Origin: an uncultured Phycisphaerales bacterium
GTDB taxonomy: Bacteria > Planctomycetota > Phycisphaerae > Tepidisphaerales > Tepidisphaeraceae
Direction of reading: 5' to 3'
NCBI GenBank assembly: GCA_963844715.1
Contig: CAWJPJ010000006.1
Location: 64,001 to 128,000, forward strand
DNA: 64,000 bases
Part shown: in pieces, positions 1 through 64,000 of the stretch
Layout: every line of letters begins with the position of its first letter
Numbering within the stretch: the stretch's first letter is position 1
Notes under the pieces: generated by a model
Seen by the model: the letters and a program-made list of their open reading frames with translations, nothing else
The model's database searches: none
Told to the model about the DNA's origin: nothing
Translations under genes and position numbers: made by a program

Positions 1-1
1 A

Positions 2-532
2 TTGGCGGAGCAGCTCGAGAAGGAAAATCTCACGCCGGATGTGCGAGCCGAGGAGGATGAAGCGAACCGGCGATTATTTGTGCTTCAGGTCATCCAGCCA
101 GGTCTGGCGGGATTGATGGATGGATCGGTCTCGACCCTCGCGCCGGTGTTTGCCGCGGCGTTCGCCACGCATCGCAGCGAATATGCGTTTCTGGTTGGCC
201 TCGCGGCGTCCGTTGGGGCGGGGATCAGCATGGGATTTGCCGAAGCGCTCAGCGACGACGGGAGCCTGACCGGGCGCGGGCGGCCGCTGTTGCGCGGGAT
301 CATCTGCGGATTGATGACGGCTTTGGGTGGGATCGGGCACACGGTCCCGTTCCTCATCCCGCGCTTCGGAGTCGCGTTTGCCGTGGCGGTGGGGGTTGTC
401 GCGCTCGAGCTGGGAGTGATCTCCTGGATTCGCTATCGCTTCATGGACACGCCGTTTCTCTCGGCGGCGTTTCAGGTTGTCGTGGGAGGGGTGTTGGTTT
501 TTATCGCGGGAATCGTGATCGGGTCATCATGA
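2..532 (+). CDS. mbfA: Iron exporter MbfA, C-terminal VIT1/CCC1 membrane domain (5'-partial)
   Basis: RRLFVLQVIQPGLAGLMDGSVSTLAPVFAAAFAT and GISMGFAEALSDDG motifs, several TM helices; the ORF runs off the window start. Confidence 0.85.
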   Translation: MAEQLEKENLTPDVRAEEDEANRRLFVLQVIQPGLAGLMDGSVSTLAPVFAAAFATHRSEYAFLVGLAASVGAGISMGFAEALSDDGSLTGRGRPLLRGIICGLMTALGGIGHTVPFLIPRFGVAFAVAVGVVALELGVISWIRYRFMDTPFLSAAFQVVVGGVLVFIAGIVIGSS

Positions 533-593
533 GCCCGACGGCGGCAATTTTGCCGCCTTGCCGGAATCCACCATCGTGTTTCAAATGTGGGGG

Positions 594-1475
594 ATGCCAT
601 TGCCGAGCATTTCGATTGTCGTTCCGAATTTCAATGGCGCGAAAACGCTTGAGAAGACTTTGCGGTCTTTGGTGGATCAGAAGTATCCGGAGTTGGAAAT
701 CATCGTCGTTGATGGGGGATCGACGGACGGGAGCCTGGAGATCATCCGCCGGTATGAGCCGCACATCGCGTGGTGGGTGAGCGAAAAGGATCGCGGGCAA
801 AGCAACGCCATCAACAAAGGGTTGGCGCCAGCCGCGGAAAGATCGTCAATTGGCTGTGCAGCGATGATTATCTTTGCCCTGGGGCGCTTGATATCGTTGG
901 GAAGACGTTTGCGGAAAAGCCGGAGATCGACGTCTTGGCCGGCGCGAGCGAGCAGGTCTGGATGGATAGCGATCATCGCAGTCCGATGAAGATCAAGCCG
1001 CACTGGCTCGATCTGATGCCATGCTGGGATCCCATTCCGCAGCCGAGTTGTTTCTTCCGGCGGAGCCTGCTCGATCGAAAACCGGCCATTGATGAGCGGT
1101 ATCATTATTCGATGGATTTTGAATTGTGGTGCTATTTCCGGTCGAGGAAGGCGAACTTTCACATCATTGACGAGCAATTGAGCGTCATTCAAAACAGCGA
1201 TTCGAACAAGACTAGCATTGCCGGCGATGCGCAGGATTCCGGAATGGGAACTGCTCTACCGAACCTATGTCGGGGAAAGAATCCCGCTGATCTTCTGGCA
1301 TCGCTATTTCCGGTATCCGGTTGAGCGATTCCGCCAGAAACATCGCGGCAACAAGACGATCTTCTACGCGACGCGCGTCTATACCGGGACGTTTCGCCGA
1401 TTCTTCGGGTTGTTTTATGGCCAGGAACGCGTTCGGATCATGAATTGGGAATGGTTTGTCCGCCCGCCTTCTTAA
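594..1475 (+). CDS. Glycosyltransferase family 2 (two frameshifts, probably sequencing indels)
   Basis: SIVVPNFN, IIVVDGGSTDGS, GQSNAINKG, then WLCSDD and DFELW in the next frame; pieces 558-989, 770-1324, 1218-1475. Confidence 0.85.
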
Positions 1476-1487
1476 AATGCGGGGTTG

Positions 1488-1512
1488 GGAATAAATTTCC
1501 GCTGGATTCGTC
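1488..1512 (+). promoter_or_regulatory. ECF sigma-type promoter GGAAT-N16-CGTC upstream of the sigma gene
   Basis: GGGAATAaatttccgctggaTTCGTCTGGT; the same motif and spacing recur at 2948-2972. Confidence 0.7.
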
Positions 1513-1539
1513 TGGTAAGGGGAAGTCTCGGAGGCGTAT

Positions 1540-2115
1540 TTGGACGCGCACCGCTTGGCAGGCGGATATGAAGAGGTGTCGGGTTCGGACGAGGCCGCGG
1601 GCATCGTCGACGCTTCGCTTGCGCATCTGGATACGGCGTATAACCTGGCGCGATGGCTCACCGGCTCGGATCACGATGCGGAGGATATGGTTCAAGAGGC
1701 ATATCTTCGCGCCCTGCGCGCCGCTGGAACGTATCGCGGGAGGAGCGCCCGGTCGTGGATTTTGACGATCGTTCGCAACGCCTGCTTCGATCGCCTTCGG
1801 CGTCAGAAAATCGCGCCATTCGATGATTCTGAAGGAGACGCGCCACCGGATGTGTCGGCAGTTGAAAGCGATCCGGCGGTCATCCTCGAGCGCGCGGAGG
1901 ACGTTGCCAGAACCCGTCAGTCGATTGCGCAATTGGCCCCAAATCTTCGAGAAGCGGTCGTGCTCCGAGACCTGGAGGGAATGTCGTACAAGGAAATCGC
2001 GGCGATCAGCGGCGTGCCGATGGGGACGGTGATGTCGCGATTGGCCCGGGGGCGAACTCAGTTGGTGGCGATGTTGAGCGAGGATCGAACCAGATCGCAG
2101 GGGGTGAAGCCATGA
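1540..2115 (+). CDS. ECF RNA polymerase sigma-70 factor
   Basis: AYNLARWL, DAEDMVQEAYLRA, SWILTIVRN, EGMSYKEIA, GTVMSRLARGR; start codon uncertain. Confidence 0.92.
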   Translation: MDAHRLAGGYEEVSGSDEAAGIVDASLAHLDTAYNLARWLTGSDHDAEDMVQEAYLRALRAAGTYRGRSARSWILTIVRNACFDRLRRQKIAPFDDSEGDAPPDVSAVESDPAVILERAEDVARTRQSIAQLAPNLREAVVLRDLEGMSYKEIAAISGVPMGTVMSRLARGRTQLVAMLSEDRTRSQGVKP

Positions 2116-2912
2116 CAAATATGAATTGCCAGGATGTTCGCGGACTGCTGCACGCCTACACGGACAATGAGTTGGATGCGATGGCGGCGCAGCAGATTGA
2201 GGCACACATGGCAGAATGCGCGGTGTGCCGCCGGGCGTTTGAAGCGGATCGGGCGGTAAAGAGCGTTCTGGCGAATCCGGCGCTGTTGCACGCCGCGCCG
2301 GCGAGTTTGCGCGGGAGAATCCGCGCCGCCGCAATCGTCGCCGATCCGCAACGGGCCGCGGGGAATAGTCCGATATCGGCCGCGGCGCGGCGGCCCAGCA
2401 CCTTCTGGCGGAATCTGGCCGTGGCGGCTGCGGTGCTGATCGTCATTGGTTTGGCCTGGGTCGGGCCGGGCGAATTTTCGCATTTGGGCGGCGCTGGCAC
2501 CGATGGTCAGGAAGCGCTGGCCGCGCATTTGCGATCGTTGCAGACCGAATCGCATTTGTTCGACGTGGCGTCGTCGGATCAGCATACGGTGAAGCCTTGG
2601 TTTGCCGGGCGCGTGGATTTTTCGCCGCCGGTGTTTGATCTGTCTGATAAGGGTTTCCCGCTCATCGGCGGCAGGTTGGATTATCTGCACCAGAGACCGG
2701 TGGCGGCTTTGGTTTATCGGCGCAACAAGCACATCATCAACGTCTTTGTCTGGCCGGGCGAAAGTGGGGAATCGTCGATGGATCAGGACGGGTATCACCT
2801 GGTTCATTGGAGCGACGGGGGGATGACGTTCTGGGCGGTGTCGGATTTGAATCCCGCCGAATTGGGGCAATTCGCGGGTTTATTCAGATCCGAATCTTCA
2901 ACTCGGCCGTAA
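2112..2912 (+). CDS. Membrane-anchored zinc-binding anti-sigma factor (zf-HC2)
   Basis: HxxxCxxC (HMAECAVC), one TM helix, periplasmic SSDQHTVKPWF...GGRLDYL domain; overlaps the sigma stop (ATGA). Confidence 0.9.
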   Translation: MTNMNCQDVRGLLHAYTDNELDAMAAQQIEAHMAECAVCRRAFEADRAVKSVLANPALLHAAPASLRGRIRAAAIVADPQRAAGNSPISAAARRPSTFWRNLAVAAAVLIVIGLAWVGPGEFSHLGGAGTDGQEALAAHLRSLQTESHLFDVASSDQHTVKPWFAGRVDFSPPVFDLSDKGFPLIGGRLDYLHQRPVAALVYRRNKHIINVFVWPGESGESSMDQDGYHLVHWSDGGMTFWAVSDLNPAELGQFAGLFRSESSTRP

Positions 2913-2947
2913 AAAGCGCACTACAAAGCGGGCTGGAAACAATTCCG

Positions 2948-2972
2948 GGAATATCCGCGCCGGCAGTTCGTC
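2948..2972 (+). promoter_or_regulatory. Second ECF sigma-type promoter GGAAT-N16-CGTC upstream of the cupredoxin
   Basis: GGGAATAtccgcgccggcagTTCGTCCGGT, matching 1488-1512. Confidence 0.7.
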
Positions 2973-2999
2973 CGGTTTATTGAAAGGACGAAATGCCAA

Positions 3000-3371
3000 A
3001 TGAGAATAATCAACCTCGCGCTGGTTTTGGTATGTGCGGCGGCGATTGCCGGAATTGCCCTTGGCGACGAACCGGCGACCGCGCCAACGACGGAGCCTTC
3101 GATGGGGCCATCGTCGAATCCAACCGTCACCATCGACAACTTCAGCTACAGCCCGAAGGAATTGACGATTCGCGCCGGGACGACGGTCACCTGGGTGAAT
3201 CAGGACGACGTTCCCCACACCGCGACGGCGGATGGCGACTCGCCACTGTTTGATTCCAAGGCCCTGGACACGGACGACAAGTATTCCTTCACGTTTAATC
3301 AGCCGGGGAAATACCCCTACTACTGCAAAGTGCACCCGCACATGCACGGCTTGGTCATCGTTAACCCATAA
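3000..3371 (+). CDS. Cupredoxin (amicyanin/plastocyanin-like blue copper protein)
   Basis: Signal peptide; type 1 copper ligands PHTAT...YYCKVHPHM. Confidence 0.92.
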   Translation: MRIINLALVLVCAAAIAGIALGDEPATAPTTEPSMGPSSNPTVTIDNFSYSPKELTIRAGTTVTWVNQDDVPHTATADGDSPLFDSKALDTDDKYSFTFNQPGKYPYYCKVHPHMHGLVIVNP

Positions 3372-3386
3372 CGCACGGAGACCCAT

Positions 3387-4370
3387 ATGCCTGAATATAT
3401 TGACCGGGACGATGCGCACGACGGAATCGATCGGCGCGGTTTTTTAAAGTGCATGGCCTGGGCCGGCGCGGGAGTGGTCTGGGCAATGAAAGGCGGGATT
3501 CTCCAGTCGCGCGCGTTCGGTGCGGATATGGGCGGAATGGCCGGCGCGGATTTCACGTTCGTACAGGTGAGCGACAGTCATATCGGATTCAACAAGGGCG
3601 TTTATACCGACGTCGTGGGAACATTTCGCACGGCCGTGGATCGGATCAACGCCCTCCCGCAAGCGCCTTCGCTGGTGTTGCATACGGGGGACCTGACGCA
3701 CCTTTCCAGGCCGGCGGAGTTTGACACCGTCGGGCAAATGATGAAGTCGATCAAGACGGATCAAACGTTTTACGTGCCGGGGGAGCACGACTACTTCGTG
3801 GACAACGGCCAGCAATATCTCGAACGCTTCGGCAAAGGGACGCGCGGAACGGGTTGGCAAAGCTTCGATTTTCACGGCGTGCATTTCATAGGGTTGGTAA
3901 ATGTCGCAAATCTCAGCAACGGCAAGACCTCGCTGGGTCTGCTTGGCGACGAGCAGCTTGAGTGGATGGAAAAAGATGTTGAAGGCCTCGCCGACAGCAC
4001 GCCGGTCGTTGTCTTCGCACACGTGCCGCTTTGGACGGTTTATGGGGACTGGGGCTGGGGCACGCAGGACAGCGGGCGGACCCTGGGATATCTGCGGCGG
4101 TTTGGATCGGTGAGCGTGCTCAACGGACACATTCATCAGATACTTCAAAAAGTGGAGGGGAATATCACGTTTCACACCGCGCGCTCGACCGCTTTTCCGC
4201 AGCCGGAGCCAGGGAAAGCGCCGTCGCCCGGGCCGATGAAGAATATCGCGGCGGATCGAGTTCGAAGCATGCTGGGAATCACGCGCGTGGATTACGTGGA
4301 GCACGCGGGAACCCTCGCGACGACGGATACGGCGCTGGCCGCTGCACCGCCGGCGACGCAGCCGGGCTAG
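3387..4370 (+). CDS. Tat-exported metallophosphoesterase
   Basis: DRRGFLK Tat motif; DSH, GDLTH, GEHD, FAH and GHIH calcineurin-like motifs. Confidence 0.9.
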   Translation: MPEYIDRDDAHDGIDRRGFLKCMAWAGAGVVWAMKGGILQSRAFGADMGGMAGADFTFVQVSDSHIGFNKGVYTDVVGTFRTAVDRINALPQAPSLVLHTGDLTHLSRPAEFDTVGQMMKSIKTDQTFYVPGEHDYFVDNGQQYLERFGKGTRGTGWQSFDFHGVHFIGLVNVANLSNGKTSLGLLGDEQLEWMEKDVEGLADSTPVVVFAHVPLWTVYGDWGWGTQDSGRTLGYLRRFGSVSVLNGHIHQILQKVEGNITFHTARSTAFPQPEPGKAPSPGPMKNIAADRVRSMLGITRVDYVEHAGTLATTDTALAAAPPATQPG

Positions 4371-4373
4371 CGG

Positions 4374-4833
4374 CTAGCGCGCCAGCATGTAGGGCTTGGC
4401 GATTCCGTTGCCGATGATTTGCTCGCGGATTTCCTGGATCGAGCGACGGTCGCCGGGCCACATGAAATGCTCCTCCGCGGATTCAATCGGCAGCCAGCGA
4501 AATTGATCATGCTCATGATCCATGACAACCACGGCGTTGCGTTTGACGACCGCGCAAAATTGAATCGAATGCCAGAGTGTGTCGTGCGCGGCGATGTAGA
4601 AAACATGAGCGTCACTGAGTTTGTAAAACTCGTCGGGAGCAAGGCCGGCTTCCTCGCGCGAGCTCGCGCAAGGCGCCGTCCGCAGGCCATTCGCCGGGAT
4701 TGGATTCACCATAGACGGTTTGCCACGTGCCGCCAAGGAAATCCTCGGGGCTGCGGCGAAGCTGGAGAATCTCCCAACCCGAACCGGCGGGCCGTATCAC
4801 AAAACAGCACACCATGTCGTAGCGGATTTTCAT
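4374..4833 (-). CDS. NUDIX hydrolase (frameshifted)
   Basis: GTWQTVYG...GE...ALREL/REEAGL Nudix box split across ORFs 4612-4833 and 4374-4736. Confidence 0.8.
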
Positions 4834-5993
4834 GATTGGGTTGCGCCGATAACGTAATTCTGCCCGCCGACGCGTTTGACCCAGCCGCGCAGGGTCATCA
4901 TGGTGAGTTCCGGCAGAATCGTCTCGGCGGGTAAATCGGTCCGGGCAATGATCAGATCCAGGCCGATGGGGTCGCGGGTGATTTCGCGAAGGATGCGAGT
5001 TTGCTGATCGGTCAGATTGAAGGCCGCGACGAGTTTTGGGGTGGTCTCCTCGGCAAGCGTCGCGGTTGGCTCTGGTGGAATTTCGGGTTGCTCGATTTCA
5101 ATGGCTTGCTGCGGGAGGGGCCCGAGGCCGTCGAGGATTTCTTCGAGATTGGTGACCAGCGTCGCGCCGTCGCGGATGAGCGCGTGCGGGCCGGCGGACA
5201 TGGGATTGTCCACGCGGCCGGGGAGCGCGAAGACGGTGCGTCCGTGCTCGTCGCCGGCTTGTCTGGCGGTGATGAGCGCACCGCTGGCGACATCCGCCTC
5301 GACGACCAGCACGCCGCGCGACAGGCCGCTGATGATCCGGTTGCGGCGCGGGAAATTCTCCTTCGCCGGAGGCGTGCCGAGGGGAAATTCACTCACCACG
5401 GCGCCGCGCGCGGCGAGTTGTTTAAAGAGGGACTCATTTTCGGGCGGATAGGCGACGTCCACGCCGCACCCGAGGACGACGATGGTGCGCCCGTCGGGAA
5501 TCGCCAGAGCCCCGCGATGGGCGGCGGAGTCGACGCCTCGCGCGCCGCCGCTAACGACAGTTGCCCCCGCCTGGGCAAGAAGCGATCCGAATCGCTCCGC
5601 CTGTTCGCGGCCGTAGAGGCTGCATTTTCGGCTCCCGACGATGGCGACGGCGTTGAGATCGCGCGGCTGGAGCGTGCCGCGAATAAAAAGCACGGCGGGG
5701 GGATCAGGGATGACTTTCAGCAGCATCGGGTATTCCGCATCGTCCTGACAAATGAGATTCACGCCCATCTCGCGGCAGCGGGCGAGTTCCCTCTCAGCCG
5801 CGTCCGCCGCGGCCCGAATCGACCGCAAAATCTGCGAGGTCTTGATCGTTCCGATCCCCTCGACCGCGCCCAGCAGAGTCGCCCCCGCATCGCACGCGGC
5901 TTCGGCGCTTCCGGCGGCGATCACCAGCCGGCCCAGAAGAATCGGGCCGATTCCGTCGGTCATCGAGAGTTGCAGCCAGTGCCGAAGCGCCAC
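4830..5993 (-). CDS. dprA: DNA processing protein DprA
   Basis: VAIVGSRKCSLYG, VVSGGARGVDSAAH, FPRRNRIISGLS, SGALITA, C-terminal winged helix. Confidence 0.95.
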   Translation of the reverse strand: MALRHWLQLSMTDGIGPILLGRLVIAAGSAEAACDAGATLLGAVEGIGTIKTSQILRSIRAAADAAERELARCREMGVNLICQDDAEYPMLLKVIPDPPAVLFIRGTLQPRDLNAVAIVGSRKCSLYGREQAERFGSLLAQAGATVVSGGARGVDSAAHRGALAIPDGRTIVVLGCGVDVAYPPENESLFKQLAARGAVVSEFPLGTPPAKENFPRRNRIISGLSRGVLVVEADVASGALITARQAGDEHGRTVFALPGRVDNPMSAGPHALIRDGATLVTNLEEILDGLGPLPQQAIEIEQPEIPPEPTATLAEETTPKLVAAFNLTDQQTRILREITRDPIGLDLIIARTDLPAETILPELTMMTLRGWVKRVGGQNYVIGATQS

Positions 5994-5996
5994 GGT

Positions 5997-7088
5997 TCAC
6001 CCCTTCAAACTTATCACGGCTTCGCGAACCAGTTCAGGCTGAACGTTGTCCGCCACAAACGCCTTGCCGATTCCTTCGAGAAGCACAAACCGGAGTTTTC
6101 CGTTTTTGACTTTCTTGTCGAACCGCATCGTTTCGAGAACTTTGTCGATGTCGAGTGTAAGGCCCGCCGTGGGCAAGCCGGCTCTTTGCAGAATCGCGCG
6201 AATGCGCGAAAGGGAAGATTCGTCCAGCAAGTCCAGCTTATAGGAAACGAAGGCCGCGGCGCACATGCCCAGCGAGATCGCTTCACCATGCGAGTAGGAA
6301 TAGTTGGAGACCGATTCGATGGCGTGCCCGAAAGTATGCCCGAAGTTGAGATGGGCTCGATCGCCTTTTTCCAACGGGTCGGCTTCGACGACCTTTGCCT
6401 TGATCCGCACGTTGTGGGCAATCAACTCGCTAAGAACGCTCATATCCAGGGCAAGAATACTGTCGAGCGTGCTTTCGAGTTCGGAAAATCCTTTCGCGTC
6501 GCGAATGAGATCGTGCTTGATGCATTCGGCCAAGCCGCTGCGAAGTTCGCGCGGCGGAAGAGTGACGAGACTTTGCGGATCGATCAGAACCCCCGTCGGC
6601 TGGTAAAACGCGCCAATGAGATTTTTCCCCACCGCATGATCCACACCGGTTTTCCCGCCGATGCTGGCGTCCACCATGGCCAGCAGACTTGTGGGAATCT
6701 GCACCAGAGGCACGCCGCGCAGAATCGTGGCGGCAACGAAACCCGCCATGTCCGTGACCACCCCGCCGCCGAGGGCCAACACCGGCGTGGACCGCTCGAT
6801 CTTCGCACCAAGCAATTGATCGTATAAGGGCATAATATGGCGGAGATTCTTGTGCTGCTCACCGGCGGGAATAACCGCGGTGATCGCTTCGATCCCAACG
6901 GCCGAAAGCGAATCGGCTAGCGTTTTGCCATGCAGCGGCTCAACATGAGAATCCGTCACCACGGCGGCCTTGCCCTGGCTGAATTTCGATTTCATCCACT
7001 CGCCCACGGAGGAAAGCAAACCGGGTTTCACGATGACGTCATATCCCTGCTTGGCAAGTTTGACGTGGATTGTGGTTCCCTCGGTCAT
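5997..7088 (-). CDS. aroB: 3-dehydroquinate synthase
   Basis: GGGVVTDMAGF, PTSLLAMVDASIGGKTG, KNLIGAF, LNFGHTFGHAIE, HGEAI. Confidence 0.97.
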   Translation of the reverse strand: MTEGTTIHVKLAKQGYDVIVKPGLLSSVGEWMKSKFSQGKAAVVTDSHVEPLHGKTLADSLSAVGIEAITAVIPAGEQHKNLRHIMPLYDQLLGAKIERSTPVLALGGGVVTDMAGFVAATILRGVPLVQIPTSLLAMVDASIGGKTGVDHAVGKNLIGAFYQPTGVLIDPQSLVTLPPRELRSGLAECIKHDLIRDAKGFSELESTLDSILALDMSVLSELIAHNVRIKAKVVEADPLEKGDRAHLNFGHTFGHAIESVSNYSYSHGEAISLGMCAAAFVSYKLDLLDESSLSRIRAILQRAGLPTAGLTLDIDKVLETMRFDKKVKNGKLRFVLLEGIGKAFVADNVQPELVREAVISLKG

Positions 7089-7247
7089 GGACTCGCATTG
7101 TAACCGCAGCCCGAAAGTTCTCGAAATAGCGCTCCGTGCGCGTCTTAAGCGTCGGGGCGGCGATTGTTAAGAACCGCAACAGCATAAACCCGCAAAAAAT
7201 ACTTCTCCAACCATCATCGCACTTTACTTGTCGAACCGCCCCCTGCG

Positions 7248-7263
7248 AATACGATATCGTATT
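7248..7263. promoter_or_regulatory. Perfect 16-bp palindrome AATACGATATCGTATT, a probable repressor operator
   Basis: Perfect dyad that abuts the AGGAG RBS of dat and overlaps a TACGAT -10-like hexamer (TTGTCG at 7228-7233). Confidence 0.55.
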
Positions 7264-7273
7264 AGGAGAAAGC

Positions 7274-8122
7274 ATGACCGAATGGATTTGGTTGAACGGA
7301 GAGATCGTGCCCATGGGGGAGGCGTGGGTCTCGGTCGAGGACCGCGGCTTTCAATTCGCCGACGGCGTGTATGAAGTCATCCGCATCTACAACGGAAAAC
7401 TCTTCACCCTTCCCCAGCATCTCCAGCGCCTGGAAAAATCGGCGTCGGCGATCCAGCTAGCCGTGCCGATGGACTCCGCGAGCCTGACCGCCGAAATCGC
7501 CAAGCTGATCGACCGCAGCGGCCTTCGCGAAGGGATGATCTATCTCCAGCTGACGCGCGGCGCCGCGCCGCGAAATCACATTTACGGGCAACTCAAGCCG
7601 ACGCTTTTATTTTACGCCAGGCCCCTGCCCCCGGCGTCCGCCCCCGGCGATGGCGAGGGCGTGAAGCTCCTCACCGTCCCGGATGAGCGCTGGAAACGAT
7701 GCTGGATCAAGTCGATCGCGCTGCTCCCCAATATTCTGGCCAAAAACCAGGCCGTCGCCTCGGGCTCGGACGAGGCGGTCTTCATCGCCAACGATACGGT
7801 GACCGAATGCTCCGCCAGCAACATTTTCGCCGTCATCGGAAAAAAGTTGGTGACCCATCCCGTAGGGAGCAAGGTCCTCCCCGGCATCACGCGGGCAATC
7901 CTGCTGGAGCTTGCGCCATCGGTCGGGCTGGAGTCCGACGAGCGCGCCCTGCGCGAAGAAGAAGCCCGCCGCGCCGATGAACTATTCATCACCAGCACAA
8001 CGCGGGAAATTTCCTGGGTCGCCCGCTGGAACGACCGCTACATCGGCCAGGGCCGCTGCGGGCAGATGACCAAAAAGCTCCACGCCGCCCTGCGCGAGAA
8101 AATTGTGAGGGAGACGTCATGA
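7274..8122 (+). CDS. dat: D-amino-acid aminotransferase (PLP class IV)
   Basis: EDRGFQFADGVYEVIR, IKSIALLPN, ECSASN, LPGITR, FITSTTREI; AGGAG RBS. Confidence 0.85.
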   Translation: MTEWIWLNGEIVPMGEAWVSVEDRGFQFADGVYEVIRIYNGKLFTLPQHLQRLEKSASAIQLAVPMDSASLTAEIAKLIDRSGLREGMIYLQLTRGAAPRNHIYGQLKPTLLFYARPLPPASAPGDGEGVKLLTVPDERWKRCWIKSIALLPNILAKNQAVASGSDEAVFIANDTVTECSASNIFAVIGKKLVTHPVGSKVLPGITRAILLELAPSVGLESDERALREEEARRADELFITSTTREISWVARWNDRYIGQGRCGQMTKKLHAALREKIVRETS

Positions 8123-8350
8123 AAGAATCGCGTCGCTCCAGAGCATTTGCGGATGCCGCGCGAAAGTATCTTGCCCGTTACGGCCGGCAAGGGCTGATTA
8201 CGCAAATCAATAGTGCAAACGGGGATGGCCCGACTGCGCTGGAACGAAGGCACTCGAAAGCGCTGCGGCGCTATTTGGTGAAAAATTCGAAAAACGATCC
8301 TTGGTGATCCGGCCCGCGGATTTTTTCAGCCCATTCGCTTCCAGGCGCTA
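8119..8350 (+). pseudogene. Degenerate MazE/ChpI-like antitoxin followed by the stub of a MazF-like toxin
   Basis: RSRAFADAARKYL...ITQINSANGD...NDPW* resembles ChpI-type antitoxins lacking the N-terminus; an overlapping GTG ATC CGG (VIRPADFF) stops after about 15 codons. Confidence 0.4.
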
Positions 8351-8686
8351 GGCGACCGCATTTCGTCCCTGTCGGCGCGGACCGATTGTTCCGTGGCGCT
8401 TTCCGAATAAATCTGATTCGCCGGAGAGCTTTAGAATCTCAAAATACATCAGCAGAGTCGCTCGATCGACGGTTTGCTCATATTCTCCCGCGTCATTTAC
8501 TAGCCACAGGCAATCAAGACCGTCTTTTTCGGAATAGAAGCCGACGCGGTACTTTCGGCCGATCAATGTTTTCCAATGCGGAGTGCCGTCGTCGTACCGT
8601 TTGAGTTGTACGAGAGTCTTGGGCGGGATGACCGTCGGAATTCGCATTTCAGGAGCTATTATATCGTGATTATTTGGGTCAGCCAA
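8348..8686 (-). CDS. Hypothetical protein, possible immunity protein
   Basis: 112-aa ORF, AT-richer than its flanks, starting 2 nt after the upstream small ORF. Confidence 0.6.
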   Translation of the reverse strand: MADPNNHDIIAPEMRIPTVIPPKTLVQLKRYDDGTPHWKTLIGRKYRVGFYSEKDGLDCLWLVNDAGEYEQTVDRATLLMYFEILKLSGESDLFGKRHGTIGPRRQGRNAVA

Positions 8687-8688
8687 AT

Positions 8689-8904
8689 TTACGATTTCGC
8701 TTTAGCCGCTTCAGCCATGAATCTTGTCCAATCCGAAACTGGAATCGATGGCGGCATAATGCCATTATGCGGGATTGGACTACCATCTAAACGATAACGC
8801 CCGACATTTCTTTTTTTCCGGTACCGATCAACGTGGGGCGATCCATGCCTGACCTTGTCTAGCTTATAGACATCGCGGGACATCAGAACCCATATTCCTT
8901 CCAC
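8689..8904 (-). CDS. Small basic hypothetical protein, possible orphan polymorphic toxin tip
   Basis: SPHVDRYRKKRNVGRYRLDGSPIPH; an ATG at about 8883 overlaps the ubiD-family stop. Confidence 0.45.
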   Translation of the reverse strand: MEGIWVLMSRDVYKLDKVRHGSPHVDRYRKKRNVGRYRLDGSPIPHNGIMPPSIPVSDWTRFMAEAAKAKS

Positions 8905-10451
8905 CGCGACGCAACCAACTCAATCGTCTTCCTATCCATCTCCAATTCCCTCGGCCACCGGCGGACTTTCCCTTCGCCCGGCCATTTCGCCGTTGCGTCA
9001 AACCCGATTTTGCTCCCCGTCCCGTGATCGGGGCTGGCGTGATCGAGAATGTCGACGGGGCCGTGCACAATTTCCGCGTCGCGCTGGGGATCGCAATTGG
9101 CGAACCAGTGGAAAAGAACGTCCTGCTCGTTGTGCACGTCGACGTTTTCGTCCACGACGATGATGAATTTCGTGAACGCCATCTGCCCCGCGCCCCAGAC
9201 GGCGTGCATGACTCGCCGCGCCTGCATCGGGTATTCCTTGCGGATTTTCAGAAAAGCGCAATTGTGGAACACGCCGCTGATCGGGAGGTTGTAGTCGACA
9301 ATATCCGGAATGATCGTTTGCAACAGCGGCAGGAAGATGCGCTCGGTGGCTTTGCCGAGGAAATAGTCCTCCATCGGCGGCTTGCCGACGATCGTCGTCG
9401 GATAGATCGGATCCTTGCGATGGGTGATCGCCGTGATGTCGTAGGCGGGATAAAAATCCGCCAGGCTGTAGAAACCCGTGTGATCGCCGAAAGGGCCTTC
9501 GAGTAGAGTTTCTTTCGGATCGACCCAGCCTTCAATGACGATCTCCGCATTGGCCGGAACTTCCAGCGGAATGGTCCGGCAAGGCACCAGTTCGATTCCG
9601 CCGCCGTTCAGGAAACCCGCGAACAGCAACTCCTCAATTCCCGGCGGCAGCGGCGCGGTGGCGGCGTAGGGCAAAACGCTCTCACCGCCGAGGACGATGG
9701 CCAGCGGCATTTTCTCGCCGCGGGCGGCGTATTTGCGGAAATGCCGCGCCCCGTCGTGGTGCATGTGCCAGTGCATGGCGCAGCGGCGTGACGAGTATTG
9801 CTGCACGCGATACATCCCGATATTGCGGTCGCCGCTATCCGGGTCCTGAGTGAAAATGCCCCCAAAGGTGATATACCGCCCCGTCCCGCGCGGCGCCGCG
9901 GCTATTCTCGCCGCATCCGCGTGATCGATGATCTCCCCGCTCCCCACATCGCCATCCAGCGGCCAGCATTGAATCAGCGGCAATCGATTCAAATCCGCCT
10001 TCTCCCCCTCCAGCACAACCTGCTGGCAAATCCCGCTCCGCACACTCCGAGGCGGAAAGCTCCCCAGCTTCAGCAAATCCGGCAGCTTCTTCATCTTCTC
10101 AATCAGCGTCGTAGGAATCTCCGGCTTAACCAGCGCCGCCACGCGCTGTGCCAGCTCCCCCAGCGACCGGCTGCCCAGCGCCTGGTTGATCCGCCAATAG
10201 GACCCAAACGTGTTGATCGCCACAGGCATGTCCGACCCGCGCACATCCTGAAAGAGCAGCGCCTTCCCACCAAGGGAAGCGGCGGGGGATTTGTCCGGCT
10301 CCGAATGCCCATGCGGCGCAGCCGTCTTGCACATCCGATCGCAAATCCCGGCGATTTCAAGCTTGGGTTCGACAGGGGCGGCGACTTTGGCGAGTTCGCC
10401 TTCTCTTTCGAGGAGCTTGAGGAAGTCGGAGAGGGTTTCGGTCGCCGCCAT
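8883..10451 (-). CDS. ubiD: UbiD-family prFMN-dependent decarboxylase (futalosine/menaquinone pathway type)
   Basis: RNIGMYRVQ, MHWHMHHDG, EGPFGDHTGFYS, VGKPPMED, KIGFDAT. Confidence 0.92.
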   Translation of the reverse strand: MAATETLSDFLKLLEREGELAKVAAPVEPKLEIAGICDRMCKTAAPHGHSEPDKSPAASLGGKALLFQDVRGSDMPVAINTFGSYWRINQALGSRSLGELAQRVAALVKPEIPTTLIEKMKKLPDLLKLGSFPPRSVRSGICQQVVLEGEKADLNRLPLIQCWPLDGDVGSGEIIDHADAARIAAAPRGTGRYITFGGIFTQDPDSGDRNIGMYRVQQYSSRRCAMHWHMHHDGARHFRKYAARGEKMPLAIVLGGESVLPYAATAPLPPGIEELLFAGFLNGGGIELVPCRTIPLEVPANAEIVIEGWVDPKETLLEGPFGDHTGFYSLADFYPAYDITAITHRKDPIYPTTIVGKPPMEDYFLGKATERIFLPLLQTIIPDIVDYNLPISGVFHNCAFLKIRKEYPMQARRVMHAVWGAGQMAFTKFIIVVDENVDVHNEQDVLFHWFANCDPQRDAEIVHGPVDILDHASPDHGTGSKIGFDATAKWPGEGKVRRWPRELEMDRKTIELVASRWKEYGF

Positions 10452-10530
10452 GAGGGGGGATGGTAAAGGGGGAGGTTGCGATTAACAAATTCCAGCTGGC
10501 GCCGAGGGGAACCTCGTTGTAACGTGTGCT

Positions 10531-10571
10531 TCCCCTCGCCATGTACTCGGGGAGAGGGCACGGGTGAGGGG
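10531..10571. repeat. REP-like palindrome, family A (CCCTCTCCCC-loop-GGGGAGAGGG...GGGTGAGGGG)
   Basis: Degenerate copy of the elements at 36563 and 46431. Confidence 0.7.
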
Positions 10572-10824
10572 TCCTTGTCTGCCCGAGGTCCCAAAATATC
10601 CCATGCCCTGCGCGAGAGGAGGGGAGCAGGGGAACATTTGATCAGCTGAGCAGTAGACGATGCGGGACAAAGGCGGACAAAAGTTTACAGTCTTGTTGCG
10701 TTTGGCGGGTTGGGGGGAGTTTGGCTGTTGACTAACTATCAGACTTCTGCGCGGGGGCCAATTGATAGATCGCTCAATTCGCCGGGTCGGCGGTTAGGGT
10801 CGCCTTGCCACTCCCTTTCCCCCT

Positions 10825-13119
10825 TTATTCCTCTGAGCGCTCCAACCACAGTTCGCGCTGGGATGTAATAGGCGCTTTTTCCTGCAATTCGTTGACCGTC
10901 TCTAGCATCTTGTTTAGCCGCTCCGCGTCCGCCTCGTCGCAGGTAGTATTCGTCATAAGTCGCAAAATGATGCTGCGCATTCGATGGAAAAACCACCTCG
11001 GCCGATCATTGAGGCGCTGGGCGTCTAGATATTCGAGGAGCGCCTCGCAAAACACGTGGTGGTTTCCCTGAATTATTTCACTTACGTCCTCCAAACCCTT
11101 TTGGATCCTCACGTTTCCCAAACCGTCGAATGCTTCGGGCATCGCGATTAGAATAATCTTCTTATACTTCTCTTCATTTACCAGCATCGCCAGTCTGGGT
11201 AGCACAACGAGAAACTCTTTTTTCGCCGAGCGGAGGTTGTCCTGGTCCTTGCTGACGACGTCCATCGCTTTATTGAGAAATGCAAGGCGCTGACCGTGCG
11301 GTAACTGCAAAAACTCTTGGGCGTCGAGCTTTTGAATTGCCAAAATAATCTCGTGTAGCTGTCCGTCCACTAACACTTCGGAAAGCTTGTACGGCGCCAC
11401 CAGCGACCGCTTCAGCATTCGCTCGAATTCGGATGCCTTCTTTATTCTTTGGGCTCGTGGCAAAATGCAATCTTGGATTAACTTGTCGATGGAAGGTGGA
11501 ATTGCCTCGTTTATGGTACTTAGCGCGACATAATCGCCGGGAGGAATTCTGTGGCCGGACAGAGCCTCATAAAGGCAGTTCGCGAGCACGTAAATATCAT
11601 CCGATGGTTCGGGTTTCTCGCCATTTTCTTGCTCCGGCGACATGTAGCCCGGAGTCCCAATTATGTCACCAGATGGTGTCACTCTTCGCTGATCGTCGCT
11701 AGGGCCTGTCTGATGAATCGCTTTTGGTTATAAATAGCGGTTTTCAGACGAGGTGTCACGGATGCGACGTTATGAGCTCACGGATGAGCAGTACGAGTTG
11801 ATCGGCGATCTGCTGCCCGGCAACGGCAAGCGCGGCGGGCAGTGGAACGACCACCGCACCACGCTCAACGGCATGTTCTGGATTCTGCACTCGGGCGCTC
11901 AATGGCGCGAGATGCCCGAACGTTACGGCAGATGGCAAAGCGTCTACGACCGCTTCAACCGCTGGAGAAAGGACGGAACGATTGATCGAATCCTCCAGCG
12001 GCTGCAGATGAGGTTGGACAAGCAAGGACGAATCGACTGGGACCTGTGGTGCATCGACGGCACCAATGTGCGAGCCAGTCGATCCGCCGCCGGAGCCAGA
12101 AAATCAAAACCGCCCCGGAAGAACCGGCGGATCACGCGTTGGGCCGCAGCCGAGGCGGGTGGGGCAGCAAGCTCCACCTGGTTACTGACGGCCAGGGAGT
12201 TCCGCTCGCCGTCGAGGCCAGCGCCGGCCAATGCCACGAGAGCCGGTACGTGGAGCCGGTGATGAACGCGATGCGCATCGGTCGCCGCCGTCGTCGCCCC
12301 AGGAGGCTGGCGGGCGACAAGGGATACAGTTACGGAAATGTGCGGCGATGGCTGCGTCGCCACCGAATCCAAGCGGTGATCCCGGCGAAATCGAATCAGC
12401 CGCCGCAGGAGAACTTTGATCGCAAGGCGTATCGCCGACGGAACGTGGTGGAGCGTTGCGTGAATTGGATGAAGGAGAATCGCCGCCTGGGCACGCGTTA
12501 CGAGAAACTGGCGGTGAACTTTCAGGCCATGGCCAAGCTCGCCATGATCCGTCGCTATTTCAGGATTTTGGATTCATCAGACAGGCCCTAGATAGCGCGA
12601 TGCCAAAGTCGACCAAATAACAGTGCGTCCTATTGGCCGTCACGATTATGTTCTCGGGTTTTATGTCCCTGTGAATAATATTCTTGTCGTGTGCGTGGCC
12701 CAAGGCCGAGGCTATCTGTCCAAAACAGACCTGGACCTCAGCCAGCGTTAGCACCCCATCCTTCAAAAGTTCACGCAAGTTATTTCCGTGAACATACTCA
12801 AACACTATTAAAAAGTGTCCGTCGTCGCCAAATTTAACGTCGTAGACGGATGGAATATTGGGATGTCTAAAGCCAGCCAGAATGCGGGCTTCTTTCCTAA
12901 ATCTTTCCTTGTCTGTATCGTTAGCGGATCCCCAGAGCGGGTCCAGAATCTTTAAAGCCACGTCCCTTTGTAGGTCGTTATCGAATGCTTTTTTTATGCG
13001 CCGAACCCCCCTCGTCCCTCATCTTGTTTTTCAACCGTAAAACGCTCTTGGCCGGGTGGAGACGTACCGGAGCTAGCGCTTACGCGTTTCGGAGGTGTCG
13101 CACGTGTAGTATCGCCCAT
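10825..13119 (-). pseudogene. Soluble Hanks-type Ser/Thr kinase with a helical C-terminal domain, interrupted by an IS5 element
   Basis: ATG at 13119 with AAGGA RBS; GRGGFGA, VALK, HRDIKPEN, DFGIA | GTPGYMSPE. Removing the IS restores the frame (FGIALSSDDQRRVTP). One additional indel near 12995. Confidence 0.88.
11702..12588 (+). mobile_element. IS5-family element (IS427 subgroup-like), copy 1, 887 bp
   Basis: 18-bp perfect IR GGGCCTGTCTGATGAATC; TA duplicated in a CTAG context; two overlapping transposase ORFs (11753-12262, 12046-12591) with IDGT, AGDKGY and RNVVER. Confidence 0.95.
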
Positions 13120-13194
13120 GGCACTTTTTCCTTATGCTGGGGGACCAATTACGATACAGAAGGGGCTAACGCAAGCGATACGTGTAATCACTCC

Positions 13195-13707
13195 TCATAG
13201 AAGGGTAAACAACTTAATAGCGACCATACAACCCAGGGCCGGCAGTTGAACAATCAGAATCAGTAGAATGCCTACGCGCATCCACCAGAATTTCTTCAAC
13301 ACTCCTTTCGCCATTGCATAGGTTTGAGTCGCCAAATCTCGTTCAAGCGCCTCTTCACTGACAAGTCGCGCTTCGTCGATATAGCCTGCCGCATTTTCGT
13401 GTCCCGCAACATCGCCGTAGAAAAGTGCTGAGTTCGCTTTCCGGGGCGACCACAAATACGGCAGCACCATAAAGAACGTCAGCCAAATCGACGCGAGGGA
13501 GATCGCCGTAACGATGCAGAGCAGAAACGCAGCCAAATGAATCTCAACCGTGTGGCCCGCGTAAAGGCTCAAGATGTCGCCCTGCTTAAGTACGATGCCG
13601 CCGACGATTATTGTGTTGTACCCGATAACCACCGCGCCCTTTTGGTTGGTCGACATGGCGTATGAATCGAAACGACCGATAATTTTCCAGAGAGATTCCG
13701 ATGTCAT
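13195..13707 (-). CDS. pycTM: Pycsar-type transmembrane effector (PycTM/DUF5706-like)
   Basis: FDSYAMSTNQKGAVV, two TM helices, LPYL...SALFYGDVA, DLATQTYAMAKGVLKKF, then a third TM helix; overlaps the stop of a cyclase remnant. Confidence 0.8.
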   Translation of the reverse strand: MTSESLWKIIGRFDSYAMSTNQKGAVVIGYNTIIVGGIVLKQGDILSLYAGHTVEIHLAAFLLCIVTAISLASIWLTFFMVLPYLWSPRKANSALFYGDVAGHENAAGYIDEARLVSEEALERDLATQTYAMAKGVLKKFWWMRVGILLILIVQLPALGCMVAIKLFTLL

Positions 13708-13987
13708 CGGTATCCCTCGGGCGCAGTTGCATAATCACCATCCGCAAGCATATCGTCAGGATAGATGATTTTGTGATCGTCGTAGCTTGCTTGCTCGATC
13801 CTTACAGTTCCTCCCACACTCTTGGGGAACAGGTCGAAAACGTGATCCGTGCAATGGGCGTAATCTTGCGCTGCCGACGCCAGCTTGCACGCTTTATTCA
13901 CCGCATCTGCGTAGGCCGTGATTTCATGTGCGTTTGTCAAGCCGATGCGCGTGAAAATTATGTCTCCCGCCGCGACACCAGCACCTA
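13704..13987 (-). pseudogene. pycC: 3' remnant of a class III nucleotide cyclase (PycC-like), truncated by the IS
   Basis: GAGVAAGDIIFTRIG...EITAYADAVNKACKL fits the cyclase GxxxGxxxxxxIG...AVNxAxxL pattern; no 5' half beyond the IS. Confidence 0.7.
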
Positions 13988-14874
13988 GGGCCTGTCTGAT
14001 GAATCGCTTTTGGTTATAAATAGCGGTTTTCAGACGAGGTGTCACGGATGCGACGTTATGAGCTCACGGATGAGCAGTACGAGTTGATCGGCGATCTGCT
14101 GCCCGGCAACGGCAAGCGCGGCGGGCAGTGGAACGACCACCGCACCACGCTCAACGGCATGTTCTGGATTCTGCACTCGGGCGCTCAATCGCGCGAGATG
14201 CCCGAACGTTACGGCAGATGGCAAAGCGTCTACGACCGCTTCAACCGCTGGAGAAAGGACGGAACGATTGATCGAATCCTCCAGCGGCTGCAGATGAGGT
14301 TGGACAAGCAAGGACGAATCGACTGGGACCTGTGGTGCATCGACGGCACCAATGTGCGAGCCAGTCGATCCGCCGCCGGAGCCAGAAAATCAAAACCGCC
14401 CCGGAAGAACCGGCGGATCACGCGTTGGGCCGCAGCCGAGGCGGGTGGGGCAGCAAGCTCCACCTGGTTACTGACGGCCAGGGAGTTCCGCTCGCCGTCG
14501 AGGCCAGCGCCGGCCAATGCCACGAGAGCCGGTACGTGGAGCCGGTGATGAACGCGATGCGCATCGGTCGCCGCCGTCGTCGCCCCAGGAGGCTGGCGGG
14601 CGACAAGGGATACAGTTACGGAAATGTGCGGCGATGGCTGCGTCGCCACCGAATCCAAGCGGTGATCCCGGCGAAATCGAATCAGCCGCCGCAGGAGAAC
14701 TTTGATCGCAAGGCGTATCGCCGACGGAACGTGGTGGAGCGTTGCGTGAATTGGATGAAGGAGAATCGCCGCCTGGGCACGCGTTACGAGAAACTGGCGG
14801 TGAACTTTCAGGCCATGGCCAAGCTCGCCATGATCCGTCGCTATTTCAGGATTTTGGATTCATCAGACAGGCCC
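13988..14874 (+). mobile_element. IS5-family element, copy 2, 887 bp
   Basis: Identical to copy 1 by eye except G>C at 14190 (W>S); flanks CTAG and CTAA come from unrelated genes. Confidence 0.95.
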
Positions 14875-14990
14875 TAATTGAATTTCCCGATAAATTTATA
14901 CAACCGGGCAAGTATACGCTTGAAATTTATGTAACCGACGATGATCACGGACTTTATGCAGAACAATCGGTCGACGTTGTTTTTCAGTAG
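14875..14990 (+). pseudogene. 3' remnant of a gene ending in an Ig/PKD-like beta-strand segment
   Basis: IEFPDKFIQPGKYTLEIYVTDDDHGLYAEQSVDVVFQ* directly abuts the IS right end. Confidence 0.5.
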
Positions 14991-15097
14991 ACGATCAGCA
15001 TAAGATCACGGTCGAAAGAACAGCGCGAAAGGAGGCTGTATGTGCGTCTGCTCGCGTAAGTAGGGCTAATCTGGCCCGTTAATTTGTGCCTATAAGT

Positions 15098-15122
15098 AGC
15101 CCGTCCATCGACGGGCTTTTTT
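15098..15122 (+). terminator. Rho-independent terminator
   Basis: AGCCCGTC-CATC-GACGGGCT followed by a T tract. Confidence 0.75.
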
Positions 15123-15246
15123 GTCAGCCTTTGGAGAGGGGGTTATGAAGAGGGCCAATTCCCGAGATGAACATGGATGCGGAATAACAACAAACGGGGT
15201 GAAGTAACTAAAGTTTAGCGACGCATCTGGAATGCCAGGATAGCGA

Positions 15247-15320
15247 GGGACAGTCATCTATTTGTGGAGGTTAAATTAATGGGTGGCTGTCCCTGGTTCC
15301 CTGGTTCCCCCTGGTTCCCC
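15247..15320. repeat. REP-like hairpin GGGACAGTCATCTATT...AATGGGTGGCTGTCCC plus three CCTGGTTCC units
   Basis: Imperfect inverted repeat with G-U-compatible mismatches, at the right edge of the AT-richer islet. Confidence 0.5.
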
Positions 15321-15887
15321 CAGCCCCCCCCCGTTGCGATGTGTAGGATCGAAGATTTATGATTTCCATCGGCATTTGCAGAGTGGCTACCGTCGTGACT
15401 TCCGACGGCGAAAATAAGCAAATAAATCCCGCAGGCGAAGCCATGCAATGAAAATGTTTATCAGCGCTGATAGGCCGAAGGGAGCGGCGGCGAAGATCAG
15501 CATTGGAGGTCCCCGTGAATGAATTTTGCCAGAAGCTGATTCGTACGGCAGAAGCCTCCTTGGGTTCGGCCGCTGCGATAATCGCACTCGTTTGCACCAT
15601 AGATTCTATTCGCGGGGATCAAAATCCGCTGATTAACAAGATGTGGATTACTGCGGCAGCATTGCCGCTGGAAAATCGTGGTTCTCTGCGGGTTGCTGGC
15701 GGCTATTCCAAAGTTTGTTGAATGTAAATTATATTCCTCGCAAGCCACCCCGTTTCCCTATTCCCCCATTCACAACAAAAGTGTCAAGTTTTGTCGGCGC
15801 GGGCTCCACGCATCCAAAAGATTTCCGCAAGTCACGATCAAAAAACATTTCGCGGGCTGCAGCGCACGCATTCCTATCGCGGCAAGT

Positions 15888-17510
15888 CTACGCGCTCGCT
15901 TTCTTGCGCACGATCACACTCGGCCCCGCGACGGCGCGGACGATTATTTCCGACCCGGCGGGGAGGAAGCCGGTTTCGCTTACCACCGACGTGATTCTTT
16001 TATCGGCAATCGCCGGGTCGAAGAACTCCGCCGAGCCGCCGGGGCGTAACTCGAGATAGCGCTTTTCCTACCGCGCCGATAGGCGGCCAGCCTATGGCGG
16101 GGGAGGGATCGCGCGGGGCGGATTGGGGGGTTGGGCCGCCGCTGGTGGCGGTGAGGATTAATCGATTCAGAAGCGGGACTTTGGGCATGTATCTTCCGAT
16201 CCAAATCCACAGGGCCAGGGAGATTCCCGTCGCGGCGGCGACGACGATGATGCCTTTTTGCATTCCGATCCAGAGGGCGCGCCAATTTTCCGGGGCGAAG
16301 GGGACGCCGTTGCTCTGGGGGACGAAGGTCATGACCAGGCCGAACATGACGAAGAGGCCGCCGGTGATTCCGGGGAAGAAATGGCCGGGGAGGACGATCT
16401 CGACGGCGACGAGTCCGAGGCCGACGAAGATGACGAGGATTTCCCACCACTGGGCGTATCCGGTGAGCATGGGGACGCCGAGCATGAGGAGCAGGGCGAG
16501 CAGGCCGACGGTTTCGGCGACGCCGTGGCCGGGGGCGTGGAGGACGATGTAGAGGCATTGGAGGAAGATGACGATGAGCAAGCCGCGGACGGCGGCGCCG
16601 CTGAGGACGCTGACCAGTTCGTCCCCAAATCCGGGCGAAATGTCGGCGATGACCGTCCAGCCGCGCTGATGCGCCAGGTCTTGCGGGCTGGCGGCGATCC
16701 CGCTCGCCAGCCCGTATTGCACGGCTTGCTGGCTGTCCACCGTGAGCAAAGCGTCGGAGCCGACGATCGGGACGGAAGCGCCGGGGACATCGTGCCACTG
16801 TTTGGTGGCGATCAGGTCGGCGTATTGTTTGTCATCCACGAATCGCTTCCCGCCCTTGTCATTTTGCACCCAGTAGACGGAATGCTTTACGGCGACCATG
16901 GCGGCAGCGAGTAGCGGATCATGATGATTTCGCGCCGCGCTTTCTGCGAAGTCGAGCAGGACAGGCGCCTCCGCCTTGGCGCGCTCGGTTTCGGGCATGG
17001 CCTCGAGGCCTTCGGGGCCGAAGACGATGGGGCGCAATCGCCGAGGGAGGCGGAATCGCTCATGACGATCTCATCGCAAGCCATGGCGATCATCGCTCCG
17101 GCGGAGATGGCTTTGTCCTTCACATAGGCGACGATATGAAGATCGCTCTGGCGTTTGATGAAGCGGGACATGTCCAAGCCGTCGGTGAGGATTCCGCCGT
17201 AGGTGTCGATGCTGAGAATGACGGTGCCGCCGCCCATGCCGCGGACCTGGTCGATGCGCTGCTCGAGTTGATCGCGGGTGTAGTCATTGATCTCGCCCTG
17301 GATTTGGATGATGACGGCTTTGGTGTTCACCGACGGAGCCGTGGTCGGAGCATCGGCCTTCGCGACGGTAGAAAATAAAAATGCAACCGCGGAGACGCAG
17401 AGGCACAGAGACAGACGCGGAGAAGACAAGAAATTCAATGAAAGGAATTTCCTCCGCGTCTCCGCGTCTCTGCGGTTGAATTGGCCTTTCTTTAGCGCGG
17501 GGGGCCTCAT
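15888..17510 (-). CDS. nfeD: NfeD-family membrane-bound ClpP-class protease (two frameshifts)
   Basis: IDTYGG, AISAGAMIAMACDEI, TM bundle, and the C-terminal OB-fold ELRPGG...VIVRK in a third frame. Confidence 0.8.
17384..17478. repeat. Nonamer-based inverted repeat, family C (ACGCAGAG/CTCTGCGT), inside the nfeD 5' end
   Basis: CAACCGCGGAGACGCAGAGGCACAGAG ... CTCCGCGTCTCCGCGTCTCTGCGGTTG; related to 49102-49198. Confidence 0.75.
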
Positions 17511-17562
17511 GCCGATATTTTACGCTGAAGATCACCTAAGTACATGATTAGAATGGATTCCC

Positions 17563-18129
17563 ATGCGGCGGGTTTTTCTGGTGTTTTCGGCGGTTTGCCT
17601 GGCGGCGTCCATTATGTTGGCCGTGATGTGGGTGCAGAGCTATCGGGCGGAGGATGACTGGTATGTCGCATGGCACTCGAAAGCCGGATCGGACAATATT
17701 CTTTATGGCCTCGGTGCGCGCTCGATACGAGGCGGCATCGAAATCACCTTTGGTCGCACGCTCATACCGGCGAGATACACTCCCGGCGCGGTTGTGCGGC
17801 ACAACCGGTATCGTCCGCCGCTGGCGGGGCGGGGCGTTTTTGGATTTCGCTGGATCCTCGACTTGTCGCCAAATTCGATCAACCATTACCTCCTTAAGCT
17901 CTGGCATCCCACGCTGCTGACGGATTTTCCTTATTGGGCGGCCGTCGTCGCGCTCGCTCTTCCAGCGATTATTTATCTGCCGTTTTATAAACGGGCAGCA
18001 AGACCGGGATGCTGTGCGGTGTGCGGCTACGACTTGCGGGCTTCGCCGCAGAGATGTCCGGAATGCGGCACACCTACGCCGGGTCATTTGAGCAGCGGAT
18101 CAGGGACTCCAACGCCGCGTGGGCTTTGA
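17563..18129 (+). CDS. Membrane protein with a C-terminal double zinc ribbon
   Basis: N-terminal TM, PYW-TM, then GCCAVCGYDLRASPQRCPECG. Confidence 0.8.
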   Translation: MRRVFLVFSAVCLAASIMLAVMWVQSYRAEDDWYVAWHSKAGSDNILYGLGARSIRGGIEITFGRTLIPARYTPGAVVRHNRYRPPLAGRGVFGFRWILDLSPNSINHYLLKLWHPTLLTDFPYWAAVVALALPAIIYLPFYKRAARPGCCAVCGYDLRASPQRCPECGTPTPGHLSSGSGTPTPRGL

Positions 18130-19100
18130 ATGTGTCCAGGGCATTGGCGCCAGTTGCAGACCTTCTTCGAGAGTTTCGGCGCCTTCGGCTACTACCAAAG
18201 CGGCGGCGGCGTTTAGGAGGGAGATGTCGCGCTTGGGGCCGGGTTTGGCGGCTAGGACATCCTGCAAGGCGGCGGCGGCTTCGTCGATGTTGTTCACCTG
18301 GAGATCGCTTAGCTTGGCGTAGGGGATGCCGAATTCGGCGGGGTCCAGGGTCCAGGTGTGGATTTGGCCTTCGCGGAGTTCGCTGATGCGGGTGGGGCCG
18401 AGGGTGGAGATTTCGTCGAGGCCGTCCTCGGCGTGGACGACCCAGGCGCGATGGCTGCCCAGGTCGCGGAGGACGGCGGCGAGGCGATCGGTTAGTTCCG
18501 GGGCGAAGACGCCTAGGAGTTGGTGTTTGGCGCGGCCGGGGTTGGTGAGGGGGCCGAGGAGATTGAAGATGGTGGGGATGCCGAGGGATTTACGGGCCTC
18601 GGCGACGAATTTCATGGCGGGGTGATGGGCGCGGGCGAAGGCGAAGCAGATGTTGGCTTTATCGAGGCAGTGAGAGAGGGTTTCGGGGGAGACTTCGAGT
18701 TTTAGGCCGAGTTTTTCCAGGACATCGGCGGAGCCGGCGCGGCCGGAGGCGGAGCGATTGCCGTGCTTGACGACTTTGACGCCGCATGCGGCGGCGATGA
18801 GGGCGGCGGCGGTGGAGACGTTGAAGGTGTGGCGGACGTCGCCCCCGGTGCCGCAGGTGTCGAGCAATATGCCGGCTTCTTCGCAGGGAACGGGGATGAC
18901 TTTTTGCGCATGACGGTGGCGGCGCCGACGAGTTCCTCGACGGTGGTGCCCTTGGCGGCCAAACCGACGAGCAGGCCGCCGATTTGGGCGTCGTTGGCCT
19001 GGCCGCACATGATGTGGGTGAAGGCATCGCGGGCTTCGTCGCGCGTGAGGTCCTCGCGGCGGGAAAGTTTTAGGAGGATGTCGGGGATGGAGAGAGACAC
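18074..19100 (-). CDS. trpD: Anthranilate phosphoribosyltransferase (frameshifted)
   Basis: DTCGTGGD, NVST, KHGNRSASGRAGSAD, FNLLGPLTNP, GLDEIS; the N-terminus lies in ORF 18702-19178. Confidence 0.93.
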
Positions 19101-19104
19101 GTTT

Positions 19105-19251
19105 TGAATGACGAATGATAAATGATAAATGACGAATGAAATTCCAATGTTCGAATGATCGAAGGGGCATTCGGTCATTCGGACATTGGGTCATTGATTC
19201 GTCCCGCCACGGCGGATGCTGCGCACATTTATCATTTATCATTCGTCATTT
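19105..19251. repeat. Heptamer-based inverted repeat, family B (AATGACG/AATGATA)n
   Basis: GAATGACGAATGATAAATGATAAATGACGAATG ... CATTTATCATTTATCATTCGTCATT, with an embedded CCGCCACGGCGG mini-hairpin. Confidence 0.8.
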
Positions 19252-19260
19252 CCTTTTGGA

Positions 19261-20451
19261 TTATTCGATCACACTCGCGCCGCCTGTCGCGGCGGTTACC
19301 AACGTCGCGGGTTGGCGGCCGAACTTTTCTGTGTACGTTTTGTGCAGTTGCTCGCAGAGCGATTCTACGCATCTTGGCTGGGCGAGAGCGACGATGCAGC
19401 CGCCGAAGCCGCCGCCGGTCATTCTGGCGCCGTAGACGCCTTTGATTTTGATCGCTTCTTCGACCAGGAAATCGAGTTCGGGGCAGCTTACCTCGTAATC
19501 GTCGCGCAGGGAATTGTGGCTTTGGACCATGAGTTCGCCGGCGGCTTCGTAATACATGCGGCGAAGCTGCTCGACCATGCTTACGGTGCGGGCGTTTTCG
19601 GTGATGACGTGACGGACGCGGCGGAAGTGGGTGTCGCTCATGTGGTCACGGGCGGATTCGAGCTGTTCCATCGTCACGTCGCGCAATGATCTGAGCTTGG
19701 GATGGGTGCGATGGAGGATGATCAGGGCTTCCTCGCATTGTTTGCGGCGCAGGGCGTATTCGCCGCCGCTGAGTTCGTGCTTGACCATGCTGTTGACGAT
19801 GACGACGCGCAGGTCTTTTTCGTGCAGATCGACAAACTGTTTGGCGAGATTTCGGCAATCCAAAAACATGGCGGTGCCCGGGTGTGCGCCGGCGACGATC
19901 ATCTGGTCCATGATTCCGGATGGAACTTGGGCGAATTCGTGCTCGGCGCGCTGGCAGATCAGAGCGAGCCGATCGGCGTCCATGTTCAATCCAGCGAGGA
20001 GGAGCATGGCTTTCCCGACGCCGACTTCCAGGGCGGCGCTGCTGGAGAGGCCGCCTCCGACGCTGAGGGAATTGCTGATGAGGATGTCCATGCCGGAGAG
20101 GGGGATGCCGGCTCCGATCAGTTCGGCGGCGATGCCGCGGACGTAATTGCCCCACTGCGGTTTGGATCGCTCGATTTTCTTCTGGACGGAAAACTCCACG
20201 GCGTCTTTGGGGAAAACCGTCGAGACGACGCGGACCAGGTCGTCGTTGCGGGTGCGGCAGGCGACGACGATCTCGGGCTCGATCGCCATGGGGAAGACGA
20301 AGCCTTCGCTGTAATCGGTGTGCTCGCCGATAAGATTCACGCGGCCGGGGGCGCGGACGAGATGGACGCGGCGGGCTTCCTTTGACGGATCGTCGGGGAA
20401 GGCTTCGGCGAATCGCTTTTTTATGCCTAGATAGTGCTCCGATTGAACCAT
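19261..20451 (-). CDS. galK: Galactokinase
   Basis: RAPGRVNLIGEHTDY, GGGLSSSAALE, GIMDQ, GARMTGGGFGGC. Confidence 0.97.
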   Translation of the reverse strand: MVQSEHYLGIKKRFAEAFPDDPSKEARRVHLVRAPGRVNLIGEHTDYSEGFVFPMAIEPEIVVACRTRNDDLVRVVSTVFPKDAVEFSVQKKIERSKPQWGNYVRGIAAELIGAGIPLSGMDILISNSLSVGGGLSSSAALEVGVGKAMLLLAGLNMDADRLALICQRAEHEFAQVPSGIMDQMIVAGAHPGTAMFLDCRNLAKQFVDLHEKDLRVVIVNSMVKHELSGGEYALRRKQCEEALIILHRTHPKLRSLRDVTMEQLESARDHMSDTHFRRVRHVITENARTVSMVEQLRRMYYEAAGELMVQSHNSLRDDYEVSCPELDFLVEEAIKIKGVYGARMTGGGFGGCIVALAQPRCVESLCEQLHKTYTEKFGRQPATLVTAATGGASVIE

Positions 20452-20719
20452 GTTATTTTGGTGGGAGCGACTGTATGGAGGGGGGGTGGGATGGTCAAGG
20501 TAAGAGCAATAATAGTGGATCGATGTTTGAGGGAAGGATTTGGGTCGGGTGTGTCGCTTGTGCCGAGGAAATGCGTGGGCTCGTATGCGAGAGAGCGTTG
20601 CCGATGCGATAGGTGTTGGCTGGCCTGGTGGAGGAGGGGTGAGCCTTCGCGCGAGGGGGCGGCAAATCGGTTCTTATCGGTCTGCTTTCTGGGGTCATCT
20701 AATGCTATACTTAACCATC

Positions 20720-21688
20720 ATGTTTTCGCGTCGTCGGGCGGTTTATTCCATCGCTTCGGTGCTTGTGCTGGCGCTGGGGATTTCTGCGCGGGGGGATCAG
20801 GCGGCTTCGCGGCCTAGCGTGCCGGATTGTTTTATGCGGTTTTTGGATGATGGGCAGGGGGGCGGGTCGCTGCAATCGGCGGAAGTTGTGTTTGTGAATC
20901 CGCAGGGCGTGAAAGTCCATTTGGTCGCAGCGATTCATATTGGAGAGAGGGCATACTACGACGGACTGAACAAGGATTTTCGGCAGGATGACGCGGTTTT
21001 GTATGAGATGGTTATGCCTAAGGACGCCCATCCGCCGGCGCCGGCGGGGAGTGGGGATTCGGATGACGACGCGCGGGAGCAGAACCCGATTTCGGATTTT
21101 CAGCGGTTTCTGAAGGATTCGCTGCAATTGGATTTTCAGCTCGACGACATCGATTACACGGCTCCCAATTTTGTGCATGCCGATCTGGACAGCGAAACCT
21201 TCGAGCGGATGCAGGCGCAGCGCGGGGAATCGTTTGAAACGCTGATGCTTCAGCAGTTGGTCAACGCGCTGAATCGAAAGCCTCAGAACGGGGACAATGC
21301 GGATGCGCAGTCTTTGTCGGACATGGTTCACGTTTTGACGCGGCCGGATATGGAGAGGCAGATCAAGATCGTTCTGGCTCGGCAACTGGGGCAGATGGAT
21401 TCGGCGGCGATGGGGCTGGACGGGCCGCAGGGGTCGGTCATTCTCACCGAGCGGAACAAGGCGGCAATGGCCGCGCTGGCGGATGTACTCACGGATGGGA
21501 AGAGGAATATCGCGATTTTCTTCGGGGCGGCGCATATGCCGGATTTGAGCAAGAGGCTGGAAGCTTAGGGGTTCGCGATCGATTCGGTTCAGTGGCGCAT
21601 GGCCTGGGATTTGAAGATTCGCGCGGATCAGCCATCGGCGGTGGAACTTCTGTTTGACAAAGTATTCGGCCCAGCCGATCAAAAATAG
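20720..21688 (+). CDS. Exported conserved hypothetical protein (TraB-like fold; frameshift near the 3' end)
   Basis: Signal peptide; LVAAIHIGE, VLYEMV, FVHADL, ILTERN, IFFGAAHMPD. Confidence 0.7.
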
Positions 21689-21723
21689 TAGAATCCCGCC
21701 CGAGTTAAAATGAATCCAGCCAC

Positions 21724-22346
21724 ATGAACCAACTGCGCGGAAAATTCATCGTTCTGGACGGCGGCGAAGGGTGCGGGAAAAGCACCCAGGCGCAGCTTCT
21801 CAAGGAATCTTTGGAAAACTCCGGCGTGGCCACGCTGCTGGTCCGCGATCCCGGCTCGACGCGCATTGGGGAAATGATTCGCAAAATTCTTCTCGATCCG
21901 GACAATCGCGAAATGTCGATGCGGCTGCGAAATGCTTTTATACATGGCGGCCCGAGCGCAGCTGATGCGGGAATTGATATTGCCGGCTTTGGCTGCAGGG
22001 GAAATGCGTGGTTTGCGACCGGTTCGTTTCCAGCACGCTGGCTTATCAGCTTGGAGGGGACGGTTTGACCGAGGCGGAAATTCGCAGCACGGCGGATTCG
22101 GCGATAGCGGGGCGCTGGCCGGATTTGACGATCATTTTGGATATGCCTGTGGAAAAGAGCGAGGCGAGGCTTCAGCGGGCGAAGGATCGGATTGAGCAAA
22201 GGCCGGCGGAGTATCACCGGAGGGTGAGGGAGAATTATCTGGCGCAGTCGAGGAAAGATTCGGAGAAGGTGAAGTGGGTCGCCGCGGATCGGGATCGAGA
22301 ATCTGTCCACAAGGATATTCTGGCGTTGATCGGCAGTATCGCTTAA
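21724..22346 (+). CDS. tmk: Thymidylate kinase (frameshifted)
   Basis: DGGEGCGKSTQ, RDPG, LLYMAARAQ, VCDRFVSSTLAYQ, DRIE across three frames. Confidence 0.92.
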
Positions 22347-22480
22347 ACCCGAAACCAGAAACCCGAATCAAATCCGAATGACTGAATGAGCGAAGGGCCG
22401 GACGGCTGAGGGACATGGACTCTTCATTCGGGTTTTGGGCATTCGGATTTGATTCTGGTTTCTGGTTTCGGAATTTTGGT
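22345..22480. repeat. Heptamer-based inverted repeat, family B (CCGAAACCAGAAACCCGAATCAAATCCGAATG)
   Basis: Complete two-arm palindrome between tmk and holB; single arms at 50508 and 62551. Confidence 0.8.
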
Positions 22481-22487
22481 TTCCCCT

Positions 22488-23509
22488 ATGGTCTCACTGA
22501 AAAGCATCTTCGGGCAAGACAAGGCGATTGAGGATTTGAAATCGGCTTTTGAATCAGATCGGCTTCCGCATGGTTTGATTTTTGCCGGGCCTTCGGGGGT
22601 GGGGAAGCGGACCACGGCGGAGGGGCTGGCGGCTTTGTTTTTGTGCGAGAAGCCGCGCGGGGGGAGGCTTGCGGGAAGTGTCAGAGTTGCCAGGGGATGC
22701 AAGCCGGGTCGCATCCGGATTTTCATTTTATCACTAAGGAGCTTGCGAGGCTGCATGATAAGTCGGGGACGAGCAAGGCGACGCAGATCGCGATTCAGGT
22801 GATTCGGCAGGAGTTGACGGCGCCGGCGGGGCGGAAGCCTTCGCTGGGGCGGGGGAAGGTGTTTCTCATCGAGGAAGCGGAATTGATGACTGTCGCGGCG
22901 CAGAATGCGCTGCTGAAAACACTTGAGGAGCCGCTGGGGAGGACGCTGGTTGTTTTGCTGACGGTGAGTTCGGCGGCTCTTTTGGCGACGGTGCGTAGCC
23001 GATGCCAGACGATTCGGTTTGGGGGGCTGGATTTGAAATGGATTGCGCGACAGCTTGCGGAGCGCGGGAACGACTCAGCGACGGCGAAAGTCGCGGCGGA
23101 GATGAGCGATGGATCGATCGGGGACGCCATTCGATGGATCGAGGATGCGGCGATCGAGCCGGCGGAGGCGGTCATCGAGCGCGTCGACGCGGTGCTGGCG
23201 GGGAAGAAGGCGGAGGATTTGCCGGAACTTCTGAAGAAGTCGGCCGAGGGGCTGGCGCAGAAGAGGCTGGATCGCGATCCGCTGGCCAGCAAAGACGCGG
23301 CGACGCGCAACGGGTTGGAAGTGTTTTTATCCGTTGTCTCTCGGCGGTTGCGGCGCGATCTTGCCGAGCAGAAGGATTCGGATCGTTTGGAGAAGACTTG
23401 CCGGTGCATCGAAGCCGTTGCTCTGGCGGAAAAATATCTGGATGCGAATGTGAACGTCTCTTTGGTGCTGGAGCAGTTGGGGTTAACTTTGGGCCGCAAG
23501 CCCGCGTAG
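22488..23509 (+). CDS. holB: DNA polymerase III subunit delta' (frameshifted)
   Basis: IFGQ, GPSGVGK, CGKCQSC...HPDF, AQNALLKTLEEP, TVRSRC. Confidence 0.92.
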
Positions 23510-24542
23510 AAGCTCGGCGATTTTGACGTGCGGGCGAGGAAGAGGGTAATTCGATAAGTCGTCCAGCGTGACCCATCGGCGGTTTCCCGGGTCGAGCTTC
23601 CCGTTTAGGCTGGCCACGAAAATATTGAAGACATAGCGGCGATGGGTCAGGGCGTGACGAATCTGGCCAAGGGGTTGTGGGTCCGCAACGGAAATGGAAA
23701 GGGGGTCTTTGGCGGGGATGGTGACAAATTGCCAAAGACCGGCCCATCGCCCGGGGATTGGGCGCTGCTCGATCAGCCAGCGTGAGCCGTCTTGGATGCA
23801 ATACGTTTGCCGGCGGACGATCGGGGTTTTCTTGATTACTCGGGGCACGGGGATTTGATCGACTAAATTCGTTTTGAATGCTTTGCAGAACTTGCGAACG
23901 GGACATTGGCGGCATTTGGGTGCCTTGGGGGTGCAGACAGTGGCGCCCAATTCCATGAGAGCGGAGTTGAAGTCGCCGGTGCGGCTGGTTCGGGAGGATT
24001 TCTTCCGCGCGAATCCAGAGGTGTTGCCGCACTTTGCGCAATCGGGGATCAGATCGCAGGCAATCGAGGCGGCAAAGGACGCGCGAGACGTTGCCGTCGA
24101 GAATTGGGGCGCGGGCGTCAAAGGCAATGGAAGCGATGGCGCCGGCGGTGTATTGCCCGATTCCGGGCAGAGTTTGCAGTTCCGCTACGGTTTGGGGGAT
24201 GGTTCCAGAGAAATCGGTAGTGACTTTTCGAGCGGCCGCCAACAGGTTGCGGGCCCGCGAGTAATACCCCAATCCCTGCCAGAGGCGGAGGACCTCCTGC
24301 TCGTCCGCCGCCGCGAGAGTGGCGACGGCGGGGTATCGTTTCATAAACGCATCATAGTAAGGGATAACTGTAGATACCTGCGTTTGTTGGAGCATGAATT
24401 CGCTGACGAGAATCGCAAAGGGGTCGCGGGTCCGCCGCCAGGGCAAATCGCGGCGGTTTTTGTCGTACCAGGCGAGGAGTTGTTTGCCGAAAGCAGATCG
24501 ATTGAAGCGAGTTGAGATCGGTGAGAGTCGCGCTGAAGTCAT
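23483..24542 (-). CDS. mutY: A/G-specific adenine glycosylase (frameshifted)
   Basis: RRDLPWR, SEFMLQQTQV, WQGLGYYSRARNL, LPGIGQYTAGAI, DGNV, CTPKAPKCRQCPVRKFC. Confidence 0.95.
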
Positions 24543-24702
24543 GAGCTTGGCCGGCAACTTAGTGCGAGTTTTCACAAAAGCAAAATAATTTTGAAATACC
24601 CGTAACCTATTCTGTCGAGGCGTGATTATAATGTTGTGCGAAGCGGTCAGGAGGATCGCGCGGGGCGGGAGGAAGTGCTGAGGTACTGTCACGGAGGAAC
24701 TC

Positions 24703-24940
24703 ATGACCCGAGCGCCGCACGTGGATGATTTTGTTCGCCTCACCCGGGACATTCCCGAGCTATCGTTAAACTGCGGTGAAGTTGGGGTCGTTCGCAGCAC
24801 GTGGTTCTCGCCATCGGTTGCGTACGAAGTGGAATTTCACCAGATCGGACACGACTATCAGACGCTGCGCTTTGTTGCTGGCGGAGCAGTTGACCGTTGA
24901 AGAAGGTTCGCTGTTCGCCACCGATGGGGCGGCCGTTTGA
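24703..24940 (+). CDS. DUF4926-like small protein (frameshift near the 3' end)
   Basis: DFVRLTRDIPELSLNCGEVGVV...AYEVEF; GGAGG RBS, TATAAT upstream. Confidence 0.65.
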
Positions 24941-24948
24941 TTTCGGCG

Positions 24949-26221
24949 TCAGTTGTTCTGCGGGTTGGGCGGAATCAAATTGCTTTGGCCGTTTAAATCG
25001 GCAGGGGGCCATCGCTGCACATTTTCCATCCAGGGGGAAGAGTGAAAGAAGTAGGTGTCGTCTCCCTGCGCGGGCGCGACCAGTCCAAGCCAGGTTTGTC
25101 TCCAGCCGCCTTCGAATTCCACGGTTACATTATGAGTTCCCGGCGCGACATGCAGGGGAATGACGTACACCGTGGCGCGGGAGCATTTCCCATTGGCGCA
25201 GATCCGCCTGGCTGGTCGCTTTCAGGAGCAAGCCGCCGGCGATGAGGGCTAGCCCGAGTTCCTGATTCGACTGCCGATTGCTGGTTAATCCCTCGACAGC
25301 GCCGGCGGCGATCAAGCCGGTCCCGGCGATTGACTTGACGGCGCGAATTGTATCGATGCTCTGCCAGCGGCGATCCTGAGCCAGGGCGAGCAAATCGACG
25401 GGCGGGATGGCGAATGATTCCGTATCGTAACTGGCTCCATCGACGATGACGCGCGGGAGATAAATGGGTCCAGCCTCGCGCGGGCGGGGGGCGAAGCCGA
25501 CGAATGCGCCGTCACCGTTGGCGACTTTCCGCGGACCCTGGCCCCATTCGACGATGAGCAAAAGATTGGCGTCGCGATTCATGGTTGGATCGGCCAGATA
25601 CGCCAGGTCGGGGCGCAGATCGCGCACCTTGACGAAGAGGGATTGGGCTTTGTCGTCCTCGCCGAGGCGCTGCCAGGACTTGGCGAGCATGAGATAGCCG
25701 AGGGCGAAATTGCTGTCGACATCGGCGTATTTGTCTTCGTCCGAGCCCTGGTAGTCGCGGAGTTTGAAGAGCGCGTTTTCGAAAGCGGCGCGGGCGTTGT
25801 TGTAGTCGTGGCGCATGTAATAGATCACGCCGAGGTAGAAATTGACCATGGCGCGCTCGAAAGGCTCGCCTTTCCAGACTTTGATGTTTTCGGAGACGAG
25901 CACCGCGCCGAGGGAGCGGCCGCCGTCGTTTACGCCGACGCTGTTGATGACTTCATAGGCGCGAAGGAAAGCGTCTTCCGCGCCGGCGAGGTCGTAGTCG
26001 GCCATATTGGTGGAACCGAGGCGGACGTTGTTGAGGACGAAATCGCCGTTGGTTTTTCTGGCCAGGGGGTCGAGCAGAGCGCGGGCCTGGCCGAAATCTC
26101 CCTCGTAATAGTCGATCACGGCGCTGTTGGCGTGCTGATCATCCGCGGACTCACAGCCGGCGAGGAGGAGGGTCGCCAAAACCACGGCGCAGATCCAGGT
26201 TTTTGCGGTGGGTCGCTTCAA
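24949..26221 (-). CDS. COG3014-like TPR lipoprotein (frameshift near the 3' end)
   Basis: Lipobox LAGC; WKGEPFERAMVNFY; ADLRQWEMLP. Confidence 0.7.
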
Positions 26222-26796
26222 TCCAAGAATCCTTTCACGGCATTTTTCTTAACTTTATACGATCCGCTCCAAAGTTCGCGGCGATGATCCAGGTCGGTCA
26301 GGCGATAGACGCACAAGTAATAGGCGCTGCGATGCGAGGAATCCTCCTGGGTGAGGGAATCGAAGCGGGCCGTCAGGGCATACTGGGGATTCACGGCATC
26401 CGGGCTGGGGCCGAGGGGGACATTGATTAGTTCGCTTTGGCGGAGGGCGTAAAATTCATCGCGATTCATGATCCACATGAACGAGTCGGGATCGTGCTGC
26501 GAAAGGAGGGCGCGAACATTTGCAGTGTAGGCCTGGGCCTGCCCGGTGGGGAGGATTTCGGCGGTCATGCGGTTTTCGACCGGCTCGCAGACGACGCGGA
26601 GGGGGCCATTCGCTTTGATCTCCGCCTGAACGGCGGGCGAGGCCATGATCGACGCCGCCATTTGGGAAGTCATCGCCTGGAGATCGATGGAATCGAGGGC
26701 GGTATTGTACCCGCTGGACACGGCGGAGCTGCATCCGGCAAGCCAGCCGAACATCAGGGGGCAGAATAGGCTCAGAACTCGCATGGACCGCATCAA
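26218..26796 (-). CDS. LpoB/CsgG-like lipoprotein
   Basis: Lipobox LAGC; DLQAMTSQMAASI, PVENRM, YRLTDL...ELWSG. Confidence 0.6.
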   Translation of the reverse strand: MMRSMRVLSLFCPLMFGWLAGCSSAVSSGYNTALDSIDLQAMTSQMAASIMASPAVQAEIKANGPLRVVCEPVENRMTAEILPTGQAQAYTANVRALLSQHDPDSFMWIMNRDEFYALRQSELINVPLGPSPDAVNPQYALTARFDSLTQEDSSHRSAYYLCVYRLTDLDHRRELWSGSYKVKKNAVKGFLD

Positions 26797-26806
26797 GTGT
26801 CCCCTT

Positions 26807-27401
26807 TTACAACTTTACCGGGCGACTTTCACTTGATACGTGCGCGACCAGACTTGGACGCGTGTGTGGGCGTTCACGATGTTGAACTGAAGGAGATAAA
26901 AGTTTGTGCTGCGGTTGGGCATGTCGATCGCCTTGCCGTAGAGGATGTAATCCGGATTGACGGCTTGGGGCGCGGGGGCGTTGGGGCTGCCGCCCTGGCC
27001 GTAGGGGTCGGAGGCGCCATCCAGTTCTGAAGAGCGCAGATTGTTGAAGGTTGCCTTGTTCTCGATGAGGGCAATGCGCCCTGGGCCTTTTCGCTGATGG
27101 CGCTGCGGAGTGACTCGGTGAAGATGTCATAATTGGTGGCGAACATGTGGTCGATGGTTTCGTCCTGCACGCCGGTGACGACCAGGGTCCATTGCGTTGG
27201 CGACGAGTTGAGTTGCTGGGAGGAGAGAAGGTCGCTGACAAGCTGGTTGGTGCAGGCGATGACATCCTTGCTCTGCAGGCCGCTGTCGTCGGGACTGAGC
27301 TGTGCGGCATCGGGGCGCTGGTCTCCATAGTCGCTGGAACAGCCCCACAGGGGGAGGGCCAATAATCCCAAAGTGATTGCTGCGATGCTGGCGCGGTTCA
27401 T
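26807..27401 (-). CDS. Second LpoB-like lipoprotein (frameshifted)
   Basis: Lipobox LWGC; GLQSKDV, VQDET; C-terminal PDYILYG...QVWS in another frame. Confidence 0.6.
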
Positions 27402-27616
27402 TTCGATATCTCCTTTTTCCTCATCGTCCACGTGGCGGCAATTAGTTTACGTCAAGGTGACCGGGTGACAACCCATGCGCGGGCGGCTTGACACCCCATT
27501 TTTCGCGCTTACGGTTACTAAGGCGTCGGCCATCCATATTTAGACACGCCAATGGCATAAAAGGCAGGCCAACCTTTTAAGCCCGCGGGTGTCTAATCCT
27601 AGGCAGGAGGTGCGCA

Positions 27617-28551
27617 TTGAGACGGGCTATAGTTTGCACAATTGCCGGTGGAATGCTGGCGCTGCTTGGCGCCTGCGAAGATAAGCCAGTGGGTCCGACG
27701 CCGGCGAACGTTCCGGTGCAGGGTCCACCGCCGACGGCGGTTTACCCGGCGGACGTTCCCAAGCCGATGCCGGCGCAGGATACGGAGCCGCCGCCGCCCG
27801 CGTATGACGATCCGCCTTTGGTGGATCAGCAGTTGCCGGAGGAGGCGTGGTTTCTCGGAACGTATAACAAGGTGGGGCGTCCGCGCATCGCGGTGTTTGT
27901 CAATCGGTCGCTGGATGGGAATCTGATTGGGGACACCGGCGAGCCGATCATTACAACCAATACCGAACAAGGAAGCAGCGGCTCCGTGAATGTGCAGCAT
28001 TCCTCGGACAGCGGGTATTACGGGTATTGGTCGAGCAGCCATTCGCAACAGTCCGATCAGTTCTCGACGACCGGGCCGGCGGAATATCACCAGAGCACGA
28101 CCGTCTATCTTCACCCCGGGCAATACGACGACGCTTCGCTGGCGGCTCTTGATTATCAGGAAATGGAATCGCTTCTGTCCGATTGGATAAGCTGCGACGG
28201 GCAGGTGACACTGGTCTCGCCCGGATTCATTCGGTCGCACATGAGCGATCAGGATGTTCAGGCGTTGCAGGACGGGAAATCCTCGGGGCTGGATGCGCTG
28301 AGCAAAAATACCAACGCCGATGTGCTGATTCAGGTGCAGGCGCATCCGGCGCAGCGGCAGGGGGTGGTGGTGCTGCTGGTGGCGGAGGCGATTAACGTGC
28401 GCGGCGGGGAATCATTGGCGCACGCTTCGGTTGAGATGCCCACGCCGGTCGATCGATATGCTTTGAATAATTACACGCGCTTCCTGCGCGAAAAGTGATT
28501 CATGAGATGACCAATACGTGGAACGCCGCCGCGCCGACGACGCAGCCGTGA
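27617..28551 (+). CDS. Proline-rich lipoprotein with a CsgG/FlgT-like domain (frameshift near the 3' end)
   Basis: Lipobox LGAC; Pro-rich linker; GRPRIAVFVNR; ADVLIQV; ends AAAPTTQP* once the frame is restored. Confidence 0.6.
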
Positions 28552-28574
28552 TTCCGCGAAGGATACCAACGCAC

Positions 28575-28975
28575 ATGAAGATCAAATTGCTTCTGAGTTT
28601 GGCGAGTCTTGGATTGGCTTTGAGTTTTCTGGCGCCTGTACGCAGGATAACTCGCCGACGTACGGGCGGGCGGAGAAATACCAAGTGCAGCATCTTCAGT
28701 TTGCCAACGATGACCTGGCGGGCAACACGCGCGTCGAGCCGGTGCAGGCCATGCGCGATACCTTTGGCTTGCTGCACGTGACGCTCAACATCCGCTCGAC
28801 GACCAACGCCCAGCAATACGTCGATGGATACATCACCTTCACGCGCGAGGGGCAATTCGTTGAAAAATTGGGGCCGAAAACCGTCACGCTCCTGCCCAAT
28901 GCGTTCGATACGATCCTGTTCGACAGCACGCAGCCGGCGGATGATTATTTCATTACGCTGGATTATGCGAAATGA
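28575..28975 (+). CDS. YcfL/DUF1425-like lipoprotein (frameshifted)
   Basis: Signal peptide with a cysteine; LLHVTLNIRS...ITF...PADDY. Confidence 0.55.
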
Positions 28976-29044
28976 AGAATAGTTGCTGGTAAATGCGGTC
29001 GGCGCGTCGGTGGTTTGTTTCTAGCAAGTTACAACTAGCAACTA

Positions 29045-29931
29045 GGGCCTGTCTGATGAATCGCTTTTGGTTATAAATAGCGGTTTTCAGACGAGGTGTC
29101 ACGGATGCGACGTTATGAGCTCACGGATGAGCAGTACGAGTTGATCGGCGATCTGCTGCCCGGCAACGGCAAGCGCGGCGGGCAGTGGAACGACCACCGC
29201 ACCACGCTCAACGGCATGTTCTGGATTCTGCACTCGGGCGCTCAATGGCGCGAGATGCCCGAACGTTACGGCAGATGGCAAAGCGTCTACGACCGCTTCA
29301 ACCGCTGGAGAAAGGACGGAACGATTGATCGAATCCTCCAGCGGCTGCAGATGAGGTTGGACAAGCAAGGACGAATCGACTGGGACCTGTGGTGCATCGA
29401 CGGCACCAATGTGCGAGCCAGTCGATCCGCCGCCGGAGCCAGAAAATCAAAACCGCCCCGGAAGAACCGGCGGATCACGCGTTGGGCCGCAGCCGAGGCG
29501 GGTGGGGCAGCAAGCTCCACCTGGTTACTGACGGCCAGGGAGTTCCGCTCGCCGTCGAGGCCAGCGCCGGCCAATGCCACGAGAGCCGGTACGTGGAGCC
29601 GGTGATGAACGCGATGCGCATCGGTCGCCGCCGTCGTCGCCCCAGGAGGCTGGCGGGCGACAAGGGATACAGTTACGGAAATGTGCGGCGATGGCTGCGT
29701 CGCCACCGAATCCAAGCGGTGATCCCGGCGAAATCGAATCAGCCGCCGCAGGAGAACTTTGATCGCAAGGCGTATCGCCGACGGAACGTGGTGGAGCGTT
29801 GCGTGAATTGGATGAAGGAGAATCGCCGCCTGGGCACGCGTTACGAGAAACTGGCGGTGAACTTTCAGGCCATGGCCAAGCTCGCCATGATCCGTCGCTA
29901 TTTCAGGATTTTGGATTCATCAGACAGGCCC
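29045..29931 (+). mobile_element. IS5-family element, copy 3, 887 bp
   Basis: Same 18-bp IRs and transposase ORFs; CTAG on both sides; inserted into a CTAGCAA heptamer array. Confidence 0.95.
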
Positions 29932-29940
29932 TAGCAACTT

Positions 29941-30432
29941 TCAAACTTTTTTCCGTAAGTCTTCCAATAGACCGCCTATCGTCATTTGCAGAACGGGATG
30001 GACCGCTTCCGGTGCGATTTCGGCCAGGGGTTGTAGGACGAAAAGTCGCTCGTGCATGAGGGGGTGGGGGACGACGAGGTCCTGGGTGCTGATGATTTGA
30101 TCGGCCCAGAGGAGAAGATCCAGGTCAATTACCCGGGGCTCCCATTTGCGGCGGCGCTTGCGGCCTAGTTCCTTTTCGATTTTCATCAGGCGGCGTAGAA
30201 AAACGGCGGGCGCGAGGGAAGTTCGCACTTCGGCGACGGCGTTGAGGTAGGGGGGGGAATTGGCGGGGCCACCGACGGCGGGGTTTTCCAGCAGCGACGA
30301 GACGCGGAGGACTTTGACGCTTTCGGTGTCGCGGAGTTTTAAGAGGGCGGCGTGAATGTTGCGGCGACGATCACCCAGATTGGCCCCCAGGCCAATATAA
30401 GCGGTCACCGTCGGCCTCGGCGCCTTCCCCAT
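29941..30432 (-). CDS. folK: 2-amino-4-hydroxy-6-hydroxymethyldihydropteridine diphosphokinase
   Basis: AYIGLGANLGD, YLNAV, RKWEPRVIDLDLL, VPHP, RLFVLQPL. Confidence 0.95.
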   Translation of the reverse strand: MGKAPRPTVTAYIGLGANLGDRRRNIHAALLKLRDTESVKVLRVSSLLENPAVGGPANSPPYLNAVAEVRTSLAPAVFLRRLMKIEKELGRKRRRKWEPRVIDLDLLLWADQIISTQDLVVPHPLMHERLFVLQPLAEIAPEAVHPVLQMTIGGLLEDLRKKV

Positions 30433-30442
30433 GGGCGATAAT

Positions 30443-31688
30443 CTAGAACTCGAAGGCGCAATTCGCCAGTCGGGCGCCGATTTCCGCCAGGACGCGCTGC
30501 TCGTCCGCCGCGTCGCGGGCGGCGAAGGTGACGCTGAATCGCACGTACGCCCCGGCATCGTCCCAGGGGACGGTGCTGATCAATTTTTGGGTGATCAGCC
30601 ATTGGCTGAAGGCCTCGGCGGTTTCGAAGGCGACGCGATGTCCGCCCGTGGTTGCGCCGCGCGGCGATTTTACGTAGAGAAAGAACGATCCCTTGGGCTT
30701 TTTGGCGGTGAGGCCGGCGCGATTGAGGGCGGCGACCAGGCCGTCCATGCGCCGGGAATATTTGGCGGCGATTTGCGCGCGTGATCTCGGGATGTTCCAG
30801 TGCGAAGGCGCAGGCTTCCTGAATGGCGAGGAATTGGCCGGAGTCGGTGTTGTCTTTCACATCGGCATAGGCGCGGACGATGAGTTCGTTGCCGGCGACC
30901 CATCCGAGGCGCCAGCCGGTCATGTTAAACGCCTTGCTCATGGAGTGCAGTTCGACGGCGACGTCCATGGCGCCGGGCGTGGCCAGGATCGAAAGGGGTT
31001 TGCCTTCGAAGACGAGGGCGGCGTAGGCGGCGTCGTGGATGAGAATGAGATTGTTTTTTCGCGCAAAGGCGACTGCACGGGCGAAGAACTCGGGGGTGGC
31101 CGACGCGCCGGTGGGATTGTTGGGGTAATTGATGACCAGGGTCTTGGCGCGGATGAGTTTGTCGTGTGGGACGGAATCCAGGTCGGGGAGAAAGTTGTTC
31201 TTCTCGAGAAGAGGGATATTGAAGACCTCGCCGCCAAGGTATTTGGCGTGCGTGCCGAAGACCGGGTAGCCGGGCGTGGTCATGAGAGTCACGTCGCCCG
31301 GGTTGATGAAACACGCGGGCAAAATGGAGAGTGCGGCCTTGGAGCCTATTGAGTGCAGGATGTGCTTTTCCGGGTCGAGCCCTTCCACGCCGCAGACGTT
31401 TTTCATCCAGCGCGCGGCGGCTGCTTTGAACAGGGACGCGCCGTTGTCGGCATAGGTGCGATTCTCAGGGTTCCTGGCCGCGGCGGCCAGGGCGTCCACG
31501 CAATCGGGGAAAGCCATTTCATCCGGCTCGCCCACGCCCATGTCGATGAGTTCGCCTTTTGGATTTGCGGCCATGGCGGCGCGCTTGGCGCGCTTGATCT
31601 TCTCGAATTTGTAGATGGCGGTGCCTTTGCCGTACGTCTTGCCGCCGATGCGTTCGGCGAAGAGGTTTTGTATGGGCGATTCGCTCAT
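30443..31688 (-). CDS. dapL: LL-diaminopimelate aminotransferase (frameshifted)
   Basis: DMGVGEPD, NYPNNPTG, HDAAY, HSMSKAFNMTGWRLG, TDSGQF. Confidence 0.88.
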
Positions 31689-31773
31689 ATCGATCCGGGA
31701 CTATAGGCGAAGGGGCGGGGAATTTCATCTTGGGATTGGAGGCCGCTGCGGGCAGGGGAATATCAGGGAGATT

Positions 31774-32874
31774 CTATGGCCGTGTCGCGGCGTGAAGATC
31801 GCGCCAGGTCTTCCCGCCATCCGTCGTGTGCAAAATAGCTTTGTCGTGATGGTCGTCTGTGTCCGTCAGCGCCCATCCGGAATCTGAATCGACGAAATCC
31901 AACTGGAAGAGCCCGTTGTCCTCGATCGGCGAGGTTTTCGACCAGTGTTTCCCGCCGTCTTCGGTGTGATAGAGGTTGCGGTCGTCCGTCCAAATCCAGC
32001 CACGGAGGGGATCGACAAAATCGATAACCGGAGAATCGCCCTTGATGGGAAAGCCGGCTTGCCAGGATTGGCCGCCGTCGTGCGTGGCATAGATGACGCA
32101 GAACTCGCCGCGTTCGTCGGAGGCGGCGATGATACCGACGGTTTTGTGTGGGCCAAAGAATTCGGGGAGTGCGATCGGCGCGAAATTAGTGTCGGGCGGG
32201 AACCCACTCGGCGGCGGGAGTTTTTGCTCGTTCCAGGTCCGGCCGTCGTCTTTGGTGATGGAGAGAATGCAAGGCGTGGTCGTGGTATCCGCGCCGACGA
32301 GCCAGCCGGTGGACGCATCGCGGAAGTAGATTGCACCGCCGCGCGGAAGTCGATCGTTCGTGGCGGCAATTTCGCTCCAGGTCTGGCCGCTATTGGTCGT
32401 GTGATAGAGAAATCCCGGCGACGAACTCATTCCATGCTCCGGGACGAGCATGAGCCAACCACGCCGTTCGTCGGCAAAGGCGACAAATGATTGAAATAGG
32501 TCTTGGGTATCGGCGAAAAGAAAATCGTCGGCGATCCAACTACTGCCGCCATCGCTCGTGCACTCGATGCAAACGGTCGAGGTCTCATATTTTACATCCG
32601 CGATCCAGGCCCTCTGCGAGCCGAGGAATGCGAAATCGCCGCGTTGAAAACCGACGCCGGTCCCGATGTCGAGGCCTTGGGCGGAAGCGAGTTTCTTCCA
32701 GGTCTTGCCGCCGTCGGTCGTGCGAAGGACGGCTGAACTCGTCTCGGCCCAACCGGTGTTGCGGTCGAGCATGTGTATGTAAGTAAAATCAGGGATCGTA
32801 TCGTCGTCGGCAAGCGATGAGCCGCAGGAACCGACGATCACAATTGCGGCGGCAAGGAGCGCATGATTTCGCAC
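31774..32874 (-). CDS. Exported BNR/Asp-box beta-propeller protein (Ycf48-like)
   Basis: Signal peptide; repeated TxDGGxxW Asp-boxes and FxD...GW blades. Confidence 0.85.
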   Translation of the reverse strand: MRNHALLAAAIVIVGSCGSSLADDDTIPDFTYIHMLDRNTGWAETSSAVLRTTDGGKTWKKLASAQGLDIGTGVGFQRGDFAFLGSQRAWIADVKYETSTVCIECTSDGGSSWIADDFLFADTQDLFQSFVAFADERRGWLMLVPEHGMSSSPGFLYHTTNSGQTWSEIAATNDRLPRGGAIYFRDASTGWLVGADTTTTPCILSITKDDGRTWNEQKLPPPSGFPPDTNFAPIALPEFFGPHKTVGIIAASDERGEFCVIYATHDGGQSWQAGFPIKGDSPVIDFVDPLRGWIWTDDRNLYHTEDGGKHWSKTSPIEDNGLFQLDFVDSDSGWALTDTDDHHDKAILHTTDGGKTWRDLHAATRP

Positions 32875-32901
32875 CGGGCACCATCCTTGGCAGCCGAGCA
32901 A

Positions 32902-33300
32902 TCAATTAAACGTCTTCGTCGCGACGTCAACATCGAGGTACATGCGGAACATCGGATCCATGATCGATTCGCGATAGGCGATAAATACGACGCAGCAGCC
33001 GAGAACGATCAGCATATGGAATAATGCCGCATTTCTTCGATCCGTTGAGCGGAGTTGAACCGCGATGGCCCAAATTGCCAACACTCCGGCGACCACCTGG
33101 AAGTTCCACGCCGGCGCATACGACATCCAATTGACCGGCCTGGGCAAAGGCATCTTAAAGTCCTTGTAAACCAGGGCATGCCGGCGGAAATCGTCGGGGA
33201 CATACCACGCGAACAGGCCTAGGCACGCCAGGGCCAGTATCGGCGCCGCCCAGCTCAGGACGCTCGGAGGGCGTTTTTTTTGTTCGGAATCAGCCTCCAC
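32902..33300 (-). CDS. Hypothetical membrane protein (3 TM)
   Basis: Three hydrophobic segments; YKDFKMPLP. Confidence 0.6.
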   Translation of the reverse strand: MEADSEQKKRPPSVLSWAAPILALACLGLFAWYVPDDFRRHALVYKDFKMPLPRPVNWMSYAPAWNFQVVAGVLAIWAIAVQLRSTDRRNAALFHMLIVLGCCVVFIAYRESIMDPMFRMYLDVDVATKTFN

Positions 33301-33327
33301 CGAGTTGTATCGCTTGCGGGTGTGCGT

Positions 33328-34356
33328 TTATTGCCGCGAATTTCTGAATTCTCTCAACGTCAAAAATGGTCCATATATTTTTGGGGAATGACAATTTGCT
33401 GCCCTGCGCAGGATCGACCCAAGGGACGGATTGGTTTGCTTCAGCGCATTTTCTGCCGACCGTAGAATCTGGGCATTTTTGGCTTGACCCATCTGATTGG
33501 GCAGGATGCAACAGTAATGCAGTAGGTCGAGTGTGAAAGCGGTTCGCGGCTCGTCGTTCGTCAAGATCACGTACTGGGGGCCTTGCTGCTTAAAGGGACC
33601 GGGGCCGATGTCGGCAGGGTCTATACCCTCCGCCACCCCGGCGGTATCAACGGGACCGGGAACCATTCTCTGACGGATCGTCAACGTAGGATGGTTTGGA
33701 TTGTCGTCGTCCATACCCCAGTCGTCCTTGCTTAGGAGGACAAAGTTGAGTTTTACGGGCGAGGAACTGTCATCCGTCCAGGTGACATCGGCCTCGACGG
33801 ACTGGGAGCGGTATTCACTTATTCCGTCGGCGCCGCTATCCGCTATGGGCCCTTCGCCCAGCAAGTGCCAGTGATGGCTGCCATCGCAGAGGAGGAAAAT
33901 ATTGCGCGTGGTGGTATCGGCACCGCTGCCGGACAGGGGGGCGGAGTTCCAGCAGGTTTGATAAACGACGCCTCGAACGGGATCGCGGGCCACGATTTTC
34001 GGGTTGGGATCGACGCATCGGGTGTATGGAATCCATGGGCGATCCGGCGGATCCAGCCAATTATCGTGCGATTCCAGCAAATACCAAGCCGGTTGTTCCG
34101 GCCCGATTTGCAGATGGTAAGCGCGATTCATTGCGAACCCGACCTTCCCTGCGCTGTCGTGAGTGATCCAGAGCAAGTCCGTGCCGTTCGAGACAAATTT
34201 TGGCTGAGTAATCTGAACCAACGCGTCGACAGTGGCCGCGTGCTGGCGAATCGCCAGGCAATCCAGCTTATCGACCTGCGTGACGCCGATTGGAATGTCC
34301 GCCGTCGCGGGCAGCGTCCAAAAGATAACGACGAAAGGGAGCCAGTATCGAAGCAT
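33328..34356 (-). CDS. Exported hypothetical protein, possibly with a C-terminal LysM-like segment
   Basis: Signal peptide ATA-D; LKQTNPSL followed by GQQIVIP in a shifted frame. Confidence 0.6.
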   Translation of the reverse strand: MLRYWLPFVVIFWTLPATADIPIGVTQVDKLDCLAIRQHAATVDALVQITQPKFVSNGTDLLWITHDSAGKVGFAMNRAYHLQIGPEQPAWYLLESHDNWLDPPDRPWIPYTRCVDPNPKIVARDPVRGVVYQTCWNSAPLSGSGADTTTRNIFLLCDGSHHWHLLGEGPIADSGADGISEYRSQSVEADVTWTDDSSSPVKLNFVLLSKDDWGMDDDNPNHPTLTIRQRMVPGPVDTAGVAEGIDPADIGPGPFKQQGPQYVILTNDEPRTAFTLDLLHYCCILPNQMGQAKNAQILRSAENALKQTNPSLGSILRRAANCHSPKIYGPFLTLREFRNSRQ

Positions 34357-34410
34357 TTTTCACCGTCCTTGGCAAAACCGGAGGCATCCTTGCCACCAAA
34401 ACGTGCGTCA

Positions 34411-35283
34411 TTATACGTCTATTGCCACAAATTTCTGAATCCGCTCGACGAGTTGCGGCATTTCATATGTCTGCGCCAAATCGACCGGCAGAAAGACCCC
34501 CTGATTGTGATCGGAGGCGAGAATGAGATGCCGATCGCCGTTGACGTGGAATCCGTCTTCCTGCGGCTGATGGCCGGTGACGAGAATTTTCGCGCCGACT
34601 TTATCGGCGAATCGATCGGCTGTGGCGGGGGTCATGTTTCTGCCCCAGATCAACTGATACACCGGGCCGACGCGGCGCTGGTAATCCTTTCCCGTCAGGG
34701 TCCGGTCGAAGATCGTGAAATCGAATCCAACGACCTGCGAATCGGTCGGCAGGCTGTGGCAGAAAAAGAGTCCGTTGGGGCAGCGAATCGCCAGGGGGAA
34801 AGAGAGTAGAAATTCGGTGATGGCGACGTTGACGGCGTCGGCGCGGTCGCCGAAGTCGCGTTTTACGCCGGCGGTGAAGGCCTCGCAGACGCTCAGGCCG
34901 GATTTCATGATCCCTTCGCCGTGGATTTGCGCCAGGTCGTGATTGGCCAGGAGGAAATGAATCTGGTGCGAATAGGCGCTTTTCAATTCCGCGGCCCGAA
35001 AGAGAGTTCGCCAACTGTCTTCGGCTCCGTTGGCGTCGTAATGATCGCCGTGGATGAGTTCGTGGAGGACGAGATGGCGATTGGGATTTTCATCGAGGGC
35101 GGCGGCGCGGATAAATTTGGTGAAATTGGAGCGATGGTCGTGGAAGTCGCCGGTCATCCAGACTTCGCCTTGATCGGGGAGAGCGACAGTCTGGCCATGA
35201 CGCAGGGAGGAGAGATTGTTCTCCTCGGCGCCGTTTTGGAAAATCTCGATGACTTCGTCGGCGGATGGTTCCACGGGAGGCAT
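34411..35283 (-). CDS. Metallophosphoesterase
   Basis: GDFHDH, ANHD, CHS and GHQP motifs. Confidence 0.85.
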   Translation of the reverse strand: MPPVEPSADEVIEIFQNGAEENNLSSLRHGQTVALPDQGEVWMTGDFHDHRSNFTKFIRAAALDENPNRHLVLHELIHGDHYDANGAEDSWRTLFRAAELKSAYSHQIHFLLANHDLAQIHGEGIMKSGLSVCEAFTAGVKRDFGDRADAVNVAITEFLLSFPLAIRCPNGLFFCHSLPTDSQVVGFDFTIFDRTLTGKDYQRRVGPVYQLIWGRNMTPATADRFADKVGAKILVTGHQPQEDGFHVNGDRHLILASDHNQGVFLPVDLAQTYEMPQLVERIQKFVAIDV

Positions 35284-35371
35284 TTGAAAGGGTATCGAGG
35301 GGGTTCGTCAATGGTTTGCGTCGGACGGCGAATCCCGAGGGATGGCTATCCCTCGGCTTTGACAGAATGGC

Positions 35372-36534
35372 TCATGCGATCGACGTTTTTTTCTTGCGGC
35401 CGCTCAGATAGCTTTCCATTACGCACGACGCCAGTTCGCCGCTGCTGGTGTAGAAGGCCACCCCTTTGGTGAGCTTGGTGAGTTGGTCGACGAAGCCTAC
35501 CCATTCCATGCCCCAATAATCCTCGATGAGCGCGAACGTGCTGATGCGGCAACCCTCGCGCACGGCTAGCACGGCTTCCTTCAAAGTGGCAATCGTGCTG
35601 CGCGAATCGGGGGGATAGAGGAGATAGACGAAGTCGCCTTCGACGTGGGCGGTGGGCTGGCCGTCGGTGACGATGAAGATCTGCTTGTTCTCACCGCCGC
35701 GCTTGCGGAGGATTTGGCGGGCCAGTTGCAGGCCCATGTGCAGGTTTGTGAAATGCTGCGGGGCTTTGGAAATCTGATCGATGGGGACTTTCAGGCGGAC
35801 TTGATAATCATAAATAGTGACGGGTTTAGGCATCGCCAGCGGCAGGGCGATCTCGGGGATTTTGGACGCGCCGGAATAGAAGCCGACGAAATCGAGCGTG
35901 TCCTGGGGAAATTGGCCGCGAACCAGGGCCTGCATGGCCATCGCAACCTTCTTGGCGGAGAGAAATCGGCCGTAGCGCATCATCGAGCCGCTCATGTCCA
36001 GCAGGACGACGGTTGAGCAGCTTGTGAGGCCTTCATGGAGATGAAGCTCCAGATCGCGCTCGTCGAAGCGGATGCGTGATTTGCCGTGCTCGCTGTTCGG
36101 CAGGCCGTGACGAATTAAAGCGTTTTGCAGCGACTGGTGCAGATCGATTTCGCTGACGGCGTCGCCGTATTGGTACGGCTTGGTGCCGTCGAGTCGCTCG
36201 CCGCCCTGGCCGGGAGTGACGCGCTGGTGCCCTTCGCGCTGGCCGTTGCGAAGATTGGAGAAGACCTCAAGCAGCGCCTTGCGCTGCATCTTCCCGACGG
36301 CGCGGGGAGTCGGCGCAAGCGGCCCTGGGAGTCCTTCTCCAAAATGCCATCGTCGAGCAGTTGCTGAATCAGGTCGGCCTGGTTTTGGTTTTTGGGGTCC
36401 TGAAGCATTTGCTGAATGGCTTTCAGCGCCTGCTCGCCGTACTCGACGATGAACTGCATGAGCTGGTCGAAACCGAAAAGCTGGTCCTGGGTGGGGAAAT
36501 CCTCGCCGTCGAACTCGCCGTAGTAATATTTCAT
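35372..36534 (-). CDS. von Willebrand factor A domain protein (frameshifted)
   Basis: MIDAS motif DMSGSM, TNLHMGL, VTDGQPTAH; the N-terminus lies in ORF 36115-36534. Confidence 0.85.
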
Positions 36535-36562
36535 GCGTAGGACCGAATTCCAAAAATCTTAT

Positions 36563-36673
36563 TCCCTTTCCCCATGTACTCATGGGGAGAGGGTCAGAGT
36601 GAGGGGCACATTTCGAAGTTCGAAAAATGCCCCTCACCCTAGCCCTCTCCCCGTGAGTACACGGGGAGAGGGG
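36563..36673. repeat. REP-like palindrome pair, family A
   Basis: Two inverted CCCTCTCCCC-GTGAGTAC-GGGGAGAGGG units. Confidence 0.8.
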
Positions 36674-36708
36674 ACCAGTCGTGCGTATTGTAGGCGTGGG
36701 GCGGCTGG

Positions 36709-37786
36709 TTACGCCACAAGCAGGCGTTCGAGCTTTTCGGGATAGACGGCGTGGGAGACGGCTTCGGCGCGGGTGACATATCCATGGGAGTACAAATGCC
36801 GGATGGAATAATCGAGGCTTTGCATGCCCGCGGCGCGGCTGGTTTCGATGATGTTGGCGATCTCGAAAATGCGGTTTTCGCGGATGCAATTCTTGACGGC
36901 GGTGGTGCACAGCATGACTTCGACGGCGGGGATCATGCCGGGCTGGTCGTTGCGCTTCAGAAGAGTTTGGCTGATGACGCCGACGAGCGCGCCGGCCAGA
37001 AGCGTGCGAATCTGGTTTTGCTCGCTGGTGGGATAGATATCGACGATACGCTCAACCGTTTGCGCAGGCGCCGGATGTGTGCAAGGTGCTGAGCACGAGA
37101 TGGCCGGTCTCGGCGGCGGTGACTGCGGCGCTGGTTGTTTCCAAATCGCGCATCTCGCCCAGAAGAATGACATCCGGGTCCTGCCGGAGCACATGGCGCA
37201 AGCCGCTGGCAAAATCCGGGACGTCCGCTCCGATCTCGCGCTGCTCGATCACGCATTGATCGTTTTGAAACGTAAATTCGATCGGGTCTTCAAGCGTGAC
37301 GATGTGCCCGTGCTCGCGGTGATTGATGGCGTCGATCATCGCGGCGAGCGTCGTGCTTTTTCCGCCGCCCGTCGGTCCGGTGACCAGAACCAGGCCGCGC
37401 GGAACATGCGTGAGCTTGGCGACAACTTCAGGCAGGAGCAATTCGGAGAGCGGGCGCACGCGGGTGTCGATGAGTCGGATCGCCAGGGCGACGGTTCCGC
37501 GCTGGTAGTGAGCGTTGACGCGAAAGCGTCCGACGCCGGATAGCTCGTATGAAAAATCCAGGTCGCGCTTTTGTTCGAAGATCGACCAGCGGTGCTCGCC
37601 CATCATGACCTTGGCGATTCGCGCGGTCATCTCGGCCTCGATGGCGGGGGAGGAGGCGGGTTGAATGGTTGTGGCGATTCTGAGTTGCGGCGGCATGCCG
37701 GCATGGATATGGACGTCCGAGGCTTTGGAATTCGCCGCGTCGCGAAGAATTTCATCGATCATGAATCCCTGCCCGGTCGGTCCCAT
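36709..37786 (-). CDS. pilT: Type IV pilus retraction ATPase PilT/PilU family (frameshifted)
   Basis: ASDVHI, GPTGGGKSTT, TLEDPIE, LRQDPDVILLGEMRD, AETGHLVLSTLHT, GMQSLD. Confidence 0.92.
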
Positions 37787-37842
37787 AATGTGGCAACGCC
37801 TCCCGACGCCGACTCACCCTTCATCGACCGGCTGTGGGACGT

Positions 37843-39030
37843 TCATGACCCGCCGCACGCGCCGAGAAATTCCGCCGCCACGCCGTCGGCAACGGGCAGG
37901 CCCGACTCCGTGAGACGGATTCCATTGTCGTCCAGATCGAGCAGTCCGGCCCGATTGAAGCGGGCCGCGACATCCGAGAACAGAACCCTGGCGTCATAAT
38001 CCGTTCGCGCCTGAAAATCGGAAAAGTCAATTCCGCGACGGAGGCGAAGCTGGAGCATCGCCAATTCGCCGGCGCGGCGCTTCGGAGAAAGTTGCTCGAC
38101 ATCTGCCGTCGGCAATTCCCCGGCCTCCATGGCGGATTCCCATTGGCCCAGATGGGGCAGATTCTTCCATCGCCAGCCGCTCACATGCGACGCGGCCGAG
38201 GGACCGATGCCGATGTAATTCTCCCCCATCCAGTAGATCAGATTATGGCGGCATTCCTGGCCCGGGGTGGCGTAGTTGCTGATTTCATAGGCGGGCAAAT
38301 TCGCCGCGGCGAGCCGACGTCGCGTTTGGCGAAGCATCTCCAGCTCGGTTGATTCTTCGGTTGGGTGAATCTGGCCCAGGCGCTTGCGCACGGCAAGGGG
38401 CGTATTGGGCTCGTAGGTGAGGCCGTAACAGCTCAAGTGCTGCGTTTTCAGGGACAGGGCGGATTCGAGGTTTGTCATCCAGCCTTGCAGGGTTTGCCCG
38501 GGAACGGCATAGATGAGGTCTACATTCAGGCGCTCGAATCCTGCCTGGCGGACCAGATCGACCGAGCGGGGGACGTCCTCGGGATCGTGGTTGCGCTCGA
38601 GGAGGCGAAGTTCCACCGGGTTGAAGCTTTGTGCCCCCATGCTGATGCGGGTGACGCCGAACTGGCGCAGCATTTCGCAATAGTCGAGGGTGACCGTCGC
38701 CGGGTTTACTTCAACGGTCCATTCATCGCAGTTGGAAAAGTCGATTCTTTCGCGCAAGCCGGCGATGAGTCTCCGCATGCTTTCGAGAGGCAAAAGGGAG
38801 GGTGTACCGCCGCCGAAGAACGCTGTGCGGGGGCGGATTGATTTGCCGGCCCAATCTGCCCAGCCCGCAGCCTCCTGGAGGAGGAGGTCGACAAATCTAT
38901 CCATGCGTTGCGCAGTTTGGCGGGTGATGGAATAAAAGTCGCAATAGCCGCATTTGTGAACGCAGAAGGGGATGTGAACGTAAAATCCCGATATGTTGGA
39001 GTGCGGTAGAGATGCCCGGTCGAGGCCCAT
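37843..39030 (-). CDS. hemW: Radical SAM heme chaperone HemW (HemN-like)
   Basis: YVHIPFCVHKCGYCDF, FGGGTPS, YEISN, CRHNLIYW; start codon approximate. Confidence 0.92.
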   Translation of the reverse strand: MGLDRASLPHSNISGFYVHIPFCVHKCGYCDFYSITRQTAQRMDRFVDLLLQEAAGWADWAGKSIRPRTAFFGGGTPSLLPLESMRRLIAGLRERIDFSNCDEWTVEVNPATVTLDYCEMLRQFGVTRISMGAQSFNPVELRLLERNHDPEDVPRSVDLVRQAGFERLNVDLIYAVPGQTLQGWMTNLESALSLKTQHLSCYGLTYEPNTPLAVRKRLGQIHPTEESTELEMLRQTRRRLAAANLPAYEISNYATPGQECRHNLIYWMGENYIGIGPSAASHVSGWRWKNLPHLGQWESAMEAGELPTADVEQLSPKRRAGELAMLQLRLRRGIDFSDFQARTDYDARVLFSDVAARFNRAGLLDLDDNGIRLTESGLPVADGVAAEFLGACGGS

Positions 39031-39196
39031 ATGCATCATCGTAAGCCCATCGGAAGCCGACGGATAGCCATAGGTTGGCTTGGGCCGTGCCGGGCGCTTA
39101 ATTTTGTTGCCCAAGCTCGGGGCTCATACTAAAGTACATGTGAATCTACTCCGACCGTAACGACGGAGGGTGGGGGTTCAGGCGAGGCTAATTGCG

Positions 39197-39812
39197 ATGC
39201 AGGTTGTATTGGTTATGTTCCGGGCCGATGGGCAGCGGCGGAGCTTCTCCGTCGTGCGGGAATCGACCGTCATCGGCCGCCGCGAGGATTGCGATCTGCG
39301 GATTCCCCTGGCTGAGGTCTCGCGCAAACATTGCCGGCTGGTGCGCGAGGAAAACTCCATCCGCGTCGAGGATATGGGGAGTTCCAACGGCACCTACCAC
39401 AACGAGCAGCGCGTTCAGGAAGCGACTCTTTCTCCGGGGGATACGCTGCGCGTGGGTCCGGTGACGTTCATGATCCAAATCGACGGGGTGCCGGCAGATG
39501 AAGAGATGCAGGCGGCGGTCCAGCCTTCCGAGCGGGAAACCGCGCCGGCGCCCGAGCCCGAACATGCCGATCATGCCGCCCCGACCGAATCGTCGGCGCC
39601 GACGGCGGAGTCGGAAGATCTTTCCGTATTTTTATCGGATGAGTCTGGGGCGGGGGACAAACACGAGGGGTCGGGATCGGAGTCTCACACGGCCTGCGCC
39701 GGGGGCCGAGGATTCGAATCTCGTGCTGCCGCTGGAAGACTCCGCCCACGCCGAGAGTAGCGTTTTTGATCTCCAGGAAGAATCTGCCGAGCGTAGGCCG
39801 CGCCCCTCCTGA
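39197..39812 (+). CDS. FHA domain protein with an acidic tail
   Basis: IGRREDCDL, VSRKH, DMGSSNGT. Confidence 0.88.
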
Positions 39813-39889
39813 CCCGCCCGCATTGCTTTATCAAATCTCGCGAGCGATTCATTTTCCGGCTCTTTTTATTGTTATGATTAAGGGTGCCC

Positions 39890-41093
39890 ATGAGCGATAC
39901 CAGCGAACTTCTGTTGCAGGCGTCTGAGGTTCTGATCCCGAATTACGCGCGTCAGCCGGTCGTGATGATCCGCGGACAAGGGGCGGAGTTGTGGGATTCG
40001 GAGGGAAATCATTACATCGATCTCTTTGCCGGTTTTGGCGCCGGGATTCTGGGCCATGCCCATCCCGAGCTGATTCGCGCGGCGGACACGCAGGCGCAGC
40101 CTCTGGCACGTGGGGAACACCTATCACACCAAGCCGCAGATCGAGCTTGCCCAGCGATTGGTCCGGCACAGCTTTGCCGGCCAGGCGTTTTTCTGCCATA
40201 GCGGCCTGGAAGCCAACGAGGCGGCTTGCAAGCTGGCGCGCTTGAACGGGCAGAATTCGTATCCCAAGCGATGGAAGATTATTTCGCTGGCGCACAGTTT
40301 TCATGGGCGGTCATTGGCGATGATCGCCGCGACGGGAAATCCGGCCGTCAAGGAGGGGTTCGGGCCGGTCGTTCCGGGATTTGTGCAGGTGGAGACCGGG
40401 AACATTCAACTGGTGAAAGACGCGATCGACGCGGAGACGGCCGCGATCATGCTCGAGCCGATTCAGGGGGAGGGCGGCATTCGTCTGCATCCGCCGGAGT
40501 ATGCCCATCAGCTTCGCGAGATTTGCGACGACCGGAATCTGACGCTCATCTTCGACGAAGTCTGGACGGGGTGCGGGCGGACGGGGAAATGGTTCGGCTA
40601 TCAGCATTTCAAATCGCCTGATGGGAAAGCTGTCGAGCCGGATATTATGACGCTGGGCAAGGCGCTGGGCGGCGGGCTGCCGATGGGGGCGATGCTCGCC
40701 AAGCCGCAATTGGCGAAGCAGCTTGTCCCGGGCAAGCACGGGTGTACGCTGGGCGGGAACCCGATCTGCACGGCGGTGGCCAAATCGATATTTGACGTGA
40801 TCGAACGCGATCACCTGGTTGATCGGGCCGCGCGCGTCGGCGAAAAAGCGATGGTGCGATTGCGCGAGCATCCGATGTTGAAAGACAAGGTTCGCGAGGT
40901 TCGCGGGGCGGGGTTTATGATCGGCATCGAACTGGTCCAGCCGCCGGACAAATTCCTTGAACGGGCGCTGGCGAACGGGATTATCGCCAACCTGACGGCT
41001 AAAAACGTGGTGCGGCTGGCGCCGCCGCTGACGATCAGCGAGGATTTGCTGGTTCAGGGCCTGGACCGGCTGGCCAAGACGATCGCTGGATAA
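39890..41093 (+). CDS. argD: Acetylornithine aminotransferase (frameshifted)
   Basis: NYAR, SGLEANEAA, SFHGRS, EPIQGEGG, FDEVWTG, DIMTLGKALGGG. Confidence 0.9.
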
Positions 41094-41103
41094 GAATCAC
41101 ACC

Positions 41104-41967
41104 ATGAAGACTTCCGTTTGGATGATGCTTGGGACGCTGCTTCTTGTCGGCTGTGCGACGCGGAATCCCGGCCCCACGGCCGGGCAGGCTGCGCCGACGC
41201 CTGCCGCGGCGCCGGCTCCATCGGCGAGCCAGGTTTCCACGGACGGACCGAAAGTCTCGCAAGTAATCTTTGTCAGCATGTACGAATTTACGGTTCCCTA
41301 CGGCACGGTCAGCGCCAATGAGAAATTCTGGAAAGACGTCGATGAGACGGCGCTGGACCTGACGAAATACGATCTGCTGCTGAGAAACGGCGTGCGCGTG
41401 GGCCGGGCGCCGCTTTGGGCGTGGACGCCTTTGGCGAGCGTTATCGACAAGGAAGTCACGCGGTACACATCCGATCGATTCACGACCTTTTCCGGCGGCG
41501 ACAGCCTGAGCGTCCCGATGGCTCCCGAGATGGACGATGAACTGCTCTTCACATTCGATCGGCACGGCGTCACCGGGAGGTGGTTTGACTTCTGCCAGAA
41601 CCGGTTCGACTTTTCATTCCAGTGGGAACGGCACGTGGATGACACGGTGCGCATCAATATTTGCCCGCTGGTGGTGGTGCATCGGATGCGCTGGGATTAT
41701 TTTCTGGCCGACACGCCCGAGGAGCGGAAACTGGTGCAGGATGAATATTACTGGGATTTGGCGATCAAGGCCGATCTGACGCGCAACGATTTCCTGGTGA
41801 TCGCGCCCTCTCCGCAGGCGGACGATCCGTATCGCATCGGCAACAAATTCCTCACCCACGACGGACCGACGTATCGAACTGAACAGGTCTTGATCATCAC
41901 TCGCTCGCCTTTGTTCTTTAATCGAGCCAGGCCAACCACCGCGCCGGCGGTCACGATGGTGCGATGA
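41104..41967 (+). CDS. Hypothetical lipoprotein
   Basis: Lipobox LVGC; LLRNGVRVG. Confidence 0.7.
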   Translation: MKTSVWMMLGTLLLVGCATRNPGPTAGQAAPTPAAAPAPSASQVSTDGPKVSQVIFVSMYEFTVPYGTVSANEKFWKDVDETALDLTKYDLLLRNGVRVGRAPLWAWTPLASVIDKEVTRYTSDRFTTFSGGDSLSVPMAPEMDDELLFTFDRHGVTGRWFDFCQNRFDFSFQWERHVDDTVRINICPLVVVHRMRWDYFLADTPEERKLVQDEYYWDLAIKADLTRNDFLVIAPSPQADDPYRIGNKFLTHDGPTYRTEQVLIITRSPLFFNRARPTTAPAVTMVR

Positions 41968-42724
41968 TGGCGCAAACCCCCGCCCGAACCGTCGGTGTGC
42001 AAAGCTACTGCTTCCGATATTTCAAGGATTTGCAGAAAGTCTGCCGGCTGGTGCGCGAGATCGGCGTGGACTCCATCGAACTCTGCGGCGTGCATGCCGA
42101 TTTCAACGATCCGGCAAAGTTCGCGGATGTCGTCGCCCAATTGTCCGAGGCGGGAATCCGCATCGTCTCGCTGGGCGTGCAGACATTTACCGGCGACGCC
42201 GCCAAGGAACGCAAATGGTTTGAATGCGCCAGACGGCGGGGGCCGAGTTGATCTCCGCGCATTTTACCGTCGCGACGTTCCAGGCGGCCGTCCCGGCGGT
42301 CGCGCGGATGTGCGATGAATTTGGCGTGCGCGTGGGCATCCACAACCACGGCGGGTACAACTTTGGCGGGTCGCCCGACGTGCTGGATCATCTGCTCAAG
42401 CTAGGCGGCAAGCACATCGGCATCACGCTCGACACCGCGTGGTGCATGCAGATCGGGCCGTATGCGGGGGACCCGGTCAAATGGATTCGCGAAAAATTCC
42501 CCGGGCGGATTTATGGCGTGCATTATAAAGACTTCATCTTCGATCGCCGGGGGCAATGGAGCGATCAGGTGGTGGGCACCGGTAATCTCGACCTGCCGCG
42601 TGTCGTCGCCGCTCTGGAAGAAAGCGGGTTCGACGGACCGGCTTTGATCGAATACGAAGCCAATCCCGAAAACCCCATCGCGGCTCTCACCGAGTGCGTC
42701 CGCCGGTTTTCTCAAGCAACCTGA
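41964..42724 (+). CDS. Sugar phosphate isomerase/epimerase (xylose isomerase-like TIM barrel; frameshifted)
   Basis: [27 protein letters not shown]. Confidence 0.85.
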
Positions 42725-43172
42725 CGCCGTCGATGACCATGGTTTTGTCGATGGCTTTGCACATGTCGTAAATGGTGAGCGCCGCCGCAAAGACCGCGGC
42801 CAGGGCTTCCATTTCGACGCCGGTTTTGGCGGTGATGGTCGCGACCGATTTGATTCGCAGTTTGAGCGGGTGCTTGCCGTCGATATCCAGGTCCGGCAGA
42901 TCGAACTCGACCTCGACACTTTCGATCGCCAGGGGATGGCAGAGGGGAATCAATTCGCCAGTTCGCTTGGCTGCCATGATTCCGGCCAAGCGGGCCGTGC
43001 CGAGGACTTCGCCTTTGGGGATTTTTTCGTTGGCAATGGCGCGGATCGTTGCCGGCTGGAGGGAGATGTAACCCTCGGCTACGGCGCGGCGACGCGTGGC
43101 GGGCTTTTTACCGACGTCCACCATCCGAGCTTTGCCCTGGCTATCTAAATGACTCAGAGATTTGCGCGCCAT
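42687..43172 (-). CDS. moaC: Cyclic pyranopterin monophosphate synthase
   Basis: [33 protein letters not shown]. Confidence 0.97.
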
Positions 43173-43180
43173 GAAGGCGA

Positions 43181-44616
43181 TTATATGCCAGACTCAACGC
43201 CGCCCACATCCCCCACATCCAACCGATACTTTCGCATCTTTTTGTAAAGCGTCGTGCGATTGATATCCAATTCCGCCGCGGTGGATTGGCGGTTCCAGGC
43301 ATTTCGCTTCAGCGCCGCCTCGATTATCCGCCGCTCGGGGCCTTCCAGGGCAAATTCCAATGGCATCGGCGAATCCGGCACTTCGCCGGCGGGTTTGCTG
43401 GCGACGGTTTTGCTTTCAACTGTCTGCAAAGTCTCCGGCAAATCCTCGACGTCCACCTGCGGCCGCCGGCAGAGGACGACCGCGCGCTCGATCGCGTTTT
43501 CCAATTCCCGCACGTTGCCCGGCCACTGATAGCGCTGCAGAGCCGCCATCGCCGCCTCGGAAAAGCCCAGTATCTCCCGCCCGCTCTCCTTGCAGAAATG
43601 GCGTAGGAAATGGCCGGCCAGCAGCGGGATGTCGCCCAATCGCTCGCGCAGGTTGGGCAGGCGGATGGTTACCACGTTGATTCGATAATAAAGGTCCTGC
43701 CGGAATTTCTGCTCGCCCACAAGCAGGGCGAGATCGACGTTGCTGGCCAGCAGCACGCGCACGTCGACGGTTTTTGTGTCGCTGCTCCCGACCGGCTCGA
43801 ACGGCCCGCTCCTGCAACACGCGCAGGAGTTTCACCTGCATGGCGGGAGAGGCCGAGTTGATTTCATCCAGAAAAAGCGTTCCGCCGTCGGCGGCCAGGA
43901 AGCGGCCGGGTTTGTCGGCGATCGCGCCGGTGAACGCGCCTTTGACATGCCCGAAGAGTTCGCTCTCCAAGCAGCGTTTCCGGGAGTGCCCCGCAGCTTA
44001 CTTCCACGAACGGCTTATCCCGCCGGGGCGAGCGATGATGAATCGCCCGCGCCAGCAGCGATTTTCCCGTTCCGCTTTCGCCGGTAATCAGCGCCGTCGT
44101 CCGGCTATCGGCGACCGCATCGACCAGGTCGAAAATCTTCAGCATCTTGTAATCATGCCCAACGATATTCTCCAGGCCGAAGCGCAGATCGAGCTGATGC
44201 TTGAGCGTTTGGTTTTCGAATAGAAGCGATTGCTGGCGAGCCGCTTTTTCGACGACCACGCGGATTTCGTCATCGACGATCGGCTTGGTGAGATAATCGA
44301 ACGCCCCCATTTTGGTGGCTTCAACCGCCCCCTCGATGGACCCGTAGCTGGTGATAACGATAGATGACCACATGCGGGAATCGCCGCCGAACGTCGCGTA
44401 AGAAATTCCGCCGGCTTGATGCCGGGCATGTTGACGTCAGCCAAAAGGAGGTCGATCAGACCCGTCTCCATCTGACCGGCCGCGTCGGAGGGAGAATCGC
44501 TGACTCGGACGTCGTATCCCTCCCGGCCCAGGAATTGGGCCAGCGACTGAAGGATGATGCGGTCCTCATCGAGGATTAATACGCGGCGGCTTATGAATAA
44601 CGTTAGATTGCAACAT
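43181..44616 (-). CDS. Sigma-54-dependent response regulator (NtrC/ZraR family; frameshifted)
   Basis: Receiver domain [42 protein letters not shown], Fis-type HTH. Confidence 0.9.
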
Positions 44617-44983
44617 AGAGCCCGAATCCCACGTGTTTCAGGAACGCAACGCGTGCTTCCGATTCTCTCCATCGGCATACCGCGACGTTGACGCTAAACA
44701 TCAATTAGATTTTCACCCAGGTTTGGCAGATTTGAGCGATGCGTTTTATTGGACGACTAACGAGCGAGGAATTTTATCGGCTGAATCGACGTTGCTCCGA
44801 AGACGTTTTCGCCTGTATACGATTAAGAGAATGCGGGCAGGAAATTGTCTGCGCAAACAACTCTTTGCGGGTTATTTTGGCGATTTCCGCATCCGATTCC
44901 TTTTTAGAGAGTTTCCCTGCATACTACGGGCCGCAGGAACCACAGCCGCGAGCCAATGCAGATAGCTTTAGGATAAACAAGTC

Positions 44984-46098
44984 ATGCGCATAGGCGTTCC
45001 CAAGGAAATAAAACCGGACGAATATCGAGTCGCGTTGATGCCCGTTGGGGCGGAAGTATTGGTCAAGGCGGGGCATCAGGTTTTGGTCGAAAGTTCCGCC
45101 GGGACATCCAGCGGCTTCACCGATGACAGCTACAGGGCGGCGGGGGCGACGATTGTGCCAAGTCACGCCGACGCCATCGGCGGAATGGACCTGGTCATCA
45201 AGGTCAAGGAGCCGCAGTCGTCGGAGATCGCGCTCTTTCGGCCGGGGCAGATCATATTCACGTACTTTCATCTGGCGGCTTCGCCGGAACTGACGCAGGC
45301 GTGCCTGGAATCGGAAATTATCGCCATCGCGTATGAGACGATCAAAGACCGGAACGGCCGATTGCCTTGCCTGATTCCGATGAGCGAGATCGCCGGGAAG
45401 ATGAGCATTCAGGAGGGGGCCAAGTATCTTGAGAAGCCGATGATGGGGCGCGGGATTTTGCTTGGGGGCGTGCCTGGCGTTGCGCCGGCGAATGTGCTGG
45501 TGCTGGGCGGGGGAACTGTGGGCACGCACGCCGCCGCGTTGCGGCGGGTTTGGGGGCGAGCGTCGCCCTCATGGATACGAATCTCGACCGCCTGCGATAT
45601 CTGTCCGAAGTGATGCCGGCGAACGTGAAGACGATCTTCAGCGATCCGCACAACGTGCGCGACTATCTCCGCAACGCGGATCTGATCATCGGCGCGGTGC
45701 TCATCCCCGGCGCTAAGGCGCCTCGTCTGGTGACACGGCAGAACCTCGTGGAAATGCGCAACGGCGCGGTGATCGTGGACGTGGCGATCGACCAGGGCGG
45801 ATGCGTGGAGACCAGCCGCCCGACGACGCACGCGCAGCCGACATTTGTCGTGGAGAACATCGTGCATTATTGCGTCGCCAACATGCCCGGCGCGGTGGGG
45901 CGGACCAGTACGATCGCCCTTTGCAACGCGACGCTGCCTTACGCCGTGAGGATCGCCAATCGCGGGTACGAGAAAGCCGCTTTGGAGGATCCCGGCTTGA
46001 TGGAAGGGATCAACCTGGTTGGCGGCCGCATCACCAACGCGCCGGTCGCCGAATCGCTCCACATGCCTTACAAGCCGTTGAAGCCTAAAGTGGCGTAG
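44984..46098 (+). CDS. ald: Alanine dehydrogenase (frameshifted)
   Basis: IGVPKEIK, KVKEP, PMSEIAG, GGGTVG, DVAIDQGG, YCVANMPG. Confidence 0.95.
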
Positions 46099-46105
46099 GC
46101 ACACC

Positions 46106-46426
46106 ATGCCCGATTCTTCAGACCGTCTCGATAAGCTGCAAAAGCTTTTGGAAAAGTCGCCCGGCGACACGTTCTTGCTTTATGCCATGGCGATGGAGCA
46201 TAAAAAGTCGGGCAATTCCGCTGCCGCGCTGGAATATTTCGACCAGGTGATTCTGCACGATTGGGGATACTGCTACGCCTATCACCAGAAGGGTTTGCTT
46301 TTGGAATCGCTGGGAAAGACCGAAGAAGCCAAGGCGGCGTATCGCCACGGGATCGATGCCGCGACGAAGAAGAACGACCATCACGCCCGGGAGGAAATCG
46401 CCGCCGCGCTGCAGATGGTGGAATGA
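46106..46426 (+). CDS. Small TPR protein
   Basis: PGDTFLLYAMAME, YCYAYHQKG; two TPR-like helical pairs. Confidence 0.8.
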   Translation: MPDSSDRLDKLQKLLEKSPGDTFLLYAMAMEHKKSGNSAAALEYFDQVILHDWGYCYAYHQKGLLLESLGKTEEAKAAYRHGIDAATKKNDHHAREEIAAALQMVE

Positions 46427-46430
46427 GCGT

Positions 46431-46572
46431 CCCCTCTCCCCGTGTACGCACGGGGAGAGGGTCAGGGTGAGGGGCCGATTTCGAATTTCGAGGGATGCCC
46501 CTCACCCATCCTGCGGAAACTAAAGGAAGGGGACAGGAAGTGCTCTCCCCACGAGTACGTGGGGAGAGGGGA
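46431..46572. repeat. REP-like palindrome pair, family A
   Basis: CCCTCTCCCCGTGTACGCACGGGGAGAGGG ... CTCTCCCCACGAGTACGTGGGGAGAG. Confidence 0.8.
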
Positions 46573-46589
46573 CCTGAGACTGGGAGACA

Positions 46590-47504
46590 ATGCTCGACGA
46601 CCTGCTCAAGTTCCTCGATAGCCCAAGATGGGGCCGCCAGAATGTCTGGCGGACCGCCATTTGGAAAAATATGTCGCGCCTGGGCCTGAGCGGGATGCAC
46701 GCGCTGCCTGTGAACAGGCGCTGGGTGGAGATTCATCGCCGCGACATGTGCCTGCCAAATCTCGATCCGGCGCTGGCGGGCCTCAAGATCGTGCAAATAT
46801 CCGATCTTCATTACAGCCCGGTTGTTTGGCAAAAATATCTGATCCAATATTTGCGGTGGGTGAATGAAATCAAACCCGCCCTGGTCGTCGTCACAGGGGA
46901 CTTGATCACCGGCGGGTATCGCTTCGCTCCGCGCGTCGCGACGCTTCTGTCGCACCTGAAAGCAACGCACGGCATCGTCTGCACATTCGGCAATCACGAC
47001 TACAGCATCTACGGCAAACGCACCAACGGCGAAGGCCAGCGCCGGGCTGATTATCTGGAAGAATGCCTGAAGAAGCGCGGGCTGATTGTCCTACGCAACG
47101 AAGTCATGCAACTCAAGCCCGACAACGGCGGCACGCCGCTGAACATCGTCGGCCTGGACGATGAATGGTCGGGCAACATCGATCCCGAAAAGGCCTTTGC
47201 CAACCTCGATCCGAACAGCCCCACGATTTGTCTGAATCACAATCCCGCCAATGTGAAACAGCTTCTAAAATTCGCCTGGCAATGGATGCTGAGCGGCCAC
47301 ACGCACGGGCGGCAAGTCGCGACGAGCCCAATCGGGCGGACGATGTATCCCAATCGGTACCGGCACTACACGCATGGGCATTACCTTGTCGCGGGGCGGA
47401 ATCTTTACGTAAATCGGGGGATCGGCTACGGCCAGCGCGACCAGCAATGGTGCCGGCCGGAGATATCTGTATTTGCACTCCAGCCCGAAAAACGCGACGG
47501 ATAG
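46590..47504 (+). CDS. Metallophosphoesterase (YkuE/YaeI-like)
   Basis: SDLH, TGDL, GNHD, NHNP, SGHTHG, VNRGIG. Confidence 0.88.
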   Translation: MLDDLLKFLDSPRWGRQNVWRTAIWKNMSRLGLSGMHALPVNRRWVEIHRRDMCLPNLDPALAGLKIVQISDLHYSPVVWQKYLIQYLRWVNEIKPALVVVTGDLITGGYRFAPRVATLLSHLKATHGIVCTFGNHDYSIYGKRTNGEGQRRADYLEECLKKRGLIVLRNEVMQLKPDNGGTPLNIVGLDDEWSGNIDPEKAFANLDPNSPTICLNHNPANVKQLLKFAWQWMLSGHTHGRQVATSPIGRTMYPNRYRHYTHGHYLVAGRNLYVNRGIGYGQRDQQWCRPEISVFALQPEKRDG

Positions 47505-47579
47505 CTATCCGGTGGCTTTGGACGGAAGTGCATTCGATATTTGTAATTCGTCGCCCCATGCCGTATTCTCTTTTTTTTA

Positions 47580-48113
47580 ATGCGGAACGTGTACGATGAG
47601 TCGGACGTCCGGCGGACTATTTCCGCCCTGGTCGGCCGTATTGCTTCCGCGTTTTCCCCCGATTCCACGCTGAATATCGTCGGCATCCGCACCCGCGGCG
47701 AAGTGCTGGCGGCTCGAATCACCCAGATGCTCAAGGATCGCGGCTTCGCCCATATCGGGCGCGGGGTTTTGGATATCACGCTTTATCGCGATGATCTTTC
47801 GGAGATCGGGCCGCGGCCGCTGGTCCGTCCGACGGATATTCACATCGATATCGACCAGCACCCGCTTCTGCTCATCGACGATGTGCTTTTTACGGGCAGG
47901 TCCGTCCGGGCCGCGCTGGATGCCCTCAGCGACTTCGGCCGGCCTGGGGCGATTCGCCTGGCGGTGCTGGTCGATCGCGGCGGGCGCGAGCTGCCGATTC
48001 AGGCGGATTTCGTCGGGCTGACGCTTGCGGATATTCCGCGAGATCATCGGGTGAACGTGAAATTGGTGGAAACGGACGGGCGGGACGAAATTCTTGTGGA
48101 GCCGCGGGAATGA
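47580..48113 (+). CDS. pyrR: Bifunctional pyr regulator/uracil phosphoribosyltransferase
   Basis: GIRTRG, LDITLYRDD, IDDVLFTGRSVRAA, LVDRGGRELPI. Confidence 0.96.
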   Translation: MRNVYDESDVRRTISALVGRIASAFSPDSTLNIVGIRTRGEVLAARITQMLKDRGFAHIGRGVLDITLYRDDLSEIGPRPLVRPTDIHIDIDQHPLLLIDDVLFTGRSVRAALDALSDFGRPGAIRLAVLVDRGGRELPIQADFVGLTLADIPRDHRVNVKLVETDGRDEILVEPRE

Positions 48114-49075
48114 AAAAAGAGCGTGCACATTCCGCCGGGCATGAACCGCTCCGCTGGACGCGAAAGCATTTGCTGGCGCTTCAGGAACTTTCGGCGGCGG
48201 AAATCGAACTTTTGCTCAACACCGCCGATTCGTTCAAGGAAGTGTCGACGCGCAGCGTGAAAAAAGTTCCCGCGTTACGCGGCCGCGTGATGGTCAACGC
48301 CTTTTTCGAGGACAGCACGCGTACGCGGACGAGTTTTTCCCTCGCGGCGTCCCGACTCTCGGCGGACGTGATCGACTTTTCGGAAAAAGGCTCTTCAGTC
48401 AGCAAGGGCGAAACGCTCATCGATACCGCTCGAAATATCGAAGCGATGGGGATCGACATTATTGTTCTGCGCCATCAGGCGGCCGGAGCGGCGGAGATTC
48501 TTTCCCGCAGCGTGCAATGCAGCGTGGTGAACGCCGGCGACGGGGCGCATGAGCATCCGACTCAGGGGTTGCTTGATCTTTACACGATTCGCGAGCGATT
48601 TGGGAAAATCGCCGGATTGAAAGTGGCGATCGTCGGCGATATCGCCAACAGCCGCGTGGCGCGGTCGAATTTATGGGGATTATCGAAGATGGGCGCGGAA
48701 GTGATTCTGGTCGGCCCGCCGACGCTTTTGCCGAGGTCTTTTGAATCTCTGGGGCGCGGTGCGTGAATGATTTTGATTCCGTCGTCGGGGAAGTGGACGT
48801 GGTGAACATGCTGCGCGTGCAATTTGAGCGCATCGCGTCGCAGCCAATTTCCTTCGGTGCGGGAATTCACGAAATTCTTCGGCTTGACGCACGAGCGATT
48901 CCGGCGGTGCAAGAAGGACGTGTTTGTGATGCATCCGGGGCCGATGAATCGGGGAATAGAAATCGGCTCGGAAATCGCGGATGGGCCGAACAGCGGAATT
49001 CTGACGCAAGTGACAAACGGCTTGGCGGTGCGCATGGCGGTTTTGTATTTGGTTGCCGGTTCGGGAGGAAACTAA
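48110..49075 (+). CDS. pyrB: Aspartate carbamoyltransferase catalytic subunit (frameshifted)
   Basis: [41 protein letters not shown]. Confidence 0.95.
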
Positions 49076-49101
49076 ATGCACTGCGAATCAAAACAAAGAA
49101 T

Positions 49102-49198
49102 TCTCTGTATGCTCTGTGTCCTCTGTGCTCTCTGTGCCAATGCTGTTGAATTTAAAAGAGCCGGCACAGAGGACACAGAGAGCACGGAGGACACAGAG
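49102..49198. repeat. Nonamer-based inverted repeat, family C (CTCTGTG../..CACAGAG)
   Basis: CTCTGTGTCCTCTGTGCTCTCTGTGCC ... GGCACAGAGGACACAGAGAGCACGGAGGACACAGAG, between pyrB and pyrC. Confidence 0.8.
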
Positions 49199-49207
49199 TA
49201 AGAAAAT

Positions 49208-50486
49208 ATGGCTTCAATACTGATTCAAAACGGGACGATTCTTGATCCTTCGCAGGAGATGCAAAGGCGTGGGGATTTGCTGATTCGCGATGGGAAGATT
49301 GCCGCTGTGGGGGAGAATCTTGGCAAAGCGGATCGGGTGATTGAGGCGGCGAATTGTTTTGTTACTCCGGGGCTGATCGATATTCATGTGCATTTTCGGG
49401 AGCCTGGCGATGAAGAGGAAGAAACGATCGCCAGCGGATCGGCGGCGGCTGTGGCCGGGGGATTTACTTCCGTTTGTTGCATGCCGAATACTAAACCGCC
49501 GCTGGATAATGAGGGGCAGATTGAATTGGTGCTGCAGAGAAGCGCAGCGGGTTTCGCTGGCGAATGTTCATCCGATCGGGGCGATCACCAAAGAGCGAAA
49601 GGGGAAGGAACTGGCGGAAATCGGGTCGATGCTTCAGCGCGGGGCGATCGCGTTTAGCGATGACGGCGTGGGCGTGGCCGACCCGTCCGTCATGCGCAAG
49701 GCGCTTCAGTATTGCAAGATGTTCGATGCGCTGATCATGCAGCACTGCGAGGAGCCGACGCTTTCTGGCGGGTCGATGCATGGGGGAATCGTTTCGACGG
49801 AACTGGGTTTGTCGGGGATTCCGGCCGAGGCGGAACAGCTGATGATCGCGCGCGATCTGCTGCTGAATCGCCGGATCGATTGCCGGTATCACATTCAACA
49901 CATCAGCACGGCCTGGAGCGTGGAGCTGGTGCGGCGGGCGAAGAAGGATGGGCAAAAGGTGTACGGCGGAGGCTTCGCCGCATCATCTTGCTGCTGACGG
50001 ATGAGTCGTGCCGGGGATATGACGCGGATTTCAAGATGAATCCGCCACTGCGAACGGCGGCGGATGTGGCGGCGTGCATCGCGGGAGTCAAGGACGGCAC
50101 GATCGACTGCCTGGCGACGGATCATGCGCCGCATCTGAGGGAAGAGAAAGAGGTCGAGTTCGCGGCGGCTTCGTTTGGGATTATCGGGTTGGAATGTGCG
50201 CTGCCGCTGTATGTGAAGGCGCTGGTTGAGCCGGGGCATGTGACGTGGATGAAGCTGATCGAGCTGATGTCGATGCGGCCGGCGAAGAATCGTCAAGCTG
50301 GATCGCGGGTCGCTACGCGTGGGGGCGGCGGCGGATGTGACTGTGATCGATCCGAATCGAAAGTGGCGGATCGATTCGGAGAAGTTTGTTAGTAAGAGTC
50401 GGAACTGTCCGTTTGATGGGTGGGAAGTGGTGGGGAAGGCGGTGGGGACGGTGGTGGGAGGGGTGGTGAGGCACGACGGGATGTAG
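49208..50486 (+). CDS. pyrC: Dihydroorotase (several frameshifts)
   Basis: DIHVHFREPG, MPNT, HCEE, KMNPPLR, ATDHAPH, SKSRNCPF. Confidence 0.93.
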
Positions 50487-50507
50487 GCACGAAGGGGTGC
50501 GGTCAAG

Positions 50508-50550
50508 TCCGAAACCAGAAACCAGAAATCCGAATCAAGCCCGAATGGCC
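50508..50550. repeat. Single arm of heptamer family B
   Basis: CCGAAACCAGAAACCAGAAATCCGAATCAAGCCCGAATG matches the left arm at 22345. Confidence 0.65.
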
Positions 50551-50578
50551 GAGGGTTCGAATCGGGTGCCGGCCGCGA

Positions 50579-53365
50579 TCAATTAAGTGAGTCCGCGCCG
50601 CTAGGAACTGACGTGGATGCGGGTCGCGTGGTGGCACCATCAACCGATTGAGATAGAACTTGATTCGACACCGATTGACCCCGCCAGAAAGCTGCCTGTT
50701 CAGGTTTACCACTTTCGGCGTAGTACTCGACCAGGTCTTCGAGCGCTGCGTGAATTTCGCCTGCATCGAGATCTTTTGCCGTTGCCAGGTCTCGCTTGAG
50801 AAGGAATGATATTGTAGTACCGAGACAACCCGCAGCGCGGACGGTGATCGCATTACTAACGCCAAGCTTTGGCCGGGATAACTTCAACGTCTGGTCCGAT
50901 AGCAGGAGTGCTTCGCTAAACCTTGTTGCATCCCGATATGCGTCGCACAGATTGTTGGCGGTATTCAGTGCGCGGGGGTGATCGGCACCCAACACTTGTT
51001 TCATCCGGATGAGCGCTTCCTCCAACATTGGCACCGCCAGCCCCAACTGGCCTTCCACGCGATAGGCAAGGCCGAGATTGTTCATCACGTCCAGCGTGAG
51101 GGGGTCATCGGCGCCCATTTTCCCTTTGGTCAATTCAAGTGCCTTGACAAGGATGGTTACCGCATCGGCCGGCCTACCAGCGGCGCGGTAACTGTCCCCC
51201 AGAGCATCCATCGTATTCAGCGTATCCTGATGCTCGGGTCCAAATTTGGCTTGACACAGCGGCAGTGTTTCTTCGAGCAATTGCACGGCGTCGCGAGGGC
51301 GGCCGGCGATACGGTAAGCGCTTGCAAGATTGGTTGAGGTATTGAGAGTTTCTCGATGGGTCGGACCGTATTTGATTTTAATCAACGTGAGTGTACGTTC
51401 AAACAAGGCGGCCGCGTCATCGATGCGCCCTGTTCCCTCATAGGCCAGCGCAAGATTATTCATTGTGGCCAGGGTTAGCGGATCGTCGTCCTTCAAATTA
51501 GCCTGGCAACGTTTCAGCGCGTCCTCAAGCATCCTCACAGAATCCTCCGGCCTGCCGGCGGAGTGATAGGCATCTCCGAGGTCCTTCATCGTACAGAGGG
51601 TGATCTTGCCATTCGGGCCACATCTTGCTTCGGAAAGTTGCAGCGTTTGCTCTAAAAAAGGCACTTCTTCCGCCAGCCGTCGATCGATGCGGTAAACCTG
51701 CACAATATCAAGATCAATACCAAGGGTATCGGGATGGTCGGCGCCGAGCGCGGCCTGATCGATGTTCCTGGCGGTCTGGAGAAGCTCCAAAGCTCTGGTC
51801 GTCCTTCCCAGACCGGCATAGGCTTGGCCCAAAGCGTCAAGCAGCGCCGCCCTAGTCGGCGGCGTACCGGCAAAGGTTCCGTCCAGGTCGGCAGCCGCGC
51901 GATCAAGAACATCGATGGCTTTCAGATTGCCTCCATCGCGATACGGATCGATGGACTGAAACATTTGCAGCAAGTGCTTGCTCGCAGCCTGCGCCTGGGT
52001 TCGGGCTTTTTCAGAGTCGCTAAGGGCGATCTCCACCTGTCGCGCGGCGCGGGCGACCCGTAGAGCTTGCCAGGTGCTTACGAGCGCGGCCATCAAGAGC
52101 GATGCGCCGACCAAGGATGCGGCGCCAAAGGCGAGTCTGTTGCGGCGCACTAATTTTCGAAAGCGATAGACCGCGCTGGGCGGTCTGGCCATAATTGTTT
52201 CGTCGCTCAAGTAGTGTTGAATGTCGATCGCCAGTGAACTAGCCGTGTCATAACGCCTGGCGCGATCCTTCTCGAGGCACTTCATCACGATCCAGTCCAG
52301 GTCGCCGCGGAGCATTTGATGCAATCGCCTGGGATCGCAGCGGCGCTGATCGGCCAGGGCGGTCAGCCGGTCATGCGCCAGTGTGCTGAGGCGAGTGCTG
52401 GGCCTCGGCGGCTCAACTTCGCGGATGAACCGCTGAATCTCGGCGTAACCGGCCTTCATCAATTCGTTGGGGTCAAAGGGAGTGCTTCCGGTGAGCAGCT
52501 CGTAGAGCAGAACGCCCAAGCTGTAGATGTCGCTTCGTGTATCGACATCCAACCCGCTCATTTGTGCCTGCTCCGGGCTGATGTAGGCGGGGGTGCCCAT
52601 CATTTGACAAAATCCCGTGAACAGTGTGCGCTCGGTTAACCGGCTTTGTGTGGCCTTGGCGATGCCGAAGTCGATGACTTTTGGCACGGCCTTGTCATCG
52701 TGCATCGTCACCAGAACATTGGTTGGTTTGATGTCGCGATGAATGATCCCCTTCTGGTGGGCATGCTGAACTGCGCTACAAATCTGGACAAAGAGGTCCA
52801 ACCGCTGGCGCGTGCTGAGCTTGTTGACGTCGCAGTATTCGGTTGCCGGTACACCCTTGACCAACTCCATGACAAAGTAGGGCCTGCCGGTCTCAGTTGT
52901 GCCGGCATCGAAAACCTTGGCGATGTTAGGATGATCCATCATCGCCAGCGCTTGCCGCTCGGCCTCAAAGCGAGCGATGACCTGCCTGGTATCCATGCCC
53001 GGTTTGATGATCTTGACGGCGACCTTGCGTCGGACGGGGCTGGCCTGCTCGGCCATGAAGACGCAACCGAATCCCCCTTCGCCAATCTGTTGAAGAAGCT
53101 TATAGCGGCCGATCTGGCTGCCCGGGCCTTCAGAGACTCTTCCCGAGAACGCCGCACCCAGAGGCGGATCTACGCCAACGGTCGGGTTGGCCAGAAAATC
53201 GCTTTCTGCGGTCTGGAGCGCTGATAAAAGCGATTCGACCTGGGCTCTCAAATCGGCGGCTTCGCCGCAGGCTTGGTCCAGGAACTGACTACGCTGTTCG
53301 GCGGGCAATTCCAGGGCCTTGGCGAACACGTCGCGAAGCTTCGGATGATCGGGTTGCTCCTTCAT
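50579..53365 (-). CDS. Membrane Ser/Thr protein kinase with extracytoplasmic TPR repeats
   Basis: [24 protein letters not shown], one TM helix, kinesin-light-chain-type TPRs (GxDHPxTL...NNL). Confidence 0.95.
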
Positions 53366-53922
53366 GGTTCGTCCATCAGTTGACGCTTCAGCCAGGCCCG
53401 GGCAAAGGTCCAGTCGCGCCGGACCGTGGAAGCCGATACCCCCAGGACATGGGCCGTCTCATCCACACTCAAACCGCCGTAAAAGCGGAGTCGCACAATC
53501 TGCGCAAGATCGGGCGACTCCTTCTCTAGGCGAGAAATCGCTTCATCAACCGCCAGGAATTCCGGGAATCGGTCCTCCATGGCCAGATCGAGTACGTTGT
53601 TCATAGGAACGCGTTTGCGAGCGCCGCCTCGCTTAGGGCCACCGCGGGCACGGGCATGATCGATCAGGATTCGCCGCATCGCTTCGGCGGCGGCGAAGAA
53701 GAAGTGGCTGCGACTGGACCAGCGAATATCTCGATTGCCCAGCAGCTTCAGATACGCCTCGTGCACCAAAGCCGTTGCCTGGAGCGTGTGCCCCGCCCGC
53801 TCGGACTTCATGCGGCTCCGCGCCAAGCCGCGTAGCTGTTCATAGACCAGGGGCAGGAGCCTTGCGGCTGCCGATGCATCACCTTGCTGAGCCTGGTCGA
53901 GCAAGCGAGTGAAGTGTTGCAT
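53362..53922 (-). CDS. ECF sigma factor, kinase-associated planctomycete type (TIGR02999-like)
   Basis: [49 protein letters not shown]; overlaps the kinase start. Confidence 0.93.
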
Positions 53923-54191
53923 TGGCGCAGATGACACGTCCCACCATACTTTTCGCATGCAAACGGGTTCTAGCACGAGAGTTCTGAATGAAGGGCTAGG
54001 GGGGTAGTCTACGCCGTTCGCACGCACGAAAGCAAGCTCCATTCGGCATCAATGAGAGACATGGCTAACAAAAGCAACAAATCTTGATTGGTCCGCAAGG
54101 CGTTTCTCGCCTTTATCCATGTTGGCTTGTTTTGCGCGAGCGGAGCGGTAAATGGACCGGAACCAGGCACGTAGGGTGAAAGAAGAATGAA

Positions 54192-56135
54192 ATGCCTCGA
54201 TCGAACCTACTTCATCGTGCCAAAGTCGCGACTCTGGGGGGTGCTGCATTGCGAAGCAATCGAGGGTTGCCGGTTGCAGCATCTATAGTGGTGCTATTGA
54301 GTATGGCGATTCCCGCGCATGCGTTGGTAATCAATCCGACCTTTGACAGTTCGTTGACAAGCCTCGCAAACGCGGCGCAGTGGGAATCTGCAATCAACTA
54401 TGCGGACGGGCAAATTGCCTCGCTTTTCACCAACCCGATTACCATTAACATTACGTTCAAGGCGGATTCGAGCACGGACGTCAATGGACATAATGACTTC
54501 AACGGTCAATCGGTTGGCAGTTATGCCACGGTGAAGACCATCCTGGCCGCTCACGCCACGTCGGCGGATGACGCAACATCGGTTGCCAATCTTCCGATTT
54601 CAGATCCGACGGGCGGCGGGAACTTTATATTTGCGGATGCTCAAGCGAAGGCTTTGGGCGTTCGTAGCGCCAATAACTCAAGCACGGATGGCACCATCAC
54701 CTTTGGTGACGAGTATCCCTATACATTCGACCCCAACAATCGGGCGGTCAGCGGTTCCTTCGATTTGATCGGCATCGCGGAACATGAGATCACGGAGGTC
54801 ATGGGTCGAGTGGGCGACGCAAACATCTCCGGCGGCAATTTCGGAGTCCTTGACTTGTTCGGATACCAATTCGGCCCAGGCGGCACGGGTATCGGAGTCC
54901 TTAACGTTGCCCAGAATCAGGATAACAATTATTTCTGCATAGACGGCGGTGTTACACCCCTGAAGCTGTACAACAACCACTCCGACGGCGGGGACGATAA
55001 AGATTCGGCGCCCGGAACCGACGACTCGTTCGATTCAAACATTTCATCCGGCGCCGCCTACTTAGAGCCTCTAACAAAAATGCGAATGAAGCCTGTTCCA
55101 ACAGATCATTGCCTCACCCACGGTCATGAACGCGGCGTGGATGTCGGGCCGTTTTTCGTAACGGACTCGCAGTCGGCGATTCTGATGCAACCAACTCAGC
55201 GTACGCTCCACCGGCCAGCGGGTTTTGCCAAGACCACTTCCGTGCGGGCGGTTGCGTCGGGCCAGCAACGGGCGGCTGCCACGCTGACGCAACGCCTTTC
55301 GGTGCGGTTCGGAGTGATACGCCCGGTCTCCCTGCACCACCTCGAACCGCCAGCGCGGCCGGCCCGGTTTGCCCGAGACCTTTGGAATCGCATCGATCAG
55401 CGGCAGCAGTTGCGTGATGTCGTGGCGGTTGGCCGCCGTCAGGAGGGCAACCATCGGCGTGCCGTTGCCATCGGTCAATACATGGTGCTTGGAACCGTTT
55501 TTCCTGCGATCTACCGGGCTCGGACCCGTTTTTTTCCCCCGTGCACGGCCCGCACGGAAGCAGAATCCACCAAGGCCCGCGACCAGTCGATGGCATTCGA
55601 CCGCCGCAATCGATTCAGCAATAGTCCGTGCAGCTTCGTCCAAACCCCACGATGGTTCCAATCGCGCAGTCGACGCCAGCAACTCATGCCGCTGCCGCAT
55701 CCCATCTCCTGGGGAAGGTATTCCCACGGAATGCCGGTTTTGAGCACGAACAGAATACCCGACAACGCCGCGCGATCGTCCAGCGGCGGCCGGCCGCGCT
55801 TTCCTGGACCACTGCGGTGCTTGGGAAGCAGGGGTCGGATCAACTCCCAAAGCTCGTCGGTCACCAACGGCTTGGTCATAAAGCCCTCCATGGCTAAGAC
55901 CAAGCCGTATTGTCCGATCAACCATAAACATGGGGAAGTGCATTTTTGTTAGAGGCTCTTAATGTCTCCGGTGGACATCCGCGAGATGGACGTGATCGGC
56001 TACGACTTGGCGGTTCCTGAGCCGTCTTCATTCGTCCTGCTGACGATGGGTATGGGGTTGCTAGTGAGACGAAGCCGCCGTGGAGCGCGTAGGCCACTTC
56101 GGCCTCGTTCCCTCGACGCTGCGGTGCGCCGTTGA
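54192..56135 (+). pseudogene. NF038122-like metalloprotease with a PEP-CTERM sorting signal, interrupted by an IS
   Basis: AHA-LVINPTFD, AEHEITEVMGR. Removing the IS gives AAYLMSPVDIREMDVIGYDLAVPEPSSFVLLTMGMGLLVRRSRR. Confidence 0.85.
55065..55958 (-). mobile_element. IS5-family element (IS402/IS427-like), 894 bp
   Basis: 19-bp IR GAGCCTCTAACAAAAATGC; TTA target duplication; two transposase ORFs joined at the slippery run GGGGGAAAAAAAC; VDSAS, GDRAY, RWPVER. Confidence 0.95.
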
Positions 56136-56274
56136 CGCCGGCCCACAATGCTCGTTCTTCCGTGGGTTCCCTTACGAGGAGGGGCCGGGGCGATGTAATC
56201 GTTTGTATCGCGGTGGTTTATCGATTTTATTATTTCGCTCTGAAATGCGCGTGGCGTGTCGATAAAATAGGTAG

Positions 56275-56291
56275 TTGCAACTGAGTCTCAA
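56275..56291. promoter_or_regulatory. Iron-box-like imperfect palindrome TTGCAACTGAGTCTCAA overlapping the promoter
   Basis: Dyad about 40 bp upstream of an FTR1 iron permease; overlaps TTGCAA-N17-TAATTT. Confidence 0.6.
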
Positions 56292-56330
56292 TTGCGTTAA
56301 TTTGGTTTCCGGCGGGCATGATGCCCCTTA

Positions 56331-57461
56331 TTGTCGGAGACTTTGATGAGTTTGGATGGTCAGGCCGTTGGTGGTTCGAGCATTTCGCTGCCTCAGAGTG
56401 GGTCTGGGCGGCGGGGGAGTGCGCAGGGGCGGTGGATTCGGCAGGCGGGGATCATTGCCAGCGCGATGCTGATCCTGGCGATCTTTGTCTGGCAGGCGTT
56501 TACCTCGGCGGGGAATCCTGATCCGACTATTTCGGGGATTAGTCGGACGGCAGCCGTGCTGGATACGGGGATTTTGGTTTTTCGGGAGGGGTTGGAAGCG
56601 ATTCTGGTTCTGGCGGCGCTGACGGCTAGTTTGGTGCGGACGGATGAAGGGTATTGGGAGCCGGTGGCGCTGGGGGCGGGGATTTCGTTTTTGGCGACCG
56701 TGGCGACTTGGTTCATCGTGGTCGCGCTGATTTCGGATATCAATGCTCCGGCGCTGGATATTCAAGCTGGGACGGGATTGCTGGCAGTGGTCGTGCTGCT
56801 GGTGATCATGAACTGGTTCTTCCACAAGATTTACTGGACGGGTTGGATCACGCATCACAATCGGCGTAAGCGGGCGCTGACGGAGCAGCCGGGGCAGACT
56901 CGGGCGAAGGTGTTTCGGGGGCTAGCGGTGATTGGGTTCACTTCGGTTTACCGCGAGGGGTTTGAGGTTGTGCTGTTTTTGCAGTCGATTCGATTGAAGG
57001 TCGGATCGCATCTGGTTCTTGAAGGCGTGGTGGTGGGGCTGGCGCTGACGGCGATCGTGGCGATGCTGACTTTTGTTGCGCATTACAAGTTGCCTTACAA
57101 GAGAATGCTGGTGCTGACGGGGATCATGATCGGCGTGGTGCTGCTGGTCATGGTTGGGGAGCAAGTGCAGGAGATGCAGCAGGCGAACTGGATCGGGACG
57201 CATACGCTGAATATCAACATGCCGGATTGGCTGAATACCTGGTTCTCGATTTATCCGACCGTGGAGAGCCTGGGGGCGCAGGGGGCGGCGGCGCTGTTTG
57301 TGATCGGGTCATATTATCTGGCGCGGCGGGTTTGCGGGAAGGTGAAGAGCGGGAAAGTGGGGGAAGAGATCTGCGTGGTGCAGGATTGCGAGAATTGTCC
57401 GGTGGGGCAGACGGATGGGCAGGGGGCGGGGGCGGGGTCTTCGGGGCATATCAATCGTTGA
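56331..57461 (+). CDS. FTR1/EfeU-family high-affinity iron permease
   Basis: Two RExxE motifs (FREGLEA, YREGFEV) and multiple TM helices. Confidence 0.92.
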   Translation: MSETLMSLDGQAVGGSSISLPQSGSGRRGSAQGRWIRQAGIIASAMLILAIFVWQAFTSAGNPDPTISGISRTAAVLDTGILVFREGLEAILVLAALTASLVRTDEGYWEPVALGAGISFLATVATWFIVVALISDINAPALDIQAGTGLLAVVVLLVIMNWFFHKIYWTGWITHHNRRKRALTEQPGQTRAKVFRGLAVIGFTSVYREGFEVVLFLQSIRLKVGSHLVLEGVVVGLALTAIVAMLTFVAHYKLPYKRMLVLTGIMIGVVLLVMVGEQVQEMQQANWIGTHTLNINMPDWLNTWFSIYPTVESLGAQGAAALFVIGSYYLARRVCGKVKSGKVGEEICVVQDCENCPVGQTDGQGAGAGSSGHINR

Positions 57462-57544
57462 AATTTAATTTGGCGGGCGCAGTTGGGTTTGCGTTCTTTG
57501 CGTTGGGGGGGCCTTCGCTTTTCGGGGGGTGTCGGGGGAAATGC

Positions 57545-57600
57545 GATTAAGATTAAGATTATGATTAAGAAGAGGAGTAGGAGCAGGATTAAGAGTAGGA
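57545..57600. repeat. Degenerate hexamer tandem array (GATTAA/GAGTAG)
   Basis: GATTAA GATTAA GATTAT GATTAA GAAGAG GAGTAG GAGCAG GATTAA GAGTAG. Confidence 0.7.
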
Positions 57601-57663
57601 CGGGGGGACTTGGGATTTAGAGGGGACGGGGGATGCGCAAGGGGTTGGGGAATCTTAGGTTAA

Positions 57664-57736
57664 TACCCCCTAGGGGAGTCGAACCCCTGTCCTCTGGCTG
57701 AGAACCAGATGTCCTAGGCCACTAGACGAAGGGGGC
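57664..57736 (-). tRNA. tRNA-Glu (anticodon CTC), CCA not encoded
   Basis: GCCCCCT/AGGGGGT acceptor stem, TCTGG-TTCTCAG-CCAGA anticodon arm, AGGGG-TTCGACT-CCCCT T arm. Confidence 0.97.
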
Positions 57737-57868
57737 CACAAGAACTTTGCGGATGGTACGGGTGGGGGAGTAGTAGTTCAAGCTTGCGGCGATTCGAAAT
57801 GCTGCGCGGCGCCGCCGCGGGCGTTTTTTTGCGCCGAGGGTCGCTCGACAGCAGTGTGCGGCGCGGCG

Positions 57869-58870
57869 TTATCGCGGTTTGCGGGCGGTGGCTGTGAGTT
57901 GGTTTCCTTTTTGTCTTAGGCGGCTCTGAATGGCGGCGAGGTGCAGGGCGGGTTTCAGGCGGAGCCAGGGGTCCCATTTTTCTTTTCGCGGCGGGTGAGC
58001 TGTTTGACGCTTTTGGCTAGCCAGCTTGTGCGGGTGGACTGGCGGACGTCGATGGAGCGGAAGCCGGCGGATTCCAGGAGATTGCGCAGGGATTGTTGGG
58101 TGAAATGGATGAGGTGTCGCGGGAGTTCTAGGGTGAGGGAGGCGTCGCCGAAGTATTGGATTTCCCAGCTGTCGAAATTGGGGACGGCGATGAGGAACAT
58201 GCCGCCGGGGCGGAGGAGATCGAGGGCTGCGGTGACGATTTCCTTGGGGTTGGGGACGTGCTCGAGTGCCTGGCGCATGGTGATGACGTCGAAGGATTGG
58301 GGTTTGAGGTCGGGATGGGGGAGTGAGCCGAGGTGGACGGGGATGCCGTCGGCTTTGACGGCGTCGACGGCTTGTTGGCTGAAGTCAATGCCGGTGCAGT
58401 TCCAGCCTACGGCTTTCATGCGTCTTAGGAAGGTTCCGTTTCCGCAGCCGAAGTCCAGGAGTTTTCCGGTGCCCTGGTAGGGGACGCCGAAGCCGAATTG
58501 CCTCGAGGGGCTGGACGAGCATGACGACTTTTGCGACGGCGCGGCGCCAGCCGGTGGGTTTGTTGGCCGGGGCGCCGTAGGCGAGGGAGAGGACCCAGGT
58601 GCGGAGGGAAGTAGAGGCGGCCGAGGAGCGTTTGATTTCGCCGCGTTGTTTGGCGTAGGGGGCGTATTCGGTGGGGTAGTAGGAGCCGAGGTGGTCCTTG
58701 TCTGGGCGGGGGTTGGTGAAATTCAGGCCGCATTGCTCGCAGCGGACGATTTGGATGGTTTGGTCGTTGTGGAGGATCCAGTCGCGGCCGGTGAGGGAAG
58801 GCTTATAGCGAGCGGACCCGCAGGCGGGGCAGTTGACGAGTTCGAATCCTTCCGGGATGGGTTGGTCCAT
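57869..58870 (-). CDS. Class I SAM-dependent methyltransferase with an N-terminal zinc ribbon (frameshifted)
   Basis: CPACG...CEQCGLNFTNPRP; LLDFGCG in a shifted frame; FDVITMRQALEHV, AVPN, PRHL. Confidence 0.85.
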
Positions 58871-58985
58871 TGGGGTTGGGGAGTTTAACGGGTGCGCGGG
58901 TGGGGGCAAAAACCCCACGGCAGCGCGCGGTTCGACTGGGCTCACCGAAGTCCGCGGGCGTTAAGGGGATGGGCGAGGGAGAGGT

Positions 58986-59012
58986 TCAGGGAAGTTTGTG
59001 TTGTGTCGATAA
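58986..59012 (+). promoter_or_regulatory. Possible sigma-28 (FliA)-like promoter TCAG-N15-GTCGATAA
   Basis: Near-consensus -10 element with canonical spacing, just upstream of the GT87 gene. Confidence 0.35.
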
Positions 59013-59019
59013 AGTTTGA

Positions 59020-60372
59020 ATGGGAACGAGTGAGTGTTCATGTCTCGTGGATCGAATTGTGACGTACCGGCGGGTGCGGGGGATTTCGTTGATCATCGCG
59101 ATCGTGGCGGTGGGGATGCTGGTGCTTGCGTTTGCGACTTCCAAGGGTGGGCGGACGCGGGTGGGGACGGTGGTGGCGGCGGATTTTCCGCAGTTTTATG
59201 TGGCGGCGGGAATTCTGTCTGATCCGGGGCCGGGGAGGCTTTACGATTTGGCGCTGCAATCGCATCGGCAGGTCGTGCTTTTTCCGGGGGAAGATAGGGC
59301 GCTGCCTTATGCGTATCCGCCGATTGTGGCGTATCTGTTTCGACCGTTTACTTATTTTTCTTATACGACGGCGGCGGGAATCTTTGTCGCTTACGTGGCG
59401 ATGTTTTATACGATTGGGGTGATGGCGCTTTTTTGGCGTGCACGAATATTCCTGTGCGCGGGAGGTGGCTGGGGGGTTTGGTTTGTGTGGCGTTTGAGCC
59501 GTTTGCGATTGAGTGTTTGCATGGGGGTCAGGTTTCGACGTTTGCGTTTGCTTGTGTGAGTCTGGCGATTTTGTTTGACAAGCGGGGGAGGGAGATCGCG
59601 AGCGGGGTTTGTCTGGGGCTGCTGGCTTATAAGCCGACGTTGCTGGTGATTTTGCTGCCGGCGTTGGTGGTGGGAAAAAGATGGAGGATGGTGGTGGGAT
59701 GTTTGGGGACGATTGCGGCGGGAGCGCGCTGAGCCTGGCGGTGGCGGGGCCGGTGGCTTGCGGACAATTTGTGAGGATGGCGGGGACGTATGGGGGCGCG
59801 GTGGCGGGGAATGACGGGTTTCGGACCTGGAAATACGTGGATTTGTCGGCATTTTTGCGGCTGTTGCACGTGCCGGGGGAGGTCGCGTTTGTTCTGCCGG
59901 TGCTGGGAATCGTGGCGGCGTGGGCGTGGCTGGGGCGGCGATTTGATTGGGCCACCGCGATCGCGGCGACGCTGGTGCTGAATCTTTATGTGGCGGTTTA
60001 TGATTCGGTTTTGATCGGGGCGGCGTTTTGGGCGGCGGCGGATTCGATTTATGCGCGAGAGAGGAATTGTCCGCGGGGTTCAAGAGGTTGGCGGCGGCGG
60101 TGTTTTTGGCGCCTTGGGTTTCGCCGGCGCTGGCGGTGACGATGGGGTTTCAGGTTTATACGGTGGCGCTGGGGGCGGCGGTGGTTTGGTTCGCGGGCGC
60201 ATGGCGCGAAATTAAATCCACTGATCTCGAATCAGCTTCAGTTGCAGCCCAGTCTTCATCACTGAACCAGTCGGGGCGGCGGTCGCCCATTCCCACGAGA
60301 TCGCCGAAGAAGATTTCGGCTTCGCTTTCGAGGGTCTCGCGGATCGATCCCATTTGCAGGCGGGTGGCATAG
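59020..60372 (+). CDS. GT87/DUF2029 membrane glycosyltransferase (three frameshifts; 3' end uncertain)
   Basis: ADFPQFY, LYD, YAYPP, GQ, LAYKP, YD motifs and many TM helices. Confidence 0.8.
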
Positions 60373-60671
60373 AGATCGTCCTCGGTGCTGGCGAGGCGAA
60401 GGGCCTCGCGGCCGGCGTATTGGCGGACAAGATCGGCCAGCTCGCGGTAGAAGACCCAGACGGGTTCGTCGGGGACGGGCGGCGGGACGCAATGGCGATT
60501 CAGGGCGTGCTGAAAATAGCGAAGTTTGGAATTCCAATCGAGATGGGGATCGAGGCCGAGGGTGATGTACTGGCCGACCTTGGCGGCTTCGTGGGCGAAG
60601 GGATTTCCGGCGGCGTCGGCTTCGCGGACGAGCTTGGAATACTCGGACTCGGGAAGCCCGATGGTCGGCAT
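60212..60671 (-). CDS. Hypothetical protein
   Basis: About 150-aa helical ORF (KLRYFQHALNRHC), frameshift near the 3' end. Confidence 0.65.
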
Positions 60672-60854
60672 CGACGGAAATACGTGGCGCTGCTGAAGCA
60701 TCCCGGCTACCTCGCCAAGGGACGTTCGCCTGCACACCCGGTCTGAGCAGCCCTATTCCGCAATGCTAATTTACCTTTCGGAGGCAAGCGGTTACAAGAG
60801 CAATGTGCGGAATTCGCGTAGTTTTCGCCCCTATTTTCGGACCGGCGGGTGCTC

Positions 60855-62546
60855 ATGAGTGAAACCCTTGGCGCATTATGTATCGTCCTGCACGGGCATC
60901 TGCCTTACGTTCTGAACCATGGAAAAACGCCGCACGGGGAGGCCTGGCTGTACGAGGCGGCGGCGGAGACGTATTTGCCGATCCTGGACATGATCGGGCA
61001 GGCGGCCCTGTATAAGGCGCGGCCGGCGATCACCATCGGGTTGACGCCGATATTGCTGGAACAACTGGCGCACGACCGGTTCCGGGTTGGGCTAGTGGAA
61101 TATCTTCTGGAGCGCGCGGGGCGGGCGAAGCAGGATCGGGAGGAATTCGAGCGGAACAATCAGCCGCACTTGGCGCATCTGGCGTCGAAGTGGGAGGAGT
61201 GGTATCACGCGCGGCTGGATCATTTCAAACGGATCGACGGGGACATTGTGGGCGAGTTTGCGCGGCGCGCGACCGAGGGGCATATTCAGATCCTCACGAG
61301 TTGCGCGACGCACGTGTATCTGCCGCTGGTTTTGCAGGATCAGACGATCCGGGCGCAACTGGCGGCGGGAATGGCGACAAGCCGGCGGCGGCTGGGGTTT
61401 GCGCCGCGGGGATGTGGCTGCCGGAGTGCGCATATCGGCCCGAGTGGGATCATTGGGTGCCGTCGGTTTTGTATGGCGATGCGCGGAAGCGCCAGGGGCT
61501 GGAGAAGTTTATTGGGGACGCGGGGGTGACGCATTTTTTTGTGGATACGCATTTGATCACCGGGGCGCAGCCGCTGGGGACGCTGGACGGGGGGCATTTC
61601 AACGCGGTGGTCGAGGAGCAGTTGCATTGGGATACGAAGCGCGGCTGGCGGGACGTGCTGGAGCCGGTGGGGGTGCAGAGTTATCCGGAGATGCCGCGGG
61701 TGTTTGCACTGGGTCGGCATCCGCGCGTGAGCGAGCAGGTTTGGAGCGGGTCGATCGGATATCCGGGGTCGGGGACTTATCTTGAGTTTCACAAAAAGCA
61801 CGGGGAGCGCGGGCTGAGATACTGGAAAGTGACGGACAACAAGGCGGGGCTTGGCGACAAGGATATGTATTATCCCGATGATGTGGCGGGGAAGGTTTTT
61901 GAACACGCCCATCACTTCTGCTCCGTGGTGCGAGAAGTGCTTGCGGAATATCACGGCCGCACCGGACGCAAAGGCGTCTGCGTGGCCCCATTCGACGCGG
62001 AATTGTTCGGCCACTGGTGGTTCGAGGGGCCGCAGTTTCTCCGCGATGTCATCCTCACCCTTTCGAACGCTCCGGACATCGAATTATTGACGGCGGAAGA
62101 AGCGCTGACAGCGGCATCCGCCGGATAAAGTCGTGCGGATGCCGGAGGGGTCGTGGGGGGAGAAGGGAAATCACAGCGTCTGGATGAACGACCGGACCAG
62201 GTGGATGTGGGAAATCGAGTACCGGGCGGAAGAGCGGATGGTGAAGATGGTGAGGGAACTACCGTGGCAGACGAGTGAGGCGGTCGCGGAACATTTGGCG
62301 CGGGCCGGGAGGGAGTTGCTGTTGCTACAAGCGAGCGATTGGCCGTTCGTGGTGCACTCTTACGGGGCGGTGGATTACGGGATTCAAAGATTCTCGGGGC
62401 ATGCGACGCAGTTTCATCGGGCCGTCGACATGGCGGAAGATGCGGCCAAGGGGAAGGAGCTGAGCGAGGTTCAGAAAGTCGAGATTGCGGATATGGATTT
62501 GCATGACGGGGTGTTTGGGGAGATTGAGCTTGGTTGGTGGCAATAG
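60855..62546 (+). CDS. GH57 1,4-alpha-glucan branching enzyme (DUF1957; frameshifted)
   Basis: HGHLPYV, WLYEAAAETY, GMWLPECAY, YLEFHKK, FDAELFGHWWFEG, QASDWPF. Confidence 0.92.
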
Positions 62547-62550
62547 GGGA

Positions 62551-62612
62551 AATTCGAAACCAGAAATCCGAATGGCGAATCAAATCCGAATGACCGAATG
62601 GCCGAATGGCAA
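62551..62612. repeat. Single arm of heptamer family B
   Basis: TTCGAAACCAGAAATCCGAATGGCGAATCAAATCCGAATGACCGAATG. Confidence 0.65.
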
Positions 62613-62617
62613 ATCGA

Positions 62618-64000
62618 CTATTTCTGCGCACAAAAGGTTTGCCACATATGCCGGTAGGCTTTTTCGACGTCGCGAGCAAAGGCCGGGGCATCCATTAGGG
62701 GGCTGGCTTGCATTCTTGGGCGGAGGGTTTGGCGGAGTTGAGCCAGGCGCTGGGGATTGGCGGATAAATCTTTGGCAATCTGCACGTAGTGGTCTGGGGT
62801 TTCGGCGATTAATTCTGGGAGGCCGACGTTGTTCAGGATGCTGGAGCCGGCGCGGCCTGTGGGGAGTTGGCCTTTTAGGGTGATGACGGGGACGCCCATC
62901 CAGAGGGCGTCGCAGGTGGTGGCGCCGCCGCCGAAGGGGAAGGGGTCTAGGGCGATATCGACTTTGTGGTAGGAGGCGAAATAGAGACGCATGGGGACGT
63001 TGGCGTTGAAGGCCAGGCGATTGGGGTCGATGCCTTGGGTTGCGAAGCGGGAGCGAATTGCGTCGCGGTGGGGGCCGTCGCCGGTGAAGACGAAGAGGCG
63101 GGAATTGGGGACGGCGGCGAGGATGTTGGCCCAGGTGTTCCAGACGGAGGGGGTGACTTTGCAGTAGTTATTGAAGCTGCCGAAGGTGATTTGGCCGGAT
63201 TGTTGAGAGGGAGGGGGACGGAACTCGGGCATGATGTCGAGGGGCTCGAAAGTCCAATAGGTTTTGGGGAGGCGGTAGGTTTTTTCGGAGTAGCCGGATT
63301 CGTCGGCGCCGGGGGGATCGAAATAGGGGTCGCTCAGGCGCCAGTCCATGGTCGAGAGGCCGCTGCTGCCGCAGTAGCCGAGATAGGTGACCTGGACGGG
63401 CGCCGGCTTTTGGGCGAAGACAAGGAGGCGGTGGCGCTCGGTGTGGAGAGTGAGATCGACAAGGATGTCGATCTGGTCGTTGCGGATAAGATCGGCGACG
63501 GTCGAGTGGGGCATCCCCTCGATGTGATGCCAAACGTCACAGGATTTGCGGAGGCGTTCGGTCATGGCGTCGGGTTTTTTGATGTCGCTAAAGCAATGGA
63601 TCTGGAATCGGCGGCGGTCGTGATGAGCGAGAAGCGGCGCCATAAATCTGCCAACGGGGTGGCCGCGGAAATCGGGCGAGACGTAGCCGATTCTCAGGGG
63701 GCGGTCGGGGGAGCGATCGTTGGTGAGCGGACGGATGAAGTTTCGCTGGGGCTCGGCGTAGTTTTTATTCCAGGCGCGGAGTTCGGCGGCGATTTGATCG
63801 GGGGTGCAATCGTCGCGGTAGTGCATGGTGAGGATGAGATTGCTGTGGGCGTAGCCGTCGCGACCGTTGGCGGCGACGCTGCGGCGGAAAAGATCGCAGG
63901 CCTCGGGGGCCTCGCCTACGAGCCATTTGACGATGCCGAGATTGAGGAGGGCATCGGCGTAATTGGGACGAAGGGCGACGGCTTTTTCGTAGGCGACGAT
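62618..64000 (-). CDS. SPINDLY/OGT-like TPR O-glycosyltransferase (GT41; 5'-partial)
   Basis: TPR remnants, HSNL, LRIGYVSPDFRGHPV, PAPVQVTYLGY, FGSFNN, DIALDPFP, LWMGVPV. Confidence 0.93.
   Translation of the reverse strand: MVAYEKAVALRPNYADALLNLGIVKWLVGEAPEACDLFRRSVAANGRDGYAHSNLILTMHYRDDCTPDQIAAELRAWNKNYAEPQRNFIRPLTNDRSPDRPLRIGYVSPDFRGHPVGRFMAPLLAHHDRRRFQIHCFSDIKKPDAMTERLRKSCDVWHHIEGMPHSTVADLIRNDQIDILVDLTLHTERHRLLVFAQKPAPVQVTYLGYCGSSGLSTMDWRLSDPYFDPPGADESGYSEKTYRLPKTYWTFEPLDIMPEFRPPPSQQSGQITFGSFNNYCKVTPSVWNTWANILAAVPNSRLFVFTGDGPHRDAIRSRFATQGIDPNRLAFNANVPMRLYFASYHKVDIALDPFPFGGGATTCDALWMGVPVITLKGQLPTGRAGSSILNNVGLPELIAETPDHYVQIAKDLSANPQRLAQLRQTLRPRMQASPLMDAPAFARDVEKAYRHMWQTFCAQK

What the first reader, a model, noticed from the sequence alone, without database searches (positions are those of the whole stretch)
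10825..13987. Pycsar-like cyclase and TM effector followed by a co-oriented soluble Ser/Thr kinase: candidate three-gene antiphage variant
Seen: on the minus strand, a cyclase remnant overlaps the start of a PycTM-like gene (ATGA), and about 75 bp downstream begins a kinase of roughly 470 aa with no TM segment and an unrecognised helical C-terminal domain of about 190 aa. All three are AT-richer than the host genes. Knowledge: Pycsar is normally a two-gene system (PycC with PycTM or PycTIR), and stand-alone kinases such as staphylococcal Stk2 cause abortive infection. Inference: the kinase is either an undescribed Pycsar accessory or an independent defence gene whose C-terminal domain senses phage.
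Basis: partly seen in the sequence, partly recalled or inferred. Interest (0 to 1): 0.72.

Follow-up and report, generated by a model that had tools for sequence, protein, structure and literature searches.

The report
Dead Pycsar beside new lone kinase
Two neighbouring acquired genes sets, a known antiviral signalling pair (Pycsar) and a protein kinase with a previously unclassified helical tail, are both broken by the same jumping element here; the kinase's relatives never sit beside Pycsar genes, so it is not a third Pycsar part but likely a separate one-gene virus-defence enzyme.

Summary
The anatomy is real. The minus strand carries a pycC 3' remnant, an intact pycTM, and 75 bp later a 468-aa soluble Hanks-type kinase, in a low-GC insert that is absent between ubiD and nfeD in a same-genus genome. 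The 'indel' is most likely an assembly error, since contigs of two runs carry the missing base. Both modules are dead: one copy of an IS5-family element splits the kinase after DFG, and another borders a cyclase lacking its N-terminal half. The three-gene reading fails. None of 50 kinase-homologue loci holds pycTM or pycC (control 19 of 19), and none of 35 other pycTM loci holds this kinase. What is new is the kinase family. Its roughly 190-aa tail matches no Pfam or PADLOC model and folds as a HEAT/ARM-like solenoid. It is rare, patchy across phyla, usually GC-poorer than its flanks, has no conserved partner, and is only modestly enriched near mobile or defence genes (9 of 21 versus 2-4 of 19). 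Best reading: a stand-alone, likely abortive-infection kinase that landed beside Pycsar. Independence about 0.85; anti-phage role about 0.5, untested.

The parts
10825..11701 (-). 3' piece of the Ser/Thr kinase gene: activation segment, C-lobe and the ~190-aa all-helical C-terminal domain (about 10828-11430)
   Evidence: family of 66 representatives; AlphaFold2 pLDDT 91.1
11702..12588 (+). IS5-family element copy 1 (887 bp, split transposase), inserted at a CTAG site with TA duplicated, inside the kinase just after the DFG motif
   Evidence: (DUF4096, DDE_Tnp_1); junction with the kinase 5' piece present in run X1 contig 5
12589..13119 (-). 5' piece of the kinase gene (ATG 13119; Gly-loop, VALK, HRDIK, DFG); the apparent one-base frameshift near 13000 is likely an assembly error
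   Evidence: Pkinase E 4e-25; extra base in contigs of X1 and X4
13195..13707 (-). pycTM-type membrane effector, 170 aa, intact, now without a complete cyclase partner
   Evidence: two strong hydrophobic peaks
13704..13987 (-). 3' remnant (about 94 codons) of a PycC-type class III nucleotide cyclase; the N-terminal part with the two metal-binding aspartates is missing
   Evidence: catalytic aspartates of PycC from passages of PMC11224242
13988..14874 (+). IS5-family element copy 2 (1 base different from copy 1); likely marks a deletion junction that removed the 5' part and promoter of pycC
   Evidence: right junction supported by run X1 contig 7 with no differences over 14847-15316
14877..14990 (+). 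37-codon stub followed by a terminator-like hairpin (15098-15117); possibly the 3' end of another gene truncated by the same event (inferred; no Pfam match)
10490..15890 (.). approximate extent of the inserted island between ubiD (8883-10451) and an nfeD-like gene (from about 15900); these two are adjacent in same-genus genome G401

Best explanation
This is a small acquired island in which an IS-broken two-gene Pycsar pair sits next to an unrelated, IS-broken, stand-alone Ser/Thr kinase that likely acted as a one-gene abortive-infection defence, with its predicted helical-solenoid tail likely serving as the trigger-binding switch. Shown: gene order; absence of the island from the same site in a same-genus genome; both IS lesions; complete kinase motifs; no pycC/pycTM or any recurring partner beside homologues. 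From established knowledge: PycC makes a cyclic nucleotide that activates PycTM. Inferred: in intact homologues the solenoid packs on the kinase C-lobe and holds it quiet until it binds a phage (or other invader) protein, after which the kinase phosphorylates host proteins and arrests the infected cell, as Stk2 does. Also inferred: both modules were lost here because an expanding IS hit dispensable or costly cargo. Independence from Pycsar about 0.85; anti-phage role of the kinase about 0.5-0.55.
For: No pycTM or PycC-like frame in 50 kinase loci; control 19 of 19 pycTM loci. Same result from Pfam/PADLOC scans of called neighbours. No PF18967 in 9 host MAGs. No kinase with this tail in 19 phylum pycTM loci at up to +/-5 kb, and no kinase at all within 1.5 kb of 16 family pycTM loci. 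All-against-all BLAST of neighbours finds no family-specific partner. Rare and patchy: 2 of 401 phylum genomes and 3 of 141 order genomes, own genome included; record titles span deltaproteobacteria, Anaerolineae, Acidobacteriota, Parabeggiatoa and Bacteroidetes. Kinase gene GC is below its flanks in 15 of 18 non-redundant loci with 3 kb or more of flank. Mobile/RM/defence-candidate genes lie in 9 of 21 long loci versus 2 of 19 control windows, for example between ParA/HNH and an integrase in G530. Tail: all-helical, pLDDT 91, best structural matches HEAT/ARM/TOG repeats; full-length homologue model pTM 0.78. Precedents read as passages: Stk2 abortive infection (PMC11470126); Pycsar sharing an operon with an independent system without cross-activation (PMC13069673).
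Against: Enrichment is weak and hand-scored. One-sided Fisher p is 0.025 on the strict count, 0.13 if two borderline control windows count, and 0.10 on the loose count (12 of 21 vs 6 of 19). The controls had Pfam only, at a stricter cut-off, and kin are not independent. Nine of 21 long loci show no mobile or defence marker (e.g. after groEL in G522, near rpoC in L043). No named anti-phage system of a complete type was found beside any homologue. PADLOC PD-T4-6 hits cover only the generic kinase part, and such calls were rejected as wrong predictions in PMC12322248 (passage). No homologue was found in viral contigs, phages or plasmids. The fold match is below the level that separates helical repeats from chance (Z 10.3, rmsd 4.9). 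No experiment shows defence, a trigger or a substrate.
Confidence: 0.55

Rival explanations
1. The kinase is a mobile cargo gene with a non-phage role, for example a stress or persistence regulator, or a toxin that stabilises its element, and its tail is a scaffold or substrate-docking domain.
For: Nine of 21 long loci have only housekeeping or unknown neighbours. The kinase domain is closest in structure to ordinary PknB-type kinases. Mobile-element markers (integrase, IS, ParA, rep) outnumber named defence genes among the neighbours.
Against: No cognate antitoxin, phosphatase or FHA partner recurs. The patchy, low-GC, single-gene spread and the position directly downstream of a Pycsar pair here are typical of defence cargo (inference).
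Confidence: 0.27
2. The kinase and Pycsar are separate systems that were co-transcribed here and acted in synergy without cross-activation, as shown for Pycsar plus type IV Thoeris in Liu-DS6.
For: Co-orientation, a 75-bp gap, and no terminator-like site found between pycTM and the kinase; shared low GC; precedent in passages of PMC13069673.
Against: The pairing is seen in one genome only, whereas a selected synergy should recur. It cannot operate in this strain, where both modules are broken.
Confidence: 0.11
3. A true three-gene Pycsar variant in which the kinase regulates the cyclase or the membrane effector.
For: Operon-like arrangement in this window only. Many homologue contigs are short: only 24 of 43 non-redundant loci have 1.3 kb or more upstream.
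Against: 0 of 50 kinase loci hold pycTM or pycC; 0 of 35 other pycTM loci hold this kinase tail; 0 of 9 host MAGs hold PF18967. The word 'kinase' does not occur in two recent surveys of Pycsar-related loci.
Confidence: 0.05

Closest known systems
Pycsar (PycC + PycTM)
   Same: Cyclase gene overlapping a downstream PF18967/PADLOC PycTM membrane effector; canonical two-gene versions occur in the same family and phylum.
   Different: The cyclase here lacks its N-terminal half and both metal-binding aspartates, so it cannot signal. The product (cCMP, cUMP or, as in Pucsar, cGMP) cannot be assigned from the remnant.
Stk2 (staphylococcal stand-alone abortive-infection Ser/Thr kinase)
   Same: Single soluble Hanks-type kinase gene carried on accessory DNA (Stk2 role from passages of PMC11470126).
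   Different: No Stk2 model was among the PADLOC families shown for the kinase pieces (25 of 37 shown for the N-terminal piece), and the tail matches no PADLOC model. Function untested here.
PD-T4-6, MAD6, StpK7, PglW and PknB-type kinases
   Same: Share the Pkn2/Hanks kinase domain.
   Different: All NCBIfam scores shown are far below the curated cut-offs (e.g. PknB_PASTA 201 vs 450, StpK7 131 vs 900, MAD6 111 vs 460 for homologue P0012). No TM/PASTA part, no MADS or BREX partners, and a different C-terminal domain.
Liu-DS6 (Pycsar plus type IV Thoeris in one operon)
   Same: An independent system placed directly beside a Pycsar pair (passages of PMC13069673).
   Different: There the pairing recurs and was tested; here it is seen once, the partner is a kinase, and both modules are broken.
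HEAT/ARM/TOG alpha-solenoids (CAND1, Armc8, CLASP TOG, symplekin)
   Same: Stacked helical hairpins; best VIA Z 10.3, rmsd 4.9 over 172 residues.
   Different: About 10% identity, no Foldseek match at E 0.001 or better; general architecture only, no homology shown.

Membership tests
Pycsar | PycTM (or PycTIR) effector gene | tested here: met
   PF18967 41.9 bits vs cut-off 27.2; PADLOC PycTM E 2.5e-26
Pycsar | Adjacent class III cyclase of PycC type | tested here: met
   Remnant hits PADLOC PycC at E 1.7e-4, phylum PycC L097 at E 2.7e-11, own profile at E 4.4e-8; overlaps pycTM by ATGA
Pycsar | Complete cyclase with two metal-binding aspartates (functional system) | tested here: not met
   Only the C-terminal part is present; no 5' part beyond the IS or elsewhere in this 85%-complete genome; run X1 agrees with the window over 14847-15316
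Pycsar | Makes a cyclic pyrimidine (cCMP/cUMP) and protects against phage | not testable with these tools
   Specificity residues lie in the missing part; related cGMP (Pucsar) cyclases use the same effector family (passages)
Three-gene Pycsar-kinase system (proposed) | Recurring linkage of this kinase with pycC/pycTM in independent genomes | tested here: not met
   0 of 50 kinase loci; 0 of 35 pycTM loci; no shared genome but this one among 141
Hanks-type Ser/Thr kinase | Gly-loop, VAIK lysine, HRD, DFG and APE-like motifs | tested here: met
   All present in the read-through; Pkinase above cut-off; HRD-type motif in 40 and DFG in 39 of 47 homologue ORFs, several being fragments
Stk2 / PD-T4-6 stand-alone anti-phage kinases | Full-length match to the family model | tested here: not met
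   PADLOC hits cover the kinase domain only; 0 of 24 tail sequences match a kinase-system model. Stk2 was not among the 25 of 37 families shown for the N-terminal piece, so it is not excluded for that piece.
Stk2 / PD-T4-6 stand-alone anti-phage kinases | Single gene sufficient for phage-triggered growth arrest | not testable with these tools
   Needs phage challenge of an intact homologue
Defence-island gene | Enrichment near defence and mobile genes over background | tested here: inconclusive
   9 of 21 vs 2-4 of 19 (strict), 12 of 21 vs 6 of 19 (loose); p 0.025-0.13
HEAT/ARM repeat domain | Significant sequence or structural match to a known repeat family | tested here: inconclusive
   No Pfam HEAT/ARM hit in 24 tails; VIA Z 10.3, below the roughly 13 noted for helical repeats

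The most novel reading that the evidence does not exclude
The kinase founds an undescribed, cross-phylum family of one-gene anti-phage sensors in which a HEAT/ARM-like solenoid, unknown to Pfam and PADLOC, binds a phage protein and directly switches on a fused Ser/Thr kinase: a compact receptor-kinase immune module that drops into defence hotspots, here next to Pycsar.
Probability: 0.35. Interest if true: 0.65.

Novelty: new variant of a known kind. Interest (0 to 1): 0.36.

Why it matters
The three-gene Pycsar idea is not supported, and the locus itself is inactive. The lasting value is an unclassified family of soluble kinases with a well-folded solenoid tail, spread thinly over many soil and sediment lineages. 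If it defends against phage, it adds a new sensor type to the short list of kinase-based bacterial immune systems and is easy to test as a single gene. The locus also shows two adjacent acquired modules both knocked out by one recently expanded IS, and a frameshift that is probably an assembly artefact.

Tried and rejected
(1) The frameshift near 13000 as a biological mutation: rejected, because contigs of two runs carry the extra base. (2) A clean IS insertion into an otherwise whole pycC: rejected; no cyclase N-terminal sequence lies in 14875-16000 in any frame or elsewhere in the genome. A few codons beyond the IS read like the cyclase, so a clean insertion into an already truncated gene cannot be excluded. 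(3) Greedy ORF calling of neighbours missed the true pycTM frame in several control loci, so the absence test was redone on all six frames with own profiles. (4) Tail-only alignments were too variable for the search for related loci. The scans used the NEAIPP pattern, so homologues lacking it were not sampled. Three loci (L007, L008, L050) matched only the kinase part and were dropped before counting. (5) No tail match in Pfam or PADLOC beyond one sub-threshold hit each, in PDB or BFVD by Foldseek, or in phages, plasmids and viral contigs. These blanks do not show the fold is new. (6) The ESM Atlas gave no result, so a feature-based comparison of the tail remains open. (7) No RNA holder was listed. 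(8) No IS-free allele was seen among contigs at about 5x depth; contigs drop rare variants, so this is not proof of fixation. (9) Word-index protein searches found only 2 proteins for the tail and only the window's own pycTM. (10) Earlier-findings look-ups returned nothing. (11) Paper searches showed, in listings only, no report of a Pycsar-kinase operon or of this kinase-tail family; the original Pycsar paper is not held. (12) No complex prediction was run, because no binding claim is made.
Full report
1. Observation. The minus strand carries, in order, a 94-codon cyclase remnant (13704-13987), pycTM (13195-13707, overlapping by ATGA) and a kinase starting at ATG 13119, 75 nt after the pycTM stop. 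pycTM passes Pfam PF18967 (41.9 bits, cut-off 27.2) and PADLOC PycTM (E 2.5e-26). The remnant hits PADLOC PycC at E 1.7e-4 over model positions 139-195 of 226. The kinase pieces hit Pkinase, show no TM-like stretch, and read through to 468 aa with all catalytic motifs. The IS-free cassette is 50.7% GC against 59.4 +/- 2.2% for 1,997 genome windows, 0.15% of which are as low. In same-genus genome G401, ubiD and the nfeD-like gene are adjacent, so about 5.4 kb (roughly 10490-15890) is an insert relative to that genome. The host is probably a planctomycete; this is inferred from planctomycete-specific Pfam domains in a same-phylum genome, and no tool named it.

2. State of the locus. An 887-bp IS5-family element has 28 full copies and one partial copy in this genome, all at least 99.6% identical, 26 of 28 flanked as for a CTAG target. 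Copy 1 (11702-12588) sits in the kinase just after DFG and cuts the N-lobe from the activation segment and C-lobe. Copy 2 (13988-14874) borders the cyclase remnant. No cyclase N-terminal sequence lies beyond it in any frame or elsewhere in the genome (85% complete); the only other PycC-model hit is a different, 735-aa frame on C7. Run X1 agrees with the window over 14847-15316, so no assembly error hides the frame. The two metal-binding aspartates that PycC needs (passages of PMC11224242) fall in the missing part. The frameshift near 13000 is different: contigs of runs X1 and X4 each carry one extra base there (depth 4.9 and 2.4, one contig each, one study, X1 possibly the source sample). That base restores the Gly-rich loop, so I read it as an assembly error. 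A second strain's protein P0001 (2 residues different) is also a 272-aa C-terminal fragment.

3. Is it a three-gene system? The kinase tail defines a family of 66 representatives at 50% identity, full-length members being about 434-467 aa with the same kinase-plus-tail layout. I collected 50 loci with the family: 6 of 8 from GTDB and 41 of 42 from metagenomes, the three dropped matching only the kinase part, plus G321, G522 and G530. Forty-three are non-redundant, and 24 of these have 1.3 kb or more upstream. Pfam on 150 + 99 + 18 ORFs and PADLOC on 149 of 186 ORFs of 100 aa or more gave no PycC or PycTM. Because ORF calling can miss short genes, I repeated the test on six frames. Profiles of family pycTM and PycC found 0 hits in the 50 loci (341 kb), while the pycTM profile found 19 of 19 held-out pycTM loci and the window's own gene. 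PF18967 is absent from 9 of 9 MAGs that hold the kinase (incomplete genomes). Conversely, none of 19 phylum pycTM loci holds this tail, although four hold other kinases, and none of 16 family pycTM loci has any kinase within 1.5 kb. Among the same 141 genomes of the order, the tail occurs in G000, G522 and G530 and pycTM in G000 and 14 others. All-against-all BLAST of neighbours shows no family-specific partner. The three-gene reading is therefore not supported.

4. What the kinase is. The tail matches nothing above noise in Pfam or PADLOC (0 real hits in 24 sequences), and full-length P0012 scores far below every NCBIfam cut-off. AlphaFold2 gives an all-helical domain (pLDDT 91.1, pTM 0.85). 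Foldseek finds no match at E 0.001 or better in PDB or BFVD. VIA-align ranks HEAT/ARM/TOG solenoids first (CAND1 Z 10.3, rmsd 4.9, 172 aligned), which shows architecture only. No column is invariant in 24 tails and five are nearly so, which suits a binding domain better than an enzyme (inference). A full-length homologue folds with pTM 0.78 and its kinase part resembles PknB. The family is rare and patchy: 2 of 401 phylum and 3 of 141 order genomes, with records from five other lineages. The two same-family copies are only 32-33% identical in the tail, while a deltaproteobacterial copy is 47% identical overall. The gene is GC-poorer than its flanks in 15 of 18 non-redundant long loci. Integrases, IS, replication/partition genes, DNA methyltransferases or PDC-S11 occur in 9 of 21 long loci (L001, L003, L004, L005, L013, L017, L018, L048, L110). 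In controls they occur in 2 of 19 windows from mostly the same hosts (19 of 23 fetched were scanned), or 4 of 19 with borderline cases; loosely scored it is 12 of 21 against 6 of 19. One-sided Fisher p is 0.025, 0.13 and 0.10. The scoring was by hand and not blind, and cut-offs differed. No homologue was found in viral contigs, phages or plasmids.

5. Mechanism. Shown: a soluble, catalytically complete Hanks-type kinase fused to a solenoid-like tail, travelling alone. Inferred: the tail restrains the kinase until it binds an invader protein, and phosphorylation of host targets then arrests the cell, as reported for Stk2 (passages of PMC11470126 and bioRxiv 10.1101/2024.10.26.620412). Its place beside Pycsar is best read as defence-hotspot stacking. 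Passages of PMC13069673 describe Pycsar sharing an operon with type IV Thoeris without cross-activation. The main rival is non-defence mobile cargo.

6. Known versus new. Pycsar: effector and cyclase type met, intact cyclase not met, product untestable; passages of bioRxiv 10.64898/2026.08.12.744502 show that cGMP cyclases use the same effector family. Stk2/PD-T4-6: it may work like them but is not a member by full-length model; PD-T4-6 calls were discarded as wrong predictions in PMC12322248 (passage). Listings from five paper searches showed no report of this family or of a Pycsar-kinase operon. I saw passages only, no supplements; the original Pycsar paper and bioRxiv supplements were not available, and their locus tables could hold such a case.

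7. Verdict. Observation confirmed; three-gene Pycsar variant not supported; a decayed island containing an unclassified stand-alone kinase family with about even odds of an anti-phage role. Novelty: new variant of a known kind. Interest 0.36.

Noticed in passing
window 11702-12588, 13988-14874, 29045-29931 and genome-wide: An 887-bp IS5-family element with 28 near-identical full copies and a strict CTAG target (26 of 28); several copies sit in short repeats of the kind seen between genes in relatives. A recent expansion.
   Followed up: partly
P0010 (604 aa): The kinase's C-lobe end and whole helical tail are fused behind a DUF3854 + D5_N primase-like protein of a mobile element; either a real domain capture or an assembly chimera.
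   Followed up: no
L089:658-5362 (G092:C523): A 1,346-aa kinase-TPR gene lies directly upstream of, and co-oriented with, a pycTM-like gene, with no PycC detected nearby; a different kinase-plus-PycTM pairing, seen once.
   Followed up: partly
L085-L103: Only 2 of 19 phylum pycTM-like loci showed a cyclase with my small profile; many look orphan or have other partners, e.g. L099 downstream of a cNMP-binding patatin, and L092 with two copies around a 1,399-aa protein.
   Followed up: no
G521:C73:20001-20965 (L141, L154): Two pycTM-like genes in tandem.
   Followed up: no
L131:4806-7403 (G552:C300): A TIR-AAA(STAND-like)-Ser/Thr kinase fusion near a HepT-like gene, met by chance in a control window.
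   Followed up: no
G000:C7:37829-38272 (L105): A second class III cyclase domain in a 735-aa frame of the same genome; whether it could signal to the orphan pycTM was not examined.
   Followed up: no
L032, L034, L108 (G530:C72): Several kinase homologues are themselves split or carry an internal stop; either frequent inactivation or assembly errors.
   Followed up: no
window 14877-15890: Low-GC stretch right of IS copy 2 with a 37-codon stub, a terminator-like hairpin and no recognisable gene.
   Followed up: partly
window 8348-8686 (-): A 112-aa ORF downstream of ubiD with no Pfam or PADLOC match.
   Followed up: no
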